Positions 1-64,000 of a stretch of 64,000 nt of DNA are shown here, piece after piece. The stretch's first letter is position 1; every line of letters starts with the position of its first letter. The notes below the pieces were generated by a model. That model saw only the letters and a list, made by a program, of their open reading frames with translations. It was not told where the DNA came from and made no database searches. A program made the position numbers and the translations under genes. Source of the DNA: Zygnema circumcarinatum SAG 698-1b (Eukaryota; Plantae; Zygnematophyceae); the NCBI GenBank assembly GCA_037447605.1, contig CM074817.1:620001-684000 (forward strand), read 5' to 3'.

Positions 1-326
1 TTTTTGGTCACCAGTCAGAATGGCAATTAAAAGAGCTACAGCGGTCGAATTACTAGAATTTCTGAATTACAGTCGATTGCCATATTTTTCCTTAGCACTA
101 TGAATATGTAGAGATTATCCTTCCACGTGGACGTGGCGTCTGTCCAAGCCATTTCATAAAAGTTTTGGAACGTCGTACTGTTTTCATAGGCGATGTTCTC
201 ATCCTGTGACCGCCGGTCATCCACCTCCTGCAAGAGAACATGCTCTTGCATGTTTGCGAGATGTTTTACCTCTTATTCGGGTCTGTACGTTTTGCTTGCT
301 CACACGACTGGCCTGGTCATGTGCAG

Positions 327-976
327 CGGAGGCTCTCTCAAGGAGGGGAGAGACTCCTGGCAAAGGAGTCCGCCTGCACTTACTGCACGACGGGGGAGGA
401 GAGGTGGAGGTGTGGGCGACGCACGCGTGGGTCAGTCAGCATCCGGACCCTCCCTCCCTCCTGGCCAAGGGCTCCCTAATGATCCTACAGCCTTTACTAG
501 GTTACGGTTTACAGGATTCGTTCGTTCTTGTCAGTCATTTGTTTGGCAGATTTGAAGGTCCCTGAGCCAAGCCCTGTGCGCCCGTGCAGGTCCCGGCGCT
601 GTCGCGGCACGTGGCGGTGGAGCGGTCGGCGTGGGCGCGGGCGGGCGAGGCGTTGCTGGTGGCGGTGTTCCCGGCGGTGCACGTGTGGGAGAGCGTGGCG
701 GCGGTGCACCGCGCGGAGTGCGCGCGGTACAGCTGCTGCCTCGACTGGTGCTTCCTCGCGCCGCTCGCGCTCGTGCGCACCGCGGGGCTCGTCGCGGGGC
801 TGCTCGCGCTCTACCTCGTCCTCTACGCGCAGGCGCTCGCGCTGCGCCTCCACGACGCCGCGCGCCGCCTCTTCCTCCCCGCGCCGCCGCCCGGGGAGGC
901 GCCGGAGCCCAAGCGCCACCCCACCGCGCTGCTGCGCACGCCCGAGGGCCACCGCCTGCTGCGCAACATCGTCTAG
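327..976 (+). CDS. 3' part (probable last two exons, 327-430 and 590-976) of an unidentified protein with a C-terminal hydrophobic segment; 5' end not resolved
   Basis: tgcag acceptors before 327 and 590, donor GTCAGT at 431, in-frame join, strongly GC3-biased codons in 590-976 ending TAG (VPALSRHVAVERSAWARAGEALLVAVFPAVHVWE...YSCCLDWCFLAPLALVRTAGLVAGLLALYLVLYAQ...). Family not recognised. Confidence 0.5.
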
Positions 977-3685
977 AGGAGAGGAGAGGCCGAGAGGGCG
1001 ATCGAGCCGGAGAGGTCATCATCGCCTCAAGTGTGGGCGAGGGAGGCCGCTCGGTGCTCCCAAACGTGGACTGTTTTGGTCGAGTATGAATAAAACCGTG
1101 CCTTGATTTCATTTTCTTCTTTTTCATTCCCTCCCTTCGACTTCGATGTGGGGACGCATTTCGCCTGGAATTGTTGTTTGCATGCTACGAAAAGTTGTCA
1201 TGCAGCTGATGGCTATTGGCGCATCGGGGCGTCAGTACCAGTCAAGAGGATGGTGCGTGATTCCTGCTTCGATTATTACACGCATTTGGACGATTGCGGA
1301 AAAATAGTTGACAATTTAAGCAGTAGTTGTCGAACTAACGGTCCGTCGACCCGCCCACGCCACGCCGCATCCCCAAGCGCACTATCGCTTCAAGTGCCGG
1401 AGGACGGGCGAGGCCCTCCGCACGCGCGCGTCGTGACGCGTCACCGCGGTCACGGAGGGCGGGACCGCCGTACGGACGGACGCTCCGCCCGAGAGAAGAA
1501 GAGAAGATGCGCAGGGAGGCGGCGAGGGCGCCAGCGGTGCGCCACGCCGTGTCGCGTCACGGCGGCGTTCGCTGGCGGCGGCCTCGCCTCTCCTTCCGTC
1601 CCGCCGCTCGGCTTCAAAAATAAGATGAGCACAAGTGGTCGTTCAAGTTTCGATTTCGAGTTGACGCTGCGCTGCGCGTGCCGCGAATCAATCAACCGAC
1701 CGACCACTCGCGAGCCGCGCGGAGGCCGCCTCCGTCCGTCCTCTTCCTGCGCGTCCCGACGCCGCGGAGGCGGCAGGCACCGAGGGCGGGCGCGAGGCCA
1801 AACCAAATGTGAAAATGAGATGTGAAATGTTCCTCGATTCGCGCGAGACTCGATTCCACCCGCAGCCCCCGCAACAATGTGGTGGTGGACCCACGAGTTC
1901 AACTTATCCCGACCTGACCCAGCGTGGATCCAGCACGTGCTGCGGGACAGCGCACAGGCCCGCGCCGTACCGTACGAACGGCGGTCGGCGCAGTTCAACC
2001 CGCCGAAGCAGGCCACACCTCCCCCGCGCCGCTCCACCGGGCAGATCCGCAAACTTTCCGGTCGGCCCCCGGCTCTGGGCAGGCCTCGAGCCCCTCTCAC
2101 TGGCCGGCCCGTGCGCGGGCAGGCCCGGGGAACGTTTCGTGCGCCGGGCAGGGCCTCGTCTCGCTTCGCGGGCTGCCCGCGAGGGGCGGTTCCGTGCGAG
2201 GGCGCTTTTAGGGTTCCCGCGCGCTAGCGGGTCCGCGCTGACGCAGGCGCGGGACGGACGGACGCACGGACGGAAGGACACGTGGCGCGGAGGGGCGGCC
2301 CGGGAGGAGGGAGGGAGGAAGGAAGTCGCCAGCCATGGCCGCGGGCAAGACGGAGCGGGGACGCGGGCCGTGCCTGGGGAAGGACCGCCGCCGCTAGCCC
2401 GCCTCGCCGCCAGCTGCTGGCTCTGAGGCGGGGAGGACCAGCATTTCCAGCTGTCGGAGTTTGAATTCGAGGGAGGCTTTCAGTTCTCTTCAAGGTGGCT
2501 TCTGGCTTGAAGCAAAGAGAGCTCTATGTTTTTGGTTGTTATATTCTCTTCCCATCATATTTTCTCTACCCTTGGTCTTATCCTCTGCTGCTGCTCTCCT
2601 CCTCTTGTTTTTCACTTTCTCCTCGGGTACCCTTCCCCTCTTTACCGTCCCCCTCTTTCCCTTCCTCTGGCTTGCCTCTTTCCTCGTTTTACCCCCTTTA
2701 ACTTTCGGTCTGTCTCCTTGCCCTTCCAAAGCCCCCTCCCACCCATTTTTTTTTCTCCTTTCCATTTTTGCTCTCTTCTGTCCTCTTCTTCACTTTCTGT
2801 TGCTGTTCTCCGCTGTCAAATTTCACTTTCTCTCTCCTACCCCATTCTCTCTCCGTATCTCCCACTCCCTCCGCCTCCCTCCTTTTTATTTCTGCCCTCG
2901 CACTTCCTCCTTTCAAGGCCCCTCCCATCCGAACTTCCTCCAGACATAAAAAGGTTTTCCAACGCTTCCGCGTCCGTTTTGAGCTTGTCGCGAAGCCGTA
3001 AATTCAACTTAAAACTTGACGAATTTGATCAAGAAACCGGAGCAAAGTTTGGCATTTTTTAGGCCAAGAATGGCTTTTTGCGGCTATTGCAGTCTGTATT
3101 AGTCTTCCTCGTTCTGCCCTCACGCGCTGAATGCATGCCGGGCCCTATGCAGGACCTCGCTCTCATTCGCAGGACGGGGTCAACGGGAAAGGCGAAACAT
3201 ATCGTGCATTCAAGCAGTTAGTACTCTTTCAAGTCTGTTTATTTTTTTTCCGCTTTACATCTTAAGTTGAGGTGGGCTCAATTAACCTGCTTTCTGGTCC
3301 TTAGGGTTGCCGAAGGGCGGTCACTTTGGCACCTTGAGTTGAACCTTTACCTTTTCACTTTATGCTACAACGTCTCTCTGTCCTCCCTTCGTCCCCACTC
3401 GTCTCCTTGTTAGGATCATGCATTCATTTGCTGCATTTCGGGTCACACATTACCGCCCCCCTTTCTTCTTCAGGACGAAAATGTGAAAGGGGTTCACTAA
3501 TGAAAGGGACTGTTTCTGGTTGGCATGTTGTTCATGTGACTGCTCACATTGCACTACTTTGCTGTGTGACAAAATTTGCAGATTGGTGGAGCGCCCCCAT
3601 CTGCAGACTTGTCCCCGGCAAAACTCTTGGCAACAGAGTTTCAACATCGAGTTTCAGTGTTTTGGAGGAGAGGAGGGCTAGCGCC

Positions 3686-6600
3686 ATGATGGCGAGCCCT
3701 TCACGCACGGACACATCAAATGAAATAGATGGTGATGCGAAGGTAGACTCCTGGGTAAATGTCGAAACTGACTGGCGGCGTGCTTAGGCCTGCATGCGGG
3801 AGGGGCTAACATGACTTTGCGGTGAAGTGCAAACTCGTTTCCGCTGCCTGCTTGCGGGCTGAAGTCCTCAAGGGATGAGAAACCCAGGAGCCCATTCTGC
3901 CATAGTTTTGAAACCCAATGATCCAGAAATCTGAGAAACTTTGAAATCTGGCACTCGCACGCCCCAAAACATAAGAATCATAAGGGTCTTCCATACTGCA
4001 ACTTGAATGTCCTGAAAACCCTAGGGGTTCCGACTAACAAAGGATAGGAAAAATGAATGATCGTAATACTTAAAGAATAGTGAACTCTCCCTGGTTTACA
4101 AAGATGTACTCCCTTTTCTAGTTTGAAATGTTCTAGAACTTTTAAGTACCCATAAACTCCTGATGTCCTTTAAAGGGGATTTGCGACTATACCTTCACTT
4201 TTCCCATCAACCCTGGAAGCTCTGAATTTTGAATTTCAAGACCATTTAACAACCTTCAAGTCTCGAAAGGAGCTATTAACCCGAAAAAATCTGCAAACTT
4301 TTGCATAGAACAGTTGACGCATTTAGGATTGCGTATGGAGCTAGAGGAATGGGGATGGAGATACTGTGAATTGCTGGCGTTCGGTTTGGTTATCGGGGAT
4401 GTGGAGTATGGCTTTGGTTAGGAACTTGCAAAATCAGTTCTTGAGAGGTCCTTCCGTTGTTGGGAGCTCAGTTTGTTAGTGTTGAAAAACCGGCTTTCAT
4501 GTAAGTCGGATGTAAAATAGTCAATGTTCGGCCAAACGGAATTAGTTTTAGAGCACCTGTTTGAGGGGAATGGGGGAACGTGTTGTCTTGCCTTTCAGTT
4601 GGACGAAAATCAATTGGTGGGACCTGTGACGGGACCTTTGGTGGCCACCGGGAACAGTTCGGACCTCGATAAAAACGGGGACTCAAAAGTAAGAATATAA
4701 CAACAGATCCACGGGCTGTGGCTATGAAAACTCGAAAGCTTTGAAATAGCCGTCAGGCAGGTGCTAGTACGCAATGCGGTTGTGTTGGGATGTCTTATGA
4801 TTACATCTTTCATATGGGGTTAGCGTTTTAGGCTTCTCTTAGTTGTGTACTCTTTTCTTGTCAAATGACTGTCCATTATAAGATGATGCTGTCACGAGCT
4901 CGAGTTTGTGAGGCCGTAGAGTCTCGAGCTTCGAGCACTATTTGATCGGGTTCTCCCGAGTTGGGGGGGAGAACCCATGAAGCAGAGCTTGCGGAGACTG
5001 GCTCAGAACCGGGAGGCCGCACGGAAAAGCCGACTCAGGAAAAAGGTGATCAGCTTTCCTCCGTCACTCTTCGTCGTCTTGTCGCCAAACGGCTGCCCTC
5101 CCTCGCTTTCCCCTCATTCTTTCGCTTGTGCCTAACATAAGGTGTGCACTCTACTGTGGGTTGTCGTAGTCAAGTGCGAGTTGTGTGGAGATGTCAGGAA
5201 TTAATCTTTGCAGGCTTCTGAAGTTAAGATGCACGAGCTTGTGAGCTGTGCAGATGGTTTGAAAACTGTAAAATTCCTGAAAATTTGGAAACCGTGGGTT
5301 TATTGGGTCTTGGACCCAAAGGCTCGAAGACCCTCCACTTTCTTAGTGATCTGGCTAAGGACAAATACTGAGAAGCCTATCGCTAAAATGTTCTTGCAGC
5401 CTCAATGACCCTGAAGGCCTATATCTCCCAGAATCCAAGAACTCAAGAACATCTAACCCCCCAGAAAGCCCAAGAACCCTAGCCTTTTCGACACCCAAAT
5501 AACCTAAGCCAGACCTCATAATGGACTCAAACGCAACTCTTTCTGAGTGATTGCCCAAAACCTGGAAAGGGGTGAAAGTCCCGGAAAACTCAAACCCTAA
5601 ACTTTTGTGCAAGCATGTGCGCCCCCCTCCTCCCTCCCTTCCTCCCTCCCTCCCTCCTTCCCGCAGGCATATGTGCAGCAGTTGGAGTCCTCGCGCATCC
5701 GCCTGCAGCAGTTGGAGCAGGAACTGCAGCGGGCCCGCAGCCAGGCAAGCCGCTCTCGTCTCTGGACTTCACTCGTTCGCACCTCTCTGCCTCCCTCCTC
5801 CCCGTCTTTCCCGTCTCGTGTGATTTTACATCCATGCCTTTGACGTGTGCCTCCATTTGCCTTTTTCCCTTTGGATGTTTTTGGTGTTTTCACTTAATGT
5901 GTGAAGAGATGAAGCCTCTGCGTCCTCTGCATCTTGGCTTTGTCTTTTAACACTGTGCTTGCGCTCTCTCGCTCTCTCTGACCCACACTCTCTCTCTCTC
6001 TCTCCCTGGTGGGGTGCAGAGTGCGGCGAGTGCGGATGGCAGTGGCACTCATGCGGCGCCCGCGGCATCCCTGACAGCTCCAAACGTGAACCCGGGTAGG
6101 CTGCGGGATGGGCGGGTAGTTGAGTGATTGATGAATTGTCCTCACAAAGCAGAGCAGAGTCATGTCTTTCGCTGCGCCTCTCTCCTGGAAGGGCACATGA
6201 AATCCTGGGGACTCTAAAAGTCAACATGGCATACCTTGGCAGTGAGAGCTGAACTGCTTCACATGTGCGTTTTTTCTCAAGAGGATTTGCAAATGTCCGT
6301 TTTATTTATTCACGATAGTTTACAGTGTTTTTTTTATTCAGGTGCCGCTGCTTTTGACCTGGAGTATGCGCGATGGGTGGAGGAACAGCATCGCCAGATG
6401 TGTGACCTCAGAGCTGCCCTCCAGTCCAGACTGGGAGATGCAGAGCTTCGTGGTTTGGTATGCTCCCTCTCTACCTCCCTCTCCCATCCTCCCCGCGCTC
6501 CTCCCACCGCCCTCCCCTCCTGTGAGAGAGAGGGGATATTCCCTCCCCACCTTTCTTCATGCTCTTTCTTCCCTTCTGACTACTAAGTTTGAAGTGATTT

Positions 6601-8086
6601 GCTTTTCTCAAGATGACGGCACTTTCAAGGTGCGATATATTTTTGCTAGAGTAAACATTTTATCGGCTTAGTATGAAGGTTCTATCTGAATTTCGCGAGA
6701 TTTTGGAAGCTTATGACCGATTGCTGGGATATGGTCCGTGTTTGGAGGAATGTCAGGTGGATGGAGTGATGACCCATTATGAAGAGCTGTTCCGGCTGAA
6801 GGGGCAGGCGGCCAAGGCCGACGTTTTCCACCTCGTGTCGGGCATGTGGAAGACTCCCGCAGAGCGCTGCTTCATGTGGATGGGGGGCTTCCGCCCCTCC
6901 GAACTGCTCAAGGTGTGCGTCTAACCCCTACAACCCCTCCAGAAAACTGCTGTGAGAAGTGCTCCCTCTCTGAGCTTCACCTGCGAAGCCCTTGCTTGCC
7001 AGCTAGCCACGTGGCTGCGTGTCTGATCAGCCCGGGGTAAGGGCTCTCTTTGACGCAGGCCCCTCGGCCTGATTTAGTGTGCTCGCCACATTGGTTCCTA
7101 TGCTGTGCTTGCTTATGATATGGCAATACAATACAATATGGGCAACTCGACTCTGTACCCTCCCTGCGCCTTGTCACAACACACACCGAAAGCCACCAAG
7201 ACTCTCCAGTGTAAAGCCGGCGCTAAGTCCTAAACCAAATTGTGGGATATGCCATTTGTGTCCAGATTCTGATCCCCCAGATCGAGCCTCTGACGGAGCA
7301 GCAGCTGGTGGGCATCTGCAACCTGCAGCAGTCCTCGCAGCAGGCGGAGGACGCCCTCTCGCAGGGGATGGAGGCGCTGCAGCAGTCGCTCGCGGACACG
7401 CTCAGCGCGGGCTCGCTGGGGGCGTCCTCCAACGTGGCCAACTACATGGGGCAGATGGCCATGGCCATGGGGAAGCTGGGGACCCTGGAGTCCTTCGTCC
7501 GCCAGGTATGAATGACCTCCAGAAGAAAAAGAAAAAAAAGCTCCAAAGGAAAAAGAGGAAGGAAGCAAACAAAGAATCGAAAGGAAAGGAGAGCGAAGGA
7601 TTTATAGGGACATTTCAATTTGAAAGACTCAAAGCAATTGATCTCCTGGTGAATGTCACTTTCAACGCGCATTCGGTTGGGGAGGTTTGAAGATTTTCTG
7701 GACGTAATTCACCTACCGATGCGCAATAGTCTTTGAGTGACTCTTTAGGCTACAGCTACCCAAGTTGGTCGAGAAGCCGTGACTTCCTTAACTCCCCAAA
7801 ATATTAGAGTCGTTAAGTCCCTTAGAACCTTGAAATGCTAAATTTTACATGGCTTGAAGTGCAAATGTCGAAGGAAGCGAAAGACATTTGGAGGCTACCG
7901 CAGACTGTACAGTCTTGACCCCCTGTGTGGGTTTGGCAGGCTGACAGTCTACGGCAGCAGACCCTGCAGCAGATGCACCGCATTCTGACGACCCGGCAAG
8001 CGGCCCGCGGCCTCCTGGCGATGGGGGACTACTTCGCGCGTCTGCGGGCCCTCAGCTCGCTCTGGTCGGCACGCCCGCGCGAGTGA
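3686..8086 (+). CDS. TGA: TGA-type bZIP transcription factor (bZIP + DOG1/TGA C-terminal domain), 9 coding exons, 339 aa if the ATG at 3686 is the start
   Basis: Exons 3686-3742, 4599-4688, 4986-5045, 5667-5744, 6020-6095, 6342-6457, 6757-6912, 7266-7505, 7940-8086 sum to 1020 nt in frame. Translation gives MMASPSRTDTS, SLRRLAQNREAARKSRLRKKAYVQQLE, FDLEYARWVEEQHR, ADVFHLVSGMWKTPAERCFMWMGGFRPSELLK, LEPLTEQQL-like segment and LRALSSLWSARPRE*, all hallmark TGA motifs. The frame is open upstream of the ATG within the exon starting 3658, so an N-terminal extension is possible. Confidence 0.95.
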
Positions 8087-9399
8087 CAGCACGCGGCTGC
8101 CCTGCGGGGGAGATCGGCTTCTTAAAGGGGAGGCTGCCGGGAACTCGGGCGAGGGAAACAAAGCACACACATGCCCCTAAATAGCACATGCCGGAGTACT
8201 ACTTTTCTATACCTTCACCATAGAAAAGTCAGTTTCGGCTTCACAGGAAGTGTAGGCAGAGCAGCCATATGGTCGGGAGGTGTTTTTGTTATTCCTTTCC
8301 GTCCCCTCGACGCAGAGCGCTTGTCTAGCGAGAGGAAGGCGCAAGAGGTATTTTGCCGGCAACGATCTGTTGCCCACACTGGCTCCTCTTTCAAGACTCT
8401 CCTGCGTCCCCTTGTGCTTATAGCGCAGCAGAGGTCGGAGGTTGGTCCAAATGTCCGCTGCAGAGTCAGGCGTGTGCCCGCACCACTAAAGGTGTGTATT
8501 CGTGAAAAGAGGCGGCGAGACGCGTCAGGTCTGCAGTGAAGAGTGAGAGTGAGAGTACGCCCTCTCTCTGTACCAAACTAGCAGTAGCCCTGCCGATGCG
8601 GACTAGACTACCTATTGGCGGGATAGTCTTACATATAGGAGCTCACAGGAAGGCAGTTCAGTGCTTGACTGAGTTTAGCCATCATCGCGATTTTCTCCTG
8701 AGACGTTCAAATCCTACCTTCACTTCTTGTGTACGAGGAGCGGAACTGTGTGTGGATTTCATTGGCAGGGAATGACAGATGTGCCGTATGCTCCCTGGAC
8801 GTCGGTATGCAACTTTGAAGCATGTCCAAGTGTCGAACCTAAGCGAAGAATGGTTGGGTTCACAGTCCATGCACTGCCATGCCACGCCACCATGGCGGCA
8901 GGAGCAGCAGCTGAAAGGGGCTCCGCGCTTCCCCCATGCGCATGCCTCACCCGTGCGGCCTGGGAACACCCAATCCATGCTATGCTCTGCAAGACCTCCC
9001 ATAGCCTTCATAGAACACCCTTAATAGAAGCCGCGGCCACTCGCTCATGACAGGAACGGACAGTGTCAGGGTTTCATAGGGATGTCACAAAAATTAATGA
9101 AATAATGGCAAATCCAAACAGCGTAGAACTACTAACTCTAGGTACTAAACTGCGCACCAAGTCTGGGCGATGATTCCAAATGCAGCCTACATCACGAGTG
9201 CCCCTCCATGGCTGCTTTCTGCAGCTGTCCGTCTTCCCAATCATAAGGAAAGTACACTCTACTCTATGCGATCTCTGTTTTGCGGAAAGGCTCCGCAAGG
9301 GATGCAAAAATTCCGTCTTTAAGGGTAGCGCTTTACAAGCTGGACCACAAGCAGGCCTGAAGCCTATTGCGTGGGACCAAAGAAATGTTTTTGCGAAAA

Positions 9400-11648
9400 T
9401 TAAGGCTTGAACCATATAACAACGGACAGAGCAATGAACAGACAGGTGTTCAAGACAGGCGCACGCCGCCTTTGGCTCACCCCTCCAGTTTGAGGGTCTT
9501 TAGGGTTTGTAGGGGGAGGCTCGGAGGGTGGCAGCGGGGTGAAAGCTTGGGAGTCGGGCGGCGGCGGAGCCGCGTCTGCCGATGCGGGAGGAGGCTCGTA
9601 CGTCTGCGGCTCAAGCGGCGCCGGGGCCGACAAGGGAGGGGGAGGCGGCGCTACTCGGCGCTGAAGCTGCCCTCTCACGGCCCCTGCTCTCGCATCACAT
9701 GGCAATGGCTGCGTGTCAATGTCCCTTGTAACTTCGCAAGGCAGTCTGAAAATTTGTCTATTCTTTGTTTGTTTTCTCCGCCCCCATATTCATTACAATT
9801 GCATGCTGCATGTTGGAGATATATACCTTGAGGCAGTCTTGTTGTTGCCAATTGAAAGAAATATGAAGATGGTGATTGAAGAACCTCCTCTATTATGCTC
9901 ACGTTCACCGCTTCATAGCCTCGAAATGCTTGATTTGCATTCAAGGAGCTGAGACGAATTGCAGCAGTGAAATCGACCAGAATGGACCCAGACGAGTTAG
10001 CAGCTCCGGCGTAAAGAGCTGCAGAAGTGATATTGCTCAACAGCAGCGTTGAAATGCTCAGATAAACGGGCCAAGAGGTGTTCGAACTTGCATTGGAATG
10101 AACAAAGAGATACACTTCTGCGCTTTGTAGATCCGATGGATTTCTTATTGGAGAAACGTCACTTCCAGTCAAGTTCGCACCAAGAATGTCATCTGCATTT
10201 TAAGACACAACCCAGAGTATCAGTTTCCAAGCAGCTGTAAGGAAGTGTTCTTGCAAAATCAAACAAGAGTAACAGATGCACAATTTAACAGATGCACAAC
10301 GTTATGAAGCGAGTAGAGAAAGGTGGCATCTCATGTTATTTACGTTAAGTTTGATGCAAACATAAACATTACAGCTCTAGACCCACTTCCTCAAGTGGAC
10401 ATAAGTTCATCACCTAATCATCTCCGATAAGGAGGGTCTGGAATGCACATTTGACACAGCAAGTGATATGTCGTGTTTTTCCTTACCCGGACTCAGTCCC
10501 ACACCGCCGGCTACCGAATCATCCTCCAGCTGCCCCCTTATAGCTCCTGCAGCGTGACACCCCGTCCAATGCCCATGCGGTGGCATTAAAATCAGTATTC
10601 GTACAACCAATTTAAATGACCAAATGCACGAAAGCTGGCTCACGATGGACAGGATACGCCGTTTGAAGGCATACTAGTTAAGGTAACGAAATGTCAAATA
10701 ACTCAACTAACTTAACTTAGGTAACTTGTCAACCGGCTAGATAAGAAAAAAAATGCGAATCAGAGCTATGTTCTGCTTTCCTTGTTGAGAGGTTAAGCAC
10801 AATCAACATCAATCAATCATCAATCAATCAATCATCAATCATCAATCAATCATGGTGGGTGTAGCTCCACCATGCGTACTCCCAAACGCTTGGTCGCTCC
10901 ATGATGCCTAAAGCCTACATACTCTTGCACACAGTGTATCTAATTATCCCTCCTACTTTACTGCGAAAAATTCAACTATCACAAGGTTGGGCCAACCACG
11001 CCACATTGTATTGTTTTCGAGCTCGTCTGCACCGAATTGATTGTCTCGACTAGAAGAAATTTCAATGTATTGCTTGCCTCTCCGACCAAGCGGTTCCTTT
11101 CTCAGAGCCCCATGGCGCTGCACTGTGAGCTATGTGACGAACTCACCGTGCGGGCTTTGCGCAGTGAGAACTTGCACATAGAACTCATCCGGAGTGGCGT
11201 AGATGGCGTCGGCAAGAGTGGTCGAAATGTTTTTGGATACAGTCACCAAAACCGATTCGTTTGAAGCCCGGCCTTTAGCAGCAGTGATGCTACGATTGAA
11301 GTTCACTGAGGGATAATTGGCATTTGCATCCGCAGATGCTTGATAGACACCTCCTCCAGTGATGTTTGAAAGACCGGTCAGCTTAAGACTTAGAGTAATA
11401 CGAGAAGTTGTGGAATTGAGATAATGCAGGCGAACGTATGCAAATCCATATACGGGTCCCAAAATGTTCGCTAGTTTAATCCCTATAGGGGGCGGAGCAT
11501 ACAATTCCGCCGCGGAAGTCAGGTAAGCGTTTAGGTTGCCTGCGCGAGTGATTGCGATCCAGCCTTGCTCCTGTCCCTGAGCGATCGCGACACGGCTGGC
11601 TATGAGCCATGCGGCAAAGATCACACAAAAACTTCTGTACCACCTCAT
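9400..11648 (-). CDS. Secreted protein: signal peptide, two CHRD-like domains, Pro-rich stalk, C-terminal hydrophobic (GPI-signal-like) tail; 4 exons, 403 aa
   Basis: Exons 11648-11147, 10546-10487, 10192-9827, 9683-9400 sum to 1212 nt in frame with GT-AG sites. N-term MRWYRSFCVIFAAWLIASRVAIAQG. Each domain ends FYVQVLTAQSPHG-AIRGQL / YFFQLATTRLPQG-AVRGQL, matching the CHRD C-terminal Y-v-nv-hT...P.G-eiRGQl pattern. Ends GGVSQRRRAPVLNTCLFIALSVVIWFKP*. Confidence 0.75.
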
Positions 11649-12218
11649 TGCGCCTATTGTCCACCCACTCATCACATTTTCTTCATTTCTCGTTGTGTCG
11701 ACGGAGAGCGAAGCGATGCCAGCGCCTGTCAGCGGTGTACGAAGGACGCCTCAAAGTCTGGGCGATAGCAATAAGGTTGAGTCCCGCGGTGCGGCCTTCC
11801 CGCCGAGCAGGCATCCTCCACCGCCTGCTGCCATAGCCTGCGGGCGGGCGGGCGGCGGAACAGGGCAGGGCAGGGTGGAGCAAGGCGGAGGGAGGACGGG
11901 CAGGCGGGCCTGTCCGCGGCGTCGGAGAGAGAGAGGGAGGGAGGGGGGCTGCTTCGGGCGGCAGGCTCGTCCATCCGTCGGTACAGCCAAGTCAGCCCTT
12001 GATAAAATCATCACCGCCCGACCGCCTGCCCTCGTTAAAGTCAACGCGCCTCCTGCAGGCGCGGCCGTACGGCTCCGGCGGCAAAGTCTGAAGGAGAAAG
12101 TGAGCGAAGGCCTGTTCGTGATGCGCCTGTGGGTGTGGGCCCCGGGAGCTCAGCCACTTGCAAGTGCTGGGAGGGAGGGCGAGAGGGCGGGAGGAGCGAG
12201 GTGAGGCGAGGCGAGGCC

Positions 12219-15200
12219 ATGGCGGCGGAGACAGACACGGGCACGGACACGGACTCGGCCGGTAGGAACACGGGGCAGCAGGAGCAGGAGCAGGAGGAGG
12301 AGCAGGACCGGAGAGAGTGCGGAGAAGGCAGCAGGCCGCAGCGCCTGGCTTCGCTTGACATCTTTCGAGGACTCACTATGGCTGTACGCTCGTCGCAACC
12401 TGTCAAACAGCGCTTGCTTCTGCTCAGTCAAATTGTCGCAGCATGCCTTTAAATGAGCTGCTGACGACACACACACAAACGCGAGATGGAACGGTGTAAA
12501 GTTTCCGATACAAATTACGGGAAATTCGAGAGCTATGAATCATTCTCCCGACTACAAAAAAAAAAAAAATGAAAAATGCAAAAATGCAAATGCAAATGCA
12601 AATGAAAATGCAAAAAAAAAAAAAAAAAATGCAAATGCAAAAAAAAAAAAAATTCCAAAAAAAAGGAAAAAAGAAAAAAAATGTGAATGCGAATGGAAAT
12701 GCACTGAATGATAAATTTTTAATAGGACTACATTTCACAGCGGAAAGGATTATGACACACTCTCCACAGTGCCAAGCCGGGCCAGTTGTCGATTGCAAAG
12801 CACTTGGTTATTTTCGCATTTGGAAACTGAAGTACTTCAACTTGAGTCGAGCAGTTTCAAACGTTTCTTTATCTGCCTATGTTCCTATAACATGCAGACT
12901 GTTTTGCTTTCCAAAGGTTAACGTGTAAAAATGTCATGGTATTAATGATATTGTTTAAACGTTTCACAGACAATATCAGTTACGTGATTACCTGGTGTTC
13001 TTGCCGGCACAGATAATGATCCTCGTTGATGATGCTGGGGGGCATTTTCCAAAAATCAATCATGCACCGTGGCATGGGCTTCACTTGGCAGATTTTGTTG
13101 TTCCGTTTTTCTTATACATTGTCGGTGTAGCCATTGCCTTTTCGTACAAGGTGAGCAACAATGGATGCAGGAATAAGTGCAAGTTTGCTCAAGCTTGTTA
13201 TTGCACAGTAAATTTTGTATCTTGCAATTCTTTTTTAAATCCTGAACTGATCAAGTCCAGACTGTTGACTGAGTTGACATCATTACCTTGAAGTCCATTT
13301 TACAGTGCAGAACAGCTCATCGAGATAGCTACTTGTGGAACTGATGTCCCATAGTGGTAATTCTATTGGATGTTGTTGAGGGAAGTTGAGGGAGCACTTT
13401 CAGCCTTGGCGATTGCTCGAATGTATAAGAGGAATTTTGGGTTTGCACTTGTCACATACAGATAAACTACCAATGTTTCATCATACCTTAGATATGATTC
13501 ATATAATGCATAACGTGCAGTATTTGCCACCAGAGAAGCTTCGATTAATGCTATTCATTTGGGATAGGGTGCTCCGGCCAGGAGGGCTTGTTTGGATGGA
13601 TTTTCTTTACATGCAAGCAAGTGTGCTATCTAGTGACGCTAGTGCCACCACTTCTGCAGACTAATGTTGTTGTCGTATATCAGTAAAGTCGTCCTGAGTT
13701 TGGTGATACCTTGCGGGCAGAGCCGCCAGATGTGGCCATCGCAGCTGAGCCATGCGACTTCTGCTTTTGTGTTCTGCTTCTTCTTGAGGGCGTCGCCTGC
13801 TGCGTTCGCCTTTCTCTCATAGTAGTTGCGACGGTCGCCATGCAGAGGGTAAATGACTGGAAAGTCTCAGTCTTCAAGGTGGTGGCTCGCTCGTGTCGTT
13901 TATTTCTTCTTGGGTTACTATTACAAGGTATGTGCATCGTCCCATTTTGTCTTCGATATATCTGGCATCTGCTGAGATTGAAGAATCCACTCTTCGCCGA
14001 CAACGAGCAAGTCTTCTATACGTGCTGAGACATGAGAGAAGAATGTAACAGGGATTGGCATTTTTATGCTGTAGTAATAGCTCACAGACTTATCGTCTGG
14101 CTTTGTTGCATTTTAAGGGATTTGGATTTACCGAACGTAAAATCTAGTTGTGGTTTCTTGTCACAGGTCGATTCTTCCATGGCTCTGAGGATTTGAGCTT
14201 TGGAGTAAATGTTGCAAACTTTCGCTATTGTGGGATATTGCAGGTGAGGACTTGGCTTTCTTTAATCCCGTTAGATTTATCTTCGTCAAGAGTACCTGTC
14301 TCTATGGAATGGATTCTTCCCTTTTTTTTTTTTTTTTTTTTTTTTTTGAAAGCAAAGGCATGGTATCCTGTTAGGGATTGTTGGTAAAAGCGGAGCCTTG
14401 TGCACCGTAGGTGTGAAATTGTGGCACATTTGCTCCCCTGTGTCTGTAAAATTCGGTAGAGACATTCGGCTATCCTCGCCACGATGCCGCCCTCTCCTTA
14501 TAATGTCTTTGTGGGCAAGCTCGTAGGTAGATGGGCCATTTGATGAATAAGGAACCATTTACATCACAGAGAATCGCCATTGCTTTCTTCGTGGTGGCAC
14601 TTTCCGAAATTTTGGTTCGGAGTGGCAGTTCGCTTAAGCTTGTCCACTTTCAATGGTGAGCTCATGTATCTGTCACTTGAAAATTTTGACCTCCATTTGT
14701 AGTAAGTTTGCGAGCATCGATGGGCATCGGACTCCTCAGGGTTAGATTGAGTGCACGCATTGTAGCACATACCAAGGTATCTGCTAGCGGAGTTATAGAA
14801 ACAGTTTTGTTTTCACTGCCGTGTATCCTGTGTTCACCAACATTCTGGACCTCACTGTCTAGGATATCCTTTCTTCACAAGTTTGTTACACTGTCTGTTT
14901 GACTTCTCGTCTCACGTTTGAGATGCACGCTGCTTTCCGGGGCTATTCCCCCCTTTCTGCTTTTTATCTCTCTCTATCTCTCTCGCAACCTTCCCCTCCG
15001 CCGTCTCATCCTTCGCTTTCTCATGGCTGCTGCGCTCCACGCTCTCTTCTCTTTCTCTCCCTTTCCCCTGTCTCGTCTCAGCCTCTCCGTCTCCACTCTG
15101 GTCGCTTATTTCGAAAGGGACCTCGCAGAATCTGTCAGCTCTAAAGACATGCTATTTCAATTTTAGGCATCGGCGAGTCATGAAACACAATCCACGAGGG

Positions 15201-17995
15201 GCATTATGCCCTTCAAGGTTTTGTCTGCTTGTTTTCCTGACGAGTTTGTACAGGCCATCCGCCTTGTAACGCTCTGTCTGCGGCCGATGTGCTTGCAGGG
15301 CCGCCATGGGCGGCGCGGCGCTGACGTACCTATGGCTCGCGTACTTCACGATGGTGCCCGACTGGGAGGTCGACCTCCTTCCGACGCAAACTTTCATCAC
15401 TGTGTTTGCGACCAACTCTTCTCGAGCACTTTTCCAGAATAACAGGACTGCTTTGGTAAGCTTTCCTTAGAACTGGGTACGACTCGTTTTCCTCCTCTCA
15501 ACTATGGCTTTCCGTACTTGCTTCTATGTTCGTCGAGTCTAAAGGTATTATGCACAGGAGAATTTCTGGTGTTCTGGCGTGTTTGCATGGTGATGGATAA
15601 GCCCCTTTTTTTAGTTTTGTTTTCTTGCGATGTCCCTGTGATTGAAGACTTTATTTGATTCTTCCTTTGTTGTCCGACTGTTCCTTTTTGCCAGTAAGTT
15701 CCTCTTTCAGCAGATTTGTGAGTACAAATGACTTCCTCCCCTCTCCTGTGTTGTAGGTAAAGTGTGGCGTGAGAGGCGACCTCGGGCCGCCCTGCAATGC
15801 GGCGGGTCACATCGACCGGACGCTGCTCGGTGCGCCGCACCTCTACGGCAATGCCGCGTATCGTCGCACCGAGGTGCGTGCATGCACAGGACGGGGGTAA
15901 GCTTGCCTCTGCTTCAAATGTGCAAAAGATTCGCCTCTGCTGCAGTAGTGAGGGCCTTCGTTTCCCACTGCATGCAGCTGATGCAAGAGGCGATGGTTAA
16001 CCAAGTTAGTCTCTTCTTTGAATGTAAGGGACTCTCCGGCTTTATGCATTGGAACACTACTTGAAAGGGGCCTGTCGCACGAAAATGTCAGTTCCGCGGT
16101 TTGTGATGTGATGCAATGCATGCATTTGTACTACTGCGAATGCCTCCACTAATGCGTTTACACTATTAACCGGACGACGGCCCACCTCGCCAGTCTCACC
16201 TCCCACTGCGTGGCAATCTGCAGGCGTGCAGTGTGAACTCACCCGGATATGGGCCTCTTCCACACAATGCCCCTGTATGGTGCCAGTCTCCCTTTGATCC
16301 TGAAGGTCTCTTAAGGTTCCTCCTGTGAACTCGAACTATATGTTGCAATTAGCAGCATTGGAATTCAAATGATGTTGTTATCAAAATTAGCTTTTACAGT
16401 CACTGATCAATTCCTGTATGTGCTTTACTGATACTTCGCTTCCAACAGCACCCTTCCAGCAATTCTGTCCGCTTTTGGAGGACTCCTGCATGGCCGTCTG
16501 TTTCTTTCTCAGGAGGTAATGAGGCTCCTCCTTCCAGCTCACCTCCGGTATAGAGGGAGCACATCATTTTTTTCATTGCAAGCTTGTCTACAATGTACAT
16601 ATTACATGTACATTGTTTCGGACATCTTCTTTGTTGGTTTATGTCATGTTGTCTTTGAGAGACAAGTTTTGCGGTCCCAAAATGCCAAAAGAATTTGGTC
16701 GTGATGGGGATACCGATTTCACTTTTGTTGCAGAGAGTTGGAAACGGCATCCTCCGTGGCATCTATGTGCCCGTTCTGGTTTTGACCGTTGGATGGGCTC
16801 TACAGTTTCCCTTTCACTGGCATGTGAAGGGCGGGTTTCTGTTTAACTTCAATCTCACGTATCCTGGTGAGAAAGCTCCGTTCAAGTTCTTTCTAATTTG
16901 GATACTCCGTCTGCGTCAATATGCGAGAAAAGTGGTCTGAATCGGCTGGCAGTAGCTATTAGACTTTGTTTGTTTGCTTTCTTCTCGAGCCATTTTTTTT
17001 GCACATCCTGTACTTGCTCGGTTCTAGGTTGTTTAGAGTTGCACAGCCCCACAAGTCGTCTACAATAAGGCATGTGTACTTGTTCGCAGGTATGCCATTC
17101 AACAAGCCCCTATACACATTGACCTACATGCTGTTCACAGCTGGTGTGGCGGGACTTCTTCTATCCATTATCTACATCGTGGTGAGTCCAAGTCCTTCCA
17201 GAAATGTCACTAGAGTAGTCTGGAAACAACGGCACTTCACCAGCTTCAGATTTATTCTTGGTTATTTAAAAGTTTGTTTTTATTCACTTCCAAAGAGATT
17301 TGGCAGAGGGTGTATAAGAGACACATTGCAAGGGTCGAAGAAGCTGTGAGCTGCCAAAACGAGCTTTACAACACCTATAAAATACTGTCATGTGTATTCT
17401 GTGGGGTTTGACGTACGACGGTGCACGCGCATTGATTGTGCTCTTGCGTTCCATTGTTTTGTGTTTTTGAAGGCGGATGTGAAGGGAATAACGGCACCCA
17501 CAAAGCTGCTGGAACTGATGGGCAGAAACCCGCTGATCGTGTTTGTGTTTGGAGCTTCGGGCGTCTTTGAAGCGTTCCTCAGGGGGGTCTATTGGCGGGA
17601 CCCCAAGGCCAACTTAGTGAGTGCTGACGCTCCGCAGTTCCCCCCCCCCCCCCGTCCGCCCTCCTTCATACTCGGGGCCCTCTGCTGTTGGTACCACTGC
17701 TCGCCTACAGTTGTAACATGCGGCTGTCCTGTCTTGATGGAAAGCAAAAGGAGGTAAAGAAAGAGAATGGTTTTCTAAGCGATACCCGTGGCCAGAAAGA
17801 TTTTGGTTTGCGGCTAACTTAATGAAGTCAGTTTTGGCATGGTGTGGGATATAGGTGGACTTCGCGGAGGGCGTCTTTCGTGCGCTTATTCCTGTCGAGC
17901 GGTGGGCCAACCTGGCGGCTGTCGCTGCAAAGATAGCGCTCTGGTGCCTTGTGGCCGGAGCCTCGGCTGCAGGCGGATTTGTTTGGCGCCTGTAG
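12219..17995 (+). CDS. HGSNAT: Heparan-alpha-glucosaminide N-acetyltransferase (HGSNAT)-like multi-TM protein, 13 exons, about 496 aa
   Basis: Exons 12219-12383, 13013-13150, 13846-13927, 14167-14243, 14570-14655, 15299-15455, 15757-15873, 16224-16315, 16449-16515, 16734-16866 (donor uncertain), 17090-17181, 17473-17616, 17855-17995. Motifs RLASLDIFRGLTMA-IMILVDDAGG, HAPWHGLHLADFVVPFFLYIVG, GILQRIA, KCGVRGDLGPPCNA, PFDPEGLLS, GMPFNKPLYTLTY. Confidence 0.92.
12556..12700 (+). repeat. A-rich / ATGCAA(A) low-complexity tract in HGSNAT intron 1
   Basis: Poly-A runs interleaved with repeated atgcaa/aatgca units. Confidence 0.8.
13386..13664 (+). pseudogene. Orphan fragment of a plant class I SAM-dependent methyltransferase gene nested in HGSNAT intron 2
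   Basis: Translation RGILGLHLSHTDKLPMFHHTLDMIHIMH...PPEKLRLMLFIWDRVLRPGGLVWMDFLY resembles the RG..PL......RLPFFDNTLD.VH...D.DR.LRPGG..W.D motif of plant methyltransferase-29/11-type proteins. No start and no other exons found nearby. Confidence 0.6.
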
Positions 17996-18354
17996 TCAGG
18001 GCTGCGAGCCTCTAGAGGGCTCGCGCTGTTTCTTGGTCGTGTCGCTCAAGCCGTTGCTTCACTTGGTTCATGTCAGCGCGCCCTTCATATGGAGGTTAAT
18101 TTGGAGCAGATGTCTGCTTTGCGCGTACAAATTTACTTTTTGGTGTTTGCATTGCAGTCCTTAGCTGATTTTTCCAAGTCGACAAAGCGGGGCAGACTGC
18201 AGTTGAGCGTTGGTAGGCAGTCGGAGCAGGTTCAGTGGGCCCGTGGATACACGTGTCCTCGCCTGGAAGAATTCAGTGTATCCTACAAGGCAGCTGCAGG
18301 ACGCCTGCTTGTGATGAACACTTGACGGTTCACGGATATGAACACCTTTCGTTC

Positions 18355-18470
18355 ACGTGGTGTGGTGCGGTGTTACGTGGTGTTTGCTGTGGCTGCCCGT
18401 AGTGTGCTGTGCGACGTGGTGTTGTGTGCTGTGGTGTGCTGTTGTGTGGTGTGGTGTGGGTGGCGCGGTG
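18355..18470 (+). repeat. Degenerate GTGGTGT/GTGTG simple repeat between the HGSNAT and FUT 3' ends
   Basis: gtggtgtggtgcggtgttacgtggtgtt...gtgtggtgtggtgtgg tract. Confidence 0.7.
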
Positions 18471-19142
18471 TGCGTTACCCATCCTGCTCAGAGTGCAGCT
18501 CTGCGTTTATCCCTCGGATGGCAGTCATCAGACTGCACCTCCTCAGGTGCCACAGCTTCGGTAGCAGACGGGACCTGCCCTCTAAGGAATGTTGTCGCAA
18601 GGAGAAGCTGCATGCCCTACATCAGCTCATATAAATGCCTCCGTCTACTGCAGCTACTGCCTCCTCGTAACTCAAAACTGCAGCTCCGAATTCATCATTC
18701 GGATGGCAGTCCCCGTCTGCAGGGGGAGCTGCGCCGGAAATCCTGCAAACACGCATTGGGACAGGGTTTACCATCTGAGGGAGACTGCTGCGCTGTAGTG
18801 TGGTGTGTCGTAGTGACCTCCAGGAGCTGGAGGAGTCCGAACATTTACGACTCTGCTGGACGCGTTGCGGCACCTGGAAACCAACAGATTCACTCTTTGG
18901 CACTGGAGCGCGGAGGATGTTCGGAGGAGGCCGATGCATGGGCATCTCCAAAGCATGAGAACTTGAGAGCTAGAGCGAGGCACCAACCAAAAAAAAAAAA
19001 TGGAGTTTTATTAAGAAATGGAAACCGTGTTCACCCCCTGTACAAAAACTAGACCACGATTTCCAAAGGAATTGATTTGATAAAAAAAACATTTTGAAAA
19101 ACTTCTCCTTTCCACGGACCCTGAGTGCCTCTATTGGCGCCT

Positions 19143-22100
19143 TTACTCCTCGTCTCTCTCCTCGGTCGCCTCGGCGATCCGGTTGGAGCGCAGCAGCAGG
19201 CCCCGGCCGATGTTAAAGCACGAACCCACAAACTTGGAGAGGGTCGCCGGATCCACCGGCGGAAACATGCACTGCCCGCACCACACAGCCCGCGCGAGAA
19301 CAGCCTGAGCTCCTCGCCTCCAAGAAGACAAGAGCCCTCCTCTCTTCCTGCCCGCTCCCTCCCTCCCTCTTTGCCTCTCTCCCACCCTCCCACCCTCCCT
19401 CCCTGCCTGCTCTATCCCCTCCCTCTTTGCAACTCTCCACTAAGGATGGCCCACATAATAAAGTCGGACTTTTTACTTTATTACACCTTTAAAACATGTA
19501 ATAAAGTCTTAAGTTTTAGACTTTATTGACTTTATTATCTCCGTTTGAATTGAACGATTAAACTATTCGTTCGATCATATCCGTACAGTCATAGGGTTGT
19601 AAATTTCAAAATTAGGTCAGGTTAAGTTGGCGTTGGCATTGCGAAATGTGTGGCGCTGGTACGTACAGCCGTACAGCCGTACATTCGTAATAAAGTTATA
19701 ATAAGGTTATAATATACAGGCCGGACTCTATGGAAAATAGTATTTTCACAGCTTTTTTGTCTAGATACACACCCTTTTCGCTGGTCAGATTTTATTGGAG
19801 TGTTTTAGAGTATTTTTTGGGTATTTTGGGGGTTTTAAGGTGTGTATCTAGACAAAAAGGTGTGAAAATAGTAACGCCCGACTTTGTAACCCTAAAACAT
19901 AATATAATATAATATAGTGGCAATCGGGCCATCCCTACTTTCCACCCTCCCTCCCTGCCCGCTCCCTGCCTGCCTCCTCCCTGCCCGCTCCCTCCTTCCC
20001 TCCTCCCTCCCTCCCTCCCTGCGCGCTCCCTCCCTCCCTCTCTCCCTCTGTCGGCCTTCGCTGGTCGTACCGGGAGTCTCTCGGGCGGCACGAGGTAGCA
20101 GGGCTCCACCGCGCCCATGCTGCAGGCGGCGCGGCCGTTGGTCTTGTAGGAGGTGCCCGCCTTCCCGTCCGCGATGTTCATCTCGTACGGCCGCACGCCC
20201 GCCAACCCCGCCGCGATGTACCCAAAGGACGACCACTCGCTCGTCAGCAGCCGCTCGCTGCCGCCCCACAACCCCAACAAATGATTCGGTTACACCCAAC
20301 GTCCAAAAGAATCACAGTTGCTGAGGTCGGAGCTCCAATATAGTGAGGGACAATGGGAAAGCTATTTTCGTAAAAGCAGATCATACCAGTTTGGAAAAAA
20401 GAAACATTCGGATTAGCATTCCTATGGAGGTTTTCAATGCTTGTGGAGTTTTCAGATGGACGCAATTCATCTACAACGACAGAAACCATATTTCGCATAA
20501 AGCGGGAGTGGCAGAAGAAACCAATGGCTCCCACACACGCGTTACTCGAAACAACCGTTTCGGATGAACTGACCTGAAACTGAGCAGCCAAATCTCCACA
20601 AGGGCGCGCTCGTATTGGTTCTGATTGTTTTTTTGTTCGAACATGTCCGCACTTTCACTGCAGCAACTTAATTTCCATAACCACAGTCGCAGGCGTCTTC
20701 AGCGACAGTTTCTCAAGTAAAACACCGTAATGCGTTTAAGTTTGTCATGTTTTGAATATTTGGGTTCCGCAGCAATAGAATCTAACAGCAAAATCTGCAA
20801 CTTCCCGCGTATTTCAGAGGAATTTCTGATCCTTACAAGTGAAAGGTGACTACCGTTCCGTCCACCGTCTGCCCATCCGTAAAACTGCGCTTGAGATACT
20901 CGAAGTGGTGGAGCTGTAGTGACGTCACAAAAACGGCCACAGTTTTGGGTTGTGCCTTTGTGATTATTGGAGTGATGTCAAGGACCTTCTGATAGTCCCG
21001 CCCACCCAAATCCGTCTTAGTGAAGTGACGCAAGTTCATACCATTTCTCGGTATGACAAATTAGCTAGCAACAGAATGTACCTTCAGGGGAAGGACAGAA
21101 AGGCAACACAGGTATAGCCTCTCGGGCTTAATGAAATAGCATAAGCGAAGCGCATCGTACACCACAATAATGATCGAACGGAAAGCGCAACGGTGGTAGC
21201 TTTGCTCCTAGACTCTTCAGGGCTGAAGGGCATCTGGCAGGAAAATGGGGAACCTTTTGGAGAAGGTTGACCCAGTCCTCCTGCGGAATAATCTCCGGCA
21301 GATACTCCGAAATGTTTGTCGCGCACTGCAGCACTCTTGGCTCTGTCTCACGATCGTTATCATGGAATGTCCGAACCTGCAGTGAGGGGAACGGAGAAGA
21401 AGTGAGTGAGAGGGAGAAACACACGGAAAGTTGCCCTACGCCGCCGATCCCTGAGACCTACCACTCTCAGACTAACACCCCTCCGACTCATCGGAACCTG
21501 AACCCCTCAAACCCTGGACCCTACACCCTTAAGCCTACACCTTAACCCTTGCCCTACACCATCAACCCAATACTCTTTGAACCCTGCCCTGCCCTGCCCT
21601 GCCTCCTCCCGGCCCTTTACCTGAACCCCAACGCGCAGGTCGTGGCGGGCGAGGTAGCCGTGGTAGACGCGCGTGATGCGGTCCCATAGGTAGTTGTTAG
21701 GGTGCAGGAGAAACCGCGCCACACGTGTGAACACGAGCCCGTCCGGGAACAGTCGGAGCAGATCTGCCTGCACCCGCCCAGCCTCTGCTGGCGGTTATGT
21801 ACGGCTTTTTCCTCTTTATTCTTCAGGGGATGTGGGAACGATAGGGGAAAGGAATTATGAGGGAAGGTGTAATGGTGTTTGAAGTTTAGGGTTCTTTGCT
21901 TTGGGGGGTTCAGGTTCTTGAGGAAATCAGGGTTTGTACCCTGAACTGGGGGATGAGGTACAAGGCGGGAACCAAATATTCGTCCGTTTGGAAAAAGGCA
22001 AATGTGGCCGCTTGGATTGCCCTCTGCTCTCGCGGGCAGAAAAAATGCCAATCATCTTCATCGCAGCTGAGCCCAATAGAGGGGAAAAGATAAACCAACG

Positions 22101-24756
22101 AAGATGAAGTCATGGGGGTTATTAAGGTTTTCAGGTTTTTCGAAACTCTTCAGAGTTGTGAGGTAATTATGGAAGCCTTATAGCTTGTGACAATGAGCAA
22201 CAGAAAGCTCTGAAGTTTGTTGCGACTCCGTTAAATTTGACTTTAAATCTGCAGGAAACATATCATTATCATCATCACGAGCTGAGGTGGAAATCACTAT
22301 CTGAGGCTGAGCGGAGAAGCTCACTTGTATTTGAGGTTGATGTGAACAGATTTCAAGTATTCCTCAGTGCCGTTCTCAAAGTAGTTTCCGTATTCCTTCA
22401 CACGGGGAAACCAGCGAAAAGCGTTTGCCTTCATCCACCTGCAGCGCAGTCCACTCCATCTCTCACTTCAGTTTCTTTCTCTCCCTCTCCGCTTGTCCCT
22501 TTCTTTCTCTCAGCCCATTCCTCGCTTGGTTTGTAACTCTCTTATGACTCCTGGTAACATCCGACTCATCTCCCAGTTTAGATGAAAGGAGAAAGAGGGG
22601 AGAGCTAGGTAAGGAAGGGCAGCCATGGGGCGGAGGAGGGGGGGGTGGGGAGAGAGAGAGTACGTGTACTCCTTGGAGTCGAGGAGCCAGCTCGAGTCAG
22701 GCAGCGGGTCGCAGAGCAGCTTCGCGACACTTGTGGCGTTGTTCAAAAGGATGGCCCGCCCCGTGAGAACAGCATAAAGGAATGCTGAAGTCAGTGAGGC
22801 CAGCCGGTTGCCCAGCCCTGCAGGGTTTATAGCGTTTGAGTCAGGAGGGGAAAGTGGGGGTATGGCGAGGTAGCAGAAGAGAGAGAGAGAGAGAGAGAGG
22901 GAGGTGGAAGGAGGGAGGGAGAGACAAAAAGGGAGAGAGAAAACAAGGGGGAGGAGGGAAGAAGAGGAGGTAGGAAAGGTACAAGAGTCTTCGTGTGCTA
23001 AATGGAACAAGCAAAGACCATCCCAGGCGTGAAATCTTGAAGAATGCCTACTGACGATGGTGACGCCCATATTATACAAATAGCGTTCAAGCTATCCATT
23101 CATACGGTGCTGCTGGCCTCAGAAAGCTTACCTGCATAAGAGGGCGATACCCAAATCAAATACTTGCATCGCGAAATGTCGCTGCCAGGATCAACGCCTT
23201 TGAATTCGTCACTGCAGAAACATAAAAGAAATTGCGAGGGGTCAGGGAATGGGGGGAGGGAGAAACAAATTAATGGGCGGAGTGTGTGTGTGTGTGAGAG
23301 AGAGAAAGAGCGCACGGATTTTTGTAGAAGTCGATCCAGCTGCGGACAGGCTCAGTGCAGCGCCTGTGCATGACGGCGTATGCGTTCAGCCGCCTCGACA
23401 GCGCCCGTGAACGGGGGGTCGGAACCTGCCACATGTGCATGAATTGCGAGATGATGCCTCCCTCATGAGTCAACAGAGAAAGGTAGGAGAAATCACTATT
23501 GGCTATTGTGTATCCGCTCCGAGTAGCTTAAAAAAAATCATTGGCTTTCAAGTGGGTTCTTAGGGGTGTTGAGGATTTTTTCGACCCTTAAAGACCCTAA
23601 AACCCCTAAAAACTCGAGATTTATAATTTCTTGCAGATTCCACAACTTTAGTGCCTTTCTCGTGGGCTTCCGGAGTGTCAGAGTCTGTAAGGCTCTGAGA
23701 TTTCAAGGAGGTTTCTCACCTTGTAGTAGAGGTGCCCCTCCTGCTGACTCCAGCACTTATCTCCCACTCTCCGTTCCTTGTGCAAAGAGCGGTGCCGCTC
23801 TGTGCCCTCTTCCAAGAGCCGCCTCCTGCCTCCTACTCCGTTCGACGGAACCGCAAATTTTCCCAACTGCTGCGCAAGGAGCTGCTCTTCAATATCTGCA
23901 TTTCTGTTGTTGCCAGAATGTTCTGATTGCTTTGTATCTTTCAAAAACTGCCGCCACAGCAGAGCTATATCAGCTCCTAAAGAGCCAATTTGCATTTTTT
24001 TTAACAACATAGCTGCGTTTTCACGCGGATCAAACCTAAAACTTCTTGCTTGTGCGTTTAGAATGAGGTCGGGAACTGCCTCTTGGTCACTGTCAAGTTT
24101 AGGATTGCTACTTTGGTGCTTGAGATCTAGGACTTCCACGTAGGGGTTGCTATCACAGCTAGTGCTGATGGAAGAAGAGCGGTTTAAGCGACAATGTGAA
24201 TCTCCAAAACTTGTTTCCAGCTGCTGCAAAAAAGGAGAGCAAACATGGGGGGGGAGAAGAGAGAGAGCGAGTGAGAGAGAGAGAGAGAGTAAGAGAGGAA
24301 GAGAGGAGAATTACTTGCTAAAGGGAGCATGAATATGAATGTGAACGAGAATAAACTCATGAATTAGAGCACGTGCGGATATGCATATAGACATTGTACA
24401 AACTCCATGTATATTTTATGAACAATGTGCTGCCCGGATGCTAAGAGGGTACTTCCCCTCGAGAAGCAGCCACCTGCACCCCTGAACCCCTTAACCTAAC
24501 CCCCTCCCGCCCAGAGCCCCCCGGGGAGGCGCCAGCCCACCTCGACCCCGCCGGAGTGCGCGAGCGCGACAAGAGCTGCCACCGCCGCAAGCGCCAGGAG
24601 GATCGCGCGCCCTGCCACGTGGCACTTGCGCGGGGTTTTGCAGCAGCCATGGCTGCCTGCACGAGTTGGTGCTCCAGCAGCAGGGGGGGGGGGGAGAGGG
24701 CTGAGCGGAGGGAGGGGGAGGAGACGCGAAGGAGGAGGAGCGGGGGCGGATCCCAT
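19143..24756 (-). CDS. FUT: GT37 galactoside 2-alpha-L-fucosyltransferase (xyloglucan fucosyltransferase family), type II membrane protein, about 12-13 exons
   Basis: Exons 24756-24541, 24223-23768, 23425-23316, 23211-23132, 22817-22664, 22438-22325, 22066-21940, 21767-21621, 21376 to about 20837 (internal junctions unresolved), 20657-20574, 20257-20071, 19304-19143. Motifs CKYLIWVSPSYA-GLGNRLASLTSAFLYAVLTGR, FFCPREQ...TDEYLVPALYLIP, LHPNNYLWDRITRVY, VFVTSL, ALVEIWLLSFSERLLTSEWSSFGYIAAGLAGVRP, EPCYLVPP. Terminal VGSCFNIGRGLLL aligns with FUT1-type VRHCEDISWGLKL. Confidence 0.88.
19441..19937. mobile_element. hAT-type non-autonomous element (MITE), 497 bp, in the last FUT intron
   Basis: TIRs TAAGGATGGCCC / reverse complement TAGGGATGGCCC. 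8-bp flanks CTCTCCAC (19433-19440) and CTTTCCAC (19938-19945) match 7/8. Internal inverted repeat of about 30 bp at 19741-19772 / 19838-19870. No ORF. Confidence 0.75.
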
Positions 24757-24768
24757 GGAACAAGCTGC

Positions 24769-25086
24769 TTAAACCCTAAGAAATCCGCGTTCAAGCCCTG
24801 AACCCCGCGGGATGGGCCTCGCCCCTCGACCCTGAACCTTGAACCCTCGCCGACCGCTTCTCCGGCTGAACGCTGGCCTTGAACCCTGCACCCTGCACCG
24901 CGGATCGTGCCCTTTCCCTTCTCCTTCAACCATGACCCTAAACCCTGGCCAGCCCTGAACCCTGGCCAGCCCTGAACCCTGGCCAGCCCTGCACCCTGAG
25001 CCCTGCGCCCTGAGCCCTGCGCCCTGAGCCCTGCGCCTAGCGCCCTGCCAGAGCCTCGGCCGGCCTGCGCCCGCCCTGAACCCTAG
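24769..25086 (+). repeat. Degenerate telomere-like (A)ACCCTG/CCCTGAA/CCCTGCG repeats just upstream of FUT; similar tract in a FUT intron at about 21485-21600
   Basis: aaaccctaag, then aaccctggccagccctg x3 and ccctgagccctgcg x3. Confidence 0.6.
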
Positions 25087-25944
25087 TGGGCGGGGACGCC
25101 CGCGTTGACCGGGGGCGGCCCCGGTTGCAAGTGCGGGCGCGCGTCCGGCGGGACTGTACGGCCGAGGACGGCGTCGCGACGGTGGAGATTGCCCGATGGT
25201 GGGCCGGGCAGCTAAAAAGGGACCTCGTCGGCCAATGGCAGGCCGCCGGGCAGCCGGTCCTTGGTCCCCGAGGTTACACCTGGGGTCCCTCCGGTACGGA
25301 TGGGGACCCTGGTCCCCGGGCGGCTGTCCGTACGGCACAAGGCTGCGACTCGGCATCGCCCGGTCACGTGTTGAACAAAAATTAGAAAGTGGAACAATGA
25401 CATCGACATGAGATATTGGGATGGAAGTCGGCGCTCGATGTGGGGGGGGAGCTTAAATGGTGCGGACACAATATGAAGAGGAGGCGGGCTTGCATTCATC
25501 CAGGGAGAAAAAGGAACGAAACAAAAAGGCAAAAAAAGGCAGTAAACACCCTGCATTAGTGCCTCCCTGCCTGCCTCTCCCCCGCTAAGAGACGAAATGC
25601 AGAAATAGGTAGTTTTCCCAAGCCTCAAAATTCTCCTCTGTCGGCCTTTTGTGTCGATTCTAACACGTACTTAGGACTGGGATTTGCTGTTTTCTTTGTA
25701 AATATTGAGGAGGGCCTTTCTATATACCACAATATATCTGCAAACGTAGGACAGACAAGTTTATAGAAATCTGCAAAGCTTCCAACAGGAATTTTAGGGT
25801 CCCCGCAACCTTACAATCAGGGGTTAACAATAGGGCTGGAAAACTAAACTAGTGATAAGTTTGGTATAAAAATGCTCGCAAGCCTCCGGCCATCCTCGGG
25901 TGGCCCTCCTCTGCGTCCCTCGCGCTCCTGCCTCGCCGCGCCCC

Positions 25945-28900
25945 TCAGTACGGGTACTCGCCGTCGTAGTTCCCGGGGGGGTCGTAGTTGCACGCCCACA
26001 CGGTCCCCCCGTCGTCGCACGTCCCCATCGCGCAGCCCACGCGCGTGGTGGCCCGCCACACCACCTGCACCCACCGCCGCCCTCCCGCACTCGCATGCTT
26101 CAGCCGTCAAGAGATTGAGAAGCAGCGGAGGTCGAGAGCACGAGATGGCTCGCTGTGGCCTCCCTCCCCCCCCCCCCCCTCCCGCCAGCCATCCATCCAT
26201 CCATCCAGACCGACCTGCGTGTAATGCCCGCAGTTGGCCCAGTTGCCCGTGCTGCAGCCGTCCGGGAACACGGCATAGTCGTAGTATTGGCGCTCGCCCA
26301 CCCACGCCGCCACCGCCATGGCGCAGGTGGAGTCGCCGCCGTTGGCGTAGAGGTTCTGGCCGTAGGGGTTGTCCGGCGTGTGGTACATGTCGCCGTTGCA
26401 TCTCCCCTCGCTCGCCAGGAGGTCCACCCAGTCTTGAGCCGCGCTCGCGACTGCTCCGACCTCCATGGCCCCCCCCCACAGTCAATAGCACAACCACAGA
26501 CAGTGCCCCCCACCTTTCATGGAGGACCGACTGCAAAAATAACGTGATGGCACTGGGGTTCAAACTCAGCGGACGTGCAAATGCGATTGGTTCCAAAGCA
26601 TAATCAGTTAATATCAGCGTGCAGAAGGCGATGCCATGCCATGCCATGCCATGCCATGCCTCTCAATTAATCAAGACATGCTCGTTGCCGATGCCCACCG
26701 CGCGCCGCCATGCCGCCATGCACGCGCGAGGCGTGACCGGACGGAATGTACCTGCATCGCTCCACGCGAGGGGCCCGACCCCCACCAGCCCGCGCGCCTC
26801 GTTGTGGCCCGCCAGACAGTCTGCGTGCGCGCCATCTGCACCCGCCATTGCGCCCACATAAAGCGGAGAAAAGGCGCAACTCAGGCGTGCATCTTCGAAA
26901 CGTTTTCAACACTTAATACTCTTGCAGTTTCTTTAACCGGGGTGCTTCGAGCAGGAGGCATCAAGAGGAGAAGTATGCTGGACAGCCACGAGAGTGATTA
27001 TCTTGGAGTCAAAGATTACCCAAAACATAGGATTGTGCAAAAAAAAAAGGGAGAGTCCGTCGATGACTCACTAGATGGAGGAGGTGACGGCAATCGGCGT
27101 GGCGGTGGGGGGCTCTTCCTCATGGAAGGAGGAGGTCTCAATTGTTTAGGCGGAGGAGGACGCTTTGGCAGAGGAGGAGGAGACTTGGAAGGAGGAAGTG
27201 CCGCACACGCAGTTCCTGACGCGATACAGCGACCGTAGCAGGCGGTGTAGCCCTGCGAACAGATGCAGGCGGCCCCGCAGCCATTTGCTTGACACGTGGA
27301 CGAGCTGGGGCAGGTCACCTGGGAACAAGGATCACACACTGCGCGAAAAAGCGCACACAAACTCGGCTTAGGCACTATAAGTTACTTTTCCAATATTCGG
27401 CTCGTCATTCATTCTCTCAGATTACATCAAGAAAAGGTCATGGAGGCAGGTGGAGCTGTGCGGGGAGGAAGTGCCTATACTACAGCAAATGATCTGTGGG
27501 TTTTAACAACTAAAAGGGCGTGAGAAAGGGCTTCACCTTTGCCGGGTGTCGTGCAGCTGATGGAGTACACGCCTGTGTCAGGGCGCAAATCCCTGCAAAA
27601 AGAGACCAGTCATAAGTTCTGAAGGATTGGGCTTTCGACGATAAGCAAGAGGGGGTGGAATTAGTCACAGGGTTTGAGTTTTTTTCCATTTTAACCCCAG
27701 AACTCTAAAAGTATAATCAACTTTGAATCCCCTACCACGCAATCCCGAAACCTTCTCAGACACTACGGGTTTCTGTTGAAGTGTACCCGAATGAGTAGTC
27801 GTAATATTGGAAGTTCGTTGGGTCGGTATTCTCCCAGCCGCCGGGAATTTCTGTCCAGTAATAGCCTACATCCTTGCAGCCATAGCCAGACCAAAACAGG
27901 ATTTTTCCGCAAATGACATGGTTTGGCTTGCCATCTTGCACATTCCATTGGATCTTCATCGATGCCAGGGAGCCACTGATGGGGCTGCTGAGGTTCAGGC
28001 ACTCCATGTTGGGCAGAGGAGCCGTGACCACTCGAGATTCACCGCGGTACGACGTCGCGGAATAAAGGGTTAAGACTGTGCCCACTGTCACCGTTGACGG
28101 ATATACGACAACAGTCCGGTTCACAGGTGGAGCTGCATTAAACATTGAAAACCAGGGTGGCTTTCAGCGTTTGAATAAGAGCATCCAAAGCTAACCACAC
28201 TCCAAACCAATGGCCTTCCATGCCATGCGCGTATGCCTTTCTATCTAGAAACATACTCACGTGGGGAAGCGCGGGTAGCTGGAGGAGATCGTCGAGGTGG
28301 GGGAAAGCGGTTTGGAGGAGGATTCCGTGGAGTGCGAGGGAGAGGTGGGGGAGAGCGGAGCGGAGGAGGTCTGCGTGGAAGAGGAGGTGTCCGAGGGGGC
28401 GGTCCCTTGAGAGGCGGCGGGCGGCGGGGAGGGGAAGGGCTTGGGGCGGTGCACTGCTGGATGGGCGCGATGCAGCGGCCCTGGCAGGCTTGGTAGCCGC
28501 TGTCGCAGACGCAGATGGCATCGCAGCCGTCCGCTCTGCATGTCGATTTAGTGGGGCACTCGATGTTGGAGCATGGCTCGCATACTGCAATCAAGGAGCA
28601 CTTTCCACGCTTCAGAGTGTAACTGGGTTTATTTATTTCCGTTGTGTTAATAACTGCAACTTAAATTAGAAGAAAGAAAACCTGCCCTTGGTGTCTGTAA
28701 GATTTCCTTCTACGTTTTCACCTGGATCGTCGCAGCTTATAGATTGCACGTTTGGGGAGTCACTCAAGTCGCTACATGCACACAAGGAGCACACAAGCCA
28801 GCAGTTGGGTTAAGCGCTGCTGCTCGTCTTGAACTTGCCAAGACCTGGGCAAAGGGAAGTAAATCAATGCAAGAATTGGAAAAAGGGAAAAGATTATATT

Positions 28901-30395
28901 GTGAAGTGATATTCAATCACGCGAAATTATATTTACCACGCAAAAACAGTCGACAATGTCTGTTTAGTAGAAATAGTAAGAAATTATTTATGGAACCCAA
29001 TTTGTATGTCATCTGTCGCTCTACTGCCCATGATTTACATCAGGGCTGTTGCTTTGAACCTGTTTGCTTCAAAATATACGAAAGGTTAGAAGGTACTTCT
29101 CTGTAACCCAATGTCGCTTTTCTTATTGCAGCATGCAAGGACTGGAAATTGATTGTACTGCAGACGGGGATCTATAGTTTTATGGTTGTTGGGGTTTTGC
29201 CGGTTTTAGTAAGTAAAACTTTTCCGTCCAAGGTTTAAAACTTTCTCGTCGAGGCACTAGGAAGAGAAGGCGCACTATCCTATGTCTCTCACAATAGTGA
29301 AAGATGAACATCATGTCTCCTGTACTTCTTATAGAAAACGTTTCGACTGGTTGGAGGGATATGAGACGTGAAGCCTACGAAAGCAATGGTCGATGTTTGA
29401 TGTTGATTGTAGCATGATCGCATGCGAAATCAAATTGGAAAGGCAGACCACCATACGATGAACTGCTGTTTAGCTGTTTTATCGCACGACTGCATATCGA
29501 ACTGCGGGTGTTTGAGTGCTTTCAAGTTCGTAATTTTGGGTGACCCAAAAAGTGATGCCTTTCCCTCCAACCAACAACTTACTCAAACCAGTAATCTTCG
29601 TAGTCGAATTTTGACGGGTCCGCATTCTCCGCATCTCCAGGAATCTCCACGTAATAACCTCCATTGTTTTGCCCGCAAGCTGGGGCAAACCAGAAGGAGA
29701 GTACGCCGCACACCGCGTGGTTGGGTTTGCCATCGTCGACGTTCCACACAACTTGTAGGGAGAGCAAGGAGTTGTTGTACGGCCGGGAGAGCGCAAGGCA
29801 GCCTGGCTCTGGAAGCGGGGCGCGGGTCACCAAAGGAGTGCCGGCGAAGTCGAGTTTGCTGTAGAGCGTTAGCTGCGTTCCTACCACCGCCTTCAAGGGG
29901 CGGCTGACTACCACGTCACTACCTGCACAGTGGAAAGCCAAGGACATGTGTGTTTGTGTGCGTTTCTAGCGAGCAGGCGTGTGTGTCTGAGCGTTAGAGT
30001 GTAGGTGTGTATGTGCGTGCGTGAGAGAGAGAAGAGAGAGAGAGAGAGATGTAGAGAGAGAGAGAGACAGCACACCAGAGGCAGCAAGATGAACAAGCGC
30101 TCCTTCGCCTGTACCCAAAAGCGCGTCCTGCCGCGTGCCCTGCCGCACCCACAGAGAGAATTCAGATTCCCCTGGAGCTGTCACTAGAGGCACAGCCCAT
30201 CCTCTTCCTACCACCATGACGGGGCGGGGCGCTCACCGCCTCCGCCGGGACCGCTACGCGCACCGCCCGCCTCGCGCGCTTTCCGGGCAGCCCCCGCCCT
30301 GCGCCCCCTGGGGGCGCCGCCCCTTCAGCGGGCGCGAGCAGCACGGAGAAGACGAGCGCCATGGCCACGAGGAGCGCCGCGCACCGCCGCGCCAT
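25945..30395 (-). CDS. Modular secreted protein A: SP - [betagamma-crystallin/MiAMP1-like - 10-Cys EGF-like - Pro-rich] x2 - CAP (PR-1-like); 11 exons, 677 aa
   Basis: Exons 30395-30237, 30127-30076, 29922-29583, 28771-28722, 28584-28261, 28132-27787, 27592-27537, 27338-27072, 26835-26752, 26450-26215, 26064-25945 sum to 2034 nt, all GT-AG and in frame. SP MARRCAALLVAMALVFSVLLAPAEG. CAP: [61 protein letters not shown]. Confidence 0.85.
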
Positions 30396-30572
30396 TGCCG
30401 CCGCCAGCGAGCGAGAGAGGGAGGGAGGGAGGGAGGGAGGAAGGGCGAGAGGGAGGGAGTGAGGGGAGGAAGGGAGGGGAGGATAGGCGGCGGCGCCGCT
30501 TGTCCGACGCGGCCGTACTGTACAGTCCGCTGCTGGCTCCGCGCCAGCTGGCGCGGCAGCGGATGCTCCTTG

Positions 30573-30883
30573 TGACGTGACAGGCGGAAGGGAAAAAAAC
30601 AGAACGAAAGAAAAGAAAGAAATCGTTTGCGCGGATCGGACAGGAATAATGAATGGAGTGAAGGCGGGTCTGCAAAAAGCCGCGCGGAGAGAGCGAAGTG
30701 GCAGTGACCGCGCCGGCACGCGCCTCGCCGATGAGTGATGATGAGTGATGGCGCATTAAGTTACAAACCACCGCCCTGCACATTTGTTCCGTGCCATGCG
30801 GCGCGCTCTGAGTGGCGGGCGGACGGAGAGAAATAGCTAAAGTGGCGCGTAGCGTGGCGCGCGACAGTCGCATGACGTGACAG
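30573..30883. promoter_or_regulatory. Two identical TGACGTGACAG (TGA/bZIP-type) motifs exactly 300 bp apart upstream of gene A
   Basis: TGACGTGACAG at 30573-30583 and 30873-30883, i.e. 178 and 478 bp 5' of the gene A ATG (30395, minus strand). Function inferred only. Confidence 0.35.
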
Positions 30884-31438
30884 TGAAACTGAACTGCGTG
30901 CGCAACCACGCCCATGAAAGCGAGCGAAGCACGGAGCGACCCGCCCTTTGGGCGGCCGACGGCACCGGCACGACGAGAGGGGAAGGGGGGAGGGCGGCGG
31001 TGAGGAGCGACACGGTGGGACTTGGGAGGAGCGAGGGAGGGGCGAGGGAGGAGGGAGGGCAGCAATGGGGCCGCGGGAGGGGAGGGGAACCAATTGCAAC
31101 AGTGGCGTACTGCAGGCAGGCACTTGTTTAAGGGAACCACTTGTGGTTGGCCGACATAGCAAAATGGTGCACTTCTCGCATGCCTATGAAGACAAACAAC
31201 TCATTTTTTGATATCATCCCAGCATTGGAGGGAACACATGAGTTCCAAAAAAAACACCTTATATTTAAAACACAAGCCAGTTCTTACTGAAATGATAAAT
31301 TCCAAAACCATAAATCAGTAATGCAAAACTAAATACGACACCAATGTCGAGGAACACGACAACAACTTACAGCCTGATGAATTACGAAAAGCAACGACAA
31401 TTTCAATGTAGCAGACAGCTGTACTCAGTGGCGAACTC

Positions 31439-34400
31439 TCAGTACGGGTACTCTCCAAGGTAGTTTCCGGGAGGGTCGTAGTTGCAGGCCCACACGGTTG
31501 AGCCGGAACTGCAAGTCCCCTTTGCACAGCCAACGCGTGTGGTGTCCCTCCAGACCACCTGCAACCGCCCAGGGGACCCTTAAGCCTCAAACTTGACAGC
31601 CACTTGACGAATTAGTTTGGGAAGTTTCAGAGGAGGTTTGGCAGGTTCAGGGTGCGGGGTTCAGTTCGAAGCGCGTCACCTGCGTGTAGTGGCCGCAGTC
31701 GCCCCAGTTGCCCGTGCTGCAGCCGTCGGGAAAGATGGCAAGCGAGTAGTACCGCCGCTCTCCGACCCACGCGTTCACCGCCTGCGTGCACGTGGAGCCG
31801 CCGCTGCTGGCGAAGAGGTTCTGGCCGTAAGGGTTGTTCGGCGTGTGGTAAAATCCGCTGAAGCACTTCCCTTGGCTTACAAGGAAGTCCACCCACTGTT
31901 GCGCCGATGCAGCCACTGATCACATCAAAGAAAGCCCAAGGGATCAGGTCAGGGCTTGCCGCAACAAGCAGCAGCAGGTCATGCCATGCCATGTACAGGC
32001 GATCATGCCGCAATGCCATACCATCCATGATCATACAATGTCAAGCAAACCAGAGTCAGCACCACGAGACCAGCGGCCTGGGCAGGCAGTTGTACCAGTG
32101 TCGTCCCAAGCAATCGGACCCACTCCCACCAAGGCGCGCGCCGCGTTTTGGCCGTCCAGACAGTCTGCGTGGGGCCCTGCATCCACCATTGCACAACAAA
32201 AGCACACTTCAGGCTGAATACTGAACAAGACTGGAAATTGCAACAATCCTGTTAATCCCTCGACGGTTGAAGCCCTGAACATCCTACGGAAGCTGTTATA
32301 GGAAGGGTGGAGCAGTAGAAACTCAAAATGCCAGACGAACATGGCAACATACACCTAGACTCTGGAAGAGCCTGTAGTGAGGGATACGTGTAGAAGTGGT
32401 TGTCCTGTAGGGGAGGATGTCTGAAGAGAGACCCAACTCACTACTTACCAGCAAGAGGTGCTGGTGGTGAGGGGCTGGGTGGTGGTGGGCGTCTGGGTGG
32501 TGGTGATGACTTAAGTGGCGGAGGTGGTTTTCTGGGTGGTGGTGAATTTCTTGGCGGTGGTGGTGAAGGTCTCGGTGGCAGCAATACGGGGCTCGGCGGA
32601 GGAGAAGAGGGGCTGGGTGGTGGTGTTGAACTGCTCGGTGGCAGCAATACGGGGCTCGGCGGCGGAGGTGAGGGGCTTGGTGGTGGCGGTAGGGGGCTCG
32701 GTGGCGGTGGTGAGGGGCTTGGCGGAGGCAGTAGGGGGCTCCCCGGAGGTAGTAGGGGGCTAGATGGAGGCAGTAGGGTGCTCGGCGGCGGAGATGAGCG
32801 GCTGGATGGAGGTGGGCGTCTGGGTGGTGGTGGTGGCTTTCGTGGCGGAGGTGGTTGTTTGGGAGGTGGTGAATTTCTTGGCGGTGGTGGTGAGGGGCTC
32901 AGAGGTGGTGGTGAGGGGCTTGGCGGTGGAGGTACGGGACTCGGCGGCGAAGGCGAGGGGCTCGGCGGCGGTGAGCTCGTCCCTGGAGGCGGAGTAAGCT
33001 GCGTTGGCGGAGGAGAAGGGGACTGTAGCGAGAAAGGAGGCGGCGCACACGGAGCTTCCGCAGCAATGCAGGTTCCATAGCAGGCTTTGTAGCCTTGCAC
33101 GCAGGTGCACAAAGCACCACAGCCGTCTGCTTTACACGTGGACAGGCTGGGGCAGGACACTTGGGAGCAGGGATCGCACACTGCCCCATCAGCCCACATG
33201 CACACAAAAGGTCAGCTCAGCTCCCTCTTTCGACATGCAGCAACTCATCCATGTTCTCACATTGCAGTAAAACAAGGAAACAGAGGCAGGTGGGCCCTAT
33301 GGAGAGTGACGCGCTGGTGTAGTGGTCATACTCTTAAAAATTTGAAAGAACGTGGGAAAGCAGAGAGCAAACTGCACCTGTGCCAGGTGCGCTGCAAGTG
33401 ATGGAGTACGTGGTTTTGTAGTCTGTCAAGTTTCTGCAAAAAAAAGACCAGGTTTTGAATTTAACATCCTGACCCCGGGAAACATATAGGCGGGCATGAA
33501 TTCCTTTTCCCACCCCGGAATTTTATAGTTTTCATCCAAAACTCAAAAAATCCCCTCTTTCGATGCTCTACCTCCTCGAAACCCAAAAAGCTCACCTGCC
33601 AACATCAAAGGCTGCTCAAGAGGTGGACCTAATGCACTTCTAGTATTACATGCTTGAACCTAACATACTCACTAAGAATCAAGAAATTGACAATACCTGA
33701 AATTTGAGTCACGGAAATCGAATCTCGTGGGATCAGTAGCTTGAAAGCCACCGGGAACTAACGTGTAATAGTAGCCCCCAATGCAGCCATATTCGGCATA
33801 GAACTCAACGCTTCCACACATGACGTGGTTGGGCTTGCCGTCCTGCACATTCCAATTGATTCGCATCGACTGCAGGGAGCCGCTGATGGGGCTGCTGAGG
33901 TTTAAACACTGTTTGTTGGGCAGAGGAGCCGTGAAAGTCACAGATTGGCCGCCATAGAAAGGCTCGGTAAAAAGGGTCAGAACTGTGCCAACAGTTACAT
34001 TTGATGGAAACACGGCGACGGTTCGGTTGACAGGTACAGCTGCACAGAGATCGTCGATAAATGGTACGGTTAAGGTTCGAGAAAATGTACGCATCAAGAA
34101 CCAGGCGCAGAGTCAACTGTCACTGATGTCAAGTAGCAGTTTAGATATAGAAACATGTTTAAAATACAGAGGCACACTCACGTGGAGGGGGTCTAGGAGG
34201 AGGAGGACTCCGAGGAGGGGGGGCGGGGGGGGGGCTGCTTGGAGGAGGGCGAGGGGGGGACGTGGGAGGACTGAGAGATAGGGAGGGAGGGAGGGAGGGA
34301 GAGGAAGGGGCGCCACATTGCTGCGCGGAGGGAAGGCAGCTGCCCTGGCAGGCCTTGTACCCCGTGTCGCAGACGCAGTTGGCATCGCAGCCGTCTGCCT

Positions 34401-35311
34401 GACAGGTGGAGCTGCCGGGGCAGGTGACGTTGGAGCAAGGCTGGCATACTGCGCAAGGAGCAACCCTCTACGGTCTCAATGTATGGATATTTATATGCAG
34501 CTTAGATTGTTGCGAAGCTGTTGGGTTCGCTATACACAAAACAACAATGACAACTAATAGAAGGGATGTGCCATTGGTGAGAGGCTAAAGACGAGGTGGT
34601 CCACCTGGCCTGTACGAATCGCATTGGATGGACTGCACTTGCGGGCTGTTGCTCAGATCTCTGCGTGCATACAGGCGGCACCCAAGGAAGCACGTGAGGA
34701 AGAACGGCTCCTGCATCGGCGTGGGCTCAAAGCACTAGACAACGGCAACTCCCTGTTCTACAATTTAAACAAACGAGGATCGCGGCATGCAAAAACCCGC
34801 TTGTTCATTGGACAGGCAGACCGCCATAAGCTCAAGTGTCGTACCGCACGACTGCACATCAAGCTACGTGTGTTTGATCGTTTTCAAATTTGTATTATTT
34901 GGAGGCTCGAAGAGTAATGCCTTTCTCTACGGCGCACAACTTACTCGAACCAGTAATCATCGTAGTCGAAGAACGTGGGGTCGGCATTCTCCCAGCCGTC
35001 GGGAATCTCGACGTAATAGCCTCCGTTCCACCTCTTGCAGTCGGCGAGGTACCAAAAGGTGACGCGCCCGCACACCACGTGGTTGGGCCGCCCGTCGTCC
35101 ACGTTCCAGACCACCTGCAGGGAGAGCAGCTTGCCGCTGTACGGAGCAGGCACGCTCAGGCAGCCACTCCCGGGGAGCGGCCCGCGCGTCACCCACGGCG
35201 TGCCGCGAAAGTTCTTCTTGCTGAACACCGTCAGCTCCGTCCCCACCACCACATTGGAGGGGTACGAGACGGCCACCTCTGTGCCTGCACGACGCGATCG
35301 GGTACGTGCGT

Positions 35312-35391
<80 letters not shown>

Positions 35392-35803
35392 AGGAAAGAG
35401 AGAAATGGAGCAAAGAGAGTAAGGCGCCGCGAGCGAGGAGGGGAGAGGACGCGCACCAGGGGCAACAACGCGCGCTAGGTCCACTCCCATCCTCAGCCGC
35501 AGACTCTGCCCCGCCCCAAGGAAGACGCGCCCCCTCTGACCGTCAGACGCCCCGCCGCAGGCCCCCCCTCCTCCCTCCCAAGGCACGTGGCGGACGAGGC
35601 TCTCACCTCCTCCGGCGGAATGCGGACCACCGCCGGCTTCCCGGAGAGCCCTGCACGTGGCGGCACACGCCAGCGGTCAGGCTCGCCCCACCGACAAGAG
35701 CGGAACAGTGAGCGTGTGACACGTGGCGGCGGGGCTCACCGTGGACATTGCAGACGAGCAGCGCGCCTAGAACCACGAGGAGCGCCGCCGCTCCGCCCGC
35801 CAT
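31439..35803 (-). CDS. Modular secreted protein B: SP - [crystallin-like - EGF-like - Pro-rich] x2 (second stalk about 190 aa) - CAP; 12 exons, 795 aa
   Basis: Exons 35803-35740, 35650-35607, 35505-35457, 35284-34945, 34660-34605, 34448-34182, 34039-33697, 33433-33378, 33180-32449, 32176-32096, 31915-31680, 31558-31439 sum to 2388 nt, all GT-AG and in frame. SP MAGGAAALLVVLGALLVCNVHG. Ends [15 protein letters not shown]. Confidence 0.85.
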
Positions 35804-37079
35804 GGCTCCCTCCCTCCCTTTCTGCATCCCTCGCTCGCTCCCGCGTCCCTCCCTCCCTCTCCGCCCGCCGCTCCCGCCCCCGCGGCCGCCAGTGTTTGTG
35901 CCGCGGATAAACGCAGGACGGCGGCGTCTGTCGCCACTTGGCCGTACGCATGACAGGATGGCGCCAGGCGATGCCGCCGCGCTGGCAGACACGTGGCGCC
36001 GCCCCGCGCGGCGGAGAAGCGAATCTGTGAAATCCGCCGACCGCGCTCCGCCAATCAGCGTGCGGCAATCAAATCCTTTGTCGTGGAGCGAAACTCAGAT
36101 TTTCCCCTTGTTGGAGGCCGCCCTTCTGTACCAAAATACCGAACAGGTTGAGAAAAAAAGAAATTAAAGATTTTGGCGTGCGCCTGCTTGTGGCGTGAGA
36201 GGCGCATTTTCAAATGTGCAGTTCTTGGACCAGTGAGCCTTGCCTGCGGCTGTGGAAACCACGGAAAGTTGCACTTTGTGTTGAAGTTCATATCTGAATC
36301 GACTCGACTCTCCAAAAGAATCAAATTTAGTCATTTTTTTGTGAATCACAGCACGGGGTGAAAGAGGAGGACTCGAACTCTGATGCTTCATTCGTCGTTA
36401 GACATGCCAGCAATGTGAGAGAAGTTGTGGTCTTAAATTTGCTGCAAGAGGGGTGCACGATTGTTGATGGATGGATCGCTCGCTTTCTTGACTTTCCAAA
36501 TGGGTGATGACCAGGCCTCCTCAAATAGGGGATTTTGGCCTAAGATAGGGGACTGTCTGTGACTTTACAAGTACAAGAAATGTACAAAAAATCGAATCCC
36601 TTGTTGTGCCTAGGCGTAGTTTTCCGCTCTTAGCTTCGTTCTATTGTGCTCAGGTCCTTTGCGAGCAGTCCCTCGTGGTTCCACATCATGCATTTGTCCA
36701 ACTACATTTGATGGCCTCGCCATCGTGAGTTCAATGAAATTCCCTTTCCTTTTTTAATTCCATTGAACGAAACTCAAAAGTTTCCCTTAAATGAGTTAAA
36801 CGCGGGTTTTAGGGGAATTCCCTTATTTGTCGATGCCGTCCGTCCGTCCGTCCGTCCGTGTGCGAATACCTGCAGCCTCGCTGGGTGTACGGACGGCCGC
36901 CTCCGCCGCTTGCGCCTGGACCCGACCCGGCGGGCCGTACGGCCCGTGACCCCCTGCCCTGCGCGTGCCGCCGCGTGGGGGCGGCGTGGCGACTCCCACG
37001 GCGCATACCGGTGCAGTACACGAGACGGGGGGATTAACCCTCCCTCAGATTTTGAAAATTCAATTTTTATTTTATTTTA

Positions 37080-37787
37080 GGAGGCGACTATTTACAGTGT
37101 CCTTTTTCTGAATGTAGTGTACGTTTTCGCCGGGCAGCAAAAAAAAGGATTTTTTTGGCGAAAAAATGCTGTTTCATACTTTTCAGAATAGATACAGACC
37201 TTTTTTCGTCGGATGTACGGATGGTGATTTGAAATGTACGAAGCGCGCGCGTCTACTATCTGTAAGTATGAGGGCGCAACACGTGGAGCGACATGATTGG
37301 TCGCGGCAACATATGACGTGACAAGTATGTTTGGGACCGCGACGTGACGAAACGAGACGCGACAAAAGTGGAGTCCGTGGACGGCAGTCGGAAATGGCGG
37401 GAATTAAAACTGACAGAAAAAGATAGGGCACATAACGTAGCGTGTTTCAGGAAAAATCTGTCAGTTTTAATTCCCGCCATTTCCGACTGCCCTCCGCGGA
37501 CTCCATTTTTTTCACGTCTCGTTTCGTCACGTCACGGTCCCAAACATACTTGTCACGTCATACGTCGCCGCGACCAATCATGTCGCTCCACGTGTTGCGC
37601 CCTCATACTTAGTAGACGCGCGCGATTCGTACATTTCAAATCACCATCCGTACATCCGACGAAAAAAGGTCTGTATCTATTCTGAAAAGTATGAAACAGC
37701 ATTTTTCGCCAAAAAAATCCTTTTTTTTGCTGCCCGGCGAAAACGTACACTACATTCAGAAAAAGGACACTGTAAATAGTCGCCCCC
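37080..37787. mobile_element. Foldback / Mutator-like non-autonomous element, 708 bp, with about 335-bp terminal inverted repeats
   Basis: Left arm 37080-37417 and right arm 37457-37787 are near-perfect reverse complements (GG(A/G)GGCGACTATTTACAGTGTCC...), spacer about 39 bp. Exact 8-bp TSD TTATTTTA at 37072-37079 and 37788-37795. Confidence 0.88.
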
Positions 37788-38832
37788 TTATTTTATCTTT
37801 TGTTTTCTATGTTGAAAGGGAGCTTAACCAGCCCTTAGCAGAAATCCTGGACCCGGTCCTGGTTGTTAGGGCCTATCAATCATTTGGGACCGATTTTGTC
37901 CATAGTTGATGGTTTTGCCTCAGTGGACTTACAGCCAATTCAGTTCACCACCGATAGAATGCGGGCACAACGCAGCGATCATGGGCGCGGCACAGCACTG
38001 CACTGCAGTGCGCGCGTGCAGGATGGCGCCGGCACGAAAGGTTCCGAATGGTGGCACAGTTTCAGCCGGTATTTCAGTGGTTTCTTCATTTTGCTCCGAA
38101 TATCTTGCATTTTTCAGTCGTTTCATTTTTTATTTCACCCTGTAATCCAAGAAAACAATTGTAGAAAATGGATATGTCAATCCAACAAAACAACAACAAA
38201 AAAAAAAACAAAAAAACAACAAATACAAAAAAAATGTTGAAAATTGAATCGTTTAATTTTGTCTCGTCACGGGGCACGGCGTAGAGGGAGTGCACGTGCC
38301 CCAGGGCACAGGTCTTGAGGGTGCCGTGCCCCCAGCCATGATCGGGATCCTCGCAGCTGCGGCGGCTTGAGCTTGAGCCTGAGCTTGACTGCGCGGTCGG
38401 TCGGGCCCTCGCAAGTTGCACGCGACGCCAGTGAGCGAGGCAGGCGCTGCGGCTCCGCTGCAACTTGCGGTGTTGAGTCGGCGCATGACCGGACGGACGG
38501 TGACGGGCACGCGCGCGAGCATGTCGCAGATTGCCCGATCGATGGACGGATGGATGGATTTGTTGGACATCCACCCATGGATCTCTCTCTAGCCGTGTCT
38601 CCTCCACCTGACTCTCCAGTCCCAGACATCTCAGACATGAGACAGGCTTAACAGATTGGAAAAAAGCCCCACCGGCCCAAAACTCTTGTTTTCAATAAAT
38701 AAGTACAAGACATGTACAGCAGTGCCACTCTACTAGCTCCTGCCTGCACTAATCCGCATATATTCCCATGAACAGCTTCACTGCTATAGCTCCGTATTAT
38801 ACACTTTGACGGCGGCGGCTGCGGCCGCGGTG

Positions 38833-38842
38833 NNNNNNNNNN
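38833..38842. other. Assembly gap (10 N) beside a poly-G run; further 10-N gaps at 51887-51896, 61719-61728 and 63859-63868
   Basis: Literal N runs, each adjoining G-rich or poly-G tracts. Confidence 0.99.
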
Positions 38843-38887
<45 letters not shown>

Positions 38888-40941
38888 ATTCAGTATTAAT
38901 ACTGTATTATACACTGTATAATACCTTAACGCAACTGTTAACAGCCGTACAATCGGAACATAGATACGTACGGAAATTATGTACGGAAAGGGTGTACCAA
39001 CATGTACGGACCAAATCACACGTGTTGAGTGTTTGGCAAGTGACGTGACTTGGCAAGTGCTGGAATTTCAATATTATAATCAATCTTTGTTCAATTAAGC
39101 ACGAAAATAAAAAAAATACGTTAAATACATTAAAAATACACTGTATTTTTAAATGTTGTATAATACGCATGTATTATACAGTGTATTAATACACGCGTTT
39201 GATACATACGGAGCTATATTCACTGCCTACAGCTAACCAGCAAGCTCTCTAAATGTTGCTAGATCGATTAAAGGATTCAAGCCCTCTAAATGTGCTTGTG
39301 CTTATGCGGCACAATTCCTGTACATCGGTACTGTCCGTGCAACCCGTACACCAAGTACCAATACTGTAGTACGGTGCTGTACGGTATATGGGGTTCCGTA
39401 CAATCGCCTCTCTGACATCTGCAAGGCACATCTTGATGATGTATGGGTACATCAAGGTGTTGGTACTTACTTCCTAGCATGAATGTTGTCCGGGAGGTAT
39501 TGGGACAATGTCCATGCATGAATGGTCATGTTTGGTCTAGGACCGAACATGGGGGGATGCCCGTATTGTTAGGGGCACGGTACGGCAGGTCTATGGAAGG
39601 TCTAGGGTCGTAGGTTTGCGGCTTGGGCTTAGACCGTACCAAAGGGGGTGCGCGGAATGGCGTCTGAACGGAGTGCGACCGTACGGACGGCGCGTGGCTG
39701 TACGGACGACGCAGAAACGTATGGACGCGGAGATCTTTGGAGCGAGAGGCGGATCTGCGCGAAGCGACATGATTGGTCAGTCTTCGTACGTGACGTGACG
39801 CATGGTTCGGCAATATCGCTGGAGGGATTGGAGATTTCGGCAGCGAGGATGCGCCACGTGAACCCTAAGTGCGGTCCGCTGCTCTGACGAGGTCAACTGA
39901 GAGGGGGATCGAGTCAGCACTTAAGGGGGCCGCGGACATGTACGGCTGAACGGCGGACGTGTACGGCCGGGCGGCTGAACAGTAAAGACGACCTTGTGTA
40001 GGTCGGTGCTGGCGTAGGTTTACGAGAGGCCGTGAAGCTGGCTGTTGAACGGCCTGCTGGACTGCATGCACTCGCTAGTGTGCCATTGACGTAACATTGG
40101 GTGGTCACGTCACGCCGGCCGCATTTGTTGAGAGGTAGGCAAGCTTGGCTCTCTTACTCTATCTGAATGTTATGCTGCTCGACCTCTGTTGTTTAGGAAG
40201 AGTAGGCAAAGGCTGAGGCCTAGAGGAGTCCGGCCTTGTGAATGAAGGTCGTGAAGAAACTAGCTCTCATCATGCTAAGCTTTAGTAAAGAAGTTAGGTG
40301 ATGTGTCCCTCATGTGTTGAGGTAAAGGAGTTCGTAGAACAACTAATGCTTGTATACTGAAGCTGGGGTGTAAGCTATTCATCAGAGGATAGGATAGCGC
40401 TCATGTGAGGAGGAGAATCTAGCATAAGGGCTTTATGTAGATTTCCTAAGGAGCTTGTATTACACTCATGAAAATTAAAAAGATTTAGGGCCGTGGGCTT
40501 TCTCATTACTACTGTCATTTGACATGTGGATTCCTTGTGTTAGACTGGCGTGGTGGATGAGTGGAGGCGACCATTGTATGGGCAAGCAGACGGCCAACTT
40601 GCAGAAGGGGTGTACCATACGCACTTGTTTGGGAGAACCACTTGCGATTGGCCAACATAGCAAAATGATGCACTTCTCGCGTGCCAATAAAGACAAACAA
40701 CTCATTTTTTTATATCATCCCAGCATTGGAGGGAACACATGAGTTCCAAAAAAAAAACACCTGATATTTAAAACACCAGCCAGTTCTTACAGAAATGAAA
40801 AATTCCAAAACCATACATCAGTAATGCAAAACTAAATACGACACCAATGTCGAGGAACACGACAACAACTTACAGCCTGATGAATTACGAAAAGCAACGA
40901 CAATTTCAATGTAGCAGACAGCTGTACTCAGTGGCGAACTC

Positions 40942-50809
<9,868 letters not shown>

Positions 50810-51981
50810 GGCTCCCTCTCCCCCTTCCTCGCTCGCTCCTTCCCTCCCTCGCTCCCTCGCTTCCTCTCCGCCCTTCACCTCCACGGCCGTATCCGCGCCA
50901 CTGCGATGGCGCCGCCGTATCTACATACGGCAGGCCGCAAGCGACAAAAGACGACACACTTGTACTGTCATACCGAAGATGGCGCCAATCGCCATGTGGC
51001 CGTATTCCTGACAGAGGCGCTTGCCCGCGCACACTTTCCGGCAGGCCTGTGGTCGCTCAAGCTGAATTTGGAGTTGCGTCTCGCGTCCGCCAATCAGCGC
51101 CTGTCGCACGGCGAGGCACAGCTGGCCAGCCGCGGCCGTACAGAGCATACGGTCTGATGCACGAGACTGGACGAAGCGGGCAGGCGGTTGTGTACGGTCG
51201 CGTTTGTCGGTTTTGGGTGGATCGACTCGCGGATATTATCTGTAGGGACTGTCAGACCTAGAAATCGCGAGGATCGCTGGAGGGATTAAGCGGCCATCGG
51301 GGATATAACGGAACGAGTACTCGGCATGGGGCGGGCAGGGCAACGAGGAAGGACGGCGCCCAGTATCAATACGTTGTTTCTGACGAGGATTTCTTTCCTC
51401 GTTCGAATTTGTTGTCTGATCATGCCTTGGTGATAATAGAACCAGTTGAGCGGAACTGCGCGGCGACGCACGGAGCAGAACGCGCCGCTGTTGGCTGCCC
51501 CGCTGCAGCGTGCAACTGGGAGGTCTGTTACTGAACTGGCATGAATCAGTTCGGATTGTTTGTTTGTAACAAAAATCGTCAACTAAGGTCGGACCACGGG
51601 ATCGCCAACCATTGGACAACCCTTTGGATGGCAATGGTTGGAAAGCCAGTGGTTGGCAGGTGCCAACCATTGTATGTCGGCAAACATTGGATGCCAACCA
51701 TTGGCAACTGTCCGCCCTGCGCCCAACCGTTCCCGTGCGAGCCGTCACCGCCACTTGTCACGGTCTGGCGCGGCCCGCGCGGGGACGGCTGCAGGGTGAC
51801 GGCTGGCAGCGCGAAGGGCGGGAGGGGAAGAGAAGCAGAGGGCGCGCTGAGGCAGGGAGGGAGGGAGGGAGGGAGGGAGGGAGGGGNNNNNNNNNNGGAG
51901 GGGAGGGGAGGGGAGGGACAAAAGGATGCAGCTTCCGTGCGCTCAGTTCTGTATTTAGGGTTTGCCGCACGCAGACCCGCC

Positions 51982-52621
51982 ATGGCGAGTCGCGGGAACT
52001 CCCCTGCAGGAGGCCCTGAGCATGTGCCAGCTGGCGCTTCCAGAGTGCAGCCCCCGACACAGGGCGGGGCTCCGCGGCGGGGGGGCATCATCGGGTTCCT
52101 GCTGCTCCCCGTGCGCGCTGCGCGGCGGGTGCTCCTGTGGGGGCGCGACGCGGACTTTGAGAAGCAGCTGCAGCACCTTTCCAAGGAGGAGGTGGCCGTG
52201 CACGCGCGCATCAAGCGCAGGGCCGGCACGTGGCGCAAGGTGGCGCGCATCATCGCCATCTACTCGCTCGTCATTGAGGTGGGGAAGAGGGAGGGAGTGG
52301 CTCGGGACAGGCGAATGAGAGGGAGAGTGAGAGGGAGTTGGGTGACGGGTCAGGGTGTGGGGGGGGTAGGGGAAGGAGGAGGGGAAAAAGAAAGGAAGCG
52401 GGGAATGGAGGGCAGGAACGGTGCGGGAGGGGGAGGGAGAGGGATGGAGGGCAGGGGGTATAGTTCACTCCTTCGATTTCCTCTGGAATTTGTTTGGTTT
52501 TTTCCGTCAGTTCTCCCGACTTGGCTAGGGTGGCTTTGGAACTCAATTGGTTTTAAGCTCTTGCATGGTTGCAGCTCAAATGTTTCAAATCTCCAGAGTT
52601 ATACCATATCTCTCTTTTTCT

Positions 52622-52700
<79 letters not shown>

Positions 52701-55153
52701 TCTCTCTCTCCACCCCCCCTTTTCACTTTTTTGTTCCTCTATTGCTCCATTCTTGACGCGGTTAAGGGTTGACCCCTTGTATAGTTTGCAAATTTTGAAC
52801 TCAAACTTCAGCGTCGTATATCATTTGAATAAGGCATCCACCAACTTGCTAATCAGTGGAAAAAGACGTTGTTTCAGCGTTATTGTTTTTGTCGTCTTTT
52901 TTGGTTGAGTTCTGACGTGGATTAGTTTCTTCTCGCCCAATGCACAAACATTGCGGCGGTGAAGGGCAGGTCGTGATTTTGGGCGTGGCGGTGATGATGA
53001 CGTGGTCAGGAACGCTGACCTGGGAGGCACGAGCATTACGAGTTCTGCCGGTTTTTCTCTTTCCGGCATTCTCTTTTTTTGTCTACGCCTGTCTCTCTCG
53101 ATTTAACCGCATGAGTATGTTCCCAGCAAACCCTACTTGTCTATACTTGTCTTCAACTACAGAAAATTCCAGCATTTCAGGCTGTTGAATTTCGTGTTTT
53201 TGCATTTTATCAGGCTGCATCCGTTCTGTGTGACTCAACTGTGCAACTACGTATGTATGAAGCTGGAAAAGGAATTGTCCTCTGTTGTTCCCTTGTATCC
53301 CTCCCACCTCTCGCTCTCCTCTCGCCCCTCACCCCGCTCTTGTTGTGCCTCTTTCTCTGCCGCTTTTGTTCTTGCATTCTCTCACACTTTTCCCCTCCCT
53401 TCCCCTTGCTCTCGGGCCCCCCTATATCGCTTTTCCCCTCGCCATCCCCACTTTTTTCACGCTCTCTGCTCCTCCCTCGTGACGTGGTGTTTCGCAACTG
53501 CAGGGGAGCGTCGAGATCATCAGATTTTGGAGAGGCTGCTGGACGAGAGGCAGGCGAAAATTGATGAGCTGAAGGAAAAGACGAATTATTACGCCACGCA
53601 GCAGCTCATTCAGGTATAGCTAAGGATGTCAGAACATTGAGGGACACCTTAAGAACCTTTCAAAGCCTAAAAAAGACATCCGAACTTTCATACAGGCATG
53701 CGAGCAGCTTAGACACGTTCAATTCCTCATAACCTCAATGTAAGGCAGGTTATTTATCCTATGCCACATTTCTTTACTAAGTACTTTTGAAGCGACTCGA
53801 ATAATATTGGAAACGTCAAGAGCTTCACAAATCCTAAACGGTTAAAAGACCCTTCAGAAACCTGTTTGCTTGGTTCTTTCAACAAACTCCAACAACCTCA
53901 AATTGCTTAAGGATAGCACAGATTGTCGGGTCACATGCCGCGGTACACTTACAAACACCTCCTTGCCTTCCAAAAGCAGGCGTGATGCCTGACGTCATGA
54001 GTATCAAAGTAAGTATCATAAAACATTCATGCCCTTTCTAGTGTTAAATGATCGATCTTGGAACCATGGATGCTGGCCCTGCAGCAATATGACACAGACC
54101 CTGCAGTGAAGGCCGCCGCTGCAAGTATTCTGGTTGCTAAACTCGGAGCGGGAGGCGGAGTGAAGGCGCATATTGTCATGCCTGGAACTGACACAAAGGC
54201 CATGTCAGCATCAGCAATAGCTGCAGCCACTGCAGGGACGCCACCTGGCACGACGTCAGGGGGCCGTGTTCGGGATGCAGTTGAGGAGGCAGAGGGGCTG
54301 CGGAGACGTAGAACGTCGAGCGCACCATTCGAAAAAACCAAGAGAGTTTCTGGAGATTTATTGAGAGAAACTACGGGCATTGTGGAAGACAATGGTTTCG
54401 TTTCGTCAAATGGAGTGTATTCAACAGAGAATGTGGATAGAGTTATGGAGAGAGGACTGGGAGGGTGGAGTGAGCCCATTCGTCCCGGAGTTGGCGAAAG
54501 GGACTGGGAGGACGAGGGGGAACGGTATATGGGCGAAAGGAGGGAGGTGGAGAGGGAGGTTGTGAGTGGGAGACAGATGAGTAGAAAGGAGGGAAAAGCG
54601 ACAATGGGAGGATGGGTTGCAAGGTTGGCAGCAATGCTGGTGGGAGAGGATCCGACTCAGTGCTATGCACTAATATGTCAGCAATGCCACATGCATAATG
54701 GTGAGGGAAAGTGTGTGGCTGTCATACCCGAAGGACTTAGAAGGGCATACAGAAAAATTGGTCTTGCTTGTGAATCAGACATAGAGAAGGTAAATCTTGC
54801 TCATCAGTTCATCTCAACTTCTTTTCTCATTGGTTTTGGAGTTGTGCGATTCATTCAATCGGATTGATGTTGTGCCAGGCCTTGCGAGGAAGGAGGACTA
54901 CCCGTACATCACATACTTCTGCCCGCGCTGCAACCACCTGAACAAGGCGGAGAATTACCGCGGGGATCGGATACAAAGCCAGGCTCCGTCGCCTCTTGAA
55001 AGAGCGAGAGTGAGACAAGAAAGCGATTTCCAGGTACACCAAGGGCCGGCGCCCAGAAGCTTGTCCTTTGGCGCAGCCGGTCAGGAGCTTGACGACGCCG
55101 AGGGAGACCTAATGCCTAATGCACCCAGTGAAGGCATCCGTGGAAATGAATAG
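51982..55153 (+). CDS. LNP: Lunapark (ER three-way-junction protein, two TM helices + C-terminal zinc ribbon), 5 exons, 480 aa
   Basis: Exons 51982-52278, 52970-53114, 53504-53613, 54085-54700, 54879-55153 sum to 1443 nt. Motifs DFEKQLQHLSKEE, KIDELKEKTNYYATQQLIQ-QYDTDP, WVARLAAMLVGEDPTQCYALICQQCHMHNGLARKEDYPYITYFCPRCNHLN. Confidence 0.93.
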
Positions 55154-56336
55154 TGAAATTTAAGCACTCAAATGTACAGTCTCGTTAATTTGGGGTTTTT
55201 AACATCTTTGACACCTTCATCACACGGTGTGTGACTTGTGGCGCGGGCCTCGTGATCCTGATGAGGGCCTGCCTATCGGAAGCCTTGCCTGTGCTAGCGT
55301 CTTGTTGAAAGTGGTGGGACGTGCATGGGTGGCATGTTGGTGCTCACACTCCTCTCAAGCTCCCTTCGACGTCGATGTCGCTCGCCGGACACCCTTCCGA
55401 GAGGGTCCATGCGGGCCATGCCATGCCATGCCATGCCGAGGCCAGCCCCTCCGTCCGCCCCCGTCTAAGCGGGCCACTTCCCGAGTCCCCAGTCGACCGT
55501 TGGTTGGTGCGCCTGTCCCCTCCAACGCTGCGCCAACGACTGGCCGTACGGTTCCTTGCCAGTCGCCAGCGGTTGGCCGTACGGTCCTGCGCCTCACCGA
55601 TCTCGCCTGTGCCGCCACCACGTCACGTATTGTCACGTCACTCGAGTGGTCTGTTCAATTTCGAACCTCCAAACCGCCGAATGTGTCTCGAAAAAGTGAT
55701 CGGGCAGCTTCTCCCCCCGCCGAGCACTATTTCCCGCCTGCCCGCGGGCCCGCTCCAATCGGCGACACGGCACTTCCGCCGTCGCCGCGACCTAGACAAA
55801 TTACAAATTGAGGCTCACCTGGTCCCTGGACGCGCGCTGCCGTAATTGTATTGTACCGCGCCAACATTTTGTACGCGAGTTGTGACCAGCACCAGCAGCG
55901 GCAGTGGCTGTCAGTCAGCGGCTCCCTCAGCGGGCAGGCCCGCCCGCCCTCACCTACCGTACGGCGGCCGGCCGTCCGCTGCAGGGCCGCCCGCCCGGAC
56001 GGAAGCGGAACATCGCGAGACGGGCGTGGGTGGGGGGAGACGGAGAGAGAGGGAGAGAGAGGGAGAGAGAGGCAGAGGGTGGGAGAGGGGAGGAGGGAGG
56101 GAAGTCTGGGGGAACCGCGGAGAGAGCAAGGAGAGAGGGAGAGAGTCAAGGAGGGAGAGAGAAATCTGGCGCTTCTCGTTTCTGGATCCTGAGTCGCCGT
56201 TGGAAGGAGAAGAGGGCCTTTTGGATTCTGTGTTATCAGGAGGTTGACTGTGCACGTCCAACCGCGGAAGAGGTGGAAAGGGCGAAAGAACAGCTGACTC
56301 TGTTTTCTGTTTTTTGGTCGATCCGTTTTCTTCAAC

Positions 56337-59300
56337 ATGAGTCGCTACGACAATCCGTTTGATTCTGGTGACAACAATCCTTTTGCGGTAAGTTGGAGAA
56401 ACCTCTTCAGTTCGTGTTCGGACGTAGTCGTCCATCCGTGTTTTTCTCCTTGCAGAATGCTTTTGGCGGATAAACGATGTATCGACAAGTGATAGCTCTA
56501 CAAGTGCAGACGTTCGCCACTGATTTAGCTCCTGATCCATTGATTTCAACTCCTTCTTCTCCTGCGTGATCAATCGGATTTTATTCTTAAGAGCAGTTGC
56601 ACTTCATGCAGGATTCTTGAGCATGTCCTTTGGTGATCAGATACAGTTGCAACTTTTTTCATTTTTTCTATTGTTCGTATCTCGCTCGTATGTTGGCATA
56701 AGGCAGATGAGACTGCGACTGCGCACTTGTTATGATTATTCTGAAACTGTTCCTTTCACGCTTTTCAGAACAGAAGCGATTGACATCGATTACGATCTTG
56801 TGCAGGATACGGCAGCGGGAAAAGCTAAAAGTGCAGCGCCAGCACCTGCATATAGTAATCTCGGAGGTCAATATGCGACAGGATCTTTCTACGATTCAGT
56901 AAGTTCAACCCCTAGCCTCGACTTGCCTGTGAGATGAGGATTTCCTGCCCGAAGCAGTGATTCGCGAGGTTAAGTTTTGTTTCTTTGTCTATTATGTTTT
57001 TGTTTATATTTTTACTATTCCCGAAGAGACTTTAAAATCGTATCAATGGTGAAAGTTCAGGAATTTGGTTACGTCTCTTCCTTTTGCTGTTTACAGCAAT
57101 TTTTTTTTAGGTCCTTCGCTGATGACCGTTGCTTTAGGGCTTTAAGGAAAGCAGAGAATCGTGCTGTGGTTCTTAAGAAAGGACGATTCTGTTTCGTGCA
57201 GACCCCCGGTGTCTCTCCAGCCAAGCCGGTTCCTCTCCCTCCAGAATCTGCGACGGGCATAGAGATCGATGTTCCTCTGGGAAGTACCAAAGTGAGTATT
57301 TGCGAATCATCTTTTCATTTTTCTCTTATCAAACAATCTCAACAATATCAGAGAACTTCGAAGCATGCACAATTCTGAACAACAGCATTGCATTAAATCG
57401 TCCATCACATTGGACAGTATTAAACATCTTCTGTTACTTATCAGTTCTGGTCAATAACATCAGTAGTGAATGATGCAACCTCAATGCTGACGATCTTGAG
57501 AAGTGACAATCGATTCTCTGTTCTAAAACCCATGGGCAGAAATTGTTTATTCTCTCATTCACTGGAAGTTTTGAACAATTCTGAACATTTCTGGACAACG
57601 CAACGCATTTGTGTTACCATTTTGATACAATGGCCGCTCAGAAAATGAATTTTATTCTTTCCTCTCTGTTTAATTTGGGATATTGGTTTAGGAGTTAAAG
57701 AGGAAGGAGAAAGAGCTTGCCGCAAAGGAGGCAGCGCTGAAGAAGAAGGAAGAGGTACATTTGATTCCTTTTTTGCGAATGGCAGTGGCGTGGTAGCATT
57801 GCACTGCATTGCCTTTTTCTCTCTTCGAGACATTTCCCTTAGTAATGAACTATTCTTGAACAGTCTCCTTTGTACGCCTCAAACCTCATGTCTGTTCTGG
57901 ATCTCGTTTGTCGTGCAGGAGCTGCGGAGGAGAGAGCAAGGTTAGATTTCTGTTACTGGAAAAGCTTCACAAATGTTTAAGTTGATCACTGGCGTTTGTG
58001 CATGCGTATGGGAGGAATAAGGAGCTGGTATATCACCTTCAGGGCCTTCTGCTATTTCGTTTTTGACTTTTTCAGATTTTTTAACTATCGGACGTAATGA
58101 GACCACTAAGTTGTATCGTTTTTCTGTGACTGGATCCACAGCGGCTGGGATTGATCACAAGAACTGGCCACCGTTCTTTCCTATTCTTCACCATGACATT
58201 GCGAATGACATTCCGTCACATTTGCAGTTCGTACAGCGAATGGCCTATTGGAGCTGGCTAGGTCGGCCTTTTTCCCTCTCTCTGTTCCTTGTTTCCCTTT
58301 CTCTATCTCTCTCTCTCTACCTCTCTCTCCGCCCCCATATACACAATGTAATTGAACAAAACTTGCTTTTGCTACCTTCACGCGGTAGGCAATTCGTTCC
58401 TTTCATCTGGAGCTGCACTCGAATAATCTTCTGTTTCGTTTTCTTTCTTTCACCAGCCCTCGTCCATTGTTATTCTCGTTTTTCCACTTGCTCTTCCCTT
58501 TTGACAATCTCGTAGACCCTTGGAGAATGCTGAATGGCTTGGAATCCACACCTACAAGCCTGTGAAGGGCTTGTTTACTTGCCCTTCTGATTACATCCGT
58601 CCCTCTGTTATCCTCCTCTCCATCTTTATCTCCTTAGGCTTCTAGATCTAGGACATTCACTTTGCATTAATGACCAAAAGTTTTTGGAAAATGTGTTGAA
58701 TTTGGGAACTGGCTCGCGTGCAGGCATCATGATCTGTTTGCTCTACAATGTCATTGGTGTGGGATCAGCGTGGATCGGGGGTGCTGTAGGTGGCTCTTCA
58801 GGTGAGATCCTTGCGCTTTTCAGTGCTTGCGGAGAATCTGGTGTTCAACTTCTTCGTTCTGCCTCCCTCACTATCTACCCTTTTCTATCTTTAACTTTCC
58901 TTTATATTCTTCTTGTTGCCTCTGCCTCCTCTATCTTATTCCTCGTCCTCTGTCACTCTCTATTTTCTTCCTTTGTTGCCTTGCACTTCGTTTTCTGTGA
59001 AGAACTTGCTTCTTGTGGGGGATTCTCCGCTTAAACCTAATAGGAACAGACAGTTCGCAGATCTCTTATCACATAACATATACATATGTTTTATTTTTAC
59101 GTGCAAGTCCGGCCTTTAATCGTCATTCTGAGAGAGGACGAGAGGGCTGAGATGTGGGAAGTAGACGAGAGAAAAGAGGTCAACATGTATGCAGCAGCAT
59201 GGAGCTGCCAGTTTCCCAGTAGCTGCAGAACCAGGAAAAGCGCTTGCATGAGAGGCTAAATAACTTGAATTTTCAAAAAGTGAAAACATACATTTTTGCG

Positions 59301-61098
59301 ACGTCTAATTTTGAAACATACATAGATTCTTGTGAGGGAAGCTTGAACTTCGTGGTTTAGATTATGTCCAAGTGAAGGCATTTAGCTGTCTCCACTATTT
59401 TTGGTTTTTTAATTATTCCTATGTCATAACGAGGGCTTCTAAAGCACATGCTATAGCTGCTGTGTATGGGTCTTGCTTGAAAAAAATCTAACTGGTCTTG
59501 TTTTAATGACTTCTGTTGGTACAGGATTCGGCAATTTCTTCCTTTCTATTGCGTATGTTTTGCTTGGCTGCCCGCTTGCCTACTTTTTGTGGTACAAACG
59601 CCTATACACGGCCATGAAGTAAGATCTGCCATCTGCTTCACCTTTCTATGGCTTTCAACATCTGCATGCTTTTTCCATGTGTCAATCGAGCTCAACATTT
59701 TTATTCGTGGTATTTTTTCCCTTTTTGAGCTGTCACTTTTTTCGATTATTTCACCTTAACGGTACTGCTATTTTTAATTCGATTCTTTTTTCTTCAGCGT
59801 CTGTCATATTTGGATGAATGGGTAGGGAATGCTGATGTGGGTGTGCAGGAAAGATGGGGCCTTCTCCTTCGCCGTGTTCTTTCTCTTTTATCTGGTAAGT
59901 ACGCAGCGGGGCTTGTAGGGAGATGTCTGACTAACATTTAGGACGATGTATCCAACGTCGCTGAAAATTCTTCTACTAATAGTTCCAGGAAATAACGTCT
60001 GGCTATTTTTTCCATATTAGCAACCCTACAAATTTTATTAATCGTGGAAGTTCACTTCAAGCAGTATAATAACCATGTTGATATGTCTGCTTGCGGAGGG
60101 CCGCCACATGTGCAGCTCCATATTGTTTTCTGCGTGTATGCCTCTGTGGCCCCGCCACTCCTCTTTAAAGGGAGGTCGTTCACGTAAGTTCTGACGTCCT
60201 CCTCGTCTCAGACACTCACAGCATTGAGAGTGGAAAGATAGAGGCGAAGGGAATTGGGTGAGAGGGGGCGCGAAGGACATGGAGGGTGAGTGATGGAGGC
60301 AGGAGAAGGTCATGTGGGCAATGAGAGGAGTGTTGCCAAGAGAAAGGTGTAGGAGGGAGAGGAGGTGAACGAGAACGAAGATGGGAGGAGAGAGGAGCTC
60401 AGTGCTTCTCTATGCACTTTTTCCTTCGTCAAAAACTTCTTTTTTCTTTTCTGCAACAATCGCTGTTGCTCGGGTTGTGCATGAGGGCAAAGAGGCGGCC
60501 AGCTGTTTCTCACGGATGGCTTGGATTTATGTGCAGGGGAGTGATAACAACCATTGAAATATTTTCTGATAGTCATCTCGCCATTGGGGTAAGCATTTGA
60601 GAGAGTGGATTTTTTTCACTTTGTACGCGAAGCTCTGACGTTTCTGTGGGCTAAGTTGATAACGCATTGCTGCACTGTGGTGCTTTTTCTTGCAGATCAT
60701 TTATGCAATTGGCGCTGGACTGTTCATCATGGAATCTCTCCTCAGCATTTTTGTTATTCAGGTGGGTGGGCTGCCACCCTCCTGAACGGGCCTGTCTTTG
60801 CCTTCAGAAAAGACTGTTGAATTTTCGGGCTTTAGAGAGAGAGAATGGGTGTGAGAGAGAGAGAGGGAGGGGGGGCGCGGGAGGAAGGAGAGGGAAGTGG
60901 GAGGAAAGACCGGGCAGTGGAAGGGTTGAGGGAATTGTAGGGCTGCTTTAGCGTTACGCCGCTGGTCACTGAATTGGAATGTGTCGGATATTGGTTGGGT
61001 CGCATGGGGACTTGCAGCAAGTTTACTCGTACTTCCGCGGTGCCGGAAAGGGGAACCAAATGAGAGGGGAGGTCGCCATGGCAGCTGTGCGCTATTAG
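56337..61098 (+). CDS. SCAMP: Secretory carrier-associated membrane protein (SCAMP), 13 exons, 307 aa
   Basis: Exons 56337-56387, 56806-56898, 57202-57291, 57692-57754, 57919-57940, 58142-58261, 58724-58801, 59525-59618, 59849-59894, 60116-60183, 60537-60588, 60696-60761, 61018-61098 sum to 924 nt. NPF motifs ([17 protein letters not shown]), [61 protein letters not shown]. Confidence 0.95.
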
Positions 61099-62511
61099 GC
61101 TGCCGCTGTTACAGGGAAGAGGAGAGAGAATAATGGCCTGATGCGTTGGAGAGTGAGCTTTATCTGCTGACATTCATCCTATACTCGATGTGCAACCGTT
61201 CTAAAGTCCGTCACATATAGCCACCCCGTTTGTAAGATGTGGTCGAATTTTCCAGTGTCAGTCTCTATTTTACATTTGTGATCACCGGTAGCGCAGTTAT
61301 TAGGAGGGGCGGATAGTCTTATGGCGGGGAACCGTTTTATCGTGTGATTCCCTGGCGTTGAAGGACGAGAGCCTGGAGAGATGAGCCATATAGCGGGCTA
61401 TAGACTCTCGACTCCATGGCAGTGGCAGCAAGGCGAGCCTGCATAGATGCGGCATAATGGGAGTTGCGGTTGTGATAACTGACCTCTTTTTTGTGCTTGT
61501 GCGTGCCTCCAGTCGGGAACCTCTCTAGTACAAAATTTCGTTTCTACGGTTATGCTGGATTCCAAATGGAAGCAAATTGAAATCAAGAGTAGTCACGTCG
61601 TGTGCGGTTCGCGATTGAATCGCTCTTTGAGTACTATGCTCTGGCGTGGCCTAAACCATGATAGTTTAACATACATGCCTGTTCTTGTCAGTAAAGGGGG
61701 GGGGGGGGGGGGGGGGGGNNNNNNNNNNGGGGGGTGGTTAAACTTGAAAACATCGACATTGGAATTAAGTCGAAGAACTTTGTATTTCGCTGTTACTGCC
61801 CATGCCGTGGAAATACGAGTACCAACTTCGAACTTCAAAATTGTTTAGTTTTTATCAGTCTAAAATCTCCCTGTAGGTGCAAGCCTGTGGCCTGTAAGTA
61901 TAGATTCCAGAACGTCTACCGAACTTGAGTTGAAACCAACTAAGGATGGTCGATGCATCACGGAAGCCACGCGTATTGCAACGATGACGTCGTGTTTTCT
62001 CAACCAATCCGATGCTGCAAACCTTTTTCGAAAAGGTAAGGATGGTTTCAAAACAAACGATCTGCACGGCGGTCATGGCGGGTCATGGAGGGTCATGAAA
62101 GCACTGGCGATGGCTTCATATCTTCGTGGGAGCACCGGGGGGGGGGGGTCACGACCCCACTCGAAAGATGCCGTCGCAAAACTCGAAACCTGAGTTTGCA
62201 GTTTGCAGTTTGCGCTTTCTGGTCCGCCCTGTTAAGTAGCGTGACGTCACGTCCGGCTCGGATGCGACTGCAGGTGCTCGGAATCTTCGAAAAGGTCCAC
62301 GCCACGTGGCACCTCCTGCTGACAGACTTGAGAGTGACACGTGACAGATCGTGCGCCGTCGGACAAGGTCCAGATCCTGTTCCCGTGGCCGCTAAACTGC
62401 CGAACGAAAACTGTCGCGTCTGACGGCGAACTGGAGAATGCCGCATGGAACGGAAGTCAGCGCCCCTCCGCCTCATGGAGGGAGCCGGCAGCTGTCCCTG
62501 AGCATCTCTGT

Positions 62512-62957
62512 TAGGGTTGGGGGCACGGGGCACGGGCATGCCCGGGGGGGGGGCATGCCCGGGGGGGGGGCATGCCCCCCATTTTTGACCGTCCGTGCCC
62601 GGGGCACGCCTCCAAAAATTTTCCCCATATATTTCGTGCCCCCCCGTGCCCCCTGTCACGTGACGCTTACCTCGTACGACCAGGCCCGGGCCGGTGACGA
62701 TTGGTGTTGAGTACTGTCCGTACTTTTCATATTTTCCCGTACATGTGTACCTTTATCCGTACGTTTAGTACATTAATCTGTACTTTCTGTACCTTCATCC
62801 GTACCGTTTTTAAAATAGTATATTCTTTTTTGGACCGATTTGAATTGCTCAATGCAGTCACGTCACGGGGCACGAAAAAGGGGCATGCCCCCCCCCAAGG
62901 GGGGGGGGGCACGTGCCCCTGGGCACGGGTCGGAGGGGGACCGTGCCCCCAACCCTA
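62512..62957. mobile_element. hAT-type non-autonomous element (MITE), 446 bp
   Basis: Perfect 17-bp TIRs TAGGGTTGGGGGCACGG. Exact 8-bp TSD ATCTCTGT at 62504-62511 and 62958-62965. Subterminal GGGCAC(G) repeats at both ends. Confidence 0.92.
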
Positions 62958-63314
62958 ATCTCTGTGCTCGTACAATTCAGCTGCTTTTAGGTTAATTTTT
63001 TTTTGTTTTTGTTGTTTGAATTGTTCCCAATTTTCAGCATCATATCAGGAGCACTGCTACACCCTTCCATCAGATAAAACATTATATTTCTTACAGCATA
63101 GGAGTTGTCAGAAGAGAGAGAGTGAGGAGGAGGAGGAAGACAGAGGAAGGAGGGCGAGGAGGGAGGTGGAGAGGGAGAGAGTGAGGGAGGGAGGTGGGTA
63201 AAACGGTTACAGGGACAGAGAGAGACAGGGAGAGGGCTAGACCTAAAGATCGAGAGAGAAAGGGGTGTAAGGAGGGAGGGAGAGTGAAGAGAGAGCAAGG
63301 CCGCGAGGGAAGCC

Positions 63315-63772
63315 ATGGGCTCTCTCTTGGGAGACCTTCCCTCCTACAACCCTCACAACTTCAGTCAGCTTCGACCTTCCGACCGCCATCCCTCCTCGGT
63401 ACCGCCACCTCCTCTTCCCAACCCCCGGCATTAGGGTCTCATGGGCCGTTAGAGTGCGTGATACACACAATTGGGTTTATGCATATGTTTGACGTGGGCC
63501 ACCCGCGCCCTCGCCTATATGCAGATATAGTTTGTAGAGTCCCCTTTTCTGACAGTTTTCACTCCCTGCACATGCTCATCTGCAAGGGTGGGCCTTCTTT
63601 CTGACGACTGAGTTTTGAAGCTTGATCTCCTGAAATTTTCGGCTTTAACGAAAGTTCTCTGATCGTTCTCTGATTCTCTCCCCTCCCTCAATCCCTCCCT
63701 CCCATGTGCAGCAAAGTCGCCTAGTGACGTATTACCCCACCGACAACTGCACTCTGCCGCCGCCAGACCAAG
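63315..63772 (+). CDS. DDA1: DET1- and DDB1-associated protein 1 (DDA1), first two exons; remainder beyond the gap or window end
   Basis: Exon 63315-63398 [28 protein letters not shown] and exon 63712-63772 [20 protein letters not shown] match the plant DDA1 N-terminus (LGDLPS.DPHNFSQ..PSD...TY.PT..RTLPPPDQV). GT-AG sites in frame. Confidence 0.88.
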
Positions 63773-63868
63773 GTGGGTCCGTTTTCGTAACGCTTTCTGT
63801 GTCAGAAAAAAACAGCAGAAGGAGTTGTGACGAGTGAAGTTACCTTAGTCGACCTCATNNNNNNNNNN

Positions 63869-64000
63869 GGGGGGGGGGCATGCCCCCCATTTTTGACCGT
63901 CCGTGCCCGGGGCACGCCTCCAAAAATTTTCCCCATATATTTCGTGCCCCCCCGTGCCCCCTGTCACGTGACGCTTACCTCGTACGACCAGGCCCGGGCC
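63869..64000 (+). mobile_element. Second, partial copy of the 62512-62957 hAT MITE interior, starting right after an N gap
   Basis: Reads identical to about 62561-62691 (ggcatgccccccatttttgaccgtccgtgcccggggcacgcc...ccaggcccgggcc). Confidence 0.8.

Follow-up and report, generated by a model that had tools for sequence, protein, structure and literature searches.

Plant PR-1 is normally a single-domain protein; it is a classic marker of plant immunity, and its mode of action is still debated. In the 64,000-nucleotide stretch of the Zygnema circumcarinatum SAG 698-1b genome analyzed here (the window), three neighboring genes join CAP/PR-1 domains to a repeated module, termed X, and the question is what kind of domain X is and what it could add to the proteins that carry it. 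An earlier note, made from the sequence alone, had listed five copies of X, and all five were recovered at the same coordinates by tblastn, using two of the copies as query, and by splice sites in the DNA. The window holds exactly five copies, all on the minus strand (E 1e-25 to 1e-48, 41-64% identity; next match at E > 0.4). They are paralogous (43-76% identity to each other) and are distributed as one copy in gene A and two each in genes B and C (Table 1). Each copy consists of a main exon and an 18-codon mini-exon; according to the splice sites, all five main exons start in phase 1 and end in phase 2, and the mini-exons end in phase 1. For copy c5, the acceptor AG directly before 45998 preserves phase 1, while two AGs farther upstream would lead into a stop. 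Given this acceptor, the intact frame and invariant residues, and the signal-peptide exon of gene A, we did not adopt the reading of c5 as a pseudogene.

Table 1 Features of the X-bearing genes in the window (positions of the window).
Feature	Position	Strand	Gene and content	Basis or remark
X copy c1, main exon	27787..28132	-	Gene C, second X module; Greek key 1 and strands a2, b2, c2 of key 2	
X copy c1, mini-exon	27537..27592	-	Closing strand d2, D-L-x5-V-x-S-I-x-C	
X copy c2, main exon	29583..29922	-	Gene C, first X module	tblastn, splice sites, alignment A1
X copy c2, mini-exon	28722..28771	-		Splice sites, alignment A2
X copy c3, main exon	33697..34039	-	Gene B, second X module	tblastn, splice sites, alignment A1
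X copy c3, mini-exon	33378..33433	-		Splice sites, alignment A2
X copy c4, main exon	34945..35284	-	Gene B, first X module	tblastn, splice sites, alignment A1
X copy c4, mini-exon	34605..34660	-		Splice sites, alignment A2
X copy c5, main exon	45674..45998	-	Gene A, sole X module	tblastn, splice sites
X copy c5, mini-exon	45355..45410	-		Splice sites, alignment A2
EGF-like Cys-rich and Pro-rich exon after c1	27019..27381	-		Open-frame limits, exon ends approximate
EGF-like and Pro-rich exons after other X copies	28244-28660, 32444-33211, 34162-34467, 44216-45217	-		Stop-to-stop frames
CAP/PR-1 exons	25948..26905	-	Gene C	Pfam PF00188, frames; terminate GEYPY-stop
CAP	31442-32354	-	Gene B	Pfam PF00188, frames
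CAP, three tandem units	40945-43995	-	Gene A	Pfam PF00188, frames
Exon 1, signal-peptide-like N-terminus	35740..35803	-	Gene B	Phase-1 GTGAGC donor
Exon 1, signal-peptide-like	50746-50809	-	Gene A	Counterpart of gene B exon 1
Start ATG	30395	-	Gene C	

The order of parts in the window proteins is signal peptide, X, EGF-like knot, Ser-Pro(n) extensin-type linker, and C-terminal PR-1/CAP domain, with an EGF-like/Pro-rich module after every X copy (5/5). These Cys-rich exons gave no Pfam match in the window; at the equivalent position, Closterium homologues show EGF-type Pfam matches. The CAP exons of the window score 22-28 bits against PF00188, above the cutoff of 21.1, and in full-length homologues the CAP domain is detected at E 1e-20 (Pfam) and matches PR-1 P14a (1cfe) and 9lyt at E 1e-30. 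From the signal-peptide-like first exons, the SPPPP runs in the open frames of the X-bearing proteins, the CAP domains, and the homologue architectures, these proteins are predicted to be secreted, extracellular wall proteins.

The sequence of X is not readily placed in an existing family. The window copies gave no match at E ≤ 10 to the Pfam models of crystallins (PF00030, PF08964), Inhibitor_I36 (PF03995), or MiAMP1, and, whether the query was a single copy or the five-copy profile, searches of PDB and Pfam returned only chance matches for X (E 0.6-0.9); MiAMP1 (1c01) was not returned from PDB at E ≤ 10 by the five-copy profile (alignment A1). Among 27 family members, two reach Crystall_3, at E 0.2 only, and none reaches Pfam MiAMP1 at E ≤ 1. 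A PDB search with a wider alignment (A3) was dominated by the CAP columns and was uninformative on X. With hhalign, an X-only profile aligned to crystallin units over Greek key 1 with a probability of 82% (E 1e-5); the five-copy profile reached a probability of only 19.5% against one crystallin-repeat protein. A further sequence link to the crystallins is that the five-copy profile, run against 1.84 billion representatives, drew in repeat proteins assigned by Pfam to Crystall/Inhibitor_I36 (P0013, E 2.8e-15), through summed matches to the a1-b1 hairpin.

Relatives were collected by an exhaustive search of 1.84 billion representatives with the five-copy profile. About 40 were recovered, and all the named ones are "hypothetical" proteins of Zygnematophyceae in which X is fused to CAP/PR-1, EGF-like, extensin-like, or EXORDIUM parts (architectures X-EGF-CAP, X-Pro-CAP, and Phi_1-Pro-X). 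On a contig of another species, the same split into main and mini-exon is followed by Pro-rich and CAP exons. A word-based search with residues 66-185 of P0012 brought back the query alone, so the family list depends on the exhaustive profile search. Two proteins found by that search, P0036 (fibronectin type III) and P0042 (YadA), were discarded as repetitive false positives with multi-stretch matches. Our literature searches found no account of X, or of any protein fusing CAP to a crystallin domain, in streptophyte algae; beta/gamma-crystallin repeats are mentioned, in passing only, for chlorophyte receptor kinases.

In order to examine the fold, two AlphaFold2 models were used: one of the c1 main exon alone, without strand d2 (pLDDT 88.2, pTM 0.78), and one of the complete domain in a natural Closterium homologue, P0032 (pLDDT 86.5), whose identity to the window copies is only 24-25%. 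The alignments behind both predictions were shallow (27-28 sequences). They were compared with 48,161 PDB representatives using VIA-align, and Foldseek was also used. For the c1 main exon, 16 of the 17 best rows are beta/gamma-crystallin-superfamily domains, and the crystallin matches have Z 5.2-6.1 and rmsd 1.9-2.9 Å over 62-68 residues. Re-alignment of its top Foldseek matches gave 76 chains with Z of at least 5, and the best 50 of these are all crystallins save two fungal GH29 fucosidases. The complete domain placed 28 of its 29 best rows in the superfamily, the exception being iridovirus ORF158L (3rj2, Z 5.6). Ten chains reach Z ≥ 8, all of them crystallins, including gamma-B crystallin (1gam_B, Z 8.9, 81 residues aligned, rmsd 2.2 Å, whole target covered), Ciona 2bv2 (Z 8.9), and spherulin 1hdf (Z 8.8); unrelated folds begin at Z 4.4. 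The Foldseek comparisons of P0032 with 2bv2 and 3hz2 gave a target-normalized TM score of 0.72 at a probability of 0.99-1.00, and residues 144-150, the strand equivalent to the mini-exon, fall within the crystallin superposition. As the Foldseek E-values never went past 0.02 and the window exon itself has Z of only 5-6, the fold assignment leans on the consistency of the match lists and on the distant Closterium homologue. With this basis, the models support a double Greek-key beta/gamma-crystallin fold for X, a wedge-shaped sandwich; the double Greek key proposed in the earlier note was thus not refuted by the predicted structures.

The motifs of X tell the two Greek keys apart. In key 1, the crystallin hairpin Y/F/W-x-x-x-x-Y/F-x-G is present in 5/5 copies as Y/F-x4-Y/F-x-G (e.g., LTLYSATSYRG; Y23-x4-Y28-x-G30 in c1), and a conserved Ser of the GSLAS type follows in all of them (S57, invariant in the main exon). 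The hairpin and its downstream Ser, which the earlier note had read as a Greek-key signature, thus stand, but the spacing of about 27 residues given for them does not: Tyr to Ser spans 34 residues, and G30 to G53 spans 23. In key 2, the hairpin is altered to W/Y/L-x4-C-x-(D/Q/G/R), with a Cys replacing the second aromatic residue (alignment A1); c5 has L instead of W, and among the five copies only c3 and c5 retain the hairpin Gly, as do most homologues. The motif said to close key 2 in the mini-exon does so, as S-I-x-C is found in 5/5 copies and the part of the model that corresponds to the mini-exon forms its last strand, d2. The Ser of S-I-x-C is invariant in the five copies (alignment A2), and together with S57 it keeps the strand-d Ser in both Greek keys. 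Three cysteines in the main exon and the S-I-x-C one in the mini-exon make four conserved Cys, which probably form two disulfides. The aromatic-rich "insert" noted previously is, in the secondary structure of the model, no separate insertion; it consists of strand c2 of key 2 together with an extended b2-c2 loop. The copies contain 11-15% aromatic residues and carry a net charge of -1 to -9, and none of the known sugar-binding motifs was recognized in X. The Ca2+ motif N/D-N/D-x-x-S/T-S, which precedes strand d in both keys of microbial Ca2+-binding crystallins, is kept in neither Greek key of any copy (0/5; alignments A1 and A2): the corresponding region of key 1 reads SGSLAS, NNSLLS, SGSLQS, SGKLLS, and NGSLLS, with A, L, or Q at position 5, and the N/D pair is absent from key 2. 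Judged by these degenerate motifs, a Ca2+-binding crystallin was rejected.

Compared with known crystallins (1gam, 2bv2, 1hdf, and 1nps; Z 8.2-8.9, rmsd 2.2-2.4 Å, 79-86 residues, target domains covered in full), X shares the double Greek key and, in key 1, the hairpin and conserved Ser, in the region of the profile-profile alignment. It differs in length, since the b1-c1 and b2-c2 loops and a linker that joins the keys (W-N-V-x-D-G-x-P-N-H) add some 30-40 residues, as well as in the Cys of key 2 and its four conserved Cys, in lacking the Ca2+ motif and any Pfam crystallin match, and in occurring in plant-lineage wall proteins next to PR-1. MiAMP1 of Macadamia (1c01) is likewise a secreted, disulfide-braced crystallin-type domain of the green lineage, and it superposes on P0032 over 76/76 residues (Z 6.8, rmsd 2.4 Å). 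Its aromatic-x4-Cys hairpin occurs in both Greek keys (PMC7886984), whereas X has it in key 2 only. Williopsis killer toxin (WmKT, 1wkt; Z 5.3 with P0032) and a Streptomyces antifungal protein (1gh5) share the superfamily fold, but with Z of 3.0 and 3.1 for the window exon they are the weakest superfamily matches; they are free toxins without sequence similarity to X. The likeness to MiAMP1 and killer toxin suggested by the earlier note is therefore real in so far as both appear in the match lists of both models, but they score below the classical and microbial crystallins (Z 8-8.9). The plant lineage thus contributes a new beta/gamma-crystallin family, with a motif pattern between classical crystallins and MiAMP1.

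Several functions known for this fold have to be weighed. X could be an antimicrobial effector of the MiAMP1/killer-toxin type, acting with PR-1 on fungal or bacterial envelopes, for example by blocking beta-glucan synthesis. The MiAMP1 and WmKT superpositions agree with this, as does the W-x4-C of key 2, a reported MiAMP1 signature (PMC7886984); moreover, an antifungal role and this fold are common to MiAMP1 and WmKT (PMC4695807), X is joined to PR-1/CAP, and the young copies change rapidly. We nevertheless regard it as unlikely: crystallins outscore both toxins, Pfam MiAMP1 is matched neither by the window copies nor by the homologues, and key 1 carries a crystallin-type rather than a Cys-type signature. 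In addition, MiAMP1 is a free basic peptide of 76 residues with three disulfides (PMC4695807), whereas X, with about 125 residues, is about 50 residues longer, has 4 Cys instead of 6, is acidic to neutral, and is tethered within large, extensin-linked multidomain proteins. The net charge also makes a cationic antimicrobial peptide unlikely. A structural or Ca2+-dependent wall module of the Protein S, spherulin 3a, or DdCAD-1 type would have the task of stabilizing or cross-linking the wall, or of holding cells together in a Ca2+-dependent manner, without specific recognition. Matches to Protein S (1nps, Z 8.2), spherulin 3a (1hdf, Z 8.8), and DdCAD-1 (2b1o, Z 5.7), the location in extensin-type wall proteins, and purifying selection on the oldest copy pairs would fit such a role, which we still rate as quite improbable given the loss of the Ca2+ motif and a rate of change above that of introns, unexpected for a purely structural module.

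It is highly improbable, finally, that X is a protease inhibitor of the SMPI (Inhibitor_I36) type directed, in the wall space, against metalloproteases that microbes secrete. The idea draws on the five-copy profile, which retrieves repeat proteins assigned by Pfam to Crystall and Inhibitor_I36 (P0013, E 2.8e-15, among 1.84 billion representatives), on Inhibitor_I36 clusters among the protein-language-model neighbors (score 0.82-0.86), and on fast evolution, which is typical for inhibitors opposing pathogen enzymes. However, the proteins so retrieved are crystallin repeats of a generic kind, matching several related Pfam models at once, the profile match arises from summed matches to the a1-b1 hairpin only, no X sequence reaches PF03995, and no SMPI structure is present among the fold matches listed.

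The divergence of the copies had been taken as a sign of diversifying selection, with X described as far more divergent than CAP. That comparison is confounded, because the CAP copies that are nearly identical arose by recent duplication (genes A and B); in the matched pair of genes B and C, identity is 62-65% for X and 68-83% for CAP. Matched older copy pairs have dN/dS of 0.24-0.25, i.e., purifying selection, and only the youngest pair, c4-c5, looks diversifying (dN 0.160, dS 0.135, dN/dS 1.19, a ratio based on about 43 differences and not significantly above 1). In this pair, the X exons differ at 53/389 sites (13.6%) and the flanking introns at 18/397 (4.5%; Fisher p 9e-6), while the adjacent EGF-like exon shows 0/148 differences; with X exons changing at three times the intron rate next to an identical EGF-like exon, X is the changing part of these proteins. 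The changes lie on both lineages, with 12 replacements on c5 and 5 on c4. Instead of positive selection, patchy gene conversion could also account for the excess in the exons, either by homogenization of the flanks or by import of a diverged X.

Relaxed constraint on a decaying c5, or such patchy conversion, without any diversifying recognition surface, is a possible, if doubtful, account of the fast change. It would explain the larger share of replacements on c5, its lack of five N-terminal residues, the alternative acceptor that it requires, the change of W to L in key 2, an exon dS (0.135) above the intron divergence, and a short c5 patch (alignment columns 258-280) that matches c1 and c3. 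On the other hand, the c5 frame is open, with none of the four Cys or of the invariant residues of the family lost, the signal-peptide and CAP exons of gene A are intact, the c4 lineage changed too, and neutral decay would lead to an exon rate equal to that of introns instead of three times as high.

Taken with the fold and the motifs, these observations make it reasonably probable that X is a new, divergent family of the crystallin superfamily, a mobile extracellular module of wall proteins with an inferred binding role. X comprises about 120-130 residues forming the two Greek keys, with loops longer than those of the 80-90-residue classical crystallin domain, and a fixed exon pair between phase-1 introns encodes it. 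It would be a mobile part of secreted wall glycoproteins; in Zygnematophyceae it is also found after EXORDIUM/Phi_1 domains. From its context and the roles of other crystallin-fold members, X is a putative recognition or adhesion module whose most likely ligands are carbohydrates or molecules on the surface of other cells or of microbes, and it would anchor or orient the CAP domain within the wall. The aromatic-rich exposed loops are the candidate surface that would diversify between young paralogues. A bolder version is improbable, namely that, in the algae closest to land plants, X serves as the variable head for recognition in an extracellular surveillance or mating-recognition system based on PR-1; wall-anchored, extensin-linked PR-1/CAP proteins would then be carriers of an X diversifying under positive selection to bind surfaces of microbes or partner cells, and the single-domain PR-1 found in land plants would have descended from these modular proteins in stripped-down form.

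For the inferred binding role, two crystallin-like accessory modules of extracellular proteins that act on glycans offer a lead: the C-terminal domain of a fungal GH29 alpha-L-fucosidase (4ni3 residues 500-585), the best match of the window exon (Z 6.1; 7.6 for the complete domain), and the mucin-binding X409 of E. coli StcE (3ujz, 9gsm; Z 5.6), which binds clustered O-glycans through CH-pi contacts (PMC12518865). At 8-17% identity to X, they are a lead to its function and not evidence of it. The overall design resembles that of yeast Pry3, a cell wall protein with a CAP domain and a Ser/Thr-rich linker (PMC7340583), in that a wall CAP/PR-1 domain is carried on a long glycosylated linker; Pry3 differs in having neither a crystallin-type nor an EGF-like module. 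In the window and in other Zygnematophyceae, PR-1 is thus linked to a previously unannotated crystallin-type module that gives it a testable partner, and a fold and a name are now available for the approximately 40 relatives. The fast change of X in the youngest pair is what one would expect of a surface that meets other organisms.

A tblastn comparison of two reading frames with the whole window returned exactly five X-related stretches, all on the minus strand (E 1e-25 to 1e-48, identity 41-64%), and no other match with E < 0.4. Reading of the DNA at the copy edges showed that canonical AG acceptors and GT donors bound the exons. Each copy consists of a main exon of 325-346 bases (entry phase 1, exit phase 2), an intron of 195-811 bases and a mini-exon of 50-56 bases that brings the frame back to phase 1. 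The five copies lie where the earlier note had placed them, with the same splice sites, including position 45998 for copy c5, where only the AG directly before it keeps the frame. An alignment of the main exons contains 31 invariant positions; these include three Cys, the stretch W-N-V-x-D-G-x-P-N-H and a hairpin signature (Y/F-x4-Y/F-x-G) with a Ser further on. The mini-exons all share L, S-I-x-C and P. The five-copy observation is thus real, far beyond chance.

Minus-strand open frames, matches to the Pfam CAP model (PF00188) and a search for 5' exons defined three tandem genes carrying these copies: C, B and A. Since they combine a signal peptide, X, EGF-like/Pro-rich parts and CAP, the encoded proteins look, judged by sequence, like secreted, extensin-linked wall glycoproteins with PR-1 domains at their end. 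The long Ser-Pro(3-5) runs between the globular modules are of the kind typical of linkers in extensin-type hydroxyproline-rich glycoproteins. For gene C, no phase-1 GT donor joining the signal-peptide-like start to the c2 exon was found, and its 5' end may comprise an additional small exon or another start.

Coordinates of genes and features in the window
Feature	Position	Strand	Description
Gene C	about 30395 to 25948	minus	signal peptide, X (c2), EGF-like + Pro-rich, X (c1), EGF-like + Pro-rich, CAP
Gene C start	30323-30395	minus	signal-peptide-like, MARRCAALLVAMALV...
Gene B	35803 to 31442	minus	signal peptide, X (c4), EGF-like + Pro-rich, X (c3), EGF-like + Pro-rich, CAP (layout as gene C)
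Gene A	50809 to 40945	minus	signal peptide, X (c5), EGF-like + long Ser-Pro(n) region, three near-identical CAP units
Gene A CAP/PR-1 units	40945-43995	minus	three in tandem, period 1139 bases
Ser-Pro(3-5) runs	44216-45217; 32444-33211	minus	between globular modules
EGF-like Cys-rich exon, gene B; gene A	34320-34467; 45070-45217	minus	
Repeat in gene A intron 1	46006-50306	minus	~4.3 kb almost pure (TA)n + (CT)n dinucleotide repeat, GC 13-19%
Scaffold gaps	38833-38842; 51887-51896; 61719-61728; 63859-63868		four runs of 10 N

The c1 main exon, folded without its mini-exon from a 28-row alignment, gave a model with pLDDT 88.2 and pTM 0.78. Foldseek ranked Protein S and Flavobacterium and archaeal crystallins first, weakly (E 0.75-2.5). 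In a structural alignment against 48,161 chains, 16 of the 17 top rows were beta/gamma-crystallin-superfamily domains (Z 5.2-6.1, rmsd 1.9-2.9 A over 62-68 residues); MiAMP1 reached Z 4.3 and WmKT Z 3.0. Re-examination of the Foldseek matches left 76 chains with Z >= 5, the best 50 of which are all crystallins except two fungal GH29 fucosidases. The complete domain was modelled from a natural Closterium protein, P0032, which comprises a signal peptide, X and EGF and shares only 24-25% identity with the copies in the window; its pLDDT was 86.5. This model matched 1gam_B (Z 8.9, 81 aligned, rmsd 2.2 A), Ciona 2bv2 (Z 8.9) and spherulin (Z 8.8); the ten chains with Z >= 8 are all crystallins, aligned along the whole length, and superfamily members fill 28 of the first 29 rows, the exception being iridovirus ORF158L (3rj2). 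Unrelated folds appear from Z 4.4 down, and Foldseek gave a target-normalised TM of 0.72 (probability 0.99-1.00). Residues 144-150 (S-V-G-C), equivalent to the mini-exon strand, lie within the crystallin superpositions, so the mini-exon encodes the closing d2 strand.

These models, which are predictions from shallow alignments, show X as a crystallin-type double Greek-key module, the fold that had been proposed from sequence; it is carried on a phase-1/phase-1 exon pair in putatively secreted PR-1 wall proteins. MiAMP1 and Williopsis killer toxin were said to share the fold, and both do match the P0032 model (Z 6.8 over 76/76 residues, and Z 5.3), below the crystallins. The aromatic-rich "insert" exists as a segment but is no separate insertion: it corresponds to the b2-c2 loop and strand c2 (pLDDT 94-96 in the c1 model).

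When 1.84 billion representative proteins were scored with a profile built from the five main exons, only 56 matched at E <= 1e-3, none below 1e-30. About 40 are true relatives (identity 23-41%); every named one is a "hypothetical" or "unnamed" protein from Closterium, Mesotaenium or Netrium (all Zygnematophyceae), and the others come from read or metagenome assemblies. Nine among the checked matches are multi-repeat proteins called Crystall/Inhibitor_I36 by Pfam; the best, P0013 (E 2.8e-15), owes its score to many weak a1-b1 hairpin matches summed. An X-only profile matched crystallin units cut from these proteins with 82% probability (E 1e-5), the match spanning the four strands of Greek key 1, and language-model neighbours, taken as leads only, include Crystall, I36 and Syncollin clusters. 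X reached no Pfam crystallin or MiAMP1 model, and no Pfam model covers it in the window copies or the homologues. It differs from the known families in its four conserved Cys and its longer loops (about 30-40 extra residues); in key 2, W-x4-C, a pattern described for MiAMP1 (PMC7886984), replaces the second aromatic.

Homologues show X-EGF-CAP, X-Pro-CAP and Phi_1(EXORDIUM)-Pro-X architectures, and in a 1.8-kb contig from another organism X is likewise divided between main exon and mini-exon, with Pro-rich and CAP exons after them. The EXORDIUM/Phi_1 (PF04674) proteins with a C-terminal X behind a Pro-rich linker (Pfam-confirmed for P0004, P0005 and P0034; read from sequence for P0009, P0015, P0021 and P0043) come from Mesotaenium, Netrium and other assemblies. 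The crystallin fold is well known, as is the crystallin-type antimicrobial peptide MiAMP1 in plants. In the literature we found no account of the X family, of its hybrid motif pattern, of the Phi_1-Pro-X architecture, or of X being fused, in algae related to land plants, to PR-1, EGF-like, extensin-like and EXORDIUM parts; database entries list the members as hypothetical.

By Nei-Gojobori estimates, the matched old pairs c1-c3 (65% identical, dN/dS 0.24) and c2-c4 (62%, 0.25) show purifying selection. In genes B and C, which carry these pairs, the CAP exons are 68-83% identical (dN/dS 0.14-0.36); compared like with like, X thus exceeds CAP in divergence by only a little, not by far as the earlier note had it. 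Its suggestion of diversifying selection fits the youngest pair, c4 (gene B) and c5 (gene A), and not the old ones: dN is 0.160 and dS 0.135 (ratio 1.19), and in the aligned A/B region 53/389 sites differ in the X exons versus 18/397 in the two flanking introns (Fisher p 9e-6). Replacements number 12 on c5 and 5 on c4, with 8 left unassigned. In this small sample, the pattern is as positive diversifying selection would give; decay of c5 or patchy gene conversion, the latter favoured by one short c5 patch that matches c1/c3 at the nucleotide level, is a possible but rather unlikely source of the fast change. Genes A and B agree at every site of the EGF-like Cys-rich exon (100% identity, 0/148 sites differ), which sits between X exons differing by 14% (upstream) and a Pro-rich part differing by 19% (downstream).

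We infer that X probably serves as a binding module, because of its place at the N-terminus, the exposed end of the extensin-tethered PR-1 proteins, its aromatic content of 11-15% with acidic to neutral charge, the restriction of fast change to X in the young paralogues, and the binding of sugars or surfaces by other fold members, such as the C-terminal domain of the fucosidase and X409, a mucin-binding module. The charge, size and tethering of X and the absence of the Ca2+ motif N/D-N/D-x-x-S/T-S from both keys together make a direct MiAMP1/WmKT-like toxin improbable and a Ca2+-dependent structural module a little more so, and we give an SMPI-like inhibitor hardly any chance beside the proposed binding role.

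Intron 1 of gene A spans 4.7 kb, and the (TA)n/(CT)n microsatellite takes up 4.3 kb of it; in gene B, the orthologous intron has just one short (CT)n run ahead of its acceptor. The gene A CAP units share 98-100% identity among themselves and with the one CAP that gene B has, which suggests an internal duplication of very recent date, gene conversion or an assembly effect.
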